Origin: an uncultured Lachnospiraceae bacterium | Lineage (GTDB): Bacteria; Bacillota; Clostridia; Lachnospirales; Lachnospiraceae | DNA: 64,000 nucleotides | Assembly: GCA_947165275.1 (NCBI GenBank) | Contig: CAMUZQ010000005.1 | Span: forward strand, 15,110 to 79,109 | Direction: 5' to 3' | Shown: piece by piece, positions 1-64,000 of the stretch | How the letters are laid out: every line of letters begins with the position of its first letter | Position numbering within the stretch: position 1 is the first letter of the stretch | Notes under the pieces: model-generated | Database searches by the model: none | Seen by the model: only the letters and a program-made list of their open reading frames with translations | Told to the model about the DNA's origin: nothing | Program-made: the position numbers and the translations under genes

Positions 1-82
1 CCTTGATGCCGAAAACATTATCATCAAGCTCCATTGAGCCTGTCTCTTTTCCTGTCATGTCATAGACTTTTACGTTAGCCAC
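1..82 (-). CDS. rplD: 50S ribosomal protein L4, N-terminal part (runs off window edge)
   Basis: Manual translation from GTG at 82: MANVKVYDMTGKETGSMELDDNVFGIK; AGGAGG RBS upstream; follows rplC in the canonical S10 order. Confidence 0.93.
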   Translation of the reverse strand, partial: MANVKVYDMTGKETGSMELDDNVFGIK

Positions 83-105
83 CTTAGTTTCCTCCTTCCT
101 TTCGA

Positions 106-789
106 TTATTTAGAGACCTTGGTAGTCTCTTTGATCGTTATCAGGCCCTTCTTGGGTCCGGGAACCGCACCCTTGATGAGCAGCAGGTTTTTCTCGGCAT
201 CCGCACGCACAACCTCGAGATTGCGGACCGTAACCTGTACGGAACCCATATGTCCGGGCATCCCCTTGCCCTTGAATACACGGCTGGGTGAGGATGTAGC
301 TCCGTTTGATCCCTGATGACGATGGAACTTGGAACCATGCTTCATGGGTCCTCTGTGCTGACCCAGTCTCTTGATGGCACCCTGGAATCCCTTTCCTTTT
401 GATATAGCCGTAGCGTCGACCTTATCGCCAACCTCGAATATATCCGCCTTTATCTCAGCGCCTAATTCGTAATCAGAGCAATTCTCAAATCTGAACTCCC
501 TGACGAACTGCTTAGGCTCCACGCCTGCTTTCTTGAAATGTCCCATCTCGGGCTTATTCGCGCCATGTCTGTGTGCTACGGACTTCGCACCGCCCTTGTC
601 CTTGGTAACTATCTTTTCCTTCTTGTCGCCAAAGCCTACCTGGACAGCCTCATAACCGTCATTCTCGATAGTCTTAAGCTGGGTTACGACACAGGGGCCG
701 GCTTCCAGAACCGTTACCGGTATCATCACGCCGTTCTCATCAAAGATCTGTGTCATACCTACTTTTTTCGCAAGTATCGCTTTCTTCAT
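106..789 (-). CDS. rplC: 50S ribosomal protein L3
   Basis: [21 protein letters not shown] and KGMPGHMG motifs; follows rpsJ. Confidence 0.98.
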
Positions 790-855
790 CTTTTATCTTG
801 TCCTTTCTGCGCCTCGGAACACCTTCCTTTGTGTTCAATACGCACTTCCTGATTT

Positions 856-1176
856 TTAATTCTTTTCCTTCATCTTTATGTCGATATGAACGCCTGCAGG
901 CATCTCAAGACGCTGAAGCACGTCCACAGTCTTCTGTGTGGGCGCGATGACATCGATGAGCCTCTTGTGCGTTCTCTGCTCGAACTGCTCTCTGGAATCC
1001 TTGTACTTATGCACCGCACGAAGGATCGTGACCACCTCTTTCTTTGTAGGAAGGGGAACAGGACCGGAAACATCGGAACCATTCTTCCTTACTGCCTCGA
1101 TGATCTTTGCTGCAGACTGATCAACAAGCTCATGGTCATATGCCTTGAGTGTGATCCTCATTACCTGTTTTGCCAT
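856..1176 (-). CDS. rpsJ: 30S ribosomal protein S10
   Basis: [17 protein letters not shown] and [14 protein letters not shown] motifs. Confidence 0.98.
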
Positions 1177-1491
1177 AAAAAAAGTCGCCTCCTTAAATTA
1201 TGATTGCTTTGGTCGGTGACTGTACACATTGCCGCGTGTGTCCTTATATATATAAAACACGAAATACGGCCATATTATGTCCGGAGCCAGTTCCCTCAGG
1301 CTTTGCCCCATCCAATATCTGTACAGTGACTTCGTCGCCAGTATCTGTGAATCTGCAGACTATATGATATCTGTCTGCAGCTCCTTGACTTGACATTCGC
1401 TCCACGAAATTACCTGTCCAGCCTGGGTCTGAATACCTTAACGTATTCGCGTCGACAGCAACTTCCGCTTCCCAGCTATCGCGTCACGGCA
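1177..1491 (-). promoter_or_regulatory. Long structured 5' leader of the S10 operon (putative r-protein leader)
   Basis: About 315 nt non-coding between the predicted promoter and rpsJ; includes inverted repeat CTGCAGAC 1353-1360 / GTCTGCAG 1373-1380. Confidence 0.55.
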
Positions 1492-1497
1492 AGAGCT

Positions 1498-1526
1498 AGA
1501 TTATCACAGTTTGGAAAGCAATGCAA
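1498..1526 (-). promoter_or_regulatory. Predicted sigma-A promoter of the S10 operon
   Basis: TTGCAT-17 bp-TAATCT with TG extended -10 on the minus strand. Confidence 0.55.
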
Positions 1527-1610
1527 GAAAAAAATAAAGAAACTTGAAAATATTACGGAAAATCGGATATTTTGCGGCCATTTCACCTGAAAAACACAAG
1601 GCCGGCAGAC

Positions 1611-2120
1611 TCAGTACGCAAAAACAAAATAGTTCACAAAGGTCATCACAAGGTTATTATTATATAGAAGCTTTACAAACGGATTTCCGTTAACTGCCTC
1701 AAAAAAGCCCGGCAGCTCTTTGGGACCGTATATCAGCAGCAGGAAGAAAAAGCTCCCCCATATCAGTACCAAACCTCCCACGAAACCGAATACTCCGCCC
1801 AGCAAACGGTTTACTGTACCTATCACCGGCGCATCCCCCACTATCCTGAAGAGTCTGAGCACGGTCTTTATCAGCCACCGGAGCAGGAAGAAGGTCACTC
1901 CGAAAGCCACCACATCCACCACGGCATCATTGATTGCAAAGCCTGTCACATCTCCCAGAACATCCTCCTTGAATATGGGAAAGGCGACTGTCATCAGCCA
2001 GAATGAAAGAAAGGCCGATACCAGAGGAATAAGCGCACGGATCAGACCGGCCCGTCTTCCTGCAAAGAAGCATATGAGCAATACTGCTATTATTATCAGA
2101 AACAAAGTGTTCGGATTCAT
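1611..2120 (-). CDS. CvpA (colicin V production) family membrane protein
   Basis: Four hydrophobic segments; GLIRAL and NRLLGGVFG motifs. Confidence 0.75.
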   Translation of the reverse strand: MNPNTLFLIIIAVLLICFFAGRRAGLIRALIPLVSAFLSFWLMTVAFPIFKEDVLGDVTGFAINDAVVDVVAFGVTFFLLRWLIKTVLRLFRIVGDAPVIGTVNRLLGGVFGFVGGLVLIWGSFFFLLLIYGPKELPGFFEAVNGNPFVKLLYNNNLVMTFVNYFVFAY

Positions 2121-2129
2121 ATCTTATTC

Positions 2130-3317
2130 CTATCTCACAAGCTGTATGAGCTTCACTGTCTCCCGGTTTACCAGGATATAACGTCTGGCCTTGTCTGTAG
2201 GCGATACAAGGAGTGTAGAATCATCCAGGGGTCCGTCATATTTAACCACTCCCTTCATATCATATATTATCATATGCGTATCGCTGTATATCACGATCCG
2301 GCTCTTGTTTACCTGTACATCGATATAATTTATATCGAAGGGTATGGTGAGCAGCTCCTCTCCCGCCAGATTGAAAACAGATGCAGTATACCCTCCTTCA
2401 ATTGTGCTCTCTTTCACAAGCACGATACGGTCTTCGCTGTAAAAAACGCCCTTTATCCGCGTACCGAAGGAATATTCATATTTTTTTTCCGGCTTCTGGT
2501 CTCCGGAAAATATCACCATTTTTTCTGTGCCGACACAAAATGCCGTGGAATCATTGAGGAATTTCACCCTGGGTATCAGCATTCCCTCAAAATCATATCC
2601 GCTCATATAATGGTCGCTTTCATTCGCCCCCACCTCTCCGAAATTGTAGAAAGCAACCGAGCTTCTCATATTGGCCCCTTCCACCCGGGTATATGCCACC
2701 GCGAGCAGATAGCCGCTCGGAGAGATAGATATATCCATCGGATAGCCGCTCTCTGCCATGGTGCATTTGATGGAAGCAAGCTCTTCACCGGTCTTGTCAA
2801 AAAGCCGGATCCATGAGGTCCCCGAGTCCTCGAGAACGGCCGCCACCACACCCTGTCTGGAGACGCACAGATCCATGACAGGCAGCTTGGTCGCTACCTT
2901 GCTCATATCATCCGACGCTGATGCAATATAGATCTCCGTCCCCTGTTTATCCGCTATAGCTACGCAGTCTCCGCAGGTTGCCGCCTGTGGATCCTGCATT
3001 TCATAGGTGACATTCCATATGGCCTTGCCGTTTCCTTCAAAGGCTTCGGCTCCGTCTCTGGACAGCTTCAGCACATGGCCGTTATAGGCAATGTAGCTTG
3101 ATGTATCCGAATCCTGCCGCATGGCCTTGGACAGGATCTCATAATCATTAAAGGTGGTATTCTGATACAGATGATGTACGATCCAGATGACAGAAATCAG
3201 GGCCGCGATAAGAGCCACGACCCTGAGTAATTTTTTAATACGGTGCATCAAGATCTCTCTGTCAGCACTTCTGTCATTATTTGATCTGTTTCCTTTTACT
3301 AAAGTAAATCCCGACAT
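2130..3317 (-). CDS. Membrane-anchored beta-propeller-like protein (DUF5711-like)
   Basis: Single N-terminal TM helix followed by repeated beta-rich blades; resembles a Lachnospiraceae hypothetical family (from memory). Confidence 0.55.
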   Translation of the reverse strand: MSGFTLVKGNRSNNDRSADREILMHRIKKLLRVVALIAALISVIWIVHHLYQNTTFNDYEILSKAMRQDSDTSSYIAYNGHVLKLSRDGAEAFEGNGKAIWNVTYEMQDPQAATCGDCVAIADKQGTEIYIASASDDMSKVATKLPVMDLCVSRQGVVAAVLEDSGTSWIRLFDKTGEELASIKCTMAESGYPMDISISPSGYLLAVAYTRVEGANMRSSVAFYNFGEVGANESDHYMSGYDFEGMLIPRVKFLNDSTAFCVGTEKMVIFSGDQKPEKKYEYSFGTRIKGVFYSEDRIVLVKESTIEGGYTASVFNLAGEELLTIPFDINYIDVQVNKSRIVIYSDTHMIIYDMKGVVKYDGPLDDSTLLVSPTDKARRYILVNRETVKLIQLVR

Positions 3318-3324
3318 GCGCGGA

Positions 3325-4266
3325 TTATAACATATTTTTTATCTGTCCGTAAATTCCCTTTCCGTCCAGCTCATACTTCTCAAGCAGACCGGACCATGTT
3401 CCGGACTCACCAAACACATCCTTCATACCGATCCTGTGAACCTCGACAGGGTGCTTTTCTGCTGTAAGCTCAGCAACAGCCGATCCGAGACCGCCTATTA
3501 TCGTAGCCTCCTCCACAGTGAATATCTTGCCGGTCTCACTGGCAGCCTTGAGGATGATATCCTCGTCAAGAGGCTTTATAGTATGGATATTTATCACTCT
3601 TACGGAGGTGCCGTCAGCTTCCAGCATCTTCGCAGCCTCAAGCGCATAGTTCACCTCCACGCCTGTGGCAACGATCGTGATATCCTTGCCGTCCTTCAAA
3701 AGTATGCCTTTTCCAAGCTCGAACTTGTAATCAGGTCTGTCATTTATCACAGGAGTCGCCGCACGGCTGGTCCTCATATAAAACGGCCCCTGCATATCAA
3801 GAGCAGCCTTGACTGCAGCCTTGGTCTCCACATCATCAGAAGGGCAGACCACGGTCATTCCCGGGATCGTCCTCATAAGCGCCAGATCCTCCATACACTG
3901 ATGGGAAGCGCCGTCCTCACCTACAGTGATACCTGCATGTGTCGCGCCGATCTTTACATTCAAATGAGGATATCCGATGGAATTCCTTACCTGCTCGAAG
4001 TTTCTTCCCGAAGCAAACATCGCAAAGGAGCTGATAAATGGTATCTTGCCGCAGGTAGCAAGTCCTGCCGCGATACCCGTCATATCCGCCTCCGCTATAC
4101 CGCAGTCGATATGTCTGTCAGGGAATTTCTTCTGGAATATACCCGTCTTGGTAGCATTAGCAAGGTCCGCATCAAGAACCACAAGATCCGGATACTGATC
4201 TCCAAGCTCCGCCAATGCTTCTCCGTAGCTCTGCCTGGTGGCTACTTTTTTGATCTCATCACTCAT
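3325..4266 (-). CDS. Transketolase, C-terminal subunit
   Basis: DCGIAEADM, GEDGASHQ and TVEEATIIGGLGSAVAE motifs; 4-bp overlap with the N-terminal subunit gene. Confidence 0.93.
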   Translation of the reverse strand: MSDEIKKVATRQSYGEALAELGDQYPDLVVLDADLANATKTGIFQKKFPDRHIDCGIAEADMTGIAAGLATCGKIPFISSFAMFASGRNFEQVRNSIGYPHLNVKIGATHAGITVGEDGASHQCMEDLALMRTIPGMTVVCPSDDVETKAAVKAALDMQGPFYMRTSRAATPVINDRPDYKFELGKGILLKDGKDITIVATGVEVNYALEAAKMLEADGTSVRVINIHTIKPLDEDIILKAASETGKIFTVEEATIIGGLGSAVAELTAEKHPVEVHRIGMKDVFGESGTWSGLLEKYELDGKGIYGQIKNML

Positions 4267-5093
4267 TTCAAGCCCTCCTCTATCTTGTCGAGGTCTGCCA
4301 TAGCTACGGCATACTGCTCGTCATTAGGTGCTGTCCCGTGCCAGCTTACATTATTCTCCATGAAGGACACGCCCTTGCCCTTTACAGTCTTTGCCACGAT
4401 ACAGGTAGGCTGGCCCTTGGTAGCCCTTGCCTCATCGAAGGCCTTCTCTATCTGGTCGAAATCATTCCCGTCTATATTGATCACGTGGAAATTGAATGCC
4501 TCAAACTTCTTATCTATAGGATAAGGAGAGCAGACCTGGTCTATGGGACCGTCGATCTGCAGATTATTATTGTCCACGATCACGCAGAGATTATCCAGTC
4601 CTTTTGCTCCGGCAAACATGGCTGCCTCCCAGATCTGGCCCTCCTGAAGCTCGCCGTCGCCGCAAAGGCAGTAAACCCTGTAGTCCCTGCCATCGAGCTT
4701 CGCAGCAAGAGCCATTCCGTCAGCTGCGGAAAGACCCTGTCCGAGAGATCCCGAGGACATATCTATACCGGGTACATCATTCATATTGGGATGTCCCTGA
4801 AGCTTCGAGCCAAGCTTCCTGAGTGTTGTGAGCTCCTCTACAGGGAAATAGCCTCTGTTGGCCATTGCAGAATAAAGTCCCGGAGCCGTGTGTCCCTTTG
4901 AAAGCACAAATCTGTCTCTGTCAGGCTTCCTCGGATCCTTGGGATCGATATTCATCTCCTTAAAATACAGATAAGTGAAAATGTCTGCTGCGGAAAGTGA
5001 GCCGCCGGGATGACCTGCTTTTGCCGCATGTACCGCTGTAACTATGCCCTTACGGACCTTTACCGCGGTCTGCTGAAGTTCTTTTTTGTCCAT
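4263..5093 (-). CDS. Transketolase, N-terminal (TPP-binding) subunit
   Basis: GHPGGSLS, LSKGH, GSLGQG and GDGELQEGQIWEA...DNN TPP motif. Confidence 0.95.
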   Translation of the reverse strand: MDKKELQQTAVKVRKGIVTAVHAAKAGHPGGSLSAADIFTYLYFKEMNIDPKDPRKPDRDRFVLSKGHTAPGLYSAMANRGYFPVEELTTLRKLGSKLQGHPNMNDVPGIDMSSGSLGQGLSAADGMALAAKLDGRDYRVYCLCGDGELQEGQIWEAAMFAGAKGLDNLCVIVDNNNLQIDGPIDQVCSPYPIDKKFEAFNFHVINIDGNDFDQIEKAFDEARATKGQPTCIVAKTVKGKGVSFMENNVSWHGTAPNDEQYAVAMADLDKIEEGLK

Positions 5094-5122
5094 ATTTCCT
5101 CCTAACTTATATTATTCTGATC

Positions 5123-5153
5123 CCTGCGCGGGGACAATCTCTCTCCGCGCAGG
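5123..5153 (-). terminator. GC-rich hairpin after araD (possible terminator or processing site)
   Basis: CCTGCGCGG 5123-5131 / CCGCGCAGG 5145-5153 perfect 9-bp stem; weak U-tract. Confidence 0.5.
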
Positions 5154-5170
5154 AAGTCGTGATAACAGAT

Positions 5171-5863
5171 TTATTTCCCCTGACCGTAATATGCATTCTC
5201 ACCATGCTTACGATAGTAATGCTTATCCATGAGATGCTGGGGAGTGGGCTCTACTCTGGGCTCTATCGTCTCAGTACGGCATGCCATCATGGCAACAACC
5301 TCAAGCACAACCGCACAGTGTACTGCATCCGCTGCATCCTTGCCCCAGGTAAAGGGTCCGTGATTTTTGCAGAGAACAGCCTGTATCGCATTATGATCCT
5401 TATCCTTGAAATAATCCGTGATCAGAACGCCTGTGTTTTTCTCGTAGCCTTCGTCCATCTCCTTCTGAGTCAGAACCCTCAGGCAGGGAACACTTCCATA
5501 GAAATAATCCGCATGTGTAGTGCCGTAGCAGGGGATCGATCTGCCTGCCTGGGCCCAGCTTGTAGCCCAGGGGCTGTGAGTATGCACAACTCCGCCGATA
5601 TCATCGAATTTGCTGTAAAGCTCGGCATGAGTTGCCGTATCCGATGAAGGATTGAGCTTTCCCTCGACCTTATTGCCGTCAAAATCCACAACTACCATGT
5701 CATCCGGTGTGAGGTCTTCATAGGGAACCCCCGAGGGCTTGATGACAAAAAGCTTCTTCTCTCTGTCCACTCCGCTCACATTACCCCAGGTGAAGGTCAC
5801 CAGATCGTGCTTCGGGAGCAGCATATTTGCTTCATATACTTCCTTTTTCAGTTCCTCAAGCAT
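5171..5863 (-). CDS. araD: L-ribulose-5-phosphate 4-epimerase
   Basis: TWGNVS, KPSGV, PSSDTATH, HTHSPWATSWAQ and NHGPFTWG class II aldolase motifs. Confidence 0.93.
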   Translation of the reverse strand: MLEELKKEVYEANMLLPKHDLVTFTWGNVSGVDREKKLFVIKPSGVPYEDLTPDDMVVVDFDGNKVEGKLNPSSDTATHAELYSKFDDIGGVVHTHSPWATSWAQAGRSIPCYGTTHADYFYGSVPCLRVLTQKEMDEGYEKNTGVLITDYFKDKDHNAIQAVLCKNHGPFTWGKDAADAVHCAVVLEVVAMMACRTETIEPRVEPTPQHLMDKHYYRKHGENAYYGQGK

Positions 5864-5892
5864 TTTCTTTCTCCTCTTTCCTCTTCAAAGCC

Positions 5893-6897
5893 TCAATATG
5901 TTGAAAACCTGTATTCCGTGGTCGTATCATACTTCTGTCCGGCATCAAATACCGGCTTCTCAAAACCGGGCTGGTTGATCGCATCGGGAGCATACTGGGT
6001 CTCGAGACAGAGTGCCTGTCTCTTGTCATACTTCACGCCGCCCTTGCCGGTCTGGGGAGATATGCAGTTGCCTGCATAGAACTGTATGCAGGGAAGATCC
6101 GTATAAACCTCCATCTTAACCCCGGATCTGTCACATTTGACCTCGGCAGCCTTCGAAAAATCACCTGTCAGATGATCCAGCACGAAATTGTGATCATATC
6201 CCTGAACCAGTGTAAGCTGCTCTATATCATCATCTATGCTCTTTCCTATCTCTCTGAAATCGGTGAAATCAAAAACCGTACCCTCAACCTTGGTTATCTC
6301 TCCTGTAGGTATAGCGCCGGCTACCACCGGAGTATACTGATGTGAATACAGCTTAAGCTCATGATCATGTATGGAGCTTGAAAGATCTCCGCTCAGATTG
6401 AAATATGAATGATTTGTACAGTTGATCAGTGTCTTCTTGTCGGATACTCCTTCATAGCGGATCTTCAGTCCGTTATCATCCGTGAGGGTATAGGTTACTG
6501 TCATATCCAGCTTTCCGGGGAATCCGCCGTCTCCATCAGGACTGGTAAACTTAAACTCTACCGAGTTTCCGTCCTGTCTGCCTTCCCAATGCATCTTGTG
6601 GAAGCCCGTGTCTGCATCGGTATGAAGGTTGTTCTTGCCGTCATTCACCGGAAGCTTGTATTCCTTGCCGTCCAGGACAAATCTTGCATCATTGATGCGG
6701 TTTGCCATCCTTCCGATACAGGCTCCGAAGAAGCAGCTGTTCACCTTGTACTCTTCCGGAGAATCAAAGCCCATGACGATATCCTTGATATTGCCATCCT
6801 TGTCCGGGACCCATATCTCCATGATATTGGCACCGAAATCCGTCACCTTGACCTTCATCCCGTTCTTGTTTGTCAGTTCAAATACCTTGTGCTCCAT
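5893..6897 (-). CDS. galM: Aldose 1-epimerase (mutarotase)
   Basis: GRMANRI, NNLH, NHSYFNL, GYDHNF and CLETQ motifs; start moved to ATG 6897 with AGGAGG RBS. Confidence 0.9.
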   Translation of the reverse strand: MEHKVFELTNKNGMKVKVTDFGANIMEIWVPDKDGNIKDIVMGFDSPEEYKVNSCFFGACIGRMANRINDARFVLDGKEYKLPVNDGKNNLHTDADTGFHKMHWEGRQDGNSVEFKFTSPDGDGGFPGKLDMTVTYTLTDDNGLKIRYEGVSDKKTLINCTNHSYFNLSGDLSSSIHDHELKLYSHQYTPVVAGAIPTGEITKVEGTVFDFTDFREIGKSIDDDIEQLTLVQGYDHNFVLDHLTGDFSKAAEVKCDRSGVKMEVYTDLPCIQFYAGNCISPQTGKGGVKYDKRQALCLETQYAPDAINQPGFEKPVFDAGQKYDTTTEYRFSTY

Positions 6898-6931
6898 TAC
6901 CCGCCTCCTATATATAAATTCTTTTTTTGTT

Positions 6932-7531
6932 TCACAACTCAACCCGCCCGTCAAGCGCCCTGAGGAGTGTTATCTCGTCTATATTCTCAAGATCTCCCCC
7001 CACCGGAACACCGCTCGCTATCCTTGTGACCTTTATCCCGGAAGGCTTGATGAGCTTGCTTATATACATCGCCGTGGTCTCACCCTCAAGCGAAGAATTG
7101 GTAGCTATGATCACCTCATTGATACTCCCGGACTGAAGCCTGGACATCAGCTCCTTGAGCCTGATATCATTGGGACCGATCCCCAGCATAGGCGATATCG
7201 CGCCCTGAAGGACATGATATACTCCGGAATATTTCCCCGTCTTTTCATATGCCTGCATGTCCCTGGTATCCTCCACAACCATGATGGTCGTATGATCCCT
7301 GGTATCATTGCTGCACACCGGACAGGTCTCTGCATCCGTAAGCGTAAAGCACTCCCTGCAGAAATGCACATTCTCTCTGGCATCGATGATAGCGTCAGTC
7401 AGGCGCCGGACCCTGTCCTTAGGCATCCTGATAAGATGATCTGCAAGTCTGCCCGCGGACTTCTCTCCAATGCCGGGAAGAGCAGCCAGCTCCTCGACGA
7501 GCCTGTTCATCTTTCCGGAATACAGCTTCAT
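6932..7531 (-). CDS. recR: Recombination protein RecR
   Basis: LPGIGEKSA, C4 zinc finger, TOPRIM domain with GVPVGGDLE. Confidence 0.97.
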   Translation of the reverse strand: MKLYSGKMNRLVEELAALPGIGEKSAGRLADHLIRMPKDRVRRLTDAIIDARENVHFCRECFTLTDAETCPVCSNDTRDHTTIMVVEDTRDMQAYEKTGKYSGVYHVLQGAISPMLGIGPNDIRLKELMSRLQSGSINEVIIATNSSLEGETTAMYISKLIKPSGIKVTRIASGVPVGGDLENIDEITLLRALDGRVEL

Positions 7532-7536
7532 GGCAG

Positions 7537-7878
7537 TTACATCAGTCCTCCAAGCCCGCCCGTGAGGCTTCCCATAACCGCAGCCGACGCATCATCTGCC
7601 TGCTTCATGGCCTCATTCACAGCTGCGATTATCATATCCTGAAGCATCTCGACATCCTCCGGATCGCAGGCCTCAGGTGAAATGGTTATCTTTGTAAGCT
7701 CCTTCTTTCCGGAGACTGTCACCTCTACGGCCCCGCCGCCGGCAGAGGCTGTATACTCTTTACCCTCCAGCTCCTCCTGCTTTTCAGCCATCTGACGCTG
7801 CATCCGCTGCGCCTGCTTCATCAGATTGTTCATATTGCCGGGCATGCCTCCGCCCGGGAATCCTCCCCGCTTAGCCAT
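7537..7878 (-). CDS. YbaB/EbfC nucleoid-associated protein
   Basis: [18 protein letters not shown] and [14 protein letters not shown]; between dnaX and recR. Confidence 0.95.
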
Positions 7879-7884
7879 ATACGT

Positions 7885-9465
7885 TTACTCCTTGTCGCTT
7901 ATTTTAATATCATCATAATTGATCAGAGACTCCAGATCGGGAAATTTAGTATCAGGATCCTCTCCCCTGGCCGGTCCGTATATCTCAAAATCAACATTCT
8001 TCTTTATCTCCCGCTCCAGGATCTCCGTAAGATCAGCCGAATTGGCCTTCAGGGATCCGGACGATATCTCGTCCTTGCAGACGATCACAAGCTTTTTCCC
8101 CTCCAGCGACGGCTTGGCTTCCCTGAGTATGCCCCTTACTATATCCTTTGAATCACTGACTATCCTGCCCCAGTTGTCACAGACCATGCGCACATCCTCA
8201 GGCAGGGCATCCGGCAGGGGAACCTTTTTTACCGGCGCAGCCGGCCTGCTTCCCTGTCCTGCAGCCGCTCCGGACACCTTTACACCCTCGCGCTCCATCC
8301 GGTCAAGCTTCCTCTCTATGACAGCCAGTCTCTGTCTCGTCGAGGCCGCATCATCCTGCATCTCCGGATGCATCAGACGCACTATGGCGATCTCTGTCAG
8401 GGTTTTTTTCTGTGAAGAATACCTTATCTCAGACGAAAGCTCGGAGAAGATCCGGATATACCGCATGATGGTCTCTGTCTCAAACCTCTTTGCCAGGACC
8501 TTCATCTGATCATAGGTATCTGAAGAAACACCGAGGATATCAGCTATATCAGCCCCTGTGGAACCATCGGCCGATATCAGCAGAAGATTTCTCAGGTATG
8601 AAATGAAATCACCTACAAACGCCTGGATCTCCCGCCCTTTCATAAAGGCGTCATCCAGGATCTCCACAGCAGACTTCAGATCAGCCGCTGCCACCGCATC
8701 CATCATGGACGCAAATACAGAGGTGTCCACCGCTCCCAGGATCTCAAGAGTCCGGTCATAGGTAAGTCTCTCTCCCAGAGTAAAAGCCATACACTGATCC
8801 AGAAGAGACAATGCATCCCTCATGGAGCCGTCCGCCTGTCTTGCGATGAAAGAAAGCGCCATGTCCTCCGCGCTGCCATCCTCCGAAGCCAGTATATTTT
8901 TCATCCGGGCGACAAGCGTGTCTGCCTTCATGCGGTGAAAATCATACCTCTGGCATCGGGAAAGGATCGTGATGGGAACCTTCCCTACCTCTGTCGTTGC
9001 CAATATGAACAATGCGTACTCCGGCGGTTCTTCCAGTGTCTTTAAAAGAGCATTGAAAGCTCCGCCGGAAAGCATATGAACCTCGTCTATTATATAGACC
9101 TTTTTTTTGCCTCTCTGGGGACTGTAGGCTATCTCCTCTATTATGGTACGGATATTGTCTACGCCATTATTTGACGCTGCATCGATCTCGATGACATTCA
9201 TCAGGGAGCCGTCCGCTATGCCTCTGCACATGACGCACTCACCGCAGGGACTTCCGTCAGGCCTTATATCCTCGCAGTTCACCGCCCTTGCAAATATCTT
9301 TGCGACGGTGGTCTTGCCTGTACCTCTGGTGCCCGTAAAAAGATAGGCGTGCGCAAGCCTGTCAGAAGTTATCTGATTCCCGAGAGCCCTTGTTATCGCA
9401 TCCTGACCGGCGACATCCGCAAAAAACTGCGGTCTGTACTTTCTGTAAAGAGATTGATAAGCCAT
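7885..9465 (-). CDS. dnaX: DNA polymerase III gamma/tau
   Basis: LYRKYRP, GTRGTGKT, C4 motif, EIDAASNNGVD, IIDEVHML and SRCQ. Confidence 0.97.
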   Translation of the reverse strand: MAYQSLYRKYRPQFFADVAGQDAITRALGNQITSDRLAHAYLFTGTRGTGKTTVAKIFARAVNCEDIRPDGSPCGECVMCRGIADGSLMNVIEIDAASNNGVDNIRTIIEEIAYSPQRGKKKVYIIDEVHMLSGGAFNALLKTLEEPPEYALFILATTEVGKVPITILSRCQRYDFHRMKADTLVARMKNILASEDGSAEDMALSFIARQADGSMRDALSLLDQCMAFTLGERLTYDRTLEILGAVDTSVFASMMDAVAAADLKSAVEILDDAFMKGREIQAFVGDFISYLRNLLLISADGSTGADIADILGVSSDTYDQMKVLAKRFETETIMRYIRIFSELSSEIRYSSQKKTLTEIAIVRLMHPEMQDDAASTRQRLAVIERKLDRMEREGVKVSGAAAGQGSRPAAPVKKVPLPDALPEDVRMVCDNWGRIVSDSKDIVRGILREAKPSLEGKKLVIVCKDEISSGSLKANSADLTEILEREIKKNVDFEIYGPARGEDPDTKFPDLESLINYDDIKISDKE

Positions 9466-9476
9466 CTGTTTCAGTA

Positions 9477-10550
9477 TCAGTCTCCGAAGGAAATGCCGAG
9501 CATCTTTGCTTCTTTTATGATAGCAGCATTGGGATCAAGGCTCTTGAGCTTGCCTGCCACCTCATCAAGAGGAACCTTGACGATCTCTCTGTTCTTGTAG
9601 CCGACCATGAACCCGTACTCACCCTTGAGTATCAGCTTGCCTGCCTCTGACCCGAGACGAGAAGCAAATACTCTGTCATAGGAATCCGGCGCTCCGCCTC
9701 TCTGGATATGTCCGGGAACCGTGACTCTGACCTCTTTGCCTGTCTTTTTCTGGATCTTCTCAGCAATCTCATAGGAAACGGAAGGATATTTCGCCTTGGC
9801 GACCTTCTCCTTATATTCCTTCTTTGAAAGCTTGGCATCCTGCTTGCTTATCGCGCCCTCAGCCACTACTATGATAGTGAACTTGGCGCCTCTCTTCTTT
9901 CTGAGCTCTATCGCATCTACGATCTTATCAATATCATAAGGTATCTCCGGAATAAGGATGATGTCGGCTCCGCCGGCCATACCGGCATTCAGCGGGAGAA
10001 ATCCGACCTTGTGTCCCATGATCTCCACAATGAACACCCTGCCGTGTGAATCTGCAGTAGTATGAATATAATCAATGGTCTGGGTTGCGATATCAACTGC
10101 ACTCTGGAAGCCGAAGGTCATATCCGTGCCCCAGAGGTCATTATCAATAGTCTTCGGAAGAGTGACTATATTAAGCCCCTCCTCACGGAGCAGATTTGCC
10201 GTCTTATGAGTTCCGTTTCCTCCGAGGATGACCAGGCAGTCAAGACGAAGCTTATAATATGAATGCTTCATTGACTCAACCTTATCCCTGCCGTCCTCAT
10301 CCGGCTCTCTGATCGTCTTAAAAGGTACTCTTGAGGTACCGAGGATCGTGCCTCCTCTGGTGAGAATGCCGGAGAAATCAGAGATATCAAGCATCCTGTA
10401 CTCGCCATAGATCAGACCCCTGTAACCGTCAAGGAATCCGTACAGCTCGATCTGCTCACCGGAATTGACCAGTGATTTGACGACCCCTCTCATAGCCGCA
10501 TTAAGTGCCTGACAGTCGCCGCCGCTAGTAAGTAACCCAATACGCTTCAT
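9477..10550 (-). CDS. pfkA: 6-phosphofructokinase
   Basis: TSGGDC, GGTILGTSR, PKTIDND, EIMG and GHIQRGG motifs. Confidence 0.93.
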   Translation of the reverse strand: MKRIGLLTSGGDCQALNAAMRGVVKSLVNSGEQIELYGFLDGYRGLIYGEYRMLDISDFSGILTRGGTILGTSRVPFKTIREPDEDGRDKVESMKHSYYKLRLDCLVILGGNGTHKTANLLREEGLNIVTLPKTIDNDLWGTDMTFGFQSAVDIATQTIDYIHTTADSHGRVFIVEIMGHKVGFLPLNAGMAGGADIILIPEIPYDIDKIVDAIELRKKRGAKFTIIVVAEGAISKQDAKLSKKEYKEKVAKAKYPSVSYEIAEKIQKKTGKEVRVTVPGHIQRGGAPDSYDRVFASRLGSEAGKLILKGEYGFMVGYKNREIVKVPLDEVAGKLKSLDPNAAIIKEAKMLGISFGD

Positions 10551-10647
10551 ATACCAACCCCCTATACTTTTAGTTATGATGTAAGGATATCCCGCATCAT
10601 TTAATTAAAGAAATACAGTGAATATCATTATATCATAATATGCACTG

Positions 10648-13560
10648 TCAAACCAGTTCACAGTCCCACATTGCAATATCGGTGTCGGCAAATACAGACT
10701 GGATCCTCTCCTGCAGCTCGGCTTTTCTGACCCCCTTTTTAAGGACCACCTGAAGGAAGCCTCCGCCGCCGGCGCCGCAGATCATCTTTCCTGCAAGAAG
10801 ATCCTCGCATGTATCAAAGATCTGATCGATCAGGGTATTGGTGCTTCCTGCATCTATAAGCTTTGAAAGCTCCCAGTGACGGTTAAGCAGCTCTGCGAAA
10901 GCATCTATATTTCCGCGCTCAAGCTCGAAACGCTGCAGGGCCGCATTTCTCTGTATCTCATTGAGGGCATATACCGTATCCGGCTCGTTTCCGATATAAC
11001 GTCCTACCACATCACGCAGCAGATTCCGCGCAAGTCTCCTCTGACCTGTATATATGAGGGTAAACCTTTCATTCAATTCTTTACGCACAGCTTCTGAAAG
11101 CTCCAGGTGTGTGACAGACAGATCCTGCTTCAGACCGGGCTTCGAGGTGATATACTTGATCCCGTCCGTAACTCCCCCTGCCTGATCCTGCCATCCGCCT
11201 CCCGTGGACATGATCTGCTCCATACAAAGCACATGAGAATACAGATCCGCCTCGTCATATTCTATGCCGAGGAATTCAAAAAGCGCTTTCACGCAGGCCG
11301 CAGCCAGTATACTGCTGGTCCCCAGACCGCTGCCCTTCGGGACACCAACGACCTCGGTATCCATGCATATCCCGCCGCCAAGGCGGGTAAGGATCGAATC
11401 CAGATCTCCCCCCTGTCCGGGGATCACCCCGCAGGCAAGGAAGGCCGCTTTCTGGAGCACATAGGGATCGTAAGGATCGCCGACTGACTGCAGCTTCCGT
11501 ATGTCATCAAATTCCCCATGTACATCCATATCCTGACTTTCAAATACGATCTTATGTTCTTCAAGTCTTTTAAGACCGACCTTCACGGGCCTTTCTCCAT
11601 TTAAGAGTATTGCCGCATTGAGCACGGTTCCGCCGTTTTCATTGCAATATGGCGGCGTATCCGACCAGCCTCCTCCGAAATTAACCCGCAGAGGCAGCTT
11701 CACCTCATGGCTGTCGAGCATGATCTTTGCTTTTTTATTTTCCTGAAGTCCCGAAAGACCGGTAGCCAGAATAGCATCCGAGAGGATATGGAAAGCCTTT
11801 GATACCTCAACCTCATCACCAAGCGCAGATCCGATATAATAATGAAACCTCATGCGCTCGCTGTATTCCGCTTCAGCTATGTGCTCATCCATCCACTCCT
11901 TTTGTATCTTTGTGAGCGGTGCGGCAAGCACACCCTTCTGCACCGGCTGTTTATCATCGATCAGGCCGCGGATCCGGTTCATGCGGACAAGCTCGGACAT
12001 TCTCTCATTCCAGGCAAGGATCGCTTCAGGGTCTGCATCAATAAAGCCGGCAGCCATGGATTTTCCCTTAAGGGACCCGACCTCTTTCCATTCTCCTGCT
12101 GTTACATGGTGGTATAACCGGAGAGCAGCCTCTACGGCCTCCTTCACGGTCTTCCTTTCCGGATATAGTCCTGCAAACCAGAGAGTATGGGGAACCCCCT
12201 CCTCCCACAGGTCTCCCGTAAGCTCCCTGCCGAAAAGCCTGCTCTCCTTCGGATTATCCTCTACCCCGTATATACGGCACACAAAACTGCCGTTACTCTG
12301 CTTTAAACCGTGCAGCACGACATGGGCAGGGATCTCCTGATCCGTCACATCTATATATGAAAGAACCGATCCCTCTCCGACAGCGGCATCATCATGGATG
12401 TAGCTGACCTCGGCGTACACCCCTTTTCCTACTCTGGCTCTCGGGTTCACGACCGAGTTATATCTCGCGGAGACTACACCGGAGCTGTTGACCACGCTTC
12501 CCCAGCCAAGCTCCTTATACTGGTCGACACCGCCGTTCATAAGTCTCAATATCTCTTTTGTTGTTCCGAAATGTATGAATTTGGAAGGCGCCAGTCGGAG
12601 GAGCTTGAGTCTGAATGGGCGGAGTGCTTCCCATAAGGCGGTCCTGCACTCTGTCAGCTCGTCACTGTATTCTCCCTCCGGTTTCTCCTTATAATATTCC
12701 TCCAGGGTTGAATCCACCGCCAGCGGATACTGAAAATCTCCATACAGTGAAAGCCTGACCCTGTCATTTACAAAGGTCCTGTACTTATTCTCGTCATTCC
12801 TTCCATCGGTGCTGATCAGCTTATAAAGTGCATTCAGCACGTCAACGCCAAAGATCAGTGCTCCCGTATCGATATCCACGTCTCCGGCGTCATTCACGGC
12901 CCCGACAGATCTCAGCATTTCCTCACTCTGCTTATGATGGAAGGACTTCACATATCCGTCCTCGCCTCGGAGGAACACTCCGTGATTCTTTCCGGTTTCC
13001 ACCGGTTCCTTGAAGCTCACGGCAGCCACTCCGTGGCCGGAATAATCTATAAGCAGCGGATTGAAAAGCAGCAGCACGTCTCCAGCAAGCAGGAACATTC
13101 CCTCCCGGATGCGTCCCGGGACTGCGGACATGGCAACAAGTATCTCATCAAATAATGTGGAGGATCTCCCGTCCGGGAGCTCATGGGGAACCGGACTGAA
13201 GAGCTTTCCCAGGGCGCTGTACTGGGGAACCCGTCTGCTGTCTCCGCCGGAATGTATCACGAGGATACGCAGTCCGTCAAAGGAGCCTTCCTTTTCCCGC
13301 AGGTATTTCAGTACGGAAAGTGTCGCTCCTCCGGAGCCGACCCTTACTCCTCCCTCGTCCGGGATCACTTCGAAAACGGTCTTTTCCGGCAGATACGGCT
13401 TCCTTGCTTCGATCTGCAGCCGGAAGCTCCTCGCCTGATGTTCATTGGATGCGGTCAGTATCACATAATCCCATACAGGAAAGGCCGGAGCTCTGAGACT
13501 TCTTTGATAATCGCTCCATGCATCCTTATATGATTGAGAAAGATATAGACTTATATTCAT
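10648..13560 (-). CDS. fkp: Bifunctional L-fucokinase / GDP-L-fucose pyrophosphorylase (Fkp-like)
   Basis: N-terminal GSGGAT and HSGGDSRR..GKLF nucleotidyltransferase motifs; C-terminal GHMP kinase (PLRVNFGGGWSDTPPY, PKGSGLGTSS, GGGWQDQ, GAGGGG); 970 aa. Confidence 0.85.
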   Translation of the reverse strand: MNISLYLSQSYKDAWSDYQRSLRAPAFPVWDYVILTASNEHQARSFRLQIEARKPYLPEKTVFEVIPDEGGVRVGSGGATLSVLKYLREKEGSFDGLRILVIHSGGDSRRVPQYSALGKLFSPVPHELPDGRSSTLFDEILVAMSAVPGRIREGMFLLAGDVLLLFNPLLIDYSGHGVAAVSFKEPVETGKNHGVFLRGEDGYVKSFHHKQSEEMLRSVGAVNDAGDVDIDTGALIFGVDVLNALYKLISTDGRNDENKYRTFVNDRVRLSLYGDFQYPLAVDSTLEEYYKEKPEGEYSDELTECRTALWEALRPFRLKLLRLAPSKFIHFGTTKEILRLMNGGVDQYKELGWGSVVNSSGVVSARYNSVVNPRARVGKGVYAEVSYIHDDAAVGEGSVLSYIDVTDQEIPAHVVLHGLKQSNGSFVCRIYGVEDNPKESRLFGRELTGDLWEEGVPHTLWFAGLYPERKTVKEAVEAALRLYHHVTAGEWKEVGSLKGKSMAAGFIDADPEAILAWNERMSELVRMNRIRGLIDDKQPVQKGVLAAPLTKIQKEWMDEHIAEAEYSERMRFHYYIGSALGDEVEVSKAFHILSDAILATGLSGLQENKKAKIMLDSHEVKLPLRVNFGGGWSDTPPYCNENGGTVLNAAILLNGERPVKVGLKRLEEHKIVFESQDMDVHGEFDDIRKLQSVGDPYDPYVLQKAAFLACGVIPGQGGDLDSILTRLGGGICMDTEVVGVPKGSGLGTSSILAAACVKALFEFLGIEYDEADLYSHVLCMEQIMSTGGGWQDQAGGVTDGIKYITSKPGLKQDLSVTHLELSEAVRKELNERFTLIYTGQRRLARNLLRDVVGRYIGNEPDTVYALNEIQRNAALQRFELERGNIDAFAELLNRHWELSKLIDAGSTNTLIDQIFDTCEDLLAGKMICGAGGGGFLQVVLKKGVRKAELQERIQSVFADTDIAMWDCELV

Positions 13561-13578
13561 GTGGCTCCTTATGATTCC

Positions 13579-14088
13579 TTATCTTATAGATGGTTTTATG
13601 CTGCTTAATTGAGGTTCTCTGCCATTCTGAAGATCATAATCTCCGTATATACGATACATATGGTGATATACCGGTTCCTGAGAGGCATATTTTCCCGCAC
13701 TGTGGATACCATAGATTTCAGTCACGCTATACGGTAAATTGCTGAGACTTTCCCTTGTAACGATCACATAATAATTATCTGTTCTGCGAATTTCATGTGC
13801 AAATTCCTCAGAGGCTGCAAATCTGTTACCTTCATCAATAAATACCAGACTTCCATGCATTCCCTTCAGCTGTTCTTTCCATGTGTTTCCGCTTAGAACT
13901 CTGCACGGACAGTTACAGCTTAGGATAATACCGGTGTCCGATCCGTTGAGTTCATATTCCTGGATCATATCCACCAGCGTTGTTTTTCCGCTGGCGCTGT
14001 CCCCTTTCAAAATCGTTATGTTTCGGTGGAATGTCTGTTCATATTGCAGATGAGCTGATCGCACCCTCAAGGATACGCTCCCACGCAT
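13579..14088 (-). CDS. Short P-loop ATPase-like protein, possibly C-terminally truncated
   Basis: Walker A GDSASGKT (aa 29-36), Walker B LVFIDE (aa 81-86); start overlaps the stop of the DUF4869-like gene by 1 nt. Confidence 0.7.
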   Translation of the reverse strand: MRGSVSLRVRSAHLQYEQTFHRNITILKGDSASGKTTLVDMIQEYELNGSDTGIILSCNCPCRVLSGNTWKEQLKGMHGSLVFIDEGNRFAASEEFAHEIRRTDNYYVIVTRESLSNLPYSVTEIYGIHSAGKYASQEPVYHHMYRIYGDYDLQNGREPQLSSIKPSIR

Positions 14089-14525
14089 CAGACATACCTC
14101 CCGGCAACAGGGATAAGCTCATCCATGTTATGAACTATATCTCCCGTGTTCATTATCATTATTTCAAAATCGTCCGGTCCAAAATCCATCAGATGGCGAA
14201 GATTTACCGTAATATCCCTTTCCCTGGAAATGCGCAGCAGCCATCCGGCACAATTATCCCCGCAGTTTGAAGCATTGAATATCCTGTCCTGCACCTTGTC
14301 TATCAGGATCAAAGTTTTCAGTCCGCCCGATAATGTAACCGGAGCGATCACGCCTAAAACAGGACTGTCTATTGCGCCGTTTCCCAATACACTTGAATTG
14401 TCTATATCCTTTACCATATGAATAATATCAGGATCCTTAAACCATTCCGGGTTGTAGTTAAATTTAAAATACACTGATGTGTTATAAATGGCATCTTCCT
14501 TTTCGCCATAATAAATCTTCAGCAT
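14088..14525 (-). CDS. DUF4869-like protein with an ABC-signature-like motif
   Basis: IYNTSVYF, IDSPVLGVI, LSGGLKTLILI and NASNCGDNC; family recognised from memory. Confidence 0.7.
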   Translation of the reverse strand: MLKIYYGEKEDAIYNTSVYFKFNYNPEWFKDPDIIHMVKDIDNSSVLGNGAIDSPVLGVIAPVTLSGGLKTLILIDKVQDRIFNASNCGDNCAGWLLRISRERDITVNLRHLMDFGPDDFEIMIMNTGDIVHNMDELIPVAGRYV

Positions 14526-14564
14526 ACATCCATCCTTTCACACCTGCGGAGTTCTGTCTTTAAC

Positions 14565-14593
14565 ATGATACACCCCGAAAATGGCATTTTCAA
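14565..14593 (-). promoter_or_regulatory. Predicted sigma-A promoter for DUF4869-like/ATPase/fkp
   Basis: TTGAAA-17 bp-TATCAT on the minus strand, about 40 bp upstream of the ATG at 14525. Confidence 0.55.
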
Positions 14594-14679
14594 TCCGGTC
14601 AGGGGAGGGGGTCAGGGGGCGTAGCTTTGTAATGTTTGAATTGATCTCGCATATGATATAAAATTAAGAAATATCTCAT

Positions 14680-14843
14680 TCTAGTACACCGAATAATAAA
14701 TTTCTGGTACATTCACGCAGGATGATTGTTCATATGCAATGAAGCCGAATGAGGCAATGCGGGCATTGCCGATTGAGGATGAAGCAGCATATGGGCAATC
14801 AGACAAGCGAATGTGCCAGTTAATTATTATTCGGTGTACTAGA
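14680..14843. mobile_element. 164-bp palindromic MITE-like element
   Basis: Perfect 20-bp terminal inverted repeat TCTAGTACACCGAATAATAA (14680-14699 / 14824-14843); nested imperfect inner repeats; central GGCAATGC-GG-GCATTGCC hairpin; no ORF. Confidence 0.7.
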
Positions 14844-14890
14844 GAGGTTTTTATTCTTACAGGAAGTCGGATACCATCATATTCTTGCTA

Positions 14891-15994
14891 TTATTTGTCT
14901 TTTTTCCTATAGATAGAACCATCCATATCAAATTCAAGTGTTCCATTGTTGTAATAATACTCAACATTTCCATAAACATAAGAAACCCTTACCGTATTAT
15001 TTGAATATGTATAAGTTAAGGGTATCACATTATCACCTTGATGGATCTCCCCGACGCCACCCTCATCGAACTGGATATAGTAGTCAGAGTAATCCGTGTA
15101 ATCTGGATACCATTTTCCTATTATCCCTGTATCAGTTTGGGGTTCTTCATCTTCAAAGTCTGATTCCGCCACATCCTTTTCGGTTTCCGGCATCTCTATG
15201 ATAACCACGTCTTTTGCATCGTGCGACTCAAAATCAGATTCACCAGTATTACCCTTACACTCTTCAGCTATTTCGGAATAATAATCCTTTAATACTGATA
15301 AATCATCAGCCTCACACGAAAAATCCAATAATATCGTGGTAAGTGTAGCACTCTCATCACTATTTCCGCTTGAAAATCCAGCTTCATCCAGCTCACACTT
15401 TACAACATCCATAGAGATATTGGATCCATCAATGTCTATCTTTATTGTCTTTGGCATGTGATCAGTGTAATCGATAGGAAATCCGTCCGTTGCTTTTTCA
15501 GTCGAATCAAAGACTTCTGAGGCATAAACAAAGGCCTTAACAACCGAGTCCAGCTGATCTCGCATATTATCATTATAAATGCCTACATCCAGTTTTCTGA
15601 TATCATCGATACACTCTTCTGTTAAGGTAAGCTCTTCATCATCAACGCTTACTTTGGGTATACTGTTGCTGTATAGATGATCGTATGTAAGTGGACCACT
15701 GTCTGAATATATACCCAATCCTTTATATTTCATTACAGATACATCTCCTACGATTGAATTGGTAATATCAGTCTCATCGGGACTAAAAGAATACTCGAAT
15801 ACGATACTTATAGAATCCTTTTCTTTTTCCTCCGGAATCTCAATAACATCGTCTTCAGCAGCATTATCAGATGCACTGAAAAGGCTTTCTTCTATTAGAG
15901 CAGTTTCGGTTTCTGCTTCTGGAACATCTGATTTACCGCATCCCAAAACAACTGAAATAACTGTGATCCCAATAATAATCCAGAGTCTCTTCAT
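14891..15994 (-). CDS. Acidic lipoprotein of unknown function
   Basis: Signal peptide with lipobox VLGC; very Asp/Glu-rich; small C-terminal beta domain (GKWY...FDEGG); visibly AT-richer than the flanks. Confidence 0.7.
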   Translation of the reverse strand: MKRLWIIIGITVISVVLGCGKSDVPEAETETALIEESLFSASDNAAEDDVIEIPEEKEKDSISIVFEYSFSPDETDITNSIVGDVSVMKYKGLGIYSDSGPLTYDHLYSNSIPKVSVDDEELTLTEECIDDIRKLDVGIYNDNMRDQLDSVVKAFVYASEVFDSTEKATDGFPIDYTDHMPKTIKIDIDGSNISMDVVKCELDEAGFSSGNSDESATLTTILLDFSCEADDLSVLKDYYSEIAEECKGNTGESDFESHDAKDVVIIEMPETEKDVAESDFEDEEPQTDTGIIGKWYPDYTDYSDYYIQFDEGGVGEIHQGDNVIPLTYTYSNNTVRVSYVYGNVEYYYNNGTLEFDMDGSIYRKKDK

Positions 15995-16100
15995 AATTAT
16001 TCTCCACCTTTATAGCAATAATACATCTTACAAGATATAAGAATTACAATTACGTTATATCATCTTTTGTCTGGATTGCTTTATCCTTAAGATCGACTGC

Positions 16101-16316
16101 CTATCTCTTTATAGCAGTTCCGGCTATATCGGCAGCATCTTTCATCAGGATGCCCTCTGGGCGGTTCTCGGCAAATTCCTTTTTCTCCAGCGGAGGGTCT
16201 TCGGAGAGCATCCGCGCCAGCGTGTACCAGGCAATATCGAACTGTAAACTCCGCATCACGGGCAAGTAATGTTGCATCAATGGAGGCAATGTCAAACTCT
16301 TTGTCATTGAGAGCAC
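16101..16316 (-). CDS. Small hypothetical ORF or gene remnant
   Basis: 71-codon GTG-start ORF with no clear RBS; the frame stays open 16 codons past the TAG. Confidence 0.25.
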   Translation of the reverse strand: MLSMTKSLTLPPLMQHYLPVMRSLQFDIAWYTLARMLSEDPPLEKKEFAENRPEGILMKDAADIAGTAIKR

Positions 16317-16359
16317 GATACAGATAATCGACCTGATATGTTTACCTGGAGCTATGGGT

Positions 16360-17136
16360 CTACTTAAGAGAGTATGTGCAGAGTTTGCTGCTGTGATGGT
16401 AGCGGACGTCGTCGGCTATGATCCCGTAGGTCTTTCCCATTGATATAGTTTTCATCGGTATGCCGTTTACCTCATAACGCCTGGAAGCGCCGGCTTTAAT
16501 GAAGTCCTCTTCATAGGGATAGATGGTTACAAATATATCGGCACTTAAGTCACGCACATGCATACAGTATGTGCGTGTGCTTTTATTTCCGTCCTCGTCT
16601 ATATAATCAGCAGTGAAATTTTTAAGATAGCGATAGGGCACGCCTATCATCTCTTCGACATAATGAACAAAGGTGTAGCTGTGCTGGCACTCCACATCTA
16701 TAAATACATTTTTTGTATCATGTTCCCTGCACCAGGAAAACGGGCTGTGAGAGCCGAATGAGGATCTGTTGTCCATCGCCACAAGCTCCTCTGTCCCGCT
16801 GCCCCATACGGCAAAGGAATAGATAGGGTGTCTGGTCCTCTTAAAATCATCTCTTTTAAGCACGACCTTTCCTATGGAGCCTGTCTGTGACGGAGATCTC
16901 CGGATATCGAAGGTCTTTCCCTTACAGAAATCCCAGTTGAAAACAGGGATCAGGATGGTTCCCTCAGGGCCTATGATATCCTGCACGGAATCAATGAGCA
17001 CGTTTAAGTCCGTATCATCCCCGTTTTCTATACAGGTATAAAGAAGCTGCTTCACATCAGATGCGATCCAGACCGAATCTCCCCTCTCCAGTCCGAAATA
17101 CTGCGGTATGTCTTTGAGCTTTACATATCCATCCAT
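16360..17136 (-). CDS. AAC(3)/YokD-family N-acetyltransferase
   Basis: GTILIPVFNWDF, RTRHPIYSFAVWG, FGSHSPF and SYTFVHYVEE motifs. Confidence 0.75.
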   Translation of the reverse strand: MDGYVKLKDIPQYFGLERGDSVWIASDVKQLLYTCIENGDDTDLNVLIDSVQDIIGPEGTILIPVFNWDFCKGKTFDIRRSPSQTGSIGKVVLKRDDFKRTRHPIYSFAVWGSGTEELVAMDNRSSFGSHSPFSWCREHDTKNVFIDVECQHSYTFVHYVEEMIGVPYRYLKNFTADYIDEDGNKSTRTYCMHVRDLSADIFVTIYPYEEDFIKAGASRRYEVNGIPMKTISMGKTYGIIADDVRYHHSSKLCTYSLK

Positions 17137-17154
17137 GATGCCGGCACCTTAAAG

Positions 17155-19851
<2,697 letters not shown>

Positions 19852-19861
19852 ACAAGCCTCT

Positions 19862-21616
19862 TCAACCTGCCTCTTTTCTGTATTCCTCAGCGGCCTTCAC
19901 TATCTTCTCCGCAAGCTCATCAGACAGGACCTTTGTTTTTTCCAGCTCTTCCACAATATCCTTATGCTCAAACAATATATGATCGATGAGTCCTCTCTGG
20001 AAATCCTTCACCTTATCTTTATCTATTCCGGAGAATATCTTCTTTCCGGCCGCGACAAGGGTTATGACCTGCTCTGTCATGGAAAGCGGCGACGCTCCGG
20101 GCTGCTTCAGGATCTCCATCAGCGCGCGTCCGTTTGCAAGCTGAGCCTGTGTCGCATCATCCAGATCCGCCGAGAACTGGGTGAAGACCTCCATCTCCCT
20201 GAACTGCGCAAGATCGATACGGAAGGATCCCGTAGCCTTTTTCATTGCCTTGGTCTGGGCTGCTCCTCCCACACGGGATACGGAAAGTCCCACATTTACC
20301 GCCGGTCTCTGGCCCTCGGCAAAAAGATCGCTCTCGAGGAATATCTGTCCGTCGGTGATGGATATCACGTTTGTGGGAATATATGCGGATACGTCTCCGG
20401 CCTGAGTCTCTATGATAGGGAGAGCCGTGATCGAACCGCCTCCCAGCTTCTCTGACAGTCTGCTGGATCTCTCAAGAAGTCTTGAATGAAGATAGAATAC
20501 GTCTCCCGGATAAGCCTCTCTGCCCGGAGGACGTCTCAGGAGCAGGGATATCTCCCTGTAGGCTACTGCATGCTTTGAAAGATCATCGTAAACTATAAGC
20601 ACATCCTTGCCCTTATGCATGAAATACTCCGCCATTGCCGTTGCCGAATACGGAGCCAGATACTGCAGCGGAGCAGGATCCGACGCAAAGGAGCCGACTA
20701 TTACCGAATAATCCATCGAGCCGTGTAGCCTGAGATTCTGGGCAAGAGCCGCGACCGTGGATGCCTTCTGTCCGATGGAGACATAGATGCATATGACATC
20801 CTTACCCTTCTGGTTGATTATCGTATCTGTCGCAATTGTCGTCTTTCCGGTCTGTCTGTCACCTATTATGAGCTCCCTCTGGCCCCGGCCTATGGGGAAC
20901 ATACTGTCTATAGCAAGGATCCCGGTCTCCATGGGAGTCGTAACGGGCTGTCTGTCTGTGATACCGGGTGCAGGCGACTCCACGGGAAGCTTATCCTCTG
21001 TTTCAAGCGGTCCCATGCCGTCTATGGGATCTCCCAGCGCATTGACCACTCTTCCGAGCATCGCATCCCCTACAGGCACGCCGGCAGCCGCCCCTGTACG
21101 CACGACCTTCTCACCCTCATATACCTCATCATCCGTGCACAGAAGGATACAGCCGATATGGCCTTCCCGCAGATCGAGGACCATGCCTCTTACTCCGCTC
21201 TCAAATATGACTATCTCGCCGTATTCTACATGTGAGAGGCCCTCGATACGGGCTATGCCGTCTCCGCAGTATATGACCTGACCGGTCTCATAACCGCGGG
21301 CTTCGAATTTATGAGCATCCGCGGCATCCTTTATGACGGATATGATGTCTCTGCTCTCAGGATAAGCGGCAAGCTCCTTCCGGGCCGCAAGCCTTATTTC
21401 CTTTGCCCTGCCCTTTAAGCTCCAGTCATACTCATCCTCGCCGACACGTAAAACAAAGCCTCCCAGCAGGTCAGCGTCTTGTATAAGCTCAAGCTCGATA
21501 TCTTCCTTTGATACTTTGTATTCAGAAGCAATAAAAGACTTAAATCTGTCCTGCTGCCTGCCATCCGGCGGCATGACAAAGCTGAGCTTTGCTTTAAGGA
21601 TATTTTCACTCATCAT
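19862..21616 (-). CDS. atpA: F1 ATP synthase alpha subunit with N-terminal delta/OSCP C-domain fusion
   Basis: GDRQTGKT, PPGREAYPGDVFY and SITDGQI; extra ~80 aa N-terminus containing DADLLGGFVLRVGEDEYDWSL. Confidence 0.92.
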   Translation of the reverse strand: MMSENILKAKLSFVMPPDGRQQDRFKSFIASEYKVSKEDIELELIQDADLLGGFVLRVGEDEYDWSLKGRAKEIRLAARKELAAYPESRDIISVIKDAADAHKFEARGYETGQVIYCGDGIARIEGLSHVEYGEIVIFESGVRGMVLDLREGHIGCILLCTDDEVYEGEKVVRTGAAAGVPVGDAMLGRVVNALGDPIDGMGPLETEDKLPVESPAPGITDRQPVTTPMETGILAIDSMFPIGRGQRELIIGDRQTGKTTIATDTIINQKGKDVICIYVSIGQKASTVAALAQNLRLHGSMDYSVIVGSFASDPAPLQYLAPYSATAMAEYFMHKGKDVLIVYDDLSKHAVAYREISLLLRRPPGREAYPGDVFYLHSRLLERSSRLSEKLGGGSITALPIIETQAGDVSAYIPTNVISITDGQIFLESDLFAEGQRPAVNVGLSVSRVGGAAQTKAMKKATGSFRIDLAQFREMEVFTQFSADLDDATQAQLANGRALMEILKQPGASPLSMTEQVITLVAAGKKIFSGIDKDKVKDFQRGLIDHILFEHKDIVEELEKTKVLSDELAEKIVKAAEEYRKEAG

Positions 21617-22113
21617 TCGTTACCTGTACCCTTGCCGGCAGCCTGTGCAAGGAACCTGTCATAGAGTTCGCTGTTTGCTTCCTCAGTGATAGCCTGGCCT
21701 GCAAGTCTCGATGCCACATCAAATACAAGCTCCTCAACCTGCTTGTCATGCTCCAGCCCGGCCACGTTCTTTATACGTACGGCCTCGTCCTTTGCCGTCC
21801 TTACGATACCCTCTGCCTCAAGATTTGCCTTGTCTATGATTGAGGTCTTTCTTTCTTCAGCCTCCTTCATAGCCCTGTCCATAAGCTGGGCTTTTTCCTT
21901 TTCGAACTCGGCGACCTGCATCTGATATTCTCTTCTGCTTGTCTGGGCTTCCTTTGTGACCTTATCCGCAGTCGCGTAGCTGTCCTTGATCTCCTGATCC
22001 CTTTTTTCTATGATGCTGTTTACCCTGCCGAAGAGAAATTTTTTGGCAAGGAAATAAAGGATCAGGATATTTATGATCATACATACAAAATTTACCAGAT
22101 CAAAACTAAGCAC
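21613..22113 (-). CDS. atpF: Fo ATP synthase b subunit
   Basis: N-terminal TM (INILILYFLAKKFLF) followed by a long coiled coil. Confidence 0.9.
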   Translation of the reverse strand: MLSFDLVNFVCMIINILILYFLAKKFLFGRVNSIIEKRDQEIKDSYATADKVTKEAQTSRREYQMQVAEFEKEKAQLMDRAMKEAEERKTSIIDKANLEAEGIVRTAKDEAVRIKNVAGLEHDKQVEELVFDVASRLAGQAITEEANSELYDRFLAQAAGKGTGNE

Positions 22114-22130
22114 TTACCAGTCCCTCCCGC

Positions 22131-22349
22131 TTACAATACGAAAATTATAAGGATCGCCACAAGCAGACCGTATATGGCGGTTGCTTCTGCAAGAGCACAG
22201 CCAAGAAGGAGCAGGGTCATTATCTTGCTCTGAGCCTCCGGCTGACGTGCTACCGCATCTGTTGCCTTTCCTGTTGCGATACCTATGCCTATACCTGCTC
22301 CGATACCGGTAAGGGCTGCGATACCTGCGCCTAATGCTACCATGTCCAT
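22131..22349 (-). CDS. atpE: Fo ATP synthase c subunit
   Basis: GxGxGxG repeat, ARQPEA loop, LAEATAIY. Confidence 0.96.
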
Positions 22350-22384
22350 TTCATTTCCTCCTCTGTAAATGCCAAATCATTCCT

Positions 22385-23068
22385 TTATTCCACAGCTTCA
22401 TTTATATAAAGCGATGTCAAAAATACAAAAACATATGCCTGCAGCAGACCGTCAAAAATATCAAAATAAAGGCAGAGCGCTGCCGGAAGCACTACCGGCA
22501 CGACCATCTTCACAAGCTCCATGATGACAAAGGCCGCAAAGATATTTCCGAAAAGACGCATGCAGAGCGACAGCGGCTTGATGAAAAGCTCCAGGATATT
22601 CATCGGGAGCATGACACCTATCGGCTGCGCAAAGCTTTTGAGCCACCCTCTCACCTTCTTTTCTCTTATCCCTGCCACCTGTACAAGAACTATACTCATG
22701 AGCGCCAGTGCCACTGTCGTCCTCAGATCCTTTGTCGGCGGCGCGATATTAAATACTCCTATCACATTGGATACCCCGAGAAACAGCATTACGCTGCAGA
22801 GATAGGGAACATATGCCTGTGCCTTTTCAGACATATTACTGCTGATGGCATCCTGCATCCATACCACGATGCTTTCCACCAGAAGCTGTCTCTTTCCGGG
22901 ATTATGTACGACAAATCCTCTTGTGAGTATGAGCATCAGAACAAAAAGAACAGCGATGATACACCAGGTTGTCACCACTGTCTGATTAATAGCAATACCA
23001 TCCCCTATAGGGATGGTAAAAGCTGTAGGTATTTCCAACTCCGCCCGGAGTTCTTCTGCTAAATTCAT
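22385..23068 (-). CDS. atpB: Fo ATP synthase a subunit
   Basis: PPTKD, LSLCMRLFGNIFA and LQAYVF; start moved to ATG 23068. Confidence 0.93.
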   Translation of the reverse strand: MNLAEELRAELEIPTAFTIPIGDGIAINQTVVTTWCIIAVLFVLMLILTRGFVVHNPGKRQLLVESIVVWMQDAISSNMSEKAQAYVPYLCSVMLFLGVSNVIGVFNIAPPTKDLRTTVALALMSIVLVQVAGIREKKVRGWLKSFAQPIGVMLPMNILELFIKPLSLCMRLFGNIFAAFVIMELVKMVVPVVLPAALCLYFDIFDGLLQAYVFVFLTSLYINEAVE

Positions 23069-23184
23069 TTTTTCGCCTCTTTTTTCAAAAGAATGGAAGC
23101 TGCATCTGCAGTTTAATATCAATCTTCATTTTATCACTATTTATAATAAACGACAAAATCATTTTCGTTTTGCCGTGTACGGCA

Positions 23185-24504
23185 TCAGAGTCTCCACCAC
23201 CTGAGACCTGACGCCTCAAGCTCATCCACGCTGCATATTCCCTTTACATCAATGAATACCTTATTCTCATCGGCTGGAGCTCTGTACATCTTCCGGATCC
23301 CTTCGATACCGAGTTTTTTGAAATCATCATGGGCTACTGCCGCGATCACGCAGTCGGCATCATGTATTTCTTCCGTTTTTTTAAGCTTCACACCATACTC
23401 TCTCATCGCGTCCTCTTCGTCGGCCCAGGGATCCGCGACCTCGGGTATGATATCATATTCATTCAGTCTTCTGATAATGTCATTCACCTTGCTGTTGCGT
23501 GTGTCGGGACAGTTCTCCTTGAAGGTAAGTCCGAGGATCACCACCTTTGACAGCTTCGGCGCCTGACCTGCGGCGATCATTTCCTTTATCGTGGCATCGG
23601 CTATATATGCACCCATGCCGTCATTCACGATGCGCCCGTTTAATATGATCTGACTGTGATATCCGAGCTTCTCGGCTTCGTATGTAAAATAGTAAGGATC
23701 CACGCCTATACAGTGGCCTCCCACAAGTCCCGGCCTGAAGCCCAGAGCGTTCCATTTTGTATTCATGCCGTCGACGACCTCTCCCGTATCTATCCCCATA
23801 CGGTCAAATACCATCGCAAGCTCATTCATGAAAGCGATATTTATGTCTCTCTGGCTGTTCTCCACCACCTTTATCGCCTCCGCTGTTTTGATGGAGGATA
23901 CCGGACAGGTCCCTGCCTCTATGACCATATCATATATATTCTTTATCTCCTCCAGAGCTTCCTTGTCCTGGCCCGAAACAATCTTTTTTATATTGGTCAG
24001 GGTATGGACTCTGTCTCCGGGATTTATCCTTTCAGGTGAATAACCGACCTTGAAATCACTGCCGCATTTTAACCCCGAGCATTTCTCCAGGATCGGGATG
24101 CATACGTCCTCCGTGACCCCGGGATAGACGGTGGACTCAAATACCACAATGGATCCTTCCTGAAGGTTTCTTCCTACGACCTCGCTGGCTCCCTCCACAG
24201 GTGAAAGATCGGGTGTATGGTCCGTATTCACCGGGGTCGGGACAGCCACTATGAAAAATCTGGCTTCCTTCAGCTTTTCCTCATCGCTTGTGAATAAGAC
24301 CGTCGTCTCCCTTATGGCATCGTTTCCGACCTCGTTCGTGGGATCCTTTCCGGAATTATAAAGATCTATCTTTGAGCTGTTGGTATCAAAGCCTATGACC
24401 TCAGCCTTTTTTGCAAATTCCACCGCTATGGGCATCCCTACGTAGCCCAGACCCACCACCGCAAGCTTTTCTTTTCTGTTTTTTATATCCTCAAAAAGTG
24501 ACAT
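23185..24504 (-). CDS. Nucleotide-sugar 6-dehydrogenase (UDP-GalNAc/GlcNAc dehydrogenase, WbpO/TviB-like)
   Basis: GLGYVG, ESTVYPGVTE, YSPERINPG, GGHCIGVDPYY and TFKENCPD; start moved to ATG 24504. Confidence 0.88.
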   Translation of the reverse strand: MSLFEDIKNRKEKLAVVGLGYVGMPIAVEFAKKAEVIGFDTNSSKIDLYNSGKDPTNEVGNDAIRETTVLFTSDEEKLKEARFFIVAVPTPVNTDHTPDLSPVEGASEVVGRNLQEGSIVVFESTVYPGVTEDVCIPILEKCSGLKCGSDFKVGYSPERINPGDRVHTLTNIKKIVSGQDKEALEEIKNIYDMVIEAGTCPVSSIKTAEAIKVVENSQRDINIAFMNELAMVFDRMGIDTGEVVDGMNTKWNALGFRPGLVGGHCIGVDPYYFTYEAEKLGYHSQIILNGRIVNDGMGAYIADATIKEMIAAGQAPKLSKVVILGLTFKENCPDTRNSKVNDIIRRLNEYDIIPEVADPWADEEDAMREYGVKLKKTEEIHDADCVIAAVAHDDFKKLGIEGIRKMYRAPADENKVFIDVKGICSVDELEASGLRWWRL

Positions 24505-24518
24505 TTTCCGCTCCTTTA

Positions 24519-25892
24519 TCATGCCCGTGAAAGCATGACATATAATGCTGTCGTCGTTACGGCAAATATTCCCGTCATTATCCATACCATCCGTCTGAAA
24601 AGGCTCCCGCTCTTTTCGATATACATCCCAAGCATCAGCGCTTCAAGCGGTATAAGGTATAATATATACCTGAAATCCATGGAGCTGTAGTAGGGCGCCT
24701 TGATCATGAAGCTGACATACATTATAAGAGTCACCGTATAAATGGCCCCCAGATACAGTCTTATCACAGGAGAATCTATATATTTTCCGGATACCAGGAC
24801 CCGGACCGTCGTATAAAGTGCGGATATGGCAAGCACAGTGCCGGTCAGCAGCAGTATCCATCCCGCTGCCGTCATGAATAAGGCCCCGAATCCGCTGTGA
24901 CCCGCCTCAGCCATGACATATGCGAAGTTCTCATCTCCGAAAAGCGAGGTCTTCATCATACCCAGCAGCATATTGAATTCATCATACGGATCTCCGTTTG
25001 TGATCCTTGATACATATGGGATCCTGCATCTTATGTCAAAGATCCGGGCCGCGAGGGATGCGGTTATCCTTTCTCCCACCTCCGGAGTGAAATTGAGGGG
25101 AACTCCGAATAATATATAGTTTCTTACGGGAGACCAGAGGGCCAGCGGGAAGCATATAAATCCGAACACAACGAATTTCTTCATATAGGGAACAAAGCCT
25201 TCTGTCCCGCCCTGTATGAATCTTACGATAAAAACCAGAGCTATCGCCGGAGCGATAAGTGATGCGGAGGTCTTTGCCATCATACCGAGCCCGATAGTAA
25301 ATGCCAGTATCACCGTGTATTTCCAGCATGGATCGTCATACCATACAAGACCGAAATACATGGTCATGACGACCAGCATGACCGCAAGCATGTCATTATT
25401 GATCGAACCTGACATCAGGATAAAACCGGGATGGACCGCCGTCAGCATGAAAGCTGCCATAAGAGGCAGTCCTTTAAGCTTGAAGTATCTGAATATAAGA
25501 TATGCGAAATACAGGGTCACCAGACTGTAGACCCAGGTCAGAAGCTGTACATGCTCACATGCCTCTCCATAGGCTATGCCGGCAAACTCCTGTATATGGA
25601 TCCAGAGGGCTGCAAGCATATGATGCAGAGGGGGCTGGAAAAATCCCCACCTTTCTCTCGGGTCGAAATCGATCAGCAGATGTCCGTCATGGATATATTC
25701 AATGAAGGCTGCCTGACCCTCCCCGGCGCCGAAATCTATGACGTCATGCTGTCTGCGCCATGCCGGAGTGTAATAAACATAAAAAAACCGAAGCACCGCT
25801 GCCAGCAGGCCGGCTGCCGCTATCCGGATATCTGTGAACTTTTCCTCCAAACTCTTTCTCATATTCGGAATACCGGCAGATGCTCTGCTCAC
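24519..25892 (-). CDS. GT-C fold integral membrane glycosyltransferase (PMT/ArnT-like)
   Basis: About 10 TM helices; QHD, QPPLHH, SINNDM and GMMAKTS motifs; start may be GTG 25892 or ATG 25862. Confidence 0.7.
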   Translation of the reverse strand: MSRASAGIPNMRKSLEEKFTDIRIAAAGLLAAVLRFFYVYYTPAWRRQHDVIDFGAGEGQAAFIEYIHDGHLLIDFDPRERWGFFQPPLHHMLAALWIHIQEFAGIAYGEACEHVQLLTWVYSLVTLYFAYLIFRYFKLKGLPLMAAFMLTAVHPGFILMSGSINNDMLAVMLVVMTMYFGLVWYDDPCWKYTVILAFTIGLGMMAKTSASLIAPAIALVFIVRFIQGGTEGFVPYMKKFVVFGFICFPLALWSPVRNYILFGVPLNFTPEVGERITASLAARIFDIRCRIPYVSRITNGDPYDEFNMLLGMMKTSLFGDENFAYVMAEAGHSGFGALFMTAAGWILLLTGTVLAISALYTTVRVLVSGKYIDSPVIRLYLGAIYTVTLIMYVSFMIKAPYYSSMDFRYILYLIPLEALMLGMYIEKSGSLFRRMVWIMTGIFAVTTTALYVMLSRA

Positions 25893-27610
25893 ATGAACCC
25901 GGGGGCTTCAAATCCCAGAAGGTCCACGGAGGTTTCCAGTATGCCAAGCGTCAGGGTTATCAGCGCTATCCAGCTCTCCTGCTTTGCCTTGTCCTCCTCG
26001 GTTATTATCTTCGTTTCATGATAGAATTTATTAAAATCATTCGCCACCTGGTAAATATAGGCACAGATCCGGTGAGGGGCAAGATCCTTCCAGGCGCCCT
26101 CTATCATGGGCACGAATCCCGTGAGGTTCATCATCAGCGCCTTCTCTGCGGGATTTGAGGGAGGAAGGAGCTTCAGACCGTCGGTTTCGCCTCCGGTCTC
26201 CTTATATTTCCTTAATATGGATTTGATACGCACCATTGTATACAGGATATAAGGGCCGGTGTTTCCCTCAAATGATGTGAATTTATCTATATCGAAGATA
26301 TAATCCTTTCTGGCCTCATTTGAAAGATCCCCGTATTTGATAGCAGCAAGGGCTATCTTACCGGCAGTATCTTTAAGCTCGGCTTCCGGCATCTCTGTTC
26401 CGTTTTCCTTCATGCGCTCAAGACACTTCTCATATACTTCCTCAAGCAGGGTCTCAAGCCTCATTACTCCTCCGGATCTCGTCTTGAAGGGCTTTCCGTC
26501 CTTGCCGTTCATAGTCCCGAAGCCGAGGAATGAAAGCTCTGTCTTTTCCGGAACTATGCCGCATTTCTTTGCGGCTCTGAATACCTGCACGAAATGAAGC
26601 TCCTGTCTCTTGTCCACTACGTAGATCACGGCATCAGGCTTGTAATCCTCTTCTCTCTGTACAAGAGTGGCCAGATCCGTCGTGGTATACAGTGAGGCCC
26701 CGTCGGATTTGAGTATCATGCAGGGCGGTATCTCCTTGGCATCGGTCGGCTCGGATACATCTACCACCAGCGCTCCCTGGGATTCGTATGCATAGCCCTC
26801 CTTCTTCATGCTCTCGACCATCGGAGCGATATAGGGATCCGCATCTGCCTCGCCCTTCCATATATCAAAGGAGACATTCAGTCTGTCATAATTCTGCTTC
26901 AGATCTGCTACTGATATATCCATGATATGCCGCCATATCTTCAGATATTCTTCATTTCCGTGCTGCAGCTCAAAGGTGATGTCCATGGCTTTTTCCCTGA
27001 ATGCCTCATCCTCTTTGGACTTTTCCGAGGCTGCCGGGTATATCTCCGAAAGCTCATCCAGATCAGGCATGTGGTCCATGCCTCTGTCCTCCATCCCGGC
27101 TATGATAAGTCCCATCTGGAGCCCCCAGTCGCCCATATGGATATCTCCCAGGGTATCATTTCCCGTATATGCGGATATACGCTTCACCGACTCTCCGATT
27201 ATAGCAGCCCGTAAGTGTCCTATATGCAGGGGCTTGGCGACATTCGGTCCGCCGTAATCCACGACGACCTTTTTCATATCCTTCGCTTCAAATCCGAACT
27301 TTTCAGCTGAGGCCTCCCCGGCAAGGTATGAGGCGAGATAATCGTCACTGATATTCAGATTGATAAATCCGGGCTTTACACACTCTGCCTTGCTGAAATA
27401 TTCCGATCCCTTAAGCCTGGCCACCACTTCCTCCGCTATCATAAAGGGGGCCTTGTGTGCCTCCTTTGAAAGAGCCATGGCGCCGTTGCACTGATATTCA
27501 CAAAGGTCGGGCCGGTTCGAGACCGTGACCGTGATCCTCCCGTCATCATATCCGGCGTCCTTAAAAGCTTTCTTTAATTCTTCACTCAGGATATCAAGTA
27601 ACTTTTTCAT
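25889..27610 (-). CDS. argS: Arginine--tRNA ligase
   Basis: PNVAKPLHIGH, GDWGLQMG, FKTRSGG and FEGNTGPY. Confidence 0.96.
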   Translation of the reverse strand: MKKLLDILSEELKKAFKDAGYDDGRITVTVSNRPDLCEYQCNGAMALSKEAHKAPFMIAEEVVARLKGSEYFSKAECVKPGFINLNISDDYLASYLAGEASAEKFGFEAKDMKKVVVDYGGPNVAKPLHIGHLRAAIIGESVKRISAYTGNDTLGDIHMGDWGLQMGLIIAGMEDRGMDHMPDLDELSEIYPAASEKSKEDEAFREKAMDITFELQHGNEEYLKIWRHIMDISVADLKQNYDRLNVSFDIWKGEADADPYIAPMVESMKKEGYAYESQGALVVDVSEPTDAKEIPPCMILKSDGASLYTTTDLATLVQREEDYKPDAVIYVVDKRQELHFVQVFRAAKKCGIVPEKTELSFLGFGTMNGKDGKPFKTRSGGVMRLETLLEEVYEKCLERMKENGTEMPEAELKDTAGKIALAAIKYGDLSNEARKDYIFDIDKFTSFEGNTGPYILYTMVRIKSILRKYKETGGETDGLKLLPPSNPAEKALMMNLTGFVPMIEGAWKDLAPHRICAYIYQVANDFNKFYHETKIITEEDKAKQESWIALITLTLGILETSVDLLGFEAPGFM

Positions 27611-27645
27611 TATTATTCCTTTCCCTGTTCCGGTATGCTTTAGGA

Positions 27646-28278
27646 TCAGCTCTGTGCAGCAGCTTCTCTTAGTCTTTCGTTTTTTGACATGATACAGCCG
27701 CAGTAGTCCTGCCGGTACAGATCGTATTCCTGCGACAGCTCGACAGATCTTTTGTATCCGTTCTTTTTCTTAAAATCAGACGGCAGATGGGGTATGCCGT
27801 ATTCCTTCGCCAGCCTCTCTCCTATTTCATTGATCCAGTCCGCATTTTTGTATGGGGATATCGAAAGAGTTGTCGTGAAATAATCAAAGCCCTTTTCTGC
27901 AGCGTATCCTACGGCTTTTCTCATTCTGAGCTCATAGCATTTATGGCATCTTGCTCCGCCCTCCGCCTCTCTCTCAAGGCCCCTTGCCATACTCTCAAAG
28001 TTTTCGGAATCGTATTTACAGATGACAGTCTCGGAAGGAAAGCCTGCCTCATGTACAAGTCTTTCAAGCTCCGCCGCTCTTTTGTGATATTCTTCTCCCG
28101 AGTCCATATTCGGATTATAGAAGAAGAGCGTGATCTCAAAATACTCTGACAGGTACTCCTGTACGTAGGATGAGCATGGAGCGCAGCAGACATGCAGCAG
28201 AAGCCTCGGCCTGATCTTTTTTCTTATATTATCCTCTATTATAGCATCCAGTTCACGCTGATAGTTTCTTTTATTCAT
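27646..28278 (-). CDS. queH: Epoxyqueuosine reductase QueH
   Basis: LLHVCCAPCS, FYNPN, RCHKC, TTLSISPYK and YRQDYCGC. Confidence 0.9.
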   Translation of the reverse strand: MNKRNYQRELDAIIEDNIRKKIRPRLLLHVCCAPCSSYVQEYLSEYFEITLFFYNPNMDSGEEYHKRAAELERLVHEAGFPSETVICKYDSENFESMARGLEREAEGGARCHKCYELRMRKAVGYAAEKGFDYFTTTLSISPYKNADWINEIGERLAKEYGIPHLPSDFKKKNGYKRSVELSQEYDLYRQDYCGCIMSKNERLREAAAQS

Positions 28279-28288
28279 ATTGATTAAT

Positions 28289-28320
28289 AAAAAAGACCTG
28301 AGTCCTTCTCAGATCTTTTT
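28289..28320 (-). terminator. Rho-independent terminator after tRNA-Cys
   Basis: Imperfect AAAAAGA-CTGAG / CTCAG-TCTTTTT stem followed by a T-run on the minus strand. Confidence 0.6.
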
Positions 28321-28322
28321 CA

Positions 28323-28393
28323 AGGCGACAACCAGAATCGAACTGGTGATACGGGTGTTGCAGACCCTTGCCTTACCGCTTGGCTATGTCGCC
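28323..28393 (-). tRNA. tRNA-Cys (GCA)
   Basis: GGCGACA/TGTCGCC acceptor stem, D arm GCC..GGC, anticodon loop CTGCAAC, T arm ACCAG-TTCGATT-CTGGT, U73; CCA not encoded. Confidence 0.95.
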
Positions 28394-28404
28394 AGTACTT
28401 GACT

Positions 28405-28432
28405 ATTATACCAAAAAAATTTACAAAATCAA
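28405..28432 (-). promoter_or_regulatory. Predicted promoter of tRNA-Cys
   Basis: TTGATT-16 bp-TATAAT with TG extended -10. Confidence 0.65.
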
Positions 28433-28476
28433 TGCCTGTGTCAGTTTTTATTATACAAGCCCCAAAATAAAGGGTA

Positions 28477-28503
28477 CGGGACAGGCCAAAACGGCCTGTC
28501 CCG
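28477..28503 (-). terminator. Hairpin terminator after the ribulokinase gene
   Basis: CGGGACAGGCC / GGCCTGTCCCG 11-bp perfect stem. Confidence 0.65.
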
Positions 28504-28515
28504 CGGATCCCCGCT

Positions 28516-30105
28516 TTATTTTATATTATCTATGGCAGCCCTTTCTACAGGAAGCCCTGCCTTGTACATCGCAAGCCATTTGTCAAAGCCCTCGACATCT
28601 GCTGCATCAGGCGCAGTAGTAACTGTTTCGGAATTTGCGAACACCTTATTTGAAAGGAAATCATCCAGGGTCTCTCCGTCAGCCTTGCTGATCATGAATG
28701 CCGCATGGATAGCCTGTCCCCAGGGACCGCCCTCTCCTGCGGTAGCCATCGTCGAGACAGGTATATTAAGAGCCGCTGCCATCACCTTTGCTGCGCTCTC
28801 TCCGGAATTAAACCAGCCGCCGTGTCCGGTTATCTTGTCTACTTCCACATTCTCCTGCCTGATCAGGATATCCATGCCTATCTTCAGAGCTCCCATAGCC
28901 GAATAAAGGATGGATCTCATAAGATTGGCAAGGTCGAATTTAGCATCCGGTGTACGCACGAGCAGCGGACGGCCTTCCTCCATACCGGTTACAGGCTCGC
29001 CGGAGAAGTAGTTATATGAAAGCACTCCTGCGCAATCCGGATCCTCTGTAAGAGCCTTGTTGAATAAGGCAGTATACAGATCATCCGGCTCCTTCGCTCC
29101 CGAAAGCTGCAGCACTTCTTTGAATATATTCACCCAATAGTTAAGATCAGAGGTGCAGTTATTCACATGAGCCATGGCTACAGGCTTGCCGGACGGCGTC
29201 GTGACCATATCAAGCTCCTTGTATACCTTTGAAAGAGGCTTCTCGAGAACTATCATGGCAAAGCAGCTGGTGCCTGCCGAGACGTTTCCGGTACGGACCG
29301 CTACGGAATTTGTAGCTGTCATGCCTGTTCCCGCATCGCCTTCGGGAGGACAGAGCGGGATCCCCGCCTTCAGCTCTCCTGAAGGATCCAGCTTCTTTGC
29401 GCCCTCTGCCGTAAGGGTTCCTGCCTTATCTCCTGCTACCAGGACCTTTGGCATGATGTCTCTTATCTTCCAGGAGAATCCGTACTCTGCGATGGTCTCG
29501 TCAAATTTGTCCAGACGGGCCTGATCATAATCATTTATTGAGGAGTCTATCGGGAACATCCCGGAGGCTTCTCCTACTCCGGCCACCTTCTCTCCTGTAA
29601 GCTGCCAGTGTATGTATTCGGCAAGTGTAAGCAGGGTCTTTATGTCCTTTACATGCTCTTCCTTGTTTAATATCGACTGATAAAGATGCGCTATGGACCA
29701 TCTCTGAGGTATATTGAAATCAAGGAGCTCCGTCAGCTTATTGGCTGCTTCTCCGGTTATGGTATTTCTCCAGGTACGGAAGGGTACCATGAGCTCATCC
29801 TTGTCATTAAATACCATATAGCCGTGCATCATCGCGGATATGCCTATAGCGCCGGTCGTAGTCAGGCTGACCCCGTACCTGTCCTGCACATCCTTCCGAA
29901 GTCCTGCGTAACAATCCTGTACGCCATTCCAGATATCATCGAGACTGTATGTCCAGATGCCGTTTTCCAGTCTGTTTTCCCAGCCGTGCTTTCCCGATGC
30001 CAGAACCTTAAAATCCTCACCTATCAGGACCGCCTTGATATTTGTCGAACCGAATTCGATCCCTATCGTGGTTTTGCCGGCTTCAATCGCTTCCTTTGCT
30101 CCCAT
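28516..30105 (-). CDS. FGGY-family carbohydrate kinase, probable L-ribulokinase
   Basis: [35 protein letters not shown] and EGGPWG; start moved to ATG 30105. Confidence 0.8.
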
Positions 30106-30186
30106 GTACCCCTTACCTCCTTGGTTATAAATGTTCTGAAGCATTATGCCGCACTGCCTGGCAGCGGGCACATATCTTAGTAATAA

Positions 30187-30330
30187 AGCCGACCAAGCCC
30201 GTAGCTCATCCCCGGGTACCCCACGTCACATGAAAGACACCTCTTAGTGCTGCTTCGTTCCCGACCTGACACGGTTCGTGGGCTCTCATTGCGCAGGACC
30301 GGAGAGTCAACACCACAGACTCAGCCAGCC
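30187..30330 (-). ncRNA. ffs: Signal recognition particle RNA
   Basis: S-domain consensus GAACCGTGTCAGGTCG-GGAA-CGAAGCAGCACTAAG; 5' GGCTGGCTGAG pairs with 3' CTTGGTCGGCT. Confidence 0.92.
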
Positions 30331-30337
30331 GAAATAC

Positions 30338-30366
30338 ATTCTATATTATGTTTGACCTTGTGTCAA
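30338..30366 (-). promoter_or_regulatory. Predicted promoter of SRP RNA
   Basis: TTGACA-17 bp-TAGAAT. Confidence 0.75.
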
Positions 30367-30396
30367 AGGTGGTTGGAAATCCGGACCGGTCCATCA

Positions 30397-31641
30397 TCAA
30401 AGGGACTGGTTCAGATATGCCTCCTGCTCGGGTGTAAGAGTGTCTATCTTCTTCCCGAGGAATTCGAGCTTGAGCTCCGCAACATGACGATCCACCTCTT
30501 CAGGTACATCTATAAGCTTTTCCTTAAGCTCTGCGCCATGCTCCACCAGATACTTTGCCGAGAGAGCCTGTATCGCAAAGGACATATCCATGATCTCTGC
30601 AGGATGTCCGTCGCCGCAGGCAAGATTCACAAGCCTTCCCTCTCCCAGCACATATATCGTCTGTCCGGTGGGCAGCTCATAGCCCATTATATTATTCCTT
30701 GCCTCCCAGGACCTTTTCGCATTTTCATGGATCCATGCCATATCCACCTCACAGTCAAAATGACCTGCATTGGTAAGTATTGCCCCGTCCTTGATATTTG
30801 CCAGATCCTCACTATCTATGACCTTGTCGCAGCCGGTCACAGTGACAAAGAAATCACCATACTTCGCGGCCTCCGCCATGGGCATTACATCAAAGCCGTC
30901 CATGATCGCCTCTATTGCCTTTACCGGATCTATCTCCGTAACTATCACCTGTGCGCCGAGGCCCTTGGCCCTCATTGCCACGCCCTTGCCGCACCAGCCA
31001 TAGCCTGCCACTACCACAGTCTTTCCGGCAACGATAAGATTTGTGGTGCGGTTTATGCCGTCCCATACGGACTGCCCTGTGCCATAGCGGTTATCAAAGA
31101 AATGCTTCATCATCGCATTATTGACTCTGACCATGGGGAATTTCAGGTCTCCGGCCTTATTCATCGCTTCAAGTCTTATGATGCCTGTTGTCGTTTCCTC
31201 ACATCCGCCTATGACTCCGGGGATAAGATCCTTATACTTTGTATGTATCCTGTGAACCAGGTCCCCGCCGTCATCTATTATTATATTGGGTCCTGCAGAA
31301 AGCACCGCGTCGATATGGCTGTTATATTCCTCTTCGGTCGTGCCGTGCCAGGCATGTACCTCAAGCCCGTGCTTTACAAGAGCCGCTGCCACATCATCCT
31401 GAGTTGAAAGCGGGTTTGAGCCGGTGACATACATCTCCGCCCCGCCCGCTGCCATCGTGAGGCAGAGGAAGGCCGTCTTTGCTTCCAGATGCACTGAAAG
31501 AGCCACTTTTTTTCCTGCGAAGGGTCTGCTCTTTTCAAACTCATCATAAAGGGTCCTGAGCAGGTCGCAGTGCTGCCTCACCCATTCTATCTTGGTTTCA
31601 CCTGAAGGTGCCAGATTTATATCCTTGATCTCGCTTGCCAT
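30397..31641 (-). CDS. ahcY: Adenosylhomocysteinase family (likely S-inosylhomocysteine-preferring)
   Basis: NPLSTQDDVA, EETTTG, FDNRYGTGQS, GYGWCGKG and GRLVNLAC..GHP; HLEAK signature. Confidence 0.92.
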   Translation of the reverse strand: MASEIKDINLAPSGETKIEWVRQHCDLLRTLYDEFEKSRPFAGKKVALSVHLEAKTAFLCLTMAAGGAEMYVTGSNPLSTQDDVAAALVKHGLEVHAWHGTTEEEYNSHIDAVLSAGPNIIIDDGGDLVHRIHTKYKDLIPGVIGGCEETTTGIIRLEAMNKAGDLKFPMVRVNNAMMKHFFDNRYGTGQSVWDGINRTTNLIVAGKTVVVAGYGWCGKGVAMRAKGLGAQVIVTEIDPVKAIEAIMDGFDVMPMAEAAKYGDFFVTVTGCDKVIDSEDLANIKDGAILTNAGHFDCEVDMAWIHENAKRSWEARNNIMGYELPTGQTIYVLGEGRLVNLACGDGHPAEIMDMSFAIQALSAKYLVEHGAELKEKLIDVPEEVDRHVAELKLEFLGKKIDTLTPEQEAYLNQSL

Positions 31642-32913
31642 TTATTTCCTCCTCTTCTCCATCATGGCTTCGGCTTCATAGAGAACTCTTTCAAGGTCTA
31701 TCGTCTTGAGTTCCCTGCTCTCCATGAGGATCTCTCCGTCTGCTATGGTAGTATCCACCTCCGAACCGTTTGCTGAATACGCCAGACCGGAAAGCATGTC
31801 ATTCCTCGGTACCATGCTCGGCGTATTCAGATCCAGTATGGCGAGATCCGCCTTATAGCCGGTCTTTATCTCACCTGTATTTTCAAGTCCGAGTGCCTTT
31901 GCGCCGTTTACCGTGGCCATTTTTATGGCCTCTCCTGCTCCGATGCACACCGGCGTATTATGTGTTCCCTTATGTATCAGGGTCAGAAGGCCTATCTCAC
32001 GGAACATATTAAGGGAGTTGTTCGATGCCGCTCCGTCAGTGCCGAGACAGACATTTATGCCTGCCTCTATCATTTCCGGAACCGGCGCAAAGCCGTTTCC
32101 GAGCTTCATATTGGAAGCCGGATTCGTGACTACCGATACATTTTTCTTTGCCATCAGCGCTATATCCGAGGGGGTGACCTTGACACAGTGCGCTGCAATG
32201 CACGGTACATCAAAGCAGCCTGCCTTATCGGCATATTCTATCGGCGTAAGGCCTTTATCATTCTTCAGGTTTTCAATCTCGGAATCTGACTCGGCCAGAT
32301 GTATATGGATGCCAAGACCTTTTTCCTTTGCTATATCCACAACCCCTCTCAGATAATCAAAGCCGGCCGAGTACGGAGCATGGGGTCCAAGTCTGAAGGT
32401 CAGCCTGCCATTCGTGCCTTCTCCGTCCTGCAGTTCCTCCAGGGCTTCCTTTATACGGCGGTCCTCCCTGTCGTATCTGTCCCCCACAAGACCGCGGCAT
32501 ATGACTGCCCTCATTCCGCTTTCCTTTGCTGCCCTTGTGGTATTGTGGATATGCATCTGCATATCATTAAAGGTGGTTGTGCCGCAGCGTATCATTTCCG
32601 CGATGCCGAGCATTGCTCCCCAATAGGCATCCTCGCCGGACATGCTGTCCTCTACGGGCGTCACGCCCTTCAAAAGCCAGTCCATGAAGGGCATATCGTC
32701 GGCTATATTTCTGAGAGGCGCCATATATGAATGCGTGTGGGCATTTATAAGTCCCGGGATCACCAGGCGGTCTGTTCCGTCTATGGTCTTCTCCGCCTTA
32801 AAGCCCTTCGGCTCCTTATCGATCCCGCTGATAAGGTCCTTCTCGATATATATGCTGTGCCGTCCGATGCTGCCGTCGATAAGGGCATATGCGTTTTTTA
32901 TCTCTATGTTCAT
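31642..32913 (-). CDS. mtaD: 5'-methylthioadenosine/S-adenosylhomocysteine deaminase
   Basis: NAHTH, PHAPY, HIHLAES and LGTDGAASNN amidohydrolase motifs; start moved to ATG 32913. Confidence 0.8.
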   Translation of the reverse strand: MNIEIKNAYALIDGSIGRHSIYIEKDLISGIDKEPKGFKAEKTIDGTDRLVIPGLINAHTHSYMAPLRNIADDMPFMDWLLKGVTPVEDSMSGEDAYWGAMLGIAEMIRCGTTTFNDMQMHIHNTTRAAKESGMRAVICRGLVGDRYDREDRRIKEALEELQDGEGTNGRLTFRLGPHAPYSAGFDYLRGVVDIAKEKGLGIHIHLAESDSEIENLKNDKGLTPIEYADKAGCFDVPCIAAHCVKVTPSDIALMAKKNVSVVTNPASNMKLGNGFAPVPEMIEAGINVCLGTDGAASNNSLNMFREIGLLTLIHKGTHNTPVCIGAGEAIKMATVNGAKALGLENTGEIKTGYKADLAILDLNTPSMVPRNDMLSGLAYSANGSEVDTTIADGEILMESRELKTIDLERVLYEAEAMMEKRRK

Positions 32914-32932
32914 CTGGTCTGTACGTGTCTCC

Positions 32933-34279
32933 TTATAATCTTGCCCTGAGCTCCTCGGTCTTGTCCTCGTATCCGGGCTTGCCGAGAAGAGCGAACATAT
33001 TCTTCTTATAGCTTTCAACACCGGGCTGATTGAAGGGATTCACTCCCAGCATATATCCCGAGACGCCGCAGGCAAACTCAAACATATAGAAAAGCTGTCC
33101 GAGGTATTCCTCCGTCTGCTCCGGGACATTGATCACGGCATTGGGCACATTGCCGTCCGTGTGAGCGAGTATCGTACCGTTCATTGCGCATTTATTCGCA
33201 AAATCAACCGTCTTGTCCGCCAGATAATCAAGGCCGTCAAGATTGTTGTCAGCCTTTTTCATTACGATCTCATGTCTGGGCTTTTCCACATTTATGACTG
33301 TCTCAAACATTATACGGGATCCGTCCTGTATGAACTGTCCCATTGAATGAAGATCGGTCGTAAGATCCACTGATGCAGGGAAGATGCCCTTCTGATCCTT
33401 GCCCTCGGACTCGCCGTAGAGCTGCTTCCACCATTCGGATATATAATGCAGAGAAGGCTCATAGTTTGCGACTATTTCAACCGACTTTCCCTTTCTGTAG
33501 AGGATATTCCTTACAGCTGCATATTTGAGGGCTTCATTGTCCTTGAAGTCATTATTTATTGCCATCTCCCGGCCCTCTGCCGCTCCCTTCATGAGAGCGT
33601 CTATGTCAGCTCCGGCCACAGCTATGGGAAGCAGTCCGACTGCGGTAAGGACTGAGAATCTGCCTCCTACATTATCAGGCACGACAAACTCCTCATAGCC
33701 CTCGGCATCTGCAAGACTCTTGAGAGCACCCTTGTGAGCATCTGTGGTGGCATATATTCTCTTTGCCGCCTCCTCTTTTCCGTATTTATTCTCAAGAAGC
33801 TCCTTGAAGATACGGAAGGAGATCCCGGGCTCTGTCGTGGTACCTGATTTTGATATCATGTTTATGGAGAAATCCCTGTCTCCTATCACCTCGATGAGAT
33901 CATGGATATATGTGGAAGAAATATTGTTTCCAAGGAAGTATATCTCAGGAGCATTTCTCTTATCCTTTCCTACGGAATTGAAGAAGTTATGCTTCAGGAA
34001 CTCGATCGCTGCTCTTGCGCCGAGATACGAGCCGCCGATGCCGACTACCAGCAGGACCTCGGAATCCTTCCTTATCCTGTCCGCAGCCTTTTTTATACGG
34101 TCAAACTCCTCCTTGTCATAATCCACGGGAAGATCGAGCCAGCCCAAAAAGTCATTTCCGGCGCCCTTTTTTGACAGCAGGAGCTCCTTTGCTGCTTCCG
34201 TCTGGGGACGGATAAGCCCGATCTCTTCTTCGCTGATAAAACCTAAAGCCTTTGAGTAATCATATGTAACCTTAGACAT
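32933..34279 (-). CDS. pgi: Glucose-6-phosphate isomerase
   Basis: [31 protein letters not shown] and [12 protein letters not shown]. Confidence 0.97.
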
Positions 34280-34385
34280 CGTCCGTATACCTCCGTTTAG
34301 TAAAAGATTTTCAGTTTATTCCTTTGATATGGTATAATATTTTTTCAATCTTTTCAATGATCTTCACAAAGAGAGGTTCTGTTAA

Positions 34386-35459
34386 ATGGCAAAAAAAATA
34401 GTCCTTACCGGGGGCGGCACGGCCGGTCACTGTTATCCCAATCTGGCGCTGGTTCCTACTCTGAAGGATTCAGGATATGACATAACCTATATAGGGTCGT
34501 ATAAAGGTATAGAGAAGGAGCTCGTGGAGGCCGCGGGGATCAGATATTACGGCATAGCGACCGGTAAGCTCAGGCGTTATTTCGATCTGAAAAATTTCAC
34601 CGATCCCTTCCGGGTCCTGAAGGGCTTCGCCGAGGCTGCGCATATACTGCGTGTCCTGTCTCCTGATATTGTATTTTCAAAGGGGGGCTTTGTGTCGGTT
34701 CCCGTAGTAAAGGCTGCAGCGATGCTGCATATTCCCGTAATCATACATGAATCCGATATGACCCCGGGTCTTGCGAATAAGCTCTCCTACAGCTCGGCAA
34801 GGAAGATCTGCTGTTCGTTTAAGGATACGATGGCAAAGCTTCCTGATGGAAAGGGTGTATTCACCGGCTCACCCATAAGACGCTCTCTGCTCAAGGGCGA
34901 TCCCGAAAGGGCAAAGGCCTTTGTCAATATGAGGGAGGGAGACTACCCGTATCTTATGGTCATAGGCGGCTCCCAGGGAGCGCAGCATGTCAATGAAGCG
35001 ATCCGCTCCGCCCTGCCCCGGCTTACCGGAAAATATAATGTTATACATCTTTGCGGCAGGGGAAAGCTGGATCCGACCTTAAGCCGTCTTGCGGGATATA
35101 TGCAATATGAATATATATCCGATGAGCTGGCTGATCTTTATGCCCTGGCTGACATAGTAGTATCCAGGGCCGGATCTAATGCGATATTCGAGCTCCTCGC
35201 GCTGAGAAAGCCCAATCTTCTCGTTCCGCTGAGCACGGCCGGATCCCGCGGAGATCAGATACTGAATGCCGGATACTTTGAGAAAAACGGATACAGCAAG
35301 GTGCTTATGGAGAAGGATATGGATACGGATACTTTGATATCTTCCATCAATGAGGTTTACGATAACAGGGATGCCTATATCCTGGCAATGGAAAACGCTC
35401 CCGAAAACGGAGCCATACAGGCCATATGCGATATAATAGATTCTGAACTGGAGGTATGA
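34386..35459 (+). CDS. murG: UDP-GlcNAc:lipid I N-acetylglucosaminyltransferase
   Basis: TGGGTAGH, KGGFVS, GGSQGA, RAGSNA and DQILNA. Confidence 0.95.
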   Translation: MAKKIVLTGGGTAGHCYPNLALVPTLKDSGYDITYIGSYKGIEKELVEAAGIRYYGIATGKLRRYFDLKNFTDPFRVLKGFAEAAHILRVLSPDIVFSKGGFVSVPVVKAAAMLHIPVIIHESDMTPGLANKLSYSSARKICCSFKDTMAKLPDGKGVFTGSPIRRSLLKGDPERAKAFVNMREGDYPYLMVIGGSQGAQHVNEAIRSALPRLTGKYNVIHLCGRGKLDPTLSRLAGYMQYEYISDELADLYALADIVVSRAGSNAIFELLALRKPNLLVPLSTAGSRGDQILNAGYFEKNGYSKVLMEKDMDTDTLISSINEVYDNRDAYILAMENAPENGAIQAICDIIDSELEV

Positions 35460-35460
35460 C

Positions 35461-35868
35461 ATGGACAACAACTGTATTTTCTGCAAACTCGCAAATCATG
35501 TTTTTGACACCAACATAATCTATGAGGATGACGATTTCACTGTGATCCTCGATGCAGGTCCCGCTACAAGGGGACATGCGCTGATCCTGCCGAAGGAGCA
35601 TCACGCGGATATTTACGAGACGCCGGATGAGCTACTTGAAAAGGCGATCGTACTTGCAAAGAAGGTGGTGATCGCCCTCACTGCCCGGCTTCATGCCGAC
35701 GGATACAATATAGTACAGAATAACGGCGAGACTGCAGGGCAGACGGTCTTCCATTTCCATATCCATCTTATCCCGAGATATAAGGACGACGGACAGCTCA
35801 TAGGCTGGAAGCCCGGCAAGCCTTCTGAGGAGGAGCTGAAGGCTCTGGCTGAGGAGATCAGATTATGA
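35461..35868 (+). CDS. HIT family protein
   Basis: CIFC, GHALILPK and HFHIH histidine triad. Confidence 0.92.
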   Translation: MDNNCIFCKLANHVFDTNIIYEDDDFTVILDAGPATRGHALILPKEHHADIYETPDELLEKAIVLAKKVVIALTARLHADGYNIVQNNGETAGQTVFHFHIHLIPRYKDDGQLIGWKPGKPSEEELKALAEEIRL

Positions 35869-36860
35869 AAATAAACATTTATTACGGTGGAAGAGGCATA
35901 GTCGGCGATCCTACAAATACGGTCATAACCCGTATGCGCGCAGTGCTTGAGGATATCAATGTCAAGGTCACCCGGTATAATCTGTACGAGGAAAGGCGCA
36001 ATATCTCCTCACTTGCAAATACAGTAAGCGACTGCGACGGCATAATACTGGCATCTACAGTGGAATGGCACGGTACAGGCGGGTTCATGGCGGAGTTTCT
36101 CGATGCGCTCTGGCTGTATGGTAATAAGGAGCGTATAGCCCAGATCTATATGTGTCCGGTTGTCATGAGCACTACCTACGGCGAAAGGGAAGGGAAGCTG
36201 GAGCTGGCCCAGGCCTGGGAGATACTGGGAGGCAAGCCATGTTCCGGCATATGCGGTTATGTGCAGGACACGGTTTCCTTCGAATTAAACGACGCCTATG
36301 CCACACTGGTTGAGAAAAAGGCCGAGAATATGTATCGTACCATCTCACAGAAGATTGTCTCTCTTCCTGCTTCAAATCAGGCTGTAAGGCAGATGGTATC
36401 GGCAGCCCCTCAGATAGAGCTTACCGCGCAGGAGGCTGAGCAGCTCTCCAAATATGCCTCCGATGATAATTATGTCCAGACACAAAAAGAGGACATCAAG
36501 GAGCTTGCATCCCATTTCAAAACCCTGATGGGCAATCAGGGCGTGTCAGTCGAGGATATGCTGATAAAGGACTTCCAGGATAATTTTTCACCGGATCCTT
36601 CCTTCAGCGCCTCCTACAGCATGCTGATAAAGGACATCGAAAAGCCCCTCGCCATTATCGTAAAGGGTCCGGAGCTTGACGTGCATTACGGCAGCATAGA
36701 TAAACCGACGGTCATATGCCGTATGGATAAGGACAAGCTTATAAATATAACTGCCGGCGCAGAAACCTTCCAGCGGGCATTCATGACCGGTGACATGCAG
36801 GTCAAGGGCGAATTCAAGGAGCTTCGCAAATTGGATTCATTATTTAAATTTAAAAAATAA
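35865..36860 (+). CDS. Flavodoxin-like fold protein fused to an SCP2 sterol/lipid-binding domain
   Basis: N-terminal flavoprotein-like (DGIILASTVEW, FLDALW); C-terminal SCP2-like (FQRAFMTGDMQVKGE). Confidence 0.65.
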   Translation: MKINIYYGGRGIVGDPTNTVITRMRAVLEDINVKVTRYNLYEERRNISSLANTVSDCDGIILASTVEWHGTGGFMAEFLDALWLYGNKERIAQIYMCPVVMSTTYGEREGKLELAQAWEILGGKPCSGICGYVQDTVSFELNDAYATLVEKKAENMYRTISQKIVSLPASNQAVRQMVSAAPQIELTAQEAEQLSKYASDDNYVQTQKEDIKELASHFKTLMGNQGVSVEDMLIKDFQDNFSPDPSFSASYSMLIKDIEKPLAIIVKGPELDVHYGSIDKPTVICRMDKDKLINITAGAETFQRAFMTGDMQVKGEFKELRKLDSLFKFKK

Positions 36861-36884
36861 TATAACACGGAGTGTATTGTCGTT

Positions 36885-38405
36885 ATGAATAAAACAGAAA
36901 CACCTTCTGAATATTCAAGCTATGACAGATTTTTACATGAGAACAGGATCAAAATAAACCACTATCTTAATATCGTACTTTTATGCTTCACAGCCGCAGG
37001 GCCTGCTATAGCCTTCGGCATATATGCGGGTGTCTTCCCTGATGTCGGATATATGACCTGTGTCAATATATCCATGACGCTTTTGCTTTTGTCAGTCGTA
37101 CATTTCATCCTTATGAAATTCATTCCGGGATCAGTGGCCACGAGTGTTTTTGCACTTGTTGCCCTGAATCTGCTGCTTGTCTATATGTTTTGCTCCCATG
37201 TCAGCATTTATCTGACATGGTTTCTCATCCCGCTTTTGAGTCTGATGTTCTGTGACAAAAAAATATATATCTTTGCCATCGCATCTAATTATATCTTTAT
37301 GATGATCGCAACCTGGCTTGCCGCCCCGTATTATGCCGCCATGCAGTCCCGGTATGCGACTCCGCTGGCCTTTTTTGTGGACAGAGCGGGGGGCTTCACC
37401 ATAGAGACTCTGGTCATGTTCGTATCAGGATACGCGCTTGGCAGGGTTTCCGTCCGGTATATGCGGGAGCTTATCAGTAATTACAGACAGATACGTCAGC
37501 ACGAGGAGCAGATCCAGGAGCGTATGAGTATCCTTGATTCCATGGCAGAGATCTATGATAATGTGAATCTCATAAATTTCGTCGACAACACGGAAATGTC
37601 CTTAAGGGAGGATAAGCTCGTTCCAAAGCAGATAAATATGTCTGTACAGACCCATACAGCTATGACCAGGAAGCTTAAGGATCATGTCATGCCGGATCAG
37701 GTAGAGGATTTCCTGAACTATACGAATTTAAGAACCATACGGGCAAGGCTCTCCCATAAAAAGATCATCTCGGCAGATTTCATCGATATAGTCAACGGCT
37801 GGTTCAGAGCCCAATATATATCAGTTGACTCAACCATAGACGGTATCCCCAATGTAGTTATCTATACCACCCGAAACATCGACGAGGAAAAGAGAAGGGA
37901 AGAGCATCTGATAAGGATATCTCTCACAGATGAGCTGACACGGCTTTTTAACCGCCGCTGCTATGAGGAGGATATAGCGATATACCGGGAAAAGGGGCTT
38001 GATCCTGATTTCGTTCTGCTTTCTATTGACGTCAACGGTCTGAAGACCGCTAATGATACAAAAGGCCATGCGGCAGGCGATGAGCTGATAAAGGGCGCGG
38101 CCGACTGTCTGGCCGCCTCGGTGGGAAGCCATGGGAAGGCTTACCGTACCGGCGGCGATGAATTCCTTGCAATAGTGCATACGGACGATCCGGGCGCTAT
38201 TCTGGATAATATCCGTGAAAAAACGGAGCAGTGGCACGGGATGTATCTTGACGAGATCTCAATGTCCGTAGGATATGCTGCCTGCAGGGATCATCCCGGC
38301 GCATCCATAGACGATCTGGAAAAGGCCGCTGACGCAAGCATGTATGCGGAAAAAGAGCGTTATTACCGCGAAAAGGGACTGGATCGCAGAAAATCAGGGC
38401 AATAG
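36885..38405 (+). CDS. Membrane-bound diguanylate cyclase (GGDEF)
   Basis: About 6 N-terminal TM helices; DELTRLFNRR, DVNGLKTANDTKGHAAGD and RTGGDEF. Confidence 0.9.
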   Translation: MNKTETPSEYSSYDRFLHENRIKINHYLNIVLLCFTAAGPAIAFGIYAGVFPDVGYMTCVNISMTLLLLSVVHFILMKFIPGSVATSVFALVALNLLLVYMFCSHVSIYLTWFLIPLLSLMFCDKKIYIFAIASNYIFMMIATWLAAPYYAAMQSRYATPLAFFVDRAGGFTIETLVMFVSGYALGRVSVRYMRELISNYRQIRQHEEQIQERMSILDSMAEIYDNVNLINFVDNTEMSLREDKLVPKQINMSVQTHTAMTRKLKDHVMPDQVEDFLNYTNLRTIRARLSHKKIISADFIDIVNGWFRAQYISVDSTIDGIPNVVIYTTRNIDEEKRREEHLIRISLTDELTRLFNRRCYEEDIAIYREKGLDPDFVLLSIDVNGLKTANDTKGHAAGDELIKGAADCLAASVGSHGKAYRTGGDEFLAIVHTDDPGAILDNIREKTEQWHGMYLDEISMSVGYAACRDHPGASIDDLEKAADASMYAEKERYYREKGLDRRKSGQ

Positions 38406-38417
38406 TGAACATAATGC

Positions 38418-38446
38418 TTGCATTGATTTACATAACGATGTATAAT
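38418..38446 (+). promoter_or_regulatory. Predicted strong sigma-A promoter of the repeat-protein gene
   Basis: TTGCAT-17 bp-TATAAT. Confidence 0.7.
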
Positions 38447-38493
38447 ATGCAACGTTTTAGTGATAAAGCACAATATATTGAAGGGAGAATAAC

Positions 38494-39003
38494 ATGAACA
38501 AAAAGTTGATAGCCGTAATGGCAACACTTGCTATCACAGCCATGTCTGTGGTACCCGCATTCGCTGCATCACCTGATATTGAAGCTGCAAAGGCGGCTCA
38601 GGATGCGCGCAATGCAAAGATAGCAGCTGACAAGGAGAGCCTTGCAAATTTCCAGGAGTCCGAGAAGGCCAAGGGTGAGGCTCAGAAGGCTGCAGGACAG
38701 TCTGCATACGAGGCTGCACAGGCAGCGCTTGAGAGCTTCAGGAGCGGCGAGCTTGCCAAGGGTGAGGCTCAGAAGGCTGCAAGCCAGGCAGCTGCAGACG
38801 CAGGAAAGGCTGCAGTAGAGACATTCCAGAAGAGCGAGCTCGAGAAGAGCGAGGCTGCCAAGGAGGCAGGAAAGGCTGCTCTTTCATCAGCTCAGGATTC
38901 CTTAAATTCTTTCTGGTCATCTCAGAAGGATGCTGAGAACGCACAGAATGCAGAGCTTGCAGAGAACCAGAAGAAGGTTAATGCATATCTTTCAAGCCTT
39001 TGA
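38494..39003 (+). CDS. Secreted Ala/Lys/Glu-rich protein with 29-aa helical repeats
   Basis: Sec signal peptide ending PAFA; GCCAAGGGTGAGGCTCAGAAGGCTGCA repeated at 38668 and 38755 (87-nt period). Confidence 0.8.
   Translation: MNKKLIAVMATLAITAMSVVPAFAASPDIEAAKAAQDARNAKIAADKESLANFQESEKAKGEAQKAAGQSAYEAAQAALESFRSGELAKGEAQKAASQAAADAGKAAVETFQKSELEKSEAAKEAGKAALSSAQDSLNSFWSSQKDAENAQNAELAENQKKVNAYLSSL
38632..38979 (+). repeat. About 4 degenerate 87-nt (29-aa) intragenic repeats
   Basis: Units KESLANFQESEKAKGEAQKAAGQSAYEAA / QAALESFRSGELAKGEAQKAASQAAADAG / KAAVETFQKSELEKSEAAKEAGKAALSSA / QDSLNSFWSSQKDAENAQ... Confidence 0.75.
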
Positions 39004-39033
39004 TAAGGAGCTTTGATTCCGACAGATATCAGG

Positions 39034-39066
39034 AAAGCCATGAGAGGATTTCTCTCATGGCTTTTT
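39034..39066 (+). terminator. Rho-independent terminator
   Basis: AAAGCCATGAGAG / CTCTCATGGCTTT 13-bp stem plus T-run. Confidence 0.85.
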
Positions 39067-39076
39067 AAATTCCCTC

Positions 39077-39104
39077 TTGACAAATATGATCCGAACGGTA
39101 TAAG
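39077..39104 (+). promoter_or_regulatory. Predicted promoter of the Tad locus
   Basis: TTGACA-16 bp-TATAAG, about 150 nt upstream of the first ATG. Confidence 0.65.
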
Positions 39105-39255
39105 ATACGTTTACTTCAAAAAATCATTTTCGGTTTTTCGAAAGCCGCTTTTCGGCGGCAGGCAGACTGCATACAGCAGATGCCTGATATTCAAAAATCA
39201 TTGAATTGGAAACCCCGGTTGTTGTTTCGTCACGGTTTCCGGAATGCAAGGTCAT

Positions 39256-39669
39256 ATGAAAAATTATATTTTGCTGCTTACGCTTTTTATCTGTGCTCTT
39301 ACAGATATGGCAAGCTACAGGATCAAAAACCAGGTCCTGATCTTCTCAGCCGCATGGCTGCTGTTCTTTGAATCTTTTATATATACAAACGGTGATCCCG
39401 TTTCGGATATATTGTCGGCAGGAATCGTTTTTTTGATCTTTCTCCCTTTCTACATGCTGAATCTGGTAAAAGCCGGAGATGTCAAGCTCCTTATGCTCCT
39501 GTCCATGTATACCGGATTGCACGGGATATACAGTATCGCAGGTACAACCGCTGCCGTATCCGCCCTGATCGTCGTCCTTATCAGCTCAGTCTCGCATGAG
39601 CACATTCTGAAAACCAGATATCCGTTTGCCTTTGCTCTTTTACTCGGGGCACTGCCTCTGTGGTATTGA
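39256..39669 (+). CDS. Prepilin peptidase, A24 family (TadV/CpaA-like), copy 1
   Basis: ALTDMASYRIKN and AGDVKLL carry both catalytic Asp; multi-TM; start moved to ATG 39256. Confidence 0.75.
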   Translation: MKNYILLLTLFICALTDMASYRIKNQVLIFSAAWLLFFESFIYTNGDPVSDILSAGIVFLIFLPFYMLNLVKAGDVKLLMLLSMYTGLHGIYSIAGTTAAVSALIVVLISSVSHEHILKTRYPFAFALLLGALPLWY

Positions 39670-39681
39670 AAAGGAGATTCC

Positions 39682-40683
39682 ATGACACACTCTAAAAGCT
39701 CTACTATGGCGATATATTTTGCCGAAATGGATTATCTTGAATGCTTCATGAATTACATATCGGAAAAAAACACCGGCTTCGTTTGCTGCGGCTTCACGAA
39801 AAGCGACAGCCTGAAGGAATATGCAAAGAAAAATCATATAGCCGTACTGCTGACGGATTCCGTCTGCTTTGAGAAGGGCGCGAGACATATAAATTCAGAA
39901 ATGACGGTAGTGCTTACGGAAAGACCGGATACGGAAAATCCCCCGGGAGTGTATACGGTGAATATCCTCCAGCCTGTAGATGAGATACTCCGCGAGATCC
40001 TCAAAACAGCTGCAAGGCTTGACATTACCGTAGCTCAAAGCGTATTAAGCTCATCTCTCAATATATATTCCTTCTTCTCGCCGGTCGGCAGATGCCTGAA
40101 AACGAGCCTTGCCGTAGCTGCAGCCCAGCTCCTGTCCGACCGTGACAGAACTATATATATAAACCTTGAACCGGATTCCGGCTTTTCCGTACTTTTCGGA
40201 CGTGAATACGATACCGATCTTTCGGATCTGATGTTCTACTTAAGAGACGGATCACATGACAGTGCTTCCCTGATGCTCCAAAGCGCTGTATGCGACAGTC
40301 AGGGAATAAGCTATATCCCCTCCGTCATGAATCCGGGGGATCTCTTCCAGATATCCTGTGATGAGCTCATCAGGCTTTTTGATCTGCTTCAGAGCAATGG
40401 CTATAAAAATATAGTACTGGACCTTGGGATCCTGCTTCCCGGATTCGAAAGGCTGCTTGCCATCAGCGAAAAGATATTTATGCCTGTCTTAAATGACAGT
40501 GTATCAGCGGCTAAAACTTCGCAGCTTTTCTCATATTTAAGGACTCTGGAGGATATCCGCATCGAGGACCGTATCCGGAACCTGGAACCGCCGTTTTTTA
40601 AGGATCTTCCGGGTATAGCAGGAAACATGAGGCATACTGAGATAGGAAGATATATGGCCGGTTTTTTATACGGGCCAAGCTGA
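39682..40683 (+). CDS. TadZ/CpaE-like receiver plus ParA/MinD-like protein
   Basis: Receiver-like N-terminus; deviant P-loop SPVGRCLKTS; YINLE and IVLDLG; directly upstream of the CpaF ATPase. Confidence 0.65.
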   Translation: MTHSKSSTMAIYFAEMDYLECFMNYISEKNTGFVCCGFTKSDSLKEYAKKNHIAVLLTDSVCFEKGARHINSEMTVVLTERPDTENPPGVYTVNILQPVDEILREILKTAARLDITVAQSVLSSSLNIYSFFSPVGRCLKTSLAVAAAQLLSDRDRTIYINLEPDSGFSVLFGREYDTDLSDLMFYLRDGSHDSASLMLQSAVCDSQGISYIPSVMNPGDLFQISCDELIRLFDLLQSNGYKNIVLDLGILLPGFERLLAISEKIFMPVLNDSVSAAKTSQLFSYLRTLEDIRIEDRIRNLEPPFFKDLPGIAGNMRHTEIGRYMAGFLYGPS

Positions 40684-40723
40684 GGCTTTCAGATGCGTGC
40701 TATCGGGATAAGCAGGCAGGAGA

Positions 40724-42007
40724 TTGGTTCCCGGGACAGGAGGTATCGGACTTATGGATGCAGCCACGGAAAACAGCAGGGATAACAGCAGATTTCTCCG
40801 ACTTAAGGAGGATGTCATCTCAAGGATAGATATGTCCAGAGATGTCTCAGATGAAGAGATCCGGGATATCATCAGAAATTCCATCTATGAGATGAAAAAA
40901 ACAGAGAATATAAGCCTGCTTGAACGTGAGGAGCTTTTTCAGCTTTTGTTCTGCGAGGTCAGAAGACTCGGTATCCTGGAGGAGCTCGTAGCCGACAGCT
41001 CCGTAACGGAGATAATGGTAAACGGCATAAGCGATATCTTCATTGAGCGCGACGGAGTCATATCAAAATGGGACAGGCATTTCGAATCTGTGGACAGTCT
41101 GCGGTCTGTTATCCAGCAGATCGTCGCCAAAAGCAACCGGATAGTAAATGAAGCCTCCCCGATAGTGGATGCGAGGCTCGAAAACGGCGCAAGAGTCAAT
41201 GTCGTCATGAATCCTGTCGCCATAAACGGCCCGATACTGACCATAAGGCGCTTTCCCGACGATCCGATCACGATGAAGGATCTGATCGGCTTCACCTCCA
41301 TTACGCCGGAGGCAGCCGAATATATGAAAAGACTTGTTGTCTCGGGCTATAACATATTTGTTTCCGGCGGTACCGGCTCCGGTAAGACGACTTTCCTGAA
41401 TGCTCTGTCCGAATATATCCCTTCCACGGAAAGGATAATTACCATTGAGGATTCTGCCGAGCTTCAGATAAGGGGCATTGAAAATCTTGTGAGTCTTGAA
41501 ACGAGAAATGCCAATGTAGAGGGCCTGCGTGAGATATCTGTCAGGGATCTGATAAAAACCTCCCTCAGAATGAGACCCGACCGCATCATAGTCGGAGAGA
41601 TCAGGGACGGCGCGGCATTGGATTTTCTTTCAGCTGCAAATACAGGACACGACGGTTCCCTGTGTACCGGTCATGCAAACAGTGCAAAGGACATGCTCTC
41701 AAGGATAGAAACCATGGTGCTTATGGGAATGGAGCTGCCACTTCCGGCTGTACGACGCCAGATGGCATCTGCCATAGATATCATAGTGCATCTGGGAAGA
41801 CTCCGGGACAAAACCCGCAAGGTTTTGGAGATCACGGAGATGATCGGTCTTGAAAACGGTGAATTTGTGCTTAATCCGTTATTCAGTTTTATTGAGGAAG
41901 GAGAGACAAAACGTGGACTCATCAAAGGAAATCTCAAAAAAACCGGCCGGCTTTCATTTGTGGAAAAGCTCCAGAGATGCGGCCTTTATGATAAGGATCT
42001 TATTTGA
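40724..42007 (+). CDS. cpaF: CpaF/TadA pilus assembly ATPase
   Basis: TEIMVNG, VDARLENGARV, GGTGSGKTT, IEDSAEL, RMRPDRIIVGEIR and TGHDGS..TGHANS; alternative start 40754. Confidence 0.93.
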   Translation: MVPGTGGIGLMDAATENSRDNSRFLRLKEDVISRIDMSRDVSDEEIRDIIRNSIYEMKKTENISLLEREELFQLLFCEVRRLGILEELVADSSVTEIMVNGISDIFIERDGVISKWDRHFESVDSLRSVIQQIVAKSNRIVNEASPIVDARLENGARVNVVMNPVAINGPILTIRRFPDDPITMKDLIGFTSITPEAAEYMKRLVVSGYNIFVSGGTGSGKTTFLNALSEYIPSTERIITIEDSAELQIRGIENLVSLETRNANVEGLREISVRDLIKTSLRMRPDRIIVGEIRDGAALDFLSAANTGHDGSLCTGHANSAKDMLSRIETMVLMGMELPLPAVRRQMASAIDIIVHLGRLRDKTRKVLEITEMIGLENGEFVLNPLFSFIEEGETKRGLIKGNLKKTGRLSFVEKLQRCGLYDKDLI

Positions 42008-42689
42008 ATGGACAGCGATATGCGCCCTCACGGCATATGTTTTTTACAGAAGCATCCCCGCCTTTGCAATACTTTTTCCGGGTATAGTCCCCTACGCCGG
42101 CTGGAGGACCGCCCAGGCGGAACGCGCCAGAAAAACACTTCTTTCGATGCAGTTCAGAGAAAGCATCCTTGCCGTCAGTACCGCGCTCAATGCCGGATAT
42201 TCCGTTGAAAATTCTTTTATTGAAGCATATCACGACATGAAGGAGATGTACGGGGACGAAGCCCCGATAACTGCTGAATTCTACAGGATAGTATTGCGGC
42301 TGCGTGATAATGAGCAGATCGAATATATAATCCGGGATTTCGGCCGGAGAAGTGAGATAGAGGACATCAATGATTTTGCTGCTGTCTTCGAAGCGGCAAA
42401 ACGGATAGGAGGAGATATGACAAAAATAATCAAAAGAGCCTCAGCGAATATTAGTGAAAAAATCGACGTGAAAAGAGAAATAGAAACCTCCATGAGCGCC
42501 AGAAGGCTGGAGCTTCGGGTAATGGAGGTCGTTCCCTTCGGCATCCTGCTGTATCTGCAGACCGGCTCCTCAGATTTTATCTCCATACTTTACAGTGGGA
42601 TCACAGGAAGAGTGCTCATGACCTCAGCGCTGGCAGTATACCTTGCCGGAGTGTTCATGGCTGAGAGAATAATAAATATAGAGGTCTGA
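41988..42689 (+). CDS. TadB-like T2SS-F family platform protein
   Basis: QFRESI..ALNAGYSVENSF and GGDMTKII; C-terminal TM hairpin; start moved to ATG 41988. Confidence 0.8.
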   Translation: MIRILFEWTAICALTAYVFYRSIPAFAILFPGIVPYAGWRTAQAERARKTLLSMQFRESILAVSTALNAGYSVENSFIEAYHDMKEMYGDEAPITAEFYRIVLRLRDNEQIEYIIRDFGRRSEIEDINDFAAVFEAAKRIGGDMTKIIKRASANISEKIDVKREIETSMSARRLELRVMEVVPFGILLYLQTGSSDFISILYSGITGRVLMTSALAVYLAGVFMAERIINIEV

Positions 42690-42691
42690 TC

Positions 42692-44038
42692 ATGAAGCCC
42701 TTTTACAGACTGGCTGAAATGATCCTCAGATATTTCACGCCAAAAGAAACAGAATATGTGAGAGAGAAGCAGATGCTCATGCATCCGGGTGAATCCGGTG
42801 CCAGACTGACCAGAGATTACTTTATCAAAAAGATCGGTACAGTGATCGCCATCACCGCAGCCGGGATCGTACTGTCAACAACGGTGCTGATCGCAGATAT
42901 AAGAAGCTCCCGGCAGATAACTGAAGGCAGTATAGAAAGAAACAGCTATGGCGAAGGTGAAAGATCTGTAACTCTGGATCTGTATAAGGACGGAGAGCTC
43001 TTTCAGAGAGAAAAAAAGATCGTGATAGATGAGAAGCATTATACCGGGGATGAGATCCAAACCATCTTTAAAAAAACAGCCGAAGAGATCGAGGTATCCC
43101 TGTTGGGGGAAAACACCTCCCCGGATCATATAGACCATGATCTTATCCTTCCTAAAGGATCTGAAATCTATCCGGTTTCTGTAGAATGGCTCATAGGAGA
43201 CTATGATGCTCTGGACAGCTCGGGACATATCCAGGACAGCTTTCATGATGAGGCAGGAAGAGAGGTAAAGCTTACGGCAGAGCTGTCGTACGGCTCTATG
43301 TGCGAGGATCATGTTTTCTATGTAAAGGTCTACCCGAAATACCGCGAAGCAGATGACAGGCTCTCGCATGACATAGACAGATCCATCAGCGAATATGCCG
43401 TAAACTCTGCCAGTCAAAATGCCCAGCCGCTCCCGGATACAGTCGACGGCTATCACATATCCTACAAAAGATCACTGCCCCATACCTGGATCTGGATACT
43501 TATGACAGCAGGGCTCGCAGGATTTGCGGTCTATACAGGAAAAGACCGGGATCTGAAGGCAGAGGTCACAAAAAGAGAACGTGAAATGCTTTTGGACTAT
43601 CCTGAAATCGTAAGCAAACTGACGCTGCTCATCGGAGCCGGGCTGACCCTCAGATCAGCATTTGAAAAGGTTGCTTCCGACTACAAAAACCGCACCTATG
43701 GCAGGAAATCCTATGCCTGCGAGGAAATGCTCATTACAGTACATCGTATGCGAAGCGGCATAAGCGAGTATGAAGCCTATCTGGACTTCGGAAAAAGATG
43801 CGCCGTGAGACGGTATACCAAGCTCGGCGCCTTATTCTCCCAGAATATAAAGAAGGGAAGCTCCGGTCTTCTGGCCGAGCTTGAAAAGGAAGTAAGGGAC
43901 GCGTTTGAGGAACGCAAGGCAAATGCAAGAAAAAGAGGAGAGGAGGCAGGTACAAAGCTTCTCCTGCCAATGGCAATGATGCTCTCCGTAGTAATGATAA
44001 TAATAATAGTTCCGGCTTTTATGGCTTTTTCATTATAA
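42692..44038 (+). CDS. TadC-like T2SS-F family protein with a large extracytoplasmic insertion
   Basis: TM, ~200-aa soluble segment, TM, then DYPEIVSKLTLLIGAGL and GEEAGTKLLLPM. Confidence 0.8.
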   Translation: MKPFYRLAEMILRYFTPKETEYVREKQMLMHPGESGARLTRDYFIKKIGTVIAITAAGIVLSTTVLIADIRSSRQITEGSIERNSYGEGERSVTLDLYKDGELFQREKKIVIDEKHYTGDEIQTIFKKTAEEIEVSLLGENTSPDHIDHDLILPKGSEIYPVSVEWLIGDYDALDSSGHIQDSFHDEAGREVKLTAELSYGSMCEDHVFYVKVYPKYREADDRLSHDIDRSISEYAVNSASQNAQPLPDTVDGYHISYKRSLPHTWIWILMTAGLAGFAVYTGKDRDLKAEVTKREREMLLDYPEIVSKLTLLIGAGLTLRSAFEKVASDYKNRTYGRKSYACEEMLITVHRMRSGISEYEAYLDFGKRCAVRRYTKLGALFSQNIKKGSSGLLAELEKEVRDAFEERKANARKRGEEAGTKLLLPMAMMLSVVMIIIIVPAFMAFSL

Positions 44039-44185
44039 CTGCCGTCAGCAGCCGGCGTGGTCGTAAGTATTTCAGTTTCAAATTCCATATACCCCGGAAC
44101 ACGTCCCTGACAGGAAGTCTGTTCCGTTTACAGGTATAAATACAGCATGACGGCATTCCATGTCATGTGGAAAGGAGGAGATGCC

Positions 44186-44356
44186 ATGTTGAAGACCATA
44201 AAAAGGTTTATCAGAGAGGAAGACGGTATCGGGACAGTCGAAATGATCCTGATCCTCGTGGTTCTTATCGGTCTCGTACTGATCTTTAAATCACAGCTTA
44301 CCGATCTGGTAAACAAAATCTTCAAAACCATAAACACCAAAGCAGGGCAGGTCTGA
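44186..44356 (+). CDS. Flp-type (type IVb/Tad) major pilin
   Basis: REEDG|IGTVEMILILVVLIGLVLIF (G-1, E+5); 56 aa; AGGAGG RBS. Confidence 0.88.
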   Translation: MLKTIKRFIREEDGIGTVEMILILVVLIGLVLIFKSQLTDLVNKIFKTINTKAGQV

Positions 44357-44373
44357 GCCCTAAAGGAGGATAG

Positions 44374-45801
44374 ATGAAATACAGGTATAAAGGCACGATC
44401 ACAGTTTTTCTGAGCCTGATACTGTCGCTCATACTCTCTTTGATATTGAGCATAACGGAAAGCGCCGCCTATGCGGCATCAAGAATGAAATGTGAATTAG
44501 CGGCAGATCTGTCGCTGGAATCCGTATTCGCTGAATACAACAGAGAGCTTCTAAGCCGGTACGACCTGTATTTCATCGATACCTCATACGGCGGTCCTGC
44601 TCCTTCCTTAAATGAACTGAAGGAGCATATGAAGGATTATATAAGCTACAATATAGATCCCTCAAAGGGCACCTTCTCCATCATATCCCCTGCCGATTTT
44701 ACGGCTCTTAAACTTGAATCTCTGGATATCGCAGAAGCCTCATACGCTTCAGATGCGGCAGGAAGAGTCTTCAAAAGACAGGCGATCCAGGCCTTTGAAG
44801 ACCTCCACGGGATAAGCGCCGCCAAGGCTCTTGCAGGAAAAGCAGGGGCTTTGATCTCGGATTACAACAGCAGCGGGATAGAGGATGAGGATCCGGACGA
44901 ATACCGCAAGCAGCTGGAGCAGGAGCTGAATGATATAGATTATAAGATATCCGACAACCCCGCAAGAAATGCCTTCGACGACAGAGAGGGGATCTTAAGA
45001 CATGTGATGAATACACATTCGATCTCTGACAGGACTATCGATACGTCAGCCCTTATCTCCCACAGGAGCATAAACCGGGGTACGGGAATACATGGCGGGA
45101 ACGTGGATACAGAAAGCATGCTCTCCGAATTGATGTTTGACGAATATCTGATGGACAAATTTACCTCCTATACTGATGAACACTCCGGTGAAGCTGCGGA
45201 ATACGAGCTCGAATACATCCTCTACGGCAAAGCCTCGGACAAAGCGAATCTGAGAAAAACCGTGGAGAAGATAATGCTTTTGCGATACGGAGCGGATGCC
45301 GCTTTCATATTCACCGACGCGGAAAAAAAGAGCTGCGTAGAGGCCATCGCCACTGTGATCTGCACCCTTCTTTTAGTTCCCGAAGCTGCCGATGCCCTGA
45401 CAGACCTGATCCTTCTGGCCTGGGCCTATGGCGAGAGCGTATCCGATACTGTACGGCTGCTGGCAGGGGAAAGAGTCCCTCTTACAAAAAACAGCAGTGA
45501 CTGGAAAATGCCGCTGTGGGGACTGATATCCATAAAGGCAAATGCCAGACCCACAGGACAAAAAGGCACCGGCTTTTCATACGAGGATTATCTCAGGGTT
45601 TTTCTTGCAGTCGAAAACAAAACCACAAAGTGCATGCGGGCCATGGACGTGATCGAAATGAATCTGCGTCAGACGGAGGGCAACAGAAATTTCCGTATGG
45701 ACGGCTGCGTAGAATACGTAAGCATGAGTGCAGTAATGACCTGCAGAGGCAGATACAGACTTTTCATAGACAGGAAAATGAGCTATTTAAGTGACTTTTG
45801 A
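44374..45801 (+). CDS. Large TadG-like pseudopilin (DUF5702-like)
   Basis: KG|TITVFLSLILSLIL prepilin-like start; ELEYILYG..D..NL and YEDYLRVFL motifs. Confidence 0.7.
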   Translation: MKYRYKGTITVFLSLILSLILSLILSITESAAYAASRMKCELAADLSLESVFAEYNRELLSRYDLYFIDTSYGGPAPSLNELKEHMKDYISYNIDPSKGTFSIISPADFTALKLESLDIAEASYASDAAGRVFKRQAIQAFEDLHGISAAKALAGKAGALISDYNSSGIEDEDPDEYRKQLEQELNDIDYKISDNPARNAFDDREGILRHVMNTHSISDRTIDTSALISHRSINRGTGIHGGNVDTESMLSELMFDEYLMDKFTSYTDEHSGEAAEYELEYILYGKASDKANLRKTVEKIMLLRYGADAAFIFTDAEKKSCVEAIATVICTLLLVPEAADALTDLILLAWAYGESVSDTVRLLAGERVPLTKNSSDWKMPLWGLISIKANARPTGQKGTGFSYEDYLRVFLAVENKTTKCMRAMDVIEMNLRQTEGNRNFRMDGCVEYVSMSAVMTCRGRYRLFIDRKMSYLSDF

Positions 45802-45844
45802 TGTAATGTTTCCGGGAAGGGGTCTCCCACCTTCTTAATGATGT

Positions 45845-46612
45845 GTGATAATTATGAAACTGACAGTAAAACAGAAAAAAGAGATATCAAAAATTCATAC
45901 TCCTGAAAATTCCCCTCCAAAACCCGGGAGGCCCCTTCCCGGCAGCATTACGCTGGAAACAGCCCTTGTACTGCCTGTTTTTCTCTTTGCCATGCTTTCC
46001 GTAATATATATCATCGACGCTATACGGATCTCGTCCGAGAATACCGAAAAGCTGGCGGAAAAGGCCTGTAAATACGCGAAATATGCCTATATAGGAGAAA
46101 GCCTCACAGATGATACCGCATTATCCGACGCCATAGATATGATAAACGGCGGAGATGATATCATTGACCTGGTCAGGCGGTATCGTATCAGTGTTCCATT
46201 TGACCTTCTTAATACCTATGATCCGTATGCACTGGACAGAGTAAGGGTACGCGCCTTTACAGGATACGATAATTCGAAGCACGCAAAATGCAGTGATGAG
46301 GCTGATGAGGATACGGTATATGTAACAGAATACGGCTCCGTATACCACAGATCATTAGGCTGTTCGCATCTCGATCTGAATATCCGGTCCGTGGATTACG
46401 ACAAGATCTCCATGGAGCGGGCAAATGACGGTTCCAGATACCATGCCTGTGAATACTGCTGTCAACCCGGATCACGCCCTTCTTCCGTTTATATTACGGA
46501 TGACGGGAACAGATACCACTCAACTCTGTCCTGCGGCGCCCTTAAAAGAACCATAAACGAAGTATCCTTATCGCAGACAGCTCTGCCTGCCTGTAAAGAA
46601 TGTGGAGGTTAA
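45845..46612 (+). CDS. TadE-like pseudopilin with tandem Cys/His zinc-ribbon C-terminus
   Basis: G|SITLETALVLPVF; two YH..C..L...CxxC modules. Confidence 0.75.
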   Translation: MIIMKLTVKQKKEISKIHTPENSPPKPGRPLPGSITLETALVLPVFLFAMLSVIYIIDAIRISSENTEKLAEKACKYAKYAYIGESLTDDTALSDAIDMINGGDDIIDLVRRYRISVPFDLLNTYDPYALDRVRVRAFTGYDNSKHAKCSDEADEDTVYVTEYGSVYHRSLGCSHLDLNIRSVDYDKISMERANDGSRYHACEYCCQPGSRPSSVYITDDGNRYHSTLSCGALKRTINEVSLSQTALPACKECGG

Positions 46613-46613
46613 A

Positions 46614-47030
46614 ATGATCCCTCTTTTGTTATTTCTGATACTGGGAACCGTGTCTGATATAAAAAACCGAAGCATTCCGGCAATATTCTTTCTGATCTTT
46701 GGCATGCTGGGACTTCTGGAATATATGCTTTACGGCAGGACTGCCCTGATAAATGAATTAATGGGGATAATACTCGGTATTGTTTTTATCGCGGTATCTA
46801 TCATATCCGAAAACAGGCTGGGAATGGGAGACGCCCTGGCGATCCTTGTAACAGGGGTTTTCCTCGGTGGCATGGAGGCCTCCTGTGCCCTCCTTTGCGC
46901 GATGCTTATAAGCGCCTTTTTCTCTGTCATCATTCTGGCTCTTCATAGGGGTGACCGCTCTACGGCTCTTCCCTTCATACCCTTCCTGCTGGCCGGATAC
47001 ATTCTTGAAAAGCTGGGAGCTGCAATATGA
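46614..47030 (+). CDS. Prepilin peptidase, A24 family, copy 2
   Basis: VSDIKNRSIP and GMGDAL carry both catalytic Asp; LPFIPFL; GGAGG RBS before ATG 46614. Confidence 0.8.
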   Translation: MIPLLLFLILGTVSDIKNRSIPAIFFLIFGMLGLLEYMLYGRTALINELMGIILGIVFIAVSIISENRLGMGDALAILVTGVFLGGMEASCALLCAMLISAFFSVIILALHRGDRSTALPFIPFLLAGYILEKLGAAI

Positions 47031-47482
47031 GAAGGCATCTTAAAGCATCCTGTACAGTAGAGGCGGCGCTGATCTTTCCTTTTATCATGGGCATTATAGT
47101 GTTTATCATCTATATTTCCTTTTTCCTTCACGACAGGGCTGTCATGAAGAGCTGTGCATATCAGGCGGCATTGAAGGGAAGCCTGATACGGAGCAGTACC
47201 TCCGAAATGGAAAATGCGGCACGCAGAGCAGCTGAATATAATATCGACGGCCTTCTGCTGGCAACTGCGGATCTCAATACCGAGGTGGCTGTATCCGGGA
47301 AGGAGATAACAGTGTCATACAGAGGAAATCTGCGGATCCCGCAGGGGATCCTTTTCATGAAGATAACCGGGACTGACAGTATAGAGGTCTCGGGCGAAGC
47401 CAGCGCATACCAGAAGGATGCGATAGAATTCATCAGAAAAAGCCGGACAGTCACAAATTCATTGAATCATGCCGGAAAATAA
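47027..47482 (+). CDS. TadE family pseudopilin
   Basis: KA|SCTVEAALIFPFIMGIIVFII. Confidence 0.8.
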   Translation: MRRHLKASCTVEAALIFPFIMGIIVFIIYISFFLHDRAVMKSCAYQAALKGSLIRSSTSEMENAARRAAEYNIDGLLLATADLNTEVAVSGKEITVSYRGNLRIPQGILFMKITGTDSIEVSGEASAYQKDAIEFIRKSRTVTNSLNHAGK

Positions 47483-47497
47483 TATGGAGGTTAGAAA

Positions 47498-48865
47498 ATG
47501 CAGATCACCTATAAAAGAAACGGCCTTAAGAACTATATGATCATAAGGAATGAAAAGGACGGCTCTCCGGGCCTTCGCGAAAAAATGATAATACGTAATA
47601 AGATCAGACATCTTGCAAAAATGACTCCCCAGAGCATCGACGGCAAAACCTATTACTACTACGATATCCAGGGCAGAGTAAATCTTGAGGCTCTTTTTAC
47701 CGGACGCTGCTTTAAGGCTGACGAGCTTCGGGCAATACTTAAAAGCCTGTCAGAAATGCTGTACGAGCTTCAGCGGTATATGCTCTCTCCTGATGAGGTC
47801 ATTTTTTCTCCCGGTGCTGTATGGCTGTCCCCTGATACTCTTGAGCCATCTTTTATCTATGTGCCGGAAATGCTGCCTGATGAATGCTGCAGCATAAGAC
47901 TGCTTGCACAGTTTTTCACGGAACATGTCGACGGTGAAGACCGTGAGGCCGCTTCCATGGCTTATGAATATCTTGAGATGGTAGAGAACGGCTATATCAT
48001 ACCAGATGTCAAGGAGCCGCAGCCGGATTTTTGCAGGACTGATGAGACGCCGCCCATCGACCCCGATGATTACTGGGATCTGAAGGAGGGCATAGCTGAT
48101 GAGATGAAACCCTTCTTTGAGGATAACGGGCCGGACAGGCAGGCGGACCGCAGGGCAAAAACGATCCCTGCTGTCATATGTCTTGGTACGGTCATCGTCG
48201 CAGCCGGCATATATATCGCTTTTGTCCTGAGACCGGATCTGTTTCCCGTGATCCTGTCCGATGAAGAATATATGATCGCGGGTGCAGGCATAGCTGTCGC
48301 TTTTGCGCTTGTCCTTACAGGCGTGATCTATATGTTCGGAAAAAAGAACGACAGTGAAGGGAATGAGGGGAATGAGGGGACCGATCTCTCCGGAAATGAC
48401 CCTTCTCCGGCAGAGATGACCTATTCCGGACAGAATGAGGAGATATATGCAGACCGGGAGTATTCTGAAAAAAAAGATCCGGCAGATGAAAAAACCGTAC
48501 TGCTGAAAAGAACCGGTTCTTTTTCCCCTGCCGGCAGATATCCCATGCTGAAATATGATGACGGAAGACATGTTATCATCCGGCGTTTTCCATTCATAAT
48601 GGGAAAGATGAAGACCCGTGTGGATGAAGTCATAGAGGGTGAAGGGATCAGCCGTATACATGCCATGATCAAAGAACAGGATGGATTCTATTATATATCC
48701 GATCTGAATTCCCTCAACGGAACCGGTGTAAACGGCAAAATGCTCGAAGCAAACGAAACTGTGGAGATATCCAGCGGAGATATCATATCCCTGGCGGATA
48801 CGACTCTGACCTTTCAGGCTGCAGCACCTGAAAAACCTGTGCCGGATAATAAATGCAGACAGTAG
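47498..48865 (+). CDS. DUF6382-like N-domain, TM hairpin, FHA domain protein
   Basis: C-terminal FHA (ISRIHA, DLNSLNGTGVN); two TM helices; N-terminal kinase-like segment. Confidence 0.75.
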   Translation: MQITYKRNGLKNYMIIRNEKDGSPGLREKMIIRNKIRHLAKMTPQSIDGKTYYYYDIQGRVNLEALFTGRCFKADELRAILKSLSEMLYELQRYMLSPDEVIFSPGAVWLSPDTLEPSFIYVPEMLPDECCSIRLLAQFFTEHVDGEDREAASMAYEYLEMVENGYIIPDVKEPQPDFCRTDETPPIDPDDYWDLKEGIADEMKPFFEDNGPDRQADRRAKTIPAVICLGTVIVAAGIYIAFVLRPDLFPVILSDEEYMIAGAGIAVAFALVLTGVIYMFGKKNDSEGNEGNEGTDLSGNDPSPAEMTYSGQNEEIYADREYSEKKDPADEKTVLLKRTGSFSPAGRYPMLKYDDGRHVIIRRFPFIMGKMKTRVDEVIEGEGISRIHAMIKEQDGFYYISDLNSLNGTGVNGKMLEANETVEISSGDIISLADTTLTFQAAAPEKPVPDNKCRQ

Positions 48866-48956
48866 AAATGCCTGATCATCCGATCAGGCATTTCAGGAGA
48901 AGGTATTTCTTTCTTATGGGGTGCCGTCCTTCCAGACGACATCATGTATTGGGGGT
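48861..48956 (-). ncRNA. Candidate ~95-nt small RNA
   Basis: Promoter-like TTGACA-16-TATTAT upstream, internal hairpin, C-rich motifs, terminal 13-bp hairpin; not a recognised family. Confidence 0.35.
48865..48894. terminator. 13-bp perfect hairpin (possibly bidirectional terminator)
   Basis: GAAATGCCTGATC-ATCC-GATCAGGCATTTC immediately after the last Tad gene. Confidence 0.8.
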
Positions 48957-48962
48957 ACGCTG

Positions 48963-48990
48963 ATAATATATCACTTTGCCGGAATGTCAA
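48963..48990 (-). promoter_or_regulatory. Predicted orphan sigma-A promoter
   Basis: TTGACA (48985-48990)-16 bp-TATTAT (48963-48968) with no downstream minus-strand gene. Confidence 0.5.
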
Positions 48991-49052
48991 CAATCCGCAT
49001 TTTTCACAAGCTTTACGGCGTTTGCCGGGCTTTTTTGTGCAAAACTACTGAT

Positions 49053-49097
49053 AAATACGGCATTTTTCCTGTATTCCGGCCCGCAGATGCCGTATTT
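49053..49097 (-). terminator. Hairpin downstream of ftsH
   Basis: AAATACGGCAT / ATGCCGTATTT 11-bp stem with a 23-nt loop. Confidence 0.5.
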
Positions 49098-50917
49098 CAG
49101 CCCTCCCACAGTGCATTAAATTCATACATATCTATCTTTTCCTTTGTCAGGAGCAGCTCTGCAGTACGGTCAAGTATGTCTTTATGCTCACCGATTATGG
49201 ACCTTGCCTTCTCATGACATTCGGCAATGATACGCTTAACCTCTATATCGATCTCACGCAGGGTTTCCTCTGACATGCTCCTGCCATGAGCCAGATCTCT
49301 GCCTATGAAGACCTCCTCATCATCCTCGTCAAAGCTCATGACACCTATCTTGTCACTCATTCCATAGGTGGTCACCATCCTTCTGGCCAGCTTCGTAGCC
49401 TGTTTGAAATCCTGTGAAGCCCCGGTTGTCACATCATCCTGACCGAAGATGATCTCTTCCGCCACCCTGCCTCCTAGATCAACTACGATCTGATTCAGCA
49501 TCTTTGATCTTGTACGGAACATTTCATCCTTTTCCGGAAGAGGCATGGTATATCCTGCTGCTCCCATCCCTGTAGGTATTATAGATATGCTGTATACAGG
49601 CCCCACGCCTGGCAGCACATGGAAGAGGATCGCATGTCCGGCCTCGTGATAAGCCGTGATACGCTTCTCTTCATCAGATATGAGCTTGCTCCGCTTTTCA
49701 CTTCCTATCCCGACCTTTACGAAGGAAGCCTTTATATCAGCCTGAGTGATATAGGAACGGTTCTCCTTCGCTGTCTTTATTGCGGCTTCATTAAGAAGAT
49801 TCTCCAGATCGGCACCTGTGAAGCCGGCCGTGGTCTGTGCTATCTGCTTAAGATCCACATCATCCCCAAGAGGTTTATTCTTTGCATGGACCTTTAATAT
49901 ATCCTCCCGTCCGCGTACATCCGGCGCACCGACTCCCACCTTCCGGTCGAAACGGCCGGGTCTCATGATAGCGGGATCGAGGATATCGACACGGTTTGTA
50001 GCTGCCATTACTATGATCCCCTCGTTTACGCCGAATCCGTCCATTTCCACAAGAAGCTGATTCAGGGTCTGCTCTCTCTCATCATGTCCGCCTCCGAGAC
50101 CTGTTCCACGGCGTCTTGCCACAGCGTCTATCTCATCTATGAACACTATACAGGGTGAATTCTTTTTCGCATCGGCAAAAAGGTCTCTCACCCTCGAAGC
50201 ACCGACACCAACGAACATTTCCACAAAATCAGAGCCGGATATGGAAAAGAAAGGCACCCCGGCTTCACCGGCAACTGCCTTTGCGAGCAGAGTCTTTCCG
50301 GTTCCGGGAGGACCTACGAGTATGACTCCTTTTGGTATCCTGGCTCCCACAGATGTGTATTTGGAAGGATCCTTTAAGAAATCCACTATCTCTTCCAGAT
50401 CCTCCTTCTCTTCAACAAGGCCGGCTACATCCTTGAAGGAGATCTCAGTCTGCCCCGGAGCCACCATACGGGCCCTGCTCTTTCCGAAGTTGAGCATCCT
50501 TCCTCCGCCTGAAGCCGCCGCGCTCTGTGAATTCATTATGGCCATTATTATCATGACCACCACTACCGACAGGACAACAGGTATCCCGTAGGTTAATAGA
50601 ATACTCTCCCTCTTTACCTCATCTTCATTATAAGACGGGAAGAGCTCCTTCATCTCCTCCTCAACCTCTGTGATATCGGACACATAGAGTCTGTGCGTCT
50701 GACCGTTTTTCAGAGTAACTGTTACATCTCCTGTAGGTGTCTCCGAATTCGGTGATATCAATACTCCTGTTACATCCTTATTATTCAGATCCTCCAGGAA
50801 GGTCTTGTAGTTATAGGTATCCCTGGGCTCTATATCAGTAGACATGTAGGAAATCAGCAGCAGGATAGCTGCTACAATGATAAAATACAGGCCTATGCCT
50901 TTGTTTGAATTTTTCAA
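49097..50917 (-). CDS. ftsH: ATP-dependent zinc metalloprotease FtsH
   Basis: Two TM helices, [21 protein letters not shown] and HEAGH. Confidence 0.98.
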
Positions 50918-50921
50918 GTTT

Positions 50922-51449
50922 TTACCCCTCCGGCTCCACTACACCAATATAAGGCAGATTTCTGTATTTCTGCGCATAATCCAGTCCGTATCCGACTATA
51001 AACTTATCGGGTATCACAAATCCTGTATAATCAATGTCCACATCGGTGACACGACGGTCCGGCTTATCAAGCAGCGCACAGAGCTTGACCTCTGCAGGTC
51101 CTCTGTTTTTTAGCACATCCAGCAGATAGTGCATCGTCCGGCCGGTGTCTATGATATCCTCGACTACAAGGATATTCTTATCCCTTATGGGACGATCGAG
51201 ATCGAGATCTATCTTCACGACCCCGGAGCTTTCCGTTTCATTACCATAGCTTGAGCAGCGCATGTATTCCATCTCCACCGGAACTGTGATACGCTTTGCC
51301 AGCTCACAGGCAAAGGTAACGGCACCCTTCAGGATACAGACCATGGTTATGGTCCTGCCCTTATATTCTTCGGATATCTGTCTGCCAAGCTCTGCTATCC
51401 TGCTGTCTACCTCTTCTTCCGTAAACATAGTTGTAATTTTGTCAGCCAT
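50922..51449 (-). CDS. hpt: Hypoxanthine phosphoribosyltransferase
   Basis: [17 protein letters not shown] and FIVGYGLD. Confidence 0.96.
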
Positions 51450-52803
51450 TTTTTATCTCCATTTTCAATATTTTTTCTGAACCTTCAGTTACCTTGAATC
51501 TCTCTCCTATCCGTCCCGTGTCCGGTATCCAGACTATTTCAGAACCAACGGTAACAAAATACATTTCCTCCCTCTTTTCCGAAGGGATCCTGTCTTCTAT
51601 CAAAAGATCCTTCAGTTTTTTATTACCGCCCCTGATCGATATATGATCTCCTGGCATCCTGTGACGTACTGATAGAACAGACACGCCATTTATTTTATCA
51701 TAATCTATATATTTCGTGTAGATATCACCTGCTTTTATTTCCTCTGCGGCCACCTTTTTCCTGTCCAGGATCTCAAATCCCAGCACAGGCTTCATCTGCA
51801 ATGAAGGAAGCTCGTATTTACCGCCCCTTCGTATCACTACGGTCCTGAATTCCCTGGATGCTGTTATTCCGTAGATAAGCTTCACATGCCGGCCGGACTG
51901 GCCTTTGGCTATTGAAAGCACTGCCTCTATATGCTTCCTTCCTATATCTCTGGCTTTTCCGGATACGCTGATGAGCGCTTTTTTGACCACTCTGGAAGCT
52001 ATGATACTGTGAAAGGTTTCAAATCTGTCCAGATCGATCCTTAACACGCCCTTATCCTCTGTCTCATCCCGAAGGATACATTCCTCAAAGGCCTTCCCGG
52101 TCATCTGATCCAGATAATCCTCTGTTTCCGTCAGCTCCGCCGCTGTTTCACATATATGCTCCGTGGCTTTTTCATTAAGCCCTGACAGCTCCGGGATAAC
52201 TGTATGACGGATCCGGTTCCTTGTTATATCCAGATCCGAGTTGGTCAGATCCTGTCTGTATTCTATATGCTTCTGCCGGCAGTATTCCTCAGTATCCTGT
52301 CTGGTGATGCAGAGTAAGGGCCTGATATATCTGTCCCTTACCGGGATCATTCCGCGCAATCCGCGGAGTCCGGTTCCGCGCAGGGCATTGAATATAAATG
52401 TCTCTGCCTGGTCATCCATATGATGCGCCAGAGCGATCCTGTCAGCATCAAGGCTTTCAAACACACGGTACCTTTCATTCCTGGCAGCCTCTTCAAGTGT
52501 GGTTCCTGTCATCTCAGACACTCCTGCGGCATCGACCGATTCGACTATGACCGGGATACTGAGCTTCGCGCATTCGTTTTTTACATAAGCCATATCGTCG
52601 ACCGATTCCTGACCTCTTATACCATGCTCAACGTGGACCGCAGACAATGAAAAGTCCATATCCCCTGACAGCTCCTTCAGCAAAAAAAGAAGGCACATGC
52701 TGTCCGCGCCCCCTGACACCGCCACATACACATGATCTCCCGGATTTATCATTTCATGACGGCAGATATAATCTCTGACCCTTTTTTTAATATCATTTAC
52801 CAT
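51442..52803 (-). CDS. tilS: tRNA(Ile)-lysidine synthetase
   Basis: AVSGGADS, EEAARNERY, AHHMDDQAET and IRPLL; tilS-hpt-ftsH synteny. Confidence 0.95.
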   Translation of the reverse strand: MVNDIKKRVRDYICRHEMINPGDHVYVAVSGGADSMCLLFLLKELSGDMDFSLSAVHVEHGIRGQESVDDMAYVKNECAKLSIPVIVESVDAAGVSEMTGTTLEEAARNERYRVFESLDADRIALAHHMDDQAETFIFNALRGTGLRGLRGMIPVRDRYIRPLLCITRQDTEEYCRQKHIEYRQDLTNSDLDITRNRIRHTVIPELSGLNEKATEHICETAAELTETEDYLDQMTGKAFEECILRDETEDKGVLRIDLDRFETFHSIIASRVVKKALISVSGKARDIGRKHIEAVLSIAKGQSGRHVKLIYGITASREFRTVVIRRGGKYELPSLQMKPVLGFEILDRKKVAAEEIKAGDIYTKYIDYDKINGVSVLSVRHRMPGDHISIRGGNKKLKDLLIEDRIPSEKREEMYFVTVGSEIVWIPDTGRIGERFKVTEGSEKILKMEIKNG

Positions 52804-53140
52804 CTTCTGTTTTGAATATTATTTCATTTTCGTGTACCAGCCCCAGCTTTTTCTTGGCCATCTCCTCGGCAAATTTCTTTGTCCTGGTATATTTTTCAAA
52901 TTCCTCCAGCTCCTCTGTCCTTGCCTGCTCCATTTCCAGCTGGGCGGTAAGCTCCGCTTCCTTTTCTTTTAAGGCCCTGTTCTTTTCCATCAGGGTCTTG
53001 CTGTCAACACTGATGACGACAAGCAGCAGCCCCACTATGATGATGATGGCAAAAACAGAGAGTCTGTTCTTTCTGACTCTCCTGTACATGGCTGCTTTTC
53101 GTTTATGCTGTTTCTTTCCATTTTTATTATTATTATACAT
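52793..53140 (-). CDS. Septum formation initiator (DivIC/FtsB family)
   Basis: Basic N-terminus, TM, coiled coil, AKKKLGLVHENEIIF. Confidence 0.8.
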   Translation of the reverse strand: MYNNNKNGKKQHKRKAAMYRRVRKNRLSVFAIIIIVGLLLVVISVDSKTLMEKNRALKEKEAELTAQLEMEQARTEELEEFEKYTRTKKFAEEMAKKKLGLVHENEIIFKTEDGK

Positions 53141-53292
53141 GGCTGTCTTAAATTGATATAATTATGTTAACGATAACACATGCCGCTATTTATTGCAAGA
53201 TTTTACATGATCCTGTACCATGTGATATAATTTATTTTGTATCTGTATTTTTGTAGATGCAAAATTTTTTATTGTTTTATGGAGGAAAGATC

Positions 53293-53640
53293 ATGTCATT
53301 TACAGATGCTGTCAAGTCATGTTTTTCACAATACGCAGGATTCAACGGAAGAGCACGCCGCAGCGAATACTGGTTCTGGTATTTATTCTCAGCAATTGTA
53401 GGCTCTGTGGTATCGATAATCGCGAAGAACACTTCCGATCTTGTCTCTTTAGTGCCGCTTGTGATACTTGTGCCTTCGCTGGCTGTTGAGTTCCGCAGGC
53501 TTCATGACACCGGAAGATCCGGAGCCTTCGTATTATTAAATTTTATTCCTTTAATAGGACAGATCATTCTCATCATCTTCTGTGTCCAGGATTCACAGCC
53601 CGGTGAGAATAAATACGGACCTAATCCAAAGGGTATGTGA
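53293..53640 (+). CDS. DUF805 family membrane protein
   Basis: FNGRARRSEYW, RRLHDTGRSG and NKYGPNP; start moved to ATG 53293. Confidence 0.9.
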   Translation: MSFTDAVKSCFSQYAGFNGRARRSEYWFWYLFSAIVGSVVSIIAKNTSDLVSLVPLVILVPSLAVEFRRLHDTGRSGAFVLLNFIPLIGQIILIIFCVQDSQPGENKYGPNPKGM

Positions 53641-53657
53641 CACTCATCAGGGGGAAT

Positions 53658-54158
53658 ATGTACACACTTGACAAGGATAATGTAAGAGAAATAACAGAGA
53701 GCTGCGTCAGCGGATCGGAGTTTCAGCTCCATGCTCTGTATGCTTTTCGTTTTATGACGGAAAATGTCTATAGCCCGATAGGTGTTGATATGTCATTCTC
53801 TACTGACGGCAAAGACGGGATATCATCAGGACTCTACCAGAAGATCACCGGAGACAGATCCTATTATCTGGGCTTCATTGATCTGCATGGCGGTCTTGTT
53901 ACGATAGCAAAGGGCTTTGCCGGAGAAGAATTTGAAAATGATACCGAATTTATCAGGGATGCAACAGGCGAATTCATCAACAGGATCAATGGGGAATTTG
54001 TCATAGAGTCCTCAAAGTCCGGTATCATGCTGGATATGGAGCCTCAGCTTTTCCTTGAGGAGGATGAGGCTGCTTCCGTGATAAAACCGGTGAAAATCCT
54101 GCATATCCCTATCGCCATAGGCGGATCCGAGGTGGAAATGCTTTTTGTCAAGGTTTGA
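53658..54158 (+). CDS. CheX/CheC-like phosphatase-fold protein
   Basis: QKITGD and DATGEFINRING (ExxN) followed by LDMEP; start at ATG 53658. Confidence 0.55.
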   Translation: MYTLDKDNVREITESCVSGSEFQLHALYAFRFMTENVYSPIGVDMSFSTDGKDGISSGLYQKITGDRSYYLGFIDLHGGLVTIAKGFAGEEFENDTEFIRDATGEFINRINGEFVIESSKSGIMLDMEPQLFLEEDEAASVIKPVKILHIPIAIGGSEVEMLFVKV

Positions 54159-55428
54159 GTATCTCCTCTCTCATGGGTCCGACGAGATACAGGCTCCCAC
54201 AGATCACAGTAGCTGCGGTTTCATGCCGCAGCTTTTTTATTGCCACGCAGGCCTCCTCCGTGCCGGCCGCAGGTATGATATCCATACCCGGAGACACGGC
54301 CTCTATGGCCTCCGTAAGCTCGCCTGCAGACAGGCTCCTGGGATTATCAACCTTACACGCTATGACCTTCGCGGCAAAGGGGAGCAGCAGACTCAGCATT
54401 TCTCTGTATTGCTTATCCCTCAGGATCCCCATACAAAAGGTAAGGCGTTTATTCCCGAAATATCTCTCCAGGGACTCTGCAAGCGCCTTCGCTCCATCTG
54501 CGTTATGGGCTCCGTCTGCTATGATGAAGGGATCCTTTTCGAGGATCTCAAATCTTCCGGGCCAGACCGCCTTCTCTATCCCCAGGGATATACTGCTCTC
54601 TGAGATAAACGGCAGATCTTTTCTTAAAAGCCCTGCCGCCTGTATAGCAAGAGAAGCATTGTCTGTCTCATAGAGTCCTCTCATCACGGTCCGGTATGTC
54701 ACTCCCTTGAGAATAAAAGTCTGACCTTCTGAAAGGGAGGCTTCTGATGCTTCAGGAAGCTCTGCTGTGATCAGCTCAGCGTTCTTATTCCGGCATTCTC
54801 CCTCAAACACGTCCATAATGTCTTTTTCCGCAGGATAGACCAGCACCCTGCCGCCGGGCTTTATTATGGCTGCCTTCTCTCCTGCTATAAGGGGAAGAGT
54901 ATCTCCAAGATACTGCATATGATCAAAGCTTATCTTTGTGATGACAGAAAGCAGCGAGGAGCTGATCACATTTGTCGCATCAAGCCTCCCTCCAAGTCCT
55001 GTCTCCAATATAACAGCATCCACTGCCCTGTCTGAAAAATAACAAAACGCCATGGCAAGCACAAGCTCAAACTCGGATGGACTTCCCATAGCATGCTCTG
55101 ACATATATTCGGCGGCTTCACGTACTTTTGTCGCATAGAATGCCGTGTCGTTTTCCCGGATCTCCTCCTGACCTATCCGTATCCTCTCGGAAAAACGAAC
55201 CAGCTCAGGAGATGTATAAAAACCTGTCCTGTATCCGGAGGTCTCCAATATCGACAGCAGACAGGCCGCCACACTTCCCTTTCCGTTCGTTCCGGCGATA
55301 TGTATGATCTTTAATCTGTCCTGGGGATTTCCGAGAAGCGACATGAGCGCAGTGATATTATCAAGTCCCAGCCTTGTGCCGAAGGCCGCCGTCTCCCTGA
55401 TATACCGTACAGCCTCGTCGTACGTCAT
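54148..55428 (-). CDS. folC: Folylpolyglutamate synthase / dihydrofolate synthase
   Basis: HIAGTNGKGS, YTSP, LETGLGGRLDATN, WPGRFE and DGAHN. Confidence 0.95.
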   Translation of the reverse strand: MTYDEAVRYIRETAAFGTRLGLDNITALMSLLGNPQDRLKIIHIAGTNGKGSVAACLLSILETSGYRTGFYTSPELVRFSERIRIGQEEIRENDTAFYATKVREAAEYMSEHAMGSPSEFELVLAMAFCYFSDRAVDAVILETGLGGRLDATNVISSSLLSVITKISFDHMQYLGDTLPLIAGEKAAIIKPGGRVLVYPAEKDIMDVFEGECRNKNAELITAELPEASEASLSEGQTFILKGVTYRTVMRGLYETDNASLAIQAAGLLRKDLPFISESSISLGIEKAVWPGRFEILEKDPFIIADGAHNADGAKALAESLERYFGNKRLTFCMGILRDKQYREMLSLLLPFAAKVIACKVDNPRSLSAGELTEAIEAVSPGMDIIPAAGTEEACVAIKKLRHETAATVICGSLYLVGPMREEILKP

Positions 55429-55931
55429 GCAAGATGCGTCCTTGACAGATTTACGGAAGGACGTATGACCGCGATGAGAAGAGCCGAATTTATGGGAAAC
55501 ATTATGATCACCTTGAGAAGTCTGGACATAAACAGCGGAACAAAGGCATTTCCATAAAGGAGCATCAGCCAGACAGGAGTCAGTATGAGCGAAACGATAA
55601 AAGTATCAAGGAGCTGCGCTGCCAGTATCCTGCCCACGCTCTGATCCTTTTTCAAAAGAAGTCCGTAGATCACGCCCTGGATTACAGATGACAGCGTAAA
55701 GCCGGGAAAAAAGGGCCCCGTAGGTCTGACAATATAACACAGGATATCCGACAGACCGCCTAATATGCCCCCGTACAGCGGACCGAAAAGCACTCCCTCT
55801 ACAGCCACCGGTAAAAACTGCAGTCTTATCTCCGCTATCTGGGAAATGGGTATCTTGAAAAACCCGAATATCACCGATACAGCAAGCAGCATGGCTGAAA
55901 TTGTAAGTCTCTGGATCATTCTTTTCTGCAT
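55425..55931 (-). CDS. folT: Folate-family ECF transporter S component
   Basis: LFGPLYGGILGGLSDIL and PTGPFFPGFT; hydrophobic. Confidence 0.8.
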   Translation of the reverse strand: MQKRMIQRLTISAMLLAVSVIFGFFKIPISQIAEIRLQFLPVAVEGVLFGPLYGGILGGLSDILCYIVRPTGPFFPGFTLSSVIQGVIYGLLLKKDQSVGRILAAQLLDTFIVSLILTPVWLMLLYGNAFVPLFMSRLLKVIIMFPINSALLIAVIRPSVNLSRTHLA

Positions 55932-55944
55932 TTTGTTTCCCTCT

Positions 55945-56871
55945 TTACAGCAGACCTATGATACTCCTGATATCATGTGTTTTTGTATCTGTCAGATATT
56001 TCTCCATCCCGTTTATTATATCCGTGACCGCATCCGGCTTTGTAAAATTCACCATACCGACAGCAACCATTACTGCCCCTGCCATCATCATCTCTATGGC
56101 ATCTTCGGCTGTCGCTATACCTCCCATGCCTATCACCGGGATCTTTACCGCGTGGCTTGCTTCATAGACCATTCTCACGGCTATAGGATGTATAGCAGGT
56201 CCGGACAGCCCTCCTGTCCTGTTTCCCAGCACAAATCTCCGTCTGTAAATGTCTATCTTCATAGCGGTAAATGTATTTATCAGGGAGATCCCGTCTGCTC
56301 CCCCCTGCTCAGCCGCCTTTGCCATCTCGGCAATGCTGGTCACATTCGGGGTAAGCTTCATGATCACAGGTTTATTCTTTGCCTTGGACCTGCATTTTCC
56401 CGTTACTTCCGTAAGCATGCCGGGATCGGTCCCGAACTGGATCGCTCCCTGCTTCACGTTCGGACAGGAAACATTGATCTCCAGCATCTCAACCCTGTCA
56501 TCATCAGCAAGCCTCTCGACCACGGCTTCATATTCCTCCACGCTGTGGCCGCATACATTTACTATTACTGGAACATCATATCCTGCCAGAAACTTAAGAT
56601 CCCTCTCAATAAATACATCTACTCCGGGATTCTGAAGCCCTATCGCATTCATCATCCCCGAAGGAGTCTCGGTGACACGCGGTGTGGGATTTCCCTCCCA
56701 GGGTTTGTCCGACACACCCTTTGTTGTGACCGCTCCAAGTGTATTCAGATCCACAAACCGTGAATACTCCAGTCCGGAACCGAAGGTTCCCGATGCAACA
56801 GTCACGGGATTCCTGAAATGATGTCCCGCAAAATCAATTCCCAGATCAGGTCTGCTCTCCTGCGTGCTCAT
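55945..56871 (-). CDS. pyrD: Dihydroorotate dehydrogenase B, catalytic subunit
   Basis: ASGTFG, NAIGLQNPG, EINVSCPN, KLTPN and GGLSGPAI; start moved to ATG 56871. Confidence 0.95.
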   Translation of the reverse strand: MSTQESRPDLGIDFAGHHFRNPVTVASGTFGSGLEYSRFVDLNTLGAVTTKGVSDKPWEGNPTPRVTETPSGMMNAIGLQNPGVDVFIERDLKFLAGYDVPVIVNVCGHSVEEYEAVVERLADDDRVEMLEINVSCPNVKQGAIQFGTDPGMLTEVTGKCRSKAKNKPVIMKLTPNVTSIAEMAKAAEQGGADGISLINTFTAMKIDIYRRRFVLGNRTGGLSGPAIHPIAVRMVYEASHAVKIPVIGMGGIATAEDAIEMMMAGAVMVAVGMVNFTKPDAVTDIINGMEKYLTDTKTHDIRSIIGLL

Positions 56872-56872
56872 A

Positions 56873-57700
56873 TCATATCTCCACATCTTTGATGTCAAAA
56901 ACCGGTCCCTCTGTACAGATCCTCGCATTATATACATGGCTGTGAGGATCCTTTTCCGCAGTCCTTACGACACAGCCAAGACAGACTCCCACTCCGCATG
57001 CCATATGCTCTTCCAGACTGACATATGCCGGTATACTCCGCTCCGTTGAATATCTTTTAACCGCTGACAGCATCGGCATGGGACCGCATGCATATATCAG
57101 ATCCGCCCGGATACCTGAGCTGTCCATAGCATCAAGCACATTTCCCCGTATACCCTCAGATCCGTCATCAGTCGCTATAAGGGTCTCAATTCCAATCCTC
57201 CTGAAATCATCCGCGAGAAAATGATCAAGACTGCTGTCCCTGTAACCCAGTATGACTGTGATGCTTCCGGGAATATCCTTTCTCTCTGCAAGCTTTTTTG
57301 CGAGGAATAACAGAGATGGCGCGCCAAGCCCTCCTCCCAGCAGTACTATATCCCTGCCCTTCAGCAGGTCATCATCTGAAGGATATCCATGTCCCAGGGG
57401 GCCCTCGATAAATAAAATGTCATTTTTTTCACAGGATGCTATCTCGCGGGTTCCGCTCCCTGCTATGCGGAAGACTATGCTGAGCCTCTGCCCTGCATCT
57501 CCGCTCCCGGCAGATGTGACATCAGCTATACAGATGGGTCTTCCGAGAAGCTTTGCCCCGTCCGGAGGATAGACAAGAATAAACTGTCCCGGCTCTGCCG
57601 AACTGCACAGATCCGTTTCAAAAGACAATCTGTATATATCCGGAGCGAGAAGCTCCTTCTCCGTTATCCTCGATCTTTTTCTTATTTTTTCCGTTTCCAT
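56873..57700 (-). CDS. pyrK: Dihydroorotate dehydrogenase electron-transfer subunit
   Basis: GPLGHG, GGGLG, ACGPMPML and MACGVGVCLGC...C [2Fe-2S] motif. Confidence 0.93.
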   Translation of the reverse strand: METEKIRKRSRITEKELLAPDIYRLSFETDLCSSAEPGQFILVYPPDGAKLLGRPICIADVTSAGSGDAGQRLSIVFRIAGSGTREIASCEKNDILFIEGPLGHGYPSDDDLLKGRDIVLLGGGLGAPSLLFLAKKLAERKDIPGSITVILGYRDSSLDHFLADDFRRIGIETLIATDDGSEGIRGNVLDAMDSSGIRADLIYACGPMPMLSAVKRYSTERSIPAYVSLEEHMACGVGVCLGCVVRTAEKDPHSHVYNARICTEGPVFDIKDVEI

Positions 57701-57717
57701 TGCTTTTTGTCTGCCGG

Positions 57718-58896
57718 TCAAAGCGCAGCCCTGTATATATTTTCCACATCAGCCGCCGTCAGGGGACGTATCCTGGACAGCTTTACAGTATCATCCATTG
57801 TCGCATGAAGCGCCAATGCCCGTATCTCTTCATCAGAAGGCGACTCAAGACCCAGCTCCTTCAATGAAACCGGCATGCCGATCTCCCTGAAAAAGTTCTC
57901 TGTCGCATTTATCCCGAGGATCGCTGCCTGCTCGTCGTCCGCTGTATCTATTCCCCAGACATTGCGCGCATAACCCGCAAATCTGCCTATCGCATCCCTG
58001 TAGAGATATCTGGCCCAGGAAGCCCAGACCGCAGAAAGCGTCGCTCCGTGTGTGTGATCATATTTCGCGGAAAGAGCCATCCCTATTTTATGCACGGAAA
58101 AGTCCTTGCCTCTCCCGAGCTCGGTCAGATTGTTGTGAGATAATGACGATGCCCACCAGATCTCAGCCATGGCGTCATAATCCGACCTGTCATTTAGGGC
58201 AAGCCTTCCGTTATCCCTTACGGTCTTTAATACACCTTCAGCTATACGGTCAGTGAGATCGCACTTGATATCAGGGATAAAATATCTCTCAAGAGTATGC
58301 ATCATGATATCCACGATGCCGTTCTTTAACTGCCAGTCAGGAAGACTGTCCGCAAGTGACGGATCCATTATGGCAAATACACAACGGTTGAATTCCGTAT
58401 TTATCCCCAGTTTTTTTCCTTCTGCTTCGTTCGTAAGTACGGCCGAGTCACTCATTTCCGATCCTGCCGCAGGTATGGTCAATACCGCCGCAACCTTTAA
58501 GGATCTCTCAAGGGGAACCTTTTTTGTCCAGATATCCCAAAGAGCATTATCCGGATTTGCCGCTCCGTGCGCTATTCCTTTAGCTGTATCTATTACCGAT
58601 CCGCCGCCCACGGCAAGGATAAGATCAGCTCCGGCCTCCGCTGCCTTTACTGCACCTTCCTCTGCATGAGCAAGTGTGGGATTTGCCTTTACTCCGCCGA
58701 AGGCAGTATGGACAAGCCCTGCTTTGTCAAGCGAGTCCTCCACCGTATCCAGAAGTCCGCTTTTTCTGACTCTTTCCGAGCCGTAAACAATAAAAACCTT
58801 TGATGCTCCGGCCTTAGCCGCAGCCTCTCCGGCCTTAACCGCCGTGTCCTTTCCAAATATGACCTCTGTCGGCGTATGATAGGTAAAATTCTGCAT
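57718..58896 (-). CDS. Iron-containing alcohol (butanol) dehydrogenase
   Basis: GVKANP, GGGSVIDTAK, LTIPAAGSE and THGATL; start moved to ATG 58896. Confidence 0.88.
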   Translation of the reverse strand: MQNFTYHTPTEVIFGKDTAVKAGEAAAKAGASKVFIVYGSERVRKSGLLDTVEDSLDKAGLVHTAFGGVKANPTLAHAEEGAVKAAEAGADLILAVGGGSVIDTAKGIAHGAANPDNALWDIWTKKVPLERSLKVAAVLTIPAAGSEMSDSAVLTNEAEGKKLGINTEFNRCVFAIMDPSLADSLPDWQLKNGIVDIMMHTLERYFIPDIKCDLTDRIAEGVLKTVRDNGRLALNDRSDYDAMAEIWWASSLSHNNLTELGRGKDFSVHKIGMALSAKYDHTHGATLSAVWASWARYLYRDAIGRFAGYARNVWGIDTADDEQAAILGINATENFFREIGMPVSLKELGLESPSDEEIRALALHATMDDTVKLSRIRPLTAADVENIYRAAL

Positions 58897-58983
58897 GGCA
58901 TCTCCTTTCGTGTAAATTGGCAATTAATTTCGTCAGCGATTATAAAAACTGTCCGGGCAGAAGTGGTATTACAAAGTGACAGT

Positions 58984-60261
58984 CTACGCTCTGTATACTA
59001 TATTTCCCTCTGAAATAGTATATCTGACCCGGCCCTTAAGCCCGACTCCGATGAAGGGGGAGTTTGCGGATCTGGAATGCAGATCCTCCGCCCTTGCCGT
59101 CCATTTCTCATCCGGATCGAATATCACGATATCCGCAGGACTGCCTGCACTCATATTCCCCGCCCTGAGCCCGTAAAGCTTCGCAGGATTCACACTCATT
59201 TTCCGGATAAGCTGATAAAGGCTCAGATATCCCGGCTCAACCAGATTTGTGACTGCCAGAGCAAGCGCTGTCTCCAATCCCACCATTCCAGAGGGAGCGT
59301 TTACAAATTCACGCATCTTTTCCTCTGCTGTATGCGGGGCATGGTCTGTGGCTATCAGGTCAAGCGTCCCGTCTGCAAGCCCCTCTATGACTGCCTGCCT
59401 GTCAGCTTCCGTCCGAAGCGGCGGATTGACCTTTGCGAGACTGCCTTTTTCCATCACGGTATCTTCTGTCAGGGAAAAGTGATGAGGTGTCGCTTCTGCA
59501 TGAATAAGGCCCCTGCTGTCCTGCTGTCTGAACCTTCTTATGATCTCAACACTTTCCTTCGCAGATACATGCTGTATGTCTGCTTTGGCTCCAGTCTCAA
59601 GCGCAAGCCTCAGATCTCTTTCTATCATCGTATATTCAGCCCTGCGGTCGGCGCCCTTCAGTCCCATCGCTTCGGCCACGGTTCCGCTGTTTATCCCTGC
59701 CTGATATACATATGCAGGATCCTCTTCATGAAAACTCAATACGGCATCAAGTCGTGCCGCCTCTTTCATTGCACGGATCACAAGCTCCCTGTCCATTACC
59801 GGTGTTCCGTCGTCTGTGAAGCCTGCAGCTCCCGACAGGAGCAGCTCCTCCATGGGCACAAGCTCCCTGCCGGCTCTGCCCACAGTCACTGCGGCAGCCT
59901 GATATATATGTATTTTTTCCTTCTTTGCACGGGACAGTATTTCCTTAAGAATCTCTGCATTATCCACTGCAGGGATGGTATTTGCCATACAGACAACAGA
60001 TGTATATCCGCCGGCAGCCGCAGCCTCAGCTCCGGTGTGCAGAGTCTCCTTTGCCGTCTGCCCGGGATCCCTGAAGTGGGCATGCACATCTGTAAACCCC
60101 GGCGCCGCGATCCACCCTCCGGCTTTGATCTCCTCTTCTCCTTCTTTTTTTGCAAGATCTCTGCCTGTTTCAGCGATCAGCCCGTTCTCCGTGCGGATGT
60201 CCAGAAGCTCTTCATTTATATTATTTTCGGGATCGATCACCCTTGCGCCGCGTATTATCAT
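58984..60261 (-). CDS. pyrC: Dihydroorotase
   Basis: DVHAHFRDPG, MANTIP, KVNPPLR and ATDHAPH. Confidence 0.95.
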   Translation of the reverse strand: MIIRGARVIDPENNINEELLDIRTENGLIAETGRDLAKKEGEEEIKAGGWIAAPGFTDVHAHFRDPGQTAKETLHTGAEAAAAGGYTSVVCMANTIPAVDNAEILKEILSRAKKEKIHIYQAAAVTVGRAGRELVPMEELLLSGAAGFTDDGTPVMDRELVIRAMKEAARLDAVLSFHEEDPAYVYQAGINSGTVAEAMGLKGADRRAEYTMIERDLRLALETGAKADIQHVSAKESVEIIRRFRQQDSRGLIHAEATPHHFSLTEDTVMEKGSLAKVNPPLRTEADRQAVIEGLADGTLDLIATDHAPHTAEEKMREFVNAPSGMVGLETALALAVTNLVEPGYLSLYQLIRKMSVNPAKLYGLRAGNMSAGSPADIVIFDPDEKWTARAEDLHSRSANSPFIGVGLKGRVRYTISEGNIVYRA

Positions 60262-60986
60262 TTCTGTTCCAGCATTTCCCTTATTTTATCCTGACACAAC
60301 TCCCCGATATGCTTAAGCTGCTCCTTATCGAGATCCTTCGGGTCTATCGGAGCACCATAGATTATCGTAACCTTTCCCGGTTTTATACGTGGAAACTGCC
60401 TTTCAAGGATCTTTCTGCTGCCGCTTATCGCTACAGGTATGATCTTTATTCCGGCCTTGGTTGCCACCTTGAAGGATCCCTCCTTGAAGGGAAGCATATC
60501 CAGTTCGGAATCACCCTTTGTTCTCGTTCCCTCAGGGAATATAAATATCGAAATGCCGTTTTTGGCCTCTTCTATACATTCCAGTATGACCTTAAGGCTC
60601 TGCTTCATATCATCCCTGTCCATGAAACGGCAATGCATCCTGACCATCCACCAGGAGAGTATCGGCACCTTTTTTATTTCTTTTTTTGCGACTATTCCTG
60701 TAGGACGGAACATTCTTGCGTAGATCAGTATGACGTCAAATATCGATCTGTGATTTGATGCATACAGCACTGCCTCATCCCGGGGCACATTTTCAGATCC
60801 CCTTGTCGTTACTTTTACACCGGCAAGAAATTCCACAACAGAAAACGCCCAGGATATGATAGCCTGTGAATATCTGTCCGCCGCCGGTTTGTTGAACCTC
60901 TCTATCAGATAGCTTACCGGTATAAGGATAAGCGAGAAGATAAGGAATATTATCACAAAGAGCAGGACAATAGTAATTCTTATCAT
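60258..60986 (-). CDS. plsC: 1-acyl-sn-glycerol-3-phosphate acyltransferase
   Basis: NHRSIFD, FPEGTR and IIPVAI. Confidence 0.88.
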   Translation of the reverse strand: MIRITIVLLFVIIFLIFSLILIPVSYLIERFNKPAADRYSQAIISWAFSVVEFLAGVKVTTRGSENVPRDEAVLYASNHRSIFDVILIYARMFRPTGIVAKKEIKKVPILSWWMVRMHCRFMDRDDMKQSLKVILECIEEAKNGISIFIFPEGTRTKGDSELDMLPFKEGSFKVATKAGIKIIPVAISGSRKILERQFPRIKPGKVTIIYGAPIDPKDLDKEQLKHIGELCQDKIREMLEQK

Positions 60987-62182
60987 GATTTTGTTCCCTT
61001 GCTTCCTTTCATTCCCTTAAGACTTGACTGGCTCAGGATATTGGTCTCAAAGCTGAAGGTCACCCTGTCCTCATCTCTCCTGCGCTTGATCGCCAGATCT
61101 ATGAGTCTGTCCAGGAGCTTGCTGTAGGGCAGCCCTGCAGGCTCCCACAGATAAAATGAAAGCGAGCCGGGGATGGTATTTATCTCATTCAGATACAGGC
61201 TTCCGTCAGATCTGTCTATCATGAAATCAAACCGTACGACGCCATTACAGCCAAGGCTCTGAAAAGCCCTTACCGCAAGAGACTGTATCCTTTTCGTCAT
61301 CTCATCCGATATCGGTGCCGGGATCGTTCTCTGAACAGAAGCCATGCCCTTTGATCCTCCGCCGGTTTTTGAGGATTTGCCTCCCGACATGTATTTGTCC
61401 TCATATGAAAGGATCTCATCGGTATGATGGGGCTCTTCACACAGGGATGCCTCCGCCTCGTCCAGATCACCGACGACCGAACAGTTTATCTCCTGAAGCT
61501 CCGTTATAGCATGCTCCACCAGTATGACATTGGCAAAGGTATATGCATTGTCGAGGGATCTGATCAGGCCCTCCTTATCATGCGCCACCGATATGCCTAC
61601 CGATGATCCGGAATTGACCGGCTTTACTATGACCGGATAGCCCAGCCTGTCCTCGATGTCCTTTATCAGCGACTCGATGTCCTTGTAATCCTTTGTGGTA
61701 TATCTGCGGCAAGGAAGCACCGGGATGTCATTATCCATGAAGACTGTTTTCTGTATATATTTGTCCATCCCTACCGCTGCTGCCGTCACATCGCACCCGG
61801 CAAAGGGAATGCCCCAGGTCTTAAGGTATCCCATCAAGGCTCCGTCCTCCGCATTGGTACCGTGTACCACAGGCAGCATGACATCAAGCTCGACAGGCTT
61901 CATCCCGAATGCCTTGTGAGGATAGGGCACCAGCAGGAAGCGACCCTTTTCCTTTACCGGAACGACCCGCTGCGCACCCCTGAGCAATGCAGGTATATCC
62001 TTATATGCTTCGATATTTCCTGTATTGCCTCCTGTATACAGATCGTTATCCTTTGTCAGATACACCGGAACAGGCTCGTACTTTGAGATATCAAGATTCT
62101 GTACAGCCTGCAGAGCTGATATGACGGATACCTCATGCTCAACCGAACGTCCTCCGAATATGACACCGACTCTTATCTTCAT
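60983..62182 (-). CDS. ddl: D-alanine--D-alanine ligase family (ATP-grasp)
   Basis: FGGRSVEHEVS, HG..EDG, KPVNSGSSVG, SYEDKY and NEINTIPG. Confidence 0.85.
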   Translation of the reverse strand: MKIRVGVIFGGRSVEHEVSVISALQAVQNLDISKYEPVPVYLTKDNDLYTGGNTGNIEAYKDIPALLRGAQRVVPVKEKGRFLLVPYPHKAFGMKPVELDVMLPVVHGTNAEDGALMGYLKTWGIPFAGCDVTAAAVGMDKYIQKTVFMDNDIPVLPCRRYTTKDYKDIESLIKDIEDRLGYPVIVKPVNSGSSVGISVAHDKEGLIRSLDNAYTFANVILVEHAITELQEINCSVVGDLDEAEASLCEEPHHTDEILSYEDKYMSGGKSSKTGGGSKGMASVQRTIPAPISDEMTKRIQSLAVRAFQSLGCNGVVRFDFMIDRSDGSLYLNEINTIPGSLSFYLWEPAGLPYSKLLDRLIDLAIKRRRDEDRVTFSFETNILSQSSLKGMKGSKGTKS

Positions 62183-62219
62183 TTTTTCTCCTCTCTGATA
62201 ACCTGGTCTTCAGGATACT

Positions 62220-63689
62220 TTATTGCAGATTGTCCGTAAGATCATTTTCTATAAGGACGACCTTATGGGCTTCTCCCGGTATCCTGTTGATATACTGCAT
62301 TCCCTCCGTGAAGGAGGTTGCCACGTATATCTTTTCCTCCGGCATGCCGGCCTTTGTCAGTCCGCCCTTAATAGCCCCGGTATTGGCATTATCCACTATG
62401 ACGGCATGATCCGCAGCAGCAGCGATCTGCTCTCCGAAAATACCGTTCAGCTTCTCCTGCTCCGGGCCAAGCTCAACCATTCCGGGAGTGATGACTATCT
62501 TCATATCATCAGTGAACATGGCGAGTGTTTCAAGGGCCGCCCGGGCTCCTGCAGGATTGGAATTATAAGCATCATCTATAAGGGTAAGAGCCCCCTGCTC
62601 GATAAGGTTAAGCCTGTGTTCAACAGGGGCCAGTCTTCTGACAGGGATGACAAGCTCCTTCAGCTCTATGCCGAGCTCATGGCTTACAGCTATGGCTCCT
62701 GTCACATTTACAACATTATGCGAGCCTATAAGCTGCATGGTAAATCTCTGTGAATTTCCGTCAGGCGCCGTTACAGTGAATTCCGTACCTGCCCGGGAGG
62801 TTATGATATCAGTGGCATTGTAACCGCCCTTTCCCGATATAGAATATGTGACAGCTCCCGTATATTTATTGTAGGAGGAAATATATTCATTATCGTAATT
62901 TAAGAAAATACAGCGGTCATCTCCGGTTTTCTTATGCACCGCATCGGGCAGCTCAAACTTTGTTCCCTGTATATTTTCGATGCTTTTGAAGCTTTCCAGA
63001 TGCTGGGGACCGACAGATGTCACTATGCCGTAATCCGGATGTACGAGATCGCACAGCTCTTTGATGTCACCGACATTTCTCGCTCCCATTTCACATATGA
63101 ATATCTGATGAGTAGGTCTCAGCTGTTCATTTATCGTCTTTACGACACCCATGGGGGTATTGTATGACTCAGGGGTCGCGAGGACCTCATATTTCGATGA
63201 AAGCAGCTCCTTAAGATAAAACTTTACCGAAGTCTTGCCGTATGAACCCGTGACGCCTATCACCTTTATATCCGGCATGTCGGAAAGCAGGGCCATGGCC
63301 TTCTTCTTAAACCCGTTCGCTATGGAGGTTTCGACAGGCTTGTTGATGATATTGGAAATGACCGGAGCAAACGGGACAATGAAAACCGTATAGATCACAG
63401 CCATGACCAGCATAGTGTATCCATTCCCGAAAACCCTGTTAAGCTGGCATAAGACGAAAAAGCAGAGGACCGTGGTCACTAAAAGCCGTATCACCCTCGG
63501 CGTATACACAAGAGGCTTTTTTGCCGGCTCACGGCTCAGGCTTCGTGTAAAATGCTTTAGATAATTATGCTTTATCCAGTTCAGATGAACTTTATTTTTA
63601 TACCCGTTCTGCTGGAACATATGCACAGCGTAGATCAGAATCTGTGCAGCGTAGATTATTATTATCAGTGAAATTATCAGACAGATCAT
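62220..63689 (-). CDS. MurF-like Mur ligase with N-terminal TM helices
   Basis: GVTGSYGKTS, SYNTPMG, EMGAR, QHLE, DDAYNSNP and TPGMVELG; three hydrophobic N-terminal segments. Confidence 0.8.
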   Translation of the reverse strand: MICLIISLIIIIYAAQILIYAVHMFQQNGYKNKVHLNWIKHNYLKHFTRSLSREPAKKPLVYTPRVIRLLVTTVLCFFVLCQLNRVFGNGYTMLVMAVIYTVFIVPFAPVISNIINKPVETSIANGFKKKAMALLSDMPDIKVIGVTGSYGKTSVKFYLKELLSSKYEVLATPESYNTPMGVVKTINEQLRPTHQIFICEMGARNVGDIKELCDLVHPDYGIVTSVGPQHLESFKSIENIQGTKFELPDAVHKKTGDDRCIFLNYDNEYISSYNKYTGAVTYSISGKGGYNATDIITSRAGTEFTVTAPDGNSQRFTMQLIGSHNVVNVTGAIAVSHELGIELKELVIPVRRLAPVEHRLNLIEQGALTLIDDAYNSNPAGARAALETLAMFTDDMKIVITPGMVELGPEQEKLNGIFGEQIAAAADHAVIVDNANTGAIKGGLTKAGMPEEKIYVATSFTEGMQYINRIPGEAHKVVLIENDLTDNLQ

Positions 63690-64000
63690 GCTTTCCTCTT
63701 TATTATCATATGTATTTCAGACGCCTCCTCATGCTGATCGACGATCTTCTGCATGTCGTCAAGCATGGGAAGGAATTTCTTCCCGAAAACCTCCCGGAGA
63801 TTTGAGTTGCCATTCTGATCAAGACTGACGCAGATCATACGGTACAGATCCATCATATCCGATCCGAATTTCCATGTGGCATATTCCTCAAAGCCTGTAT
63901 GCTCAGCCATATAAGCTATGGAACTGTCGGTAAAAAGATGCGTATGCGTCCCGCCCGCGTGGCGGTTGTAGCATTTCTGATGAGCCGCCTCGAAGATGCA
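63686..64000 (-). CDS. C-terminal part of a gene starting beyond the window, probable SAM-dependent methyltransferase
   Basis: Frame of the 63686..63910 ORF is open to the edge: CIFEAAHQKCYNRHAGGTHTHLFTDSSIAYMAEHTGF; H.LFT..S...L....GF pattern typical of class I methyltransferase C-termini. Confidence 0.55.
   Translation of the reverse strand, partial: CIFEAAHQKCYNRHAGGTHTHLFTDSSIAYMAEHTGFEEYATWKFGSDMMDLYRMICVSLDQNGNSNLREVFGKKFLPMLDDMQKIVDQHEEASEIHMIIKRKA

Follow-up and report, generated by a model that had tools for sequence, protein, structure and literature searches.

Do two small adjacent genes, one encoding an ABC-signature-like motif without a P-loop and the other a P-loop with at best a degenerate signature, make up a working ATPase, or are they the remains of something larger? 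The question is raised by a locus on the minus strand of the window (the whole stretch of 64,000 nucleotides of Lachnospiraceae DNA that was analyzed), which a sequence-only reading had put forward as a candidate split, single-site ABC ATPase module, possibly of a defense system. We conclude that the locus is best explained by the decay of a two-gene module that is conserved and moves horizontally; in its intact form, this module would be a split-site ATP switch with a probable nuclease, acting in genetic conflict. We put the probability of this reading at about 0.6. The first gene is an intact DUF4869 gene, and the second encodes the N-terminal P-loop domain of a ~325-aa partner protein that almost always follows DUF4869.

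The gene pair in the window and its truncated partner

The DUF4869 gene (14088..14525, minus strand) encodes an intact protein of 145 aa that matches PF16163 over profile positions 1-127 of 128 (E=2.4e-52; 176.6 bits, cut-off 28.9). The earlier label "DUF4869-like" named the right family, and was too cautious for a full-length member. The truncated partner gene (13579..14088, minus strand; 169 aa) follows with a one-base overlap of stop and start codons (TGATG). A Shine-Dalgarno sequence, GGGAGG, lies 8 nt before its ATG, and GAAAGGA precedes the ATG of DUF4869. Translational coupling of the two genes, as first proposed, is borne out by this arrangement, and the motifs lie where they had been placed. 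Read from the sequence, the signature-like LSGG of DUF4869 occupies aa 65-68 (codons at 14322..14333, minus strand); in translation it is followed by RIFNASNCGDN at aa 81-91 and ITVNLRH at aa 105-111. The translation of the 169-aa ORF has Walker A, GDSASGKT, at aa 29-36 (13981..14004, minus strand) and Walker B, VFIDE, including the catalytic Glu, at aa 82-86 (13831..13845, minus strand), with a spacing of 50 residues from K35 to D85. The "degenerate LSGN" of the sequence-only reading corresponds to VLSGNTW at aa 63-69.

Of the promoter that had been claimed for the pair, what stands is a candidate: a consensus scan gives a 10/12 match to a sigma-70-like promoter, TTGAAA-17-TATCAT, ~40 bp upstream of the DUF4869 start (14565..14593, minus strand). 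It falls within a 113-bp upstream stretch that is common to a contig of a conspecific strain (99% identity). This contig, L029, is 99.1% identical over window positions 9088-14638 and carries the same truncation. Synteny between the strains breaks upstream of the pair, at 14638..14639; beyond this point the conspecific contig has DUF1351, UvrD/PDDEXK, and RNase_T genes, whereas the window has a 367-aa ORF and an AAC(3)-like gene. On the other side, fkp (fucokinase/GDP-fucose pyrophosphorylase) starts at 13560, 18 bp beyond the end of the 169-aa ORF. No terminator-like site was found between the pair and fkp, and read-through into fkp is therefore possible.

The second gene does not encode a naturally short ATPase, as had been supposed. 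Its 169-aa product consists of the first ~152 residues of the ~325-aa partner followed by 17 unrelated residues. The ORF matches the HMM of the partner's ATPase N-domain over positions 1-152 of 154 (E=2.1e-79, beginning 3 nt after DUF4869), and its product is 68% identical over 158 aa to residues 1-157 of a 331-aa homologue (P0121), after which the two diverge. In blastn comparisons with intact modules (L113-L116; 72-74% identity), homology stops at window positions 13627-13640; the deletion junction and unrelated tail, ~17 last codons plus the stop, occupy 13579..13640 (minus strand). The motifs EDSNSGY, ADGAAFG, LPESFEW, and SWE of the ~170-aa C-terminal domain are absent from the window copy, and the HMM of that domain has no match at the locus. 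The domain was not found elsewhere in the same genome either, where the best match has an E value of 2.09, and we reject the idea that it is encoded at another site. The deletion that removed the C-terminal domain fused codon ~152 to sequence immediately upstream of fkp. This loss is specific to the window lineage, conspecific strain included, and the closest relatives of the lineage have intact pairs. Since the domain lost is the probable effector, the window locus is most likely inert and without effector activity; it is a remnant and should not be counted as a working defense system. The sequence-only reading did not state that the 169-aa ORF is truncated, and hinted at it in calling for "full-length homologous pairs."

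A functional window copy would follow if the short form, in which DUF4869 is accompanied by an ATPase-only protein, were a working variant that serves as an ATP-dependent switch, regulator, or decoy. Short forms do recur (5/76 loci in the family and order samples and 6/34 in a cross-phylum sample), and both window ORFs are intact, have good ribosome-binding sites, and are the same in the conspecific strain. Fusions of the type ATPase_N-DUF4869, lacking the C-terminal domain, occur in three lineages and are 41-69% identical to each other, and a three-gene split variant, with the C-terminal domain as a separate neighboring gene, shows that the ATPase domain is able to stand alone. However, that variant still encodes the C-terminal domain next door, whereas the window genome has none. 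The tails of the short forms are mutually unrelated and look like junction read-through, and copies broken by frameshifts or internal deletions are as common as short forms. In the tree, intact copies surround the window copy, and 11 independent changes are needed to account for the 12 short forms; these are scattered as at least 9 independent losses, on which ground we reject a separate functional clade. It is quite unlikely that the short form is a working variant, and we retain the reading of the locus as a decayed module.

Predicted folds of DUF4869 and its partner

Homologues of DUF4869 number more than 1518, nearly all of them 145 aa in length. The AlphaFold (AF2) model has a pLDDT of 94.9, and in a Foldseek search with this model ~45 of the top 50 matches in the PDB are ABC nucleotide-binding domains (NBDs), including those of YydI, IrtAB, MsbA, PtuA, SMC heads, and PARIS AriA; the matches are weak (E values of 1.4e-3 to 0.18, TM-scores of 0.28-0.44), none reaching E<=0.001. 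LSGG at residues 65-68 leads into a helix (67-77), after which comes a strand (82-84), and the elements follow the ABC order: signature, helix, strand at the Walker B position, helix, and strand at the H-loop position. Among 57 aligned members, S66 and G68 of the signature are invariant and G67 is variable. The Walker B position reads FNAS, without an acidic residue, and there is no GxxxxGK[ST] anywhere in the 145-aa protein. Thus, the fold prediction agrees with the earlier proposal of an ABC-like protein, and the alignment with that of a signature combined with a degenerate Walker B and no Walker A. Sequence profiles matched DUF4869 to no ABC family, and PDB sequence searches (with the single protein and with profiles of both families) gave nothing meaningful. 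In an hhalign comparison, no sequence homology or paralogy is detected between DUF4869 and the ATPase N-domain (E=0.19).

The partner family comprises 6129 homologues, typically of 316-340 aa, part of which are misannotated as "translation initiation factor 2." G29, G34, K35, T36, D85, and E86 are invariant in the 62 partners aligned. The model of an intact partner (pLDDT 91.5) shows a minimal ABC-like P-loop domain followed by a Rossmann-like acidic domain. Strands at residues 5-10 and 14-20 precede the strand at 24-27 and the P-loop, which is the beta-hairpin layout of ABC ATPases. A helical subdomain between Walker A and Walker B is absent from the model, and at the signature position G67 alone is conserved and the Ser is not, so the ATPase does lack a helical subdomain and its signature is at best degenerate, as had been noted. 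The partner has no match to ABC_tran, SMC_N, or AAA_21 that reaches the cut-off; AAA_23 and AAA_29 match its N-domain in 59 of 62 members, below their cut-offs, and PADLOC matches of this domain are to the N termini of LmuB, PtuA, AriA, and GajA. The best PDB fold match of the intact partner is the Thermus scotoductus OLD protein (TsOLD, 6p74; E=1.9e-3, TMq 0.18), a weak match, and further matches include MutS (probability 0.98), the retron Eco8 and Ec78 effectors, and the Toprim protein 1t6t; TM-scores for the two-domain protein are 0.18-0.28, and no match has E<=0.001. Against viral structures (BFVD), Foldseek returned generic P-loop matches and nothing more.

The C-terminal domain has no sequence match in Pfam, PADLOC, PHROGs, or the PDB, and PHROGs hold no family for either DUF4869 or the partner. 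An hhalign comparison of this domain with three DUF4435 proteins from relatives is collinear and not significant (E=0.075); the window's own genome has no match to DUF4435 (PF14491). Where Toprim domains have DxD, the C-terminal domain has a single Asp, in "ADGAA."

It is possible to hold that an ABC reading of these folds goes too far, and that the proteins show a generic alpha/beta likeness or an AAA/STAND-like NTPase and cooperate without sharing an ATP site. All Foldseek E values are indeed >0.001 and all TM-scores <=0.44, the Pfam families AAA_14, AAA_22, and nSTAND3 give similarly weak matches, and no ABC family is found for DUF4869 by sequence profiles. Nevertheless, chance does not explain why ~45 of 50 top matches of DUF4869 come from one superfamily, and the elements of its model stand in the ABC order. 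The families that match 59 of 62 partners, AAA_23 and AAA_29, are N-terminal families of the SMC/RecF type, and the partner has the two-strand hairpin before its P-loop strand, a feature that is restricted to the ABC clade according to the HEC paper (bioRxiv 10.1101/2024.01.29.577857), which cites Krishnan 2020. We consider overinterpretation of this kind decidedly unlikely.

Taken as ABC derivatives, the two proteins would complement each other. DUF4869 would be a degenerate ABC NBD that keeps the signature, the following helix, and the strands that correspond to Walker B and the H-loop, having neither P-loop nor catalytic acid. The N-domain of the partner would be a minimal ATPase of the ABC type, in which Walker A, Walker B, and the catalytic Glu are present and a helical subdomain and a conserved signature Ser are absent. 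We propose that the two proteins form an asymmetric heterodimer that closes around one ATP at a single composite site, and that the nucleotide state controls the partner's C-terminal Rossmann-like acidic domain. The residues E165/D166, D211, and E238/E241 of that domain are predicted to lie at strand ends in an arrangement resembling Toprim, and the domain is probably a metal-dependent nuclease (putative). Judging from the models, the intact pair is probably an ATP switch in two parts, to which a likely nuclease is attached. Given the invariant Gly kept at its signature position, the partner may also form a homodimer. In the window, only the ATP-switch half would survive.

A mobile module and its possible role in conflict

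The two genes behave as a unit. The partner or a remnant of it lies directly downstream of an intact DUF4869 gene at 64 of 76 loci in the family and order samples and at 33 of 34 in the cross-phylum sample; adjacency is near-universal, so the genes are not independently distributed. The distances of DUF4869 and the ATPase domain are correlated (Mantel r of 0.79) to the same degree as those of the partner's own two domains (0.79). Natural fusions exist in both orders, those of DUF4869 followed by the partner being 463 and 490 aa in length.

Within the same family, 22% of species genomes have the pair, with as many as 4 copies in a single genome; it also occurs in Oscillospiraceae, Coriobacteriia, and Bacteroidota. 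Near-identical copies occur across phyla, for example, in Collinsella and Clostridiaceae. At some loci, the pair sits between hsdM and hsdR, beside AIPR and integrases; some neighborhoods are type I restriction-modification (RM) or Abi islands and others are plain housekeeping or glycan loci. Many loci in housekeeping or glycan-synthesis surroundings have no defense genes, and many copies stand alone as two-gene inserts within housekeeping operons, such as rapZ-[pair]-whiA; aroA and acetyltransferase genes are among the other neighbors. We considered a phage origin and reject it: the partner is encoded in five "Bacteriophage sp." records, but these are unverified viral-metagenome scaffolds, and the gene order of the one inspected (hprK, murB, rapZ, the pair, whiA, dnaE, and pfk) is plainly that of a bacterial chromosome.

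In the window, the position of the pair 18 bp upstream of fkp with no intervening terminator invites the suggestion of a housekeeping role in cell envelope sugar metabolism, as do a copy beside UDP-galactopyranose mutase in Roseburia hominis and another inside a capsule locus. However, most neighborhoods (RM islands, aroA, acetyltransferases, and rapZ/whiA) are unrelated to sugars, the sister species has fkp and lacks the pair, and the distribution is patchy with transfer across phyla. Glycan loci are known hotspots for variable inserts. A role in sugar metabolism is highly improbable.

The partner is damaged or missing at ~40% of loci that keep an intact DUF4869; this excess is partly an ascertainment effect, as the loci were found via DUF4869. 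Such asymmetric decay could mean that the genes form a toxin-antitoxin-like addiction pair, in which DUF4869 is an antitoxin that caps an ATPase-nuclease toxin and does not complete its ATP site, the window retaining the antitoxin after the toxin was disarmed. The DUF4869 gene opens the operon, its translation is coupled to that of the partner, and its product is the most conserved component (mean divergence of 0.47 versus 0.53 and 0.58); the many solitary inserts in housekeeping operons also suit an addiction module. The related single-chain protein HEC-04 is toxic on induction (bioRxiv 10.1101/2024.01.29.577857). On the other hand, the invariant Ser and Gly of the signature and the ABC-like fold point to an ATP-site role rather than to a simple plug, it would be strange for a toxin to be fused to a labile antitoxin, and the decay asymmetry is inflated by the DUF4869-based finding of loci. 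We consider a capping antitoxin unlikely; this reading overlaps the one preferred here, as capping and site completion could be one contact. Under the preferred reading of a split-site switch, the intact module would act in genetic conflict, as abortive-infection-type phage defense or as an addiction module. A conflict role would fit the patchy distribution, the near-identical copies across phyla, the loci between hsdM and hsdR, and the frequent damage to the partner. We only infer a defense role for the pair.

Relation to known ATPase-nuclease systems

The pair is very common in gut bacteria, yet it is unstudied: we found no paper mentioning DUF4869 and no experiment on the pair, and in PADLOC neither protein matches any system beyond generic P-loop matches. 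We tentatively suggest, at somewhat less than even odds, that the intact module is a new ABC-based conflict architecture, an obligate heterodimer with one ATP site, to which one subunit brings just the signature and the other, fused to a Toprim-like effector, just the P-loop, and that the repeated loss of the effector reflects its cost to the host. If this is true, the pair would be the smallest known ABC-type ATP switch and a natural case of an ABC dimer in which two polypeptides share the one composite site that is left, and it could shed light on the gating of nucleases by OLD-, PARIS-, and Gabija-type ATPases.

The OLD family (P2 Old; the Class 1 Thermus scotoductus OLD, 6p74; the Class 2 GajA of Gabija; and the retron Eco8 effector) has an N-terminal ABC-type ATPase followed by a metal-binding Rossmann-like (Toprim) domain in one chain. 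The partner is predicted to be built alike, and OLD proteins and the DUF4869 pair would share a conflict-system lifestyle. In contrast, the partner is ~325 aa long compared to 500-700 aa for OLD, lacks the helical/dimerization insert and a conserved signature Ser, and has a single Asp where the OLD Toprim domain has DxD. Its signature would be provided on a separate 145-aa protein, and OLD has no such protein. The intact partner had no match beyond its P-loop region to Pfam and PADLOC models of OLD, GajA, or Toprim. Gabija (GajA plus the helicase GajB) and Septu (PtuA plus the HNH nuclease PtuB) resemble the pair only in weak N-terminal matches to GajA and PtuA, and no helicase or HNH gene adjoins the pair in the window or in the related loci inspected.

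PARIS (AriA plus AriB, a DUF4435/Toprim protein) and AbiL-type systems (an ATPase plus DUF4435) are, like the DUF4869 pair, two-gene combinations of an ATPase and a Toprim-like domain. AriA is among the fold matches of DUF4869 (8ux9_B), and the order of motifs in the partner's C-terminal domain parallels that of DUF4435: strand 1 is followed by an acidic residue, strand 3 by Asp, and strand 4 by Glu. However, PARIS is split between a complete ATPase and a nuclease, whereas the DUF4869 pair is split inside the ATPase, with the nuclease-like domain fused to the P-loop half. PADLOC AriA matches of the partner cover the N-terminal P-loop alone, and the pair does not have the separate DUF4435 (PF14491) gene beside an AAA_21-type ATPase of ~450 aa or more by which PARIS and AbiL systems are recognized.

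HEC-04 is an Hma-embedded, single-chain ABC ATPase-TOPRIM defense protein, and its defense activity needs Walker A and metal site residues (bioRxiv 10.1101/2024.01.29.577857). As a compact ATPase-TOPRIM protein embedded in other defense loci, it recalls the DUF4869 pairs that are embedded between hsdM and hsdR, but its ABC ATPase is complete and contained in one protein, and it has no DUF4869-like subunit. The PADLOC model of HEC-04 matched none of the 62 partners, and of the HEC models HEC-02A alone gave a match, a weak one.

The arrangement proposed for the ATP site itself recalls asymmetric ABC heterodimers such as EcfA-A' and the NBD1/NBD2 pair of CFTR, in which nonidentical NBDs form one competent composite site; EcfA-A' and CFTR NBD1 are both among the fold matches of DUF4869. 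In those proteins, both subunits are complete NBDs with P-loops, whereas the subunits of the DUF4869 pair each appear to be reduced to about half of one site.

The gene pair in the window

The pair lies on the minus strand, where the DUF4869 ORF (145 aa, 14525..14088) and the P-loop ATPase ORF (169 aa, 14088..13579) meet in a TGATG, in which the DUF4869 stop codon overlaps the ATG of the ATPase ORF by one base. A ribosome-binding-site-like GGGAGG stands 8 nt 5' of the ATG of the 169-aa ORF, GAAAGGA stands 5' of that of DUF4869, and a sigma-70-like consensus match (TTGAAA-17-TATCAT, minus strand) occupies 14593..14565. A scan of the window sequence found no terminator-like site between the pair and the bifunctional fucokinase/GDP-fucose pyrophosphorylase gene (fkp), which begins at 13560, 18 bp downstream. 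GC content is low in the 14-16 kb stretch (0.39-0.41 versus ~0.49 elsewhere).

The 145-aa protein belongs to Pfam DUF4869 over its full length (E=2.4e-52); >1518 homologues were found for it, nearly all of 145 aa. Translation of both ORFs confirmed every motif named in the sequence-only reading: LSGG (65-68), RIFNASNCGDN (81-91), and ITVNLRH (105-111) in the 145-aa protein, and GDSASGKT (29-36) and VFIDE (82-86) in the 169-aa protein. The latter has P-loop matches that are all sub-threshold (AAA_14, AAA_29, AAA_23, and the N termini of LmuB, PtuA, and AriA). On other contigs, the gene after DUF4869, with a similar overlap, encodes a ~325-aa protein without a Pfam domain (here called the partner; 6129 members, 316-340 aa in most). 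Several partners (e.g., P0337, P0349, P0363, P0438, and P0440) bear the NCBI name "translation initiation factor 2," a mis-annotation without support from sequence or model.

The 169-aa protein shares 68% identity with residues 1-157 of an intact 331-aa partner (P0121) and diverges beyond. In nucleotide alignments, the pair is 72-74% identical to the closest relatives' intact modules ([Clostridium] aminophilum KH1P1, a Ruminococcus MAG, and Lachnospiraceae MAGs) between the DUF4869 start and window positions 13627-13640, codon ~150-154 of the 169-aa ORF; the final ~17 codons and stop are unrelated to intact partner genes. Because homology stops there and gives way to an unrelated tail, the ORF is almost certainly a truncated partner gene with its C-terminal domain deleted. 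Thus, the "short ATPase" proposed from the sequence is real as an ORF with its motifs, but not as a naturally short protein.

A conspecific contig (L029) is 99.1% identical over window positions 9088-14638 and has the same 169-aa ORF beside fkp. Synteny with it ends 113 bp upstream of DUF4869, and the patch beyond (14639-17136) differs between strains. In the window, this patch abuts the ATP synthase epsilon gene and contains a low-GC ORF of 367 aa (14891..15994, minus strand; no Pfam match) together with a gene of the aminoglycoside 3-N-acetyltransferase family (16360..17136; PF02522, E=2e-27); in their place, L029 has DUF1351, a UvrD/PDDEXK helicase-nuclease, and an RNase_T gene. The C-domain was not found elsewhere in the window's genome (best match E=2.09), and the congeneric sister species has fkp without the pair. 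We conclude that what stands in the window is a remnant, stripped of its probable effector.

DUF4869 and its partner as a unit

Of 401 species genomes from the window's own family, 89 (22%) carry DUF4869, with at most four copies per genome; in a wider-order sample, 18 of 301 genomes carry it, 16 of them from the same family. The downstream neighbors of intact DUF4869 genes were classified with HMMs of the partner's two domains, frameshifted or internally deleted partners being counted as broken. At 76 family and order loci, the partner is intact at 38, a full ORF with a divergent C-domain at 1, broken at 20 (two of these are actually a three-gene variant with the ATPase domain, 146-151 aa, and a C-domain homologue, 225 aa, as separate genes), reduced to the ATPase domain at 5 (window included), and missing downstream at 12 (at some of which it lies upstream instead). 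The corresponding counts are 24, 0, 3, 6, and 1 at 34 loci from named genomes across phyla (Lachnospiraceae, Oscillospiraceae, Eubacteriaceae, Coriobacteriaceae, Atopobiaceae, and Bacteroidota). The three-gene variant is distant (L024:1450-2972 and L025:129-1651) and has a DUF4869-like gene of 150 aa; its 225-aa product is collinear with the partner C-domain (hhalign E=0.0065).

Pairwise divergence of DUF4869 and the ATPase domain is correlated (r=0.79, Mantel p=0.001), as closely as that of the partner's own two domains (0.79). Unbroken fusions of DUF4869 and partner exist in both orders: ATPase_N-DUF4869 in three lineages of only 41-69% mutual identity (L095/P0392, P0394, and P0413), and DUF4869-partner in P0418 (463 aa) and P0420 (490 aa). 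Adjacency, correlated divergence, and fusions thus speak against an independent distribution of the genes, which the sequence-only reading had named as a result that would refute its proposal. The fused L095:2746-3675 (minus strand), P0392, P0393, P0394, and P0413 combine complete ATPase N-domains and DUF4869 domains without the C-domain. Other arrangements include a full partner gene ahead of DUF4869 (L097), an ATPase-only ORF overlapping the DUF4869 ORF after it (L096), a complete pair with a solitary DUF4869 ~1.1 kb upstream (L035, G431:C4:72218-75696), and two complete pairs within 5.4 kb in [Clostridium] aminophilum KH1P1 (L116). Odd partners include P0274 (446 aa), with residues ~68-195 duplicated internally, and P0130 (509 aa), with the ATPase domain and C-domain start fused to ~300 unrelated residues.

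In a tree of 82 ATPase domains, the window copy is placed among intact copies. The 12 short copies require 11 changes, of which well-supported branches force at least 9, so the short forms are independent losses; a single clade of short forms is rejected. Among representative truncated relatives, the damage consists of frameshifts, chimeric tails, and in-frame internal deletions in which the acidic core is lost. About 40% of loci with intact DUF4869 have a damaged or absent partner, a figure inflated by ascertainment of loci via DUF4869 and consistent with a costly effector.

Some pairs lie between hsdM and hsdR, beside AIPR and integrase genes, and one neighbors SNF2 and PDDEXK_9 genes; the pairs of Butyrivibrio fibrisolvens and Roseburia hominis are solitary inserts among housekeeping genes, one pair lies within a capsule locus, and one lies between rapZ and whiA. 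Sugar-nucleotide and capsule neighbors recur, namely fkp (window 10648-13560), UDP-galactopyranose mutase (Roseburia hominis, L032:11052-12164), and a Wzz/CpsB/LytR capsule locus (L104:1-16981), which may only mark glycan loci as insertion hotspots. Transfer across phyla is shown by near-identical copies shared by Collinsella and Clostridiaceae and by Coriobacteriia copies nested within Lachnospiraceae clades. The pair is also found on three large plasmids or chromids. Five "Bacteriophage sp." matches are unverified scaffolds; the one inspected (L148, MT835885.1, "UNVERIFIED: Bacteriophage sp.") is a bacterial chromosome by gene content (hprK, a PHP-domain gene, a ROK kinase, murB, rapZ, the DUF4869 pair, whiA, dnaE, pfk, and proC), and a phage origin was rejected. 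In Bacillus, the slot between rapZ and whiA is that of yvcK.

Predicted structures

The AlphaFold2 model of the window's DUF4869 protein is confident (pLDDT 94.9, pTM 0.89). In a Foldseek search of the PDB, ~45 of the top 50 matches are ABC nucleotide-binding domains (NBDs), including those of YydI, IrtAB, MsbA, ABCG2, CFTR NBD1, EcfA-A', SMC heads, PtuA of Septu, and AriA of PARIS; weak singly (E 1.4e-3 to 0.18, TMq 0.28-0.44), they jointly point to this one superfamily for the modeled fold. The element order is that of an NBD C-terminal half: LSGG (65-68) opens helix 67-77, strand 82-84 with FNAS, without an acid, takes the Walker B position, a second helix spans 90-102, and strand 105-109 takes the H-loop position. 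Across 57 aligned members, S66 and G68 are invariant and G67 is variable; the D-loop position is conserved too (C88, G89, and N91). The signature Ser and the second Gly of canonical ABC ATPases touch the gamma-phosphate bound to the opposite subunit.

The intact partner likewise gave a good model (pLDDT 91.5, pTM 0.88). Residues 1-150, comprising a two-strand hairpin, P-loop strand, helix 1, short hairpin, short helix, Walker B strand, and further strands, form a predicted minimal ABC-like core without a helical subdomain. G29, G34, K35, T36, D85, and E86 are invariant, and the signature position keeps G67 only. Residues ~158-331 form four strand-helix units, then helices, with invariant acids after strand 1 (E165/D166), strand 3 (D211, in ADGAAFG), and strand 4 (E238/E241, in LPESFEW). 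The arrangement and spacing of these acids in the model are like those of Toprim and DUF4435 domains, but with a single Asp instead of DxD. Thermus scotoductus OLD ranks first in the whole-chain fold search (E=1.9e-3), which also lists MutS (probability 0.98), the retron Eco8 and Ec78 effectors, and the Toprim protein 1t6t; no match reached E<=0.001. Sequence-profile searches with the C-domain gave no match, and its collinear hhalign alignment with three DUF4435 proteins fell short of significance (E=0.075).

Comparison with known systems

The sequence-only observation is confirmed and its interpretation partly supported: the putative split ABC ATPase withstood all tests run and would depend on a contact between DUF4869 and the partner. 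We give the full mechanistic reading a probability of about 0.6 at most. Its weakest links are the putative DUF4869/partner heterodimer and the predicted Toprim-like nuclease activity of the C-domain, each an even bet or a little better, and the putative role in conflict, which is somewhat more likely than not. The literature searched contains no mention of DUF4869 or PF16163, PADLOC has no models for DUF4869 or the partner, and no GajB, PtuB, or DUF4435 gene was found with the module. We regard the module as a whole as an undescribed version of the ABC-ATPase-plus-nuclease theme. In its predicted mode of action, the intact module comes closest to OLD-family proteins, PARIS/AbiL, and HEC-04, where a Toprim-type nuclease is under the control of an ABC-type ATPase. 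It falls outside each of these, as matches to their models end at the P-loop and it has neither a full ATPase nor a DxD. The module is also divided at another point, inside the ATPase, into a signature half and a P-loop half, and not between ATPase and nuclease.

Follow-up and report, generated by a model that had tools for sequence, protein, structure and literature searches.

A TadE-like modular minor pilin with two predicted Ada-like zinc modules in the Tad/Flp operon of Lachnospiraceae

Lachnospiraceae are among the most abundant bacterial families of the gut and rumen, and their attachment to mucus, fibre, cells and DNA is poorly known. The window analysed here, a 64,000-nt stretch of contig CAMUZQ010000005.1 (GCA_947165275.1, positions 15,110-79,109) from an uncultured Lachnospiraceae bacterium, carries a gene whose product resembles a pilin at one end and a pair of zinc-binding domains at the other. 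A first-pass annotation had taken it for a pseudopilin at a possibly DNA-binding tip of what may be a competence or eDNA-adhesion pilus. It was pertinent to ask which pilus this protein belongs to, what its two C-terminal modules are and what they may bind. Here we argue that it is probably a modular minor pilin of a Gram-positive Tad/Flp (type IVc) pilus, with C-terminal Ada-like zinc heads that most likely serve adhesion or target recognition.

The gene was found in a co-oriented, 11-gene operon of the monoderm Tad/Flp type, in which Flp, TadA, TadB/C and A24 peptidase genes are all present:

39244..39669, plus strand: first prepilin peptidase (Peptidase_A24, Pfam E 2.8e-10), the first gene of the operon
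39682..44038, plus strand: assembly core of four genes, TadZ-like to TadC-like, given singly in the next four lines
39682-40683, plus strand: TadZ-like protein, without a Pfam match here (TadZ-like_ARD in the homologous locus L066)
40724-42007, plus strand: TadA ATPase (T2SSE, E 2.4e-54)
41850-42689, plus strand: TadB-like protein (T2SSF)
42692-44038, plus strand: TadC-like protein (T2SSF)
44147..44356, plus strand: Flp major pilin (Pfam Flp1_like, E 3.5e-25)
44374..45801, plus strand: DUF5702 protein with an N-terminal TM segment (Pfam DUF5702, E 3.5e-83), directly upstream of the gene under study
45845..46612, plus strand: TadE-like modular minor pilin, the gene under study
46602..47030, plus strand: second prepilin peptidase (Peptidase_A24, Pfam E 4.4e-06), likely start ATG 46615
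47027..47482, plus strand: plain second TadE pseudopilin (Pfam TadE, E 1.5e-07)
47498..48865, plus strand: DUF6382 + TM + FHA protein (DUF6382 2.3e-39, FHA 1.2e-13), last in the operon and conserved in locus L067

The order DUF5702, modular pilin, A24 peptidase and TadE recurs in L066 and L067, two loci from other metagenomes whose pilin homologues are 29% and 43% identical to the present one. The DUF5702 protein is a candidate TadG-like partner. The ribosome-binding site of the second A24 gene, GGAGG, lies within the final codons of the pilin gene (GGAGGT TAA), and since these codons supply the Shine-Dalgarno sequence of the peptidase gene, translational coupling between the two genes is suggested.

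The product is 255 aa long when read from GTG 45845, as in the ORF list, and probably 252 aa when read from ATG 45854; the latter is the likelier start, because the nearest homologue (P0001, 98% identity) has 252 aa. The gene could be divided into the following parts:

45845..45943, plus strand: basic leader peptide (aa 1-33), with the predicted prepilin-peptidase site at its end, between G33 and S34
45944..46264, plus strand: pilin moiety, made up of the hydrophobic alpha-1 helix (aa 35-80) and, at aa 98-136, a small beta-sheet; the conserved RVRVRAFTGYD forms its end
46265..46312, plus strand: acidic linker, predicted to be flexible (aa 141-156, net charge -4; pLDDT <50 at residues 148-150)
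46313..46465, plus strand: ADA_N-like zinc module 1 (aa 157-207), TVYVTEYGSVYHRSLGCSHL...RYHACEYC, pLDDT 85-96 in the domain-only model
46346-48, 46361-63, 46448-50 and 46457-59, plus strand: predicted ligands of module 1 (H168, C173, C202 and C205, respectively), all in invariant columns
46484..46609, plus strand: ADA_N-like zinc module 2 (aa 214-255), SVYITDDGNRYHSTLSCGAL...PACKECGG
46517-19, 46532-34, 46592-94 and 46601-03, plus strand: predicted ligands of module 2 (H225, C230, C250 and C253, respectively), all in invariant columns

The N-terminus carries a class III signal, as in prepilins of the Flp/TadE type, in which a basic leader ending ...KPGRPLPG/SITLETALVLPVFLFAMLSVIY (the slash marks the predicted cut) has Gly at the site and Glu at +5 and is followed by a hydrophobic helix. 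The site itself, LPG/SITLETALVLPVFLF, offers the expected G/A position, the Glu at +5 and the hydrophobic alpha-1; in the motif LPG/SITLE, Glu38 is the +5 residue. In the alignment used to judge conservation, which comprises 32 homologues (31-81% identity), S34 and E38 do not vary and position 33 holds G or A. The signals of Flp (G/IGTVE) and of the plain TadE protein (A/SCTVE) of the same operon have the same spacing. We infer that the protein is cleaved after G33 and, from the topology of class III signals, its C-terminus is expected to be exported and extracytoplasmic.

The AlphaFold2 model built on the family alignment showed a helix at residues 35-80 and strands at 98-100, 106-114 and 128-136, then a linker of weak confidence and two confident modules. 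This is the layout of a modular pilin, namely a pilin core (aa 34-140), an acidic linker and two C-terminal modules modelled at high confidence, of a kind also known as stand-alone domains on other proteins. A137, T139 and G140 are conserved across the 32 homologues. The Pfam TadE family (PF07811) matched the protein below threshold, with 17.0 bits where 22.9 are required (E 0.0063, residues 33-54), but more distant members of the family do pass where it falls short, as seen with homologue P0179 (23.6 vs 22.9 bits). A search for homologues of the whole protein returned 150, eight of them with a precomputed PF07811 assignment, and their source names place the family in Lachnospiraceae. The class III signal and the Tad/Flp operon context thus support the prediction, already made in the first-pass annotation, that this is a pseudopilin, and point to a TadE-like Tad minor pilin.

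The two tandem YH-C-CxxC modules of that annotation proved equally sound. Both strings are present, and module 1 matches module 2 in BLASTP at E 6e-07. Across the 32 homologues, V158, G164, V166, Y167, H168, C173, R192, Y199, C202 and C205 are invariant in module 1, and G221, Y224, H225, C230, R235, C250 and C253 in module 2; an alignment of the 64 module copies leaves one G, one Y, one H and three C invariant. Because the ligand columns are invariant throughout these homologues and copies, and the modules match each other, the H/C pattern reads as a conserved internal duplication and not as chance. Each module offers one His and three Cys in the arrangement H-x4-C ... C-x2-C; in some homologues, the C-x2-C of module 1 is shortened to C-x-C. 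Module 1 also contains an insert of about 9 residues that resembles a half-module, and in module 2 the second ligand is followed by an L-K-R motif that includes the invariant R235. The domain-only AlphaFold2 model reached a pLDDT of 89 and a pTM of 0.67. When the full-protein and domain-only models were compared with the PDB by Foldseek, no match at E < 1 was obtained and Ada was not retrieved. Such a miss is not unusual for metal domains of about 45 residues, but the N-Ada fold, a beta-sheet with ligands after strand 2 and a C-terminal helix bearing CxxC, is accordingly only putative for the modules. When the protein and 41 tandem regions were scanned against Pfam and NCBIfam, the modules could not be placed in any family; the one match to recur was a weak one to Copper-fist (10 of the 41 regions, E >= 0.04), and PF02805, the Ada_Zn_binding family, gave no direct match on the pilin modules. 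A search of the same genome for further module copies found this gene alone.

Relationship to Ada was examined by profile comparison. In hhalign, the pilin-module profile (A2) matched the generic secreted modules described below with 98.1% probability (E 7e-14), the generic modules matched those His-Cys3 domains that pass the PF02805 cut-off with 97.2% (E 3e-11), and the latter matched true Ada with 98.8% (E 6e-17). Between A2 and the joint alignment of secreted His-Cys3 modules (A4) the value was 97.4% (E 1.3e-11 over 48 columns), and the direct comparison of A2 with the Pfam-passing His-Cys3 domains reached 54% only. Reversed and shuffled controls scored 6.5-13, as compared to 50.2 for the real comparison. 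HMMER provides further links in this chain. When the A4 profile was run against the whole PDB, a single family was matched, the N-domain of E. coli Ada (1ADN/1EYF, 1U8B, 1ZGW, 1WPK; E ~3e-5), and in this alignment the His falls on Cys38, the next Cys on Cys42 and the CxxC on Cys69/Cys72. A2 itself, run against PDB sequences, retrieved C2H2 linkers (TGEKPYxCxxCGK) and designed 'Pizza' proteins, which were rejected as composition or repeat artefacts. A PF02805 search of 121 genomes separated two classes above the curated cut-off, one of true Ada N-domains (E ~1e-30) and the other of C-terminal domains with His as first ligand (YIGNxNSxKFHRPDC...GYxPCxxCxP). The four-ligand order of Ada_Zn_binding is therefore kept in a variant form, with His for Cys as first ligand and a spacing of x4 for x3. 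Through this indirect but consistent chain of profiles, the pilin modules are assigned as relatives of Ada_Zn_binding, that is, as ADA_N-like domains, which agrees with the Ada-like, metal-binding character first ascribed to them. In Ada, Cys38 is the methyl acceptor, and the zinc ligands of the domain and its contact with the DNA backbone have been described (PMC10814553). The Cys38 column holds His in every pilin module and in every generic secreted module; alkyl transfer is thereby excluded for the modules.

Similar modules are found on many other proteins. The 64-copy module profile, searched against 1.84 billion representative proteins, retrieved 4035 proteins at E <= 1e-3. The best 150 of these 4035 are mostly pseudopilins of the present design and include two TM-anchored proteins with 13-15 tandem copies of the form VYxTxxGxYYHxxxxCSGM...GKxxCPxC. 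Four proteins look like assembly chimeras and were set aside: P0121, P0122 and P0226 contain duplicated stretches, and in P0226 and P0253 the modules are joined to Pfam domains of unrelated type (MG2, ABC_membrane). A single, generic copy with H-x3-C spacing (VYITxTGxKYHxxGCRYL...A..GYxPCxxCxPP) occurs at the C-termini of secreted SNase nucleases, of Lactamase_B (MBL) proteins with or without Cu_amine_oxidN1, of Cu_amine_oxidN1-only proteins, of a Peptidase_M78 protein, and of multi-TM and small secreted proteins. The presence of such modules on secreted nucleases and ComEC-associated proteins, noted at first pass, thus holds for SNase and MBL hosts, and PMC12353581 points the same way. In that paper, Pei, Schaeffer, Cong & Grishin (2025) define ADA_N-like domains, which occupy the C-termini of secreted Gram-positive proteins and whose function they left undetermined, with C. 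difficile Cwp27 (CW_binding_2), the secreted ComEC/Rec2-family protein Q187P0, M. tuberculosis ArfC and an LGFP protein as examples.

The tandem pilin form has a far narrower range. Among 401 genomes from across the phylum it was confined to the family of the window, where the tandem region was present in 192 of 201 genomes, or 191 of 200 genera, and in 162 of the 167 high-quality genomes. It almost always occurs as one copy, in ORFs of roughly 250-440 aa. The tandem pilin thus counts as a core, and not an accessory, feature of Lachnospiraceae. In the literature on Tad pili, Lachnospiraceae, modular pilins and DUF5702 we found no account of a pilin-module fusion, and nothing specific on Lachnospiraceae Tad pili or on DUF5702; the fusion of a pilin with ADA_N-like domains seems so far undescribed.

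We propose the following mode of action. The class III signal would bring the prepilin into the membrane, where one or other of the operon's two A24 peptidases would cut it after G33, and its alpha-1 helix would let it enter the filament as a low-abundance subunit. It would most plausibly reside in a priming complex or at the tip, beside the plain TadE and the DUF5702 protein, since a bulky C-terminal graft fits poorly into the shaft. Each module probably binds one structural Zn(II) through its His and three Cys, so that the modules would act as rigid, metal-stabilised display or binding heads and not as alkyl-transfer sites. The best candidates for a ligand would be phosphodiester polyanions, such as extracellular DNA or teichoic-acid-type wall polymers, because the Ada domain holds on to the backbone of DNA, and secreted nucleases and wall-associated proteins carry single copies of the module. 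The function would most likely be adhesion or target recognition by the pilus. The basic L-K-R motif with the invariant R235, as read from the alignment, is a point in favour of a polyanion ligand. The modules of this pilin are, on the other hand, not basic, and this weakens the case: the tandem region has a net charge of -1 (pI 6.4) and the mature protein of -10. The family means are about 0 for module 1 and about +2 for module 2, and the corresponding values are +1 to +6 for nuclease- and MBL-attached copies, +4.1 for the Pfam-passing His-Cys3 domains and +5.2 for true Ada.

It could also be that the modules have no external ligand at all. They would then be zinc 'staples': in an anaerobe that lacks disulfide machinery, they would lend stability to the globular end of a minor pilin, much as disulfide bonds do in the D-region of classical pilins, or they would serve only the assembly of the TadE/DUF5702 priming complex. 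The invariance is indeed limited to the ligands and a few core residues, while surface charge varies from -6 to +19 across the family; the position in the operon is strictly kept, as for a core component, and ADA_N-like domains are generic C-terminal appendages of many unrelated secreted proteins. We nevertheless hold such a role to be somewhat unlikely. In the models, two independently folding modules beyond a flexible linker resemble a graft more than a pilin core, the plain TadE of the same operon does without modules, and R235 and the L-K-R motif beside the ligand are conserved past structural need.

Extracellular DNA at the pilus tip, with a competence or eDNA-adhesion pilus feeding ComEA/ComEC, was the function offered in the first-pass annotation, and we regard it as unlikely, the module charge making it somewhat disfavoured on sequence grounds. 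The homology of the modules to an Ada domain that contacts the DNA backbone (PMC10814553) does speak for it, as do the fusions to SNase and ComEC-type MBL proteins (see also PMC12353581), and the Flp-pilus-dependent transformation reported for Micrococcus luteus (cited in PMC6916266, reviewed in PMC6370729) provides a precedent. Moreover, a Zn(His)(Cys)3 site would carry the charge of -1 that belongs to the methylated, DNA-binding-competent state of Ada. Co-occurrence with uptake genes had been named as a check, and comEC, comEA and dprA are indeed in the genome, but with comEC and comEA on contig 6, dprA on contig 79 and the pilin operon on contig 5 they are unlinked to it, and 10-11 of 14 control genomes have these families too. 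Since they are found in most control genomes, and on other contigs here, their presence is uninformative and does not discriminate. In favour of the DNA reading, a Com pilin motif of the PF07963 type was not detected in the genome. However, contig 58 holds a second type-IV-filament-like locus, with a GspF/PilC-like protein, a PilT-family ATPase (TIGR01420, 401 bits) and four small proteins, at least three of which have a hydrophobic pilin-like start; for any role in DNA uptake, this locus is at least as good a candidate as the Tad operon. The charges given above, with pilin modules at 0 and about +2 as compared to +5.2 for Ada, do not favour DNA either, and the module also sits on proteins that are not nucleases (Cu_amine_oxidN1, Peptidase_M78 and multi-TM proteins). 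Finally, the gene is near-universal in a family in which natural transformation is not known to be a general trait.

A sharper form of DNA binding, which we consider distinctly unlikely, would turn the replacement of Cys38 to account. His in this position would fix the charge state of methylated Ada, and the tandem modules would be constitutive binders of the phosphodiester backbone at the tip of a Tad pilus. If this were true, almost all Lachnospiraceae would possess an eDNA-capturing pilus, of use in biofilms, for nutrient DNA or in uptake, and the protein would represent a new class of zinc-dependent DNA-binding pilin.

The cell's own envelope is a very unlikely target. The modules would in that case bind teichoic-acid-like phosphodiester polymers or peptidoglycan, so that the pilus, or its tip complex, is guided or anchored where it crosses the thick monoderm wall, and the copies on nucleases and MBL proteins would be wall-retention anchors. 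C-terminal placement is common to many wall anchors, the module co-occurs with wall-associated domains, namely Cu_amine_oxidN1 and, in PMC12353581, CW_binding_2 (Cwp27) and LGFP repeats, and the passage of a Tad pilus through monoderm peptidoglycan is an open question (PMC6916266). A wall-anchored module would, however, impede extension of the filament, and nuclease-attached copies are basic (+1 to +6) whereas pilin copies are near neutral. That the likeness to Ada is convergent, the modules being unrelated small Cys/His knuckles or their cysteines being paired in disulfides, is extremely improbable: the missing Foldseek and PF02805 matches, the spurious C2H2-linker matches as the sole yield of A2 in the PDB and the weak Copper-fist matches in 10 of 41 tandem regions would fit it, but the profile chain holds at 97-99% per link with ligand columns in register and failing shuffled controls, Ada is the sole PDB family matched by A4, disulfides leave the invariant His unexplained, and the host belongs, by the taxon names of the homologues, to a strict-anaerobe gut lineage.

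Binding heads for adhesion or target recognition thus remain our preferred reading. Nearly every Lachnospiraceae genus encodes a Tad pilus with one shared, unusual minor pilin, and a small, easily expressed pair of domains would be the probable specificity determinant of this pilus. The pilin also offers a tractable test case for the ADA_N-like class as a whole. Should DNA or teichoic acid turn out to be its ligand, this would account for the occurrence of the domain on secreted nucleases, ComEC-type MBL proteins and wall proteins of Firmicutes and Actinobacteria.

Among other pilins, C. difficile PilJ may have a structural zinc site, which is not used as evidence here. The closest counterparts of the present protein by pilin moiety are the TadE/TadF pseudopilins, such as those of Aggregatibacter actinomycetemcomitans and the TadE of Bifidobacterium breve. 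These share with it the class III signal with Glu at +5, the short core and the place beside Flp, TadA/B/C and A24 genes, but the present protein differs in its C-terminal zinc graft of about 100 residues, its long basic leader of 30-33 residues and a TadE score below the cut-off. The concept of a modular pilin is established (PMC6916266). In the modular type IV pilins PilB and PilC of Streptococcus sanguinis (PMC6916266, PMC9934059), a C-terminal module is likewise placed on a pilin moiety, and the low-abundance subunit is thought to confer the binding specificity of the filament. Those pilins are of type IVa and carry vWA-like or lectin modules, whereas the present one is of type IVc (Tad) and has Ada-like zinc modules with a putative binding role. 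With competence pili, i.e. Neisseria ComP, the Com minor pilins (PMC12153270) and M. luteus Flp, it shares the idea of a minor pilin that captures DNA and has a monoderm Flp/Tad precedent. There is, however, no relationship in sequence or fold and no linkage to uptake genes, and known DNA-binding pilins use electropositive surfaces, in contrast to the zinc modules predicted here.

As regards the modules, the nearest class is that of the ADA_N-like domains (ECOD X-group 'ADA_N-like domains'), which (PMC12353581) are likewise small C-terminal zinc domains homologous to N-Ada on extracytoplasmic proteins of monoderms; the generic His-Cys3 modules on SNase, MBL and Cu_amine_oxidN1 proteins belong to this class. 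In the pilin, by contrast, the domain is a tandem duplicate on a Tad pseudopilin, a fusion that section 2.2 of that paper does not mention, and the spacing after the first ligand is H-x4-C as compared to x3 in the ADA_N-like and generic modules. In the profile alignment, the N-domain of E. coli Ada (N-Ada10; PF02805; 1ADN/1EYF, 1U8B) has its zinc ligands in equal order and register; the first two follow the second strand and the C-x2-C sits at the C-terminal helix, an arrangement predicted for the modules as well. The Ada domain differs from the pilin modules, whose first ligand is His, so that neither methylphosphotriester repair nor a methylation switch is expected of them, and which are predicted to be extracytoplasmic, lack an adjacent HTH and have a charge of about 0 as compared to +5. 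Two known kinds are thus combined in this protein, a modular Tad pseudopilin and the published ADA_N-like domains.

The Tad operon that carries the zinc-module pilin gene (45845..46612, + strand) encodes two distinct A24 prepilin peptidases. These and the possible regulators of the system lie in the window as follows:

36885-38405, GGDEF diguanylate cyclase (E 3e-23)
39244-39669, first A24 prepilin peptidase, at the head of the Tad operon
46602-47030, second A24 prepilin peptidase, directly 3' of the zinc-module pilin gene
47498-48865, DUF6382 + TM + FHA protein, last gene of the Tad operon

The doubling of A24 is also present in L066, a homologous Tad locus of 29% identity from another metagenome, and Flp and the pseudopilins may be processed separately by the two peptidases. 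The DUF6382-TM-FHA gene is conserved in a further such locus, L067, and its product suggests that the Tad system is under phospho-threonine-dependent control. The operon starts about 800 bp downstream of the GGDEF gene, with a single small ORF (38494-39003) between them. A c-di-GMP link to pilus expression is possible, given the cyclase nearby.

The same genome has a second type-IV-filament-like locus:

contig 58, L071:4920-8688, GspF/PilC-like protein, four small ORFs and an ATPase

The ATPase belongs to the PilT/PilU family (TIGR01420, 401 bits), and at least three of the four small ORFs have a hydrophobic, pilin-like N-terminal segment. No separate PilB/ComGA was found, and the PF07963 motif was not detected in the whole genome.

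Within the zinc-module pilin, module 1 has an additional stretch, NDGSRYHACEYC (window 46424-46459, aa 194-205), which aligned to the beginning of module 2, DDGNRYHSTLSC, at E 0.002; judging by this alignment, module 1 may hold what is left of a third half-module. In one subclade of homologues (P0039, P0041, P0043, P0046 and P0049), C-x-C (YYPCSCA) replaces C-x2-C as the final ligand pair of module 1, while the C-x2-C of module 2 is retained.

His-Cys3 modules were also observed on other proteins:

G052:C1:1515251-1516231 (L056/L023), adjacent genes, each with a C-terminal His-Cys3 module
P0130, 1129 aa, TM-anchored surface protein, tandem ADA_N-like repeats
P0132, 932 aa, TM-anchored surface protein, tandem ADA_N-like repeats

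In the single genome G052, one of the neighbouring modules passes as Ada_Zn_binding and the other is generic: the first gene encodes a 372-aa protein whose Ada_Zn_binding domain passes Pfam, and the second, directly downstream, an SNase nuclease with a generic VYxTxxGxKYH module. P0130 and P0132, found among the best 150 proteins of the module-profile search, carry 13-15 ADA_N-like His-Cys3 repeats in tandem, with Ser/Thr/Gly linkers between them. Arrays of 13-15 repeats are not mentioned in section 2.2 of the ECOD paper defining ADA_N-like domains on secreted Gram-positive proteins (PMC12353581), and those of P0130 and P0132 are an extreme architecture for this domain.
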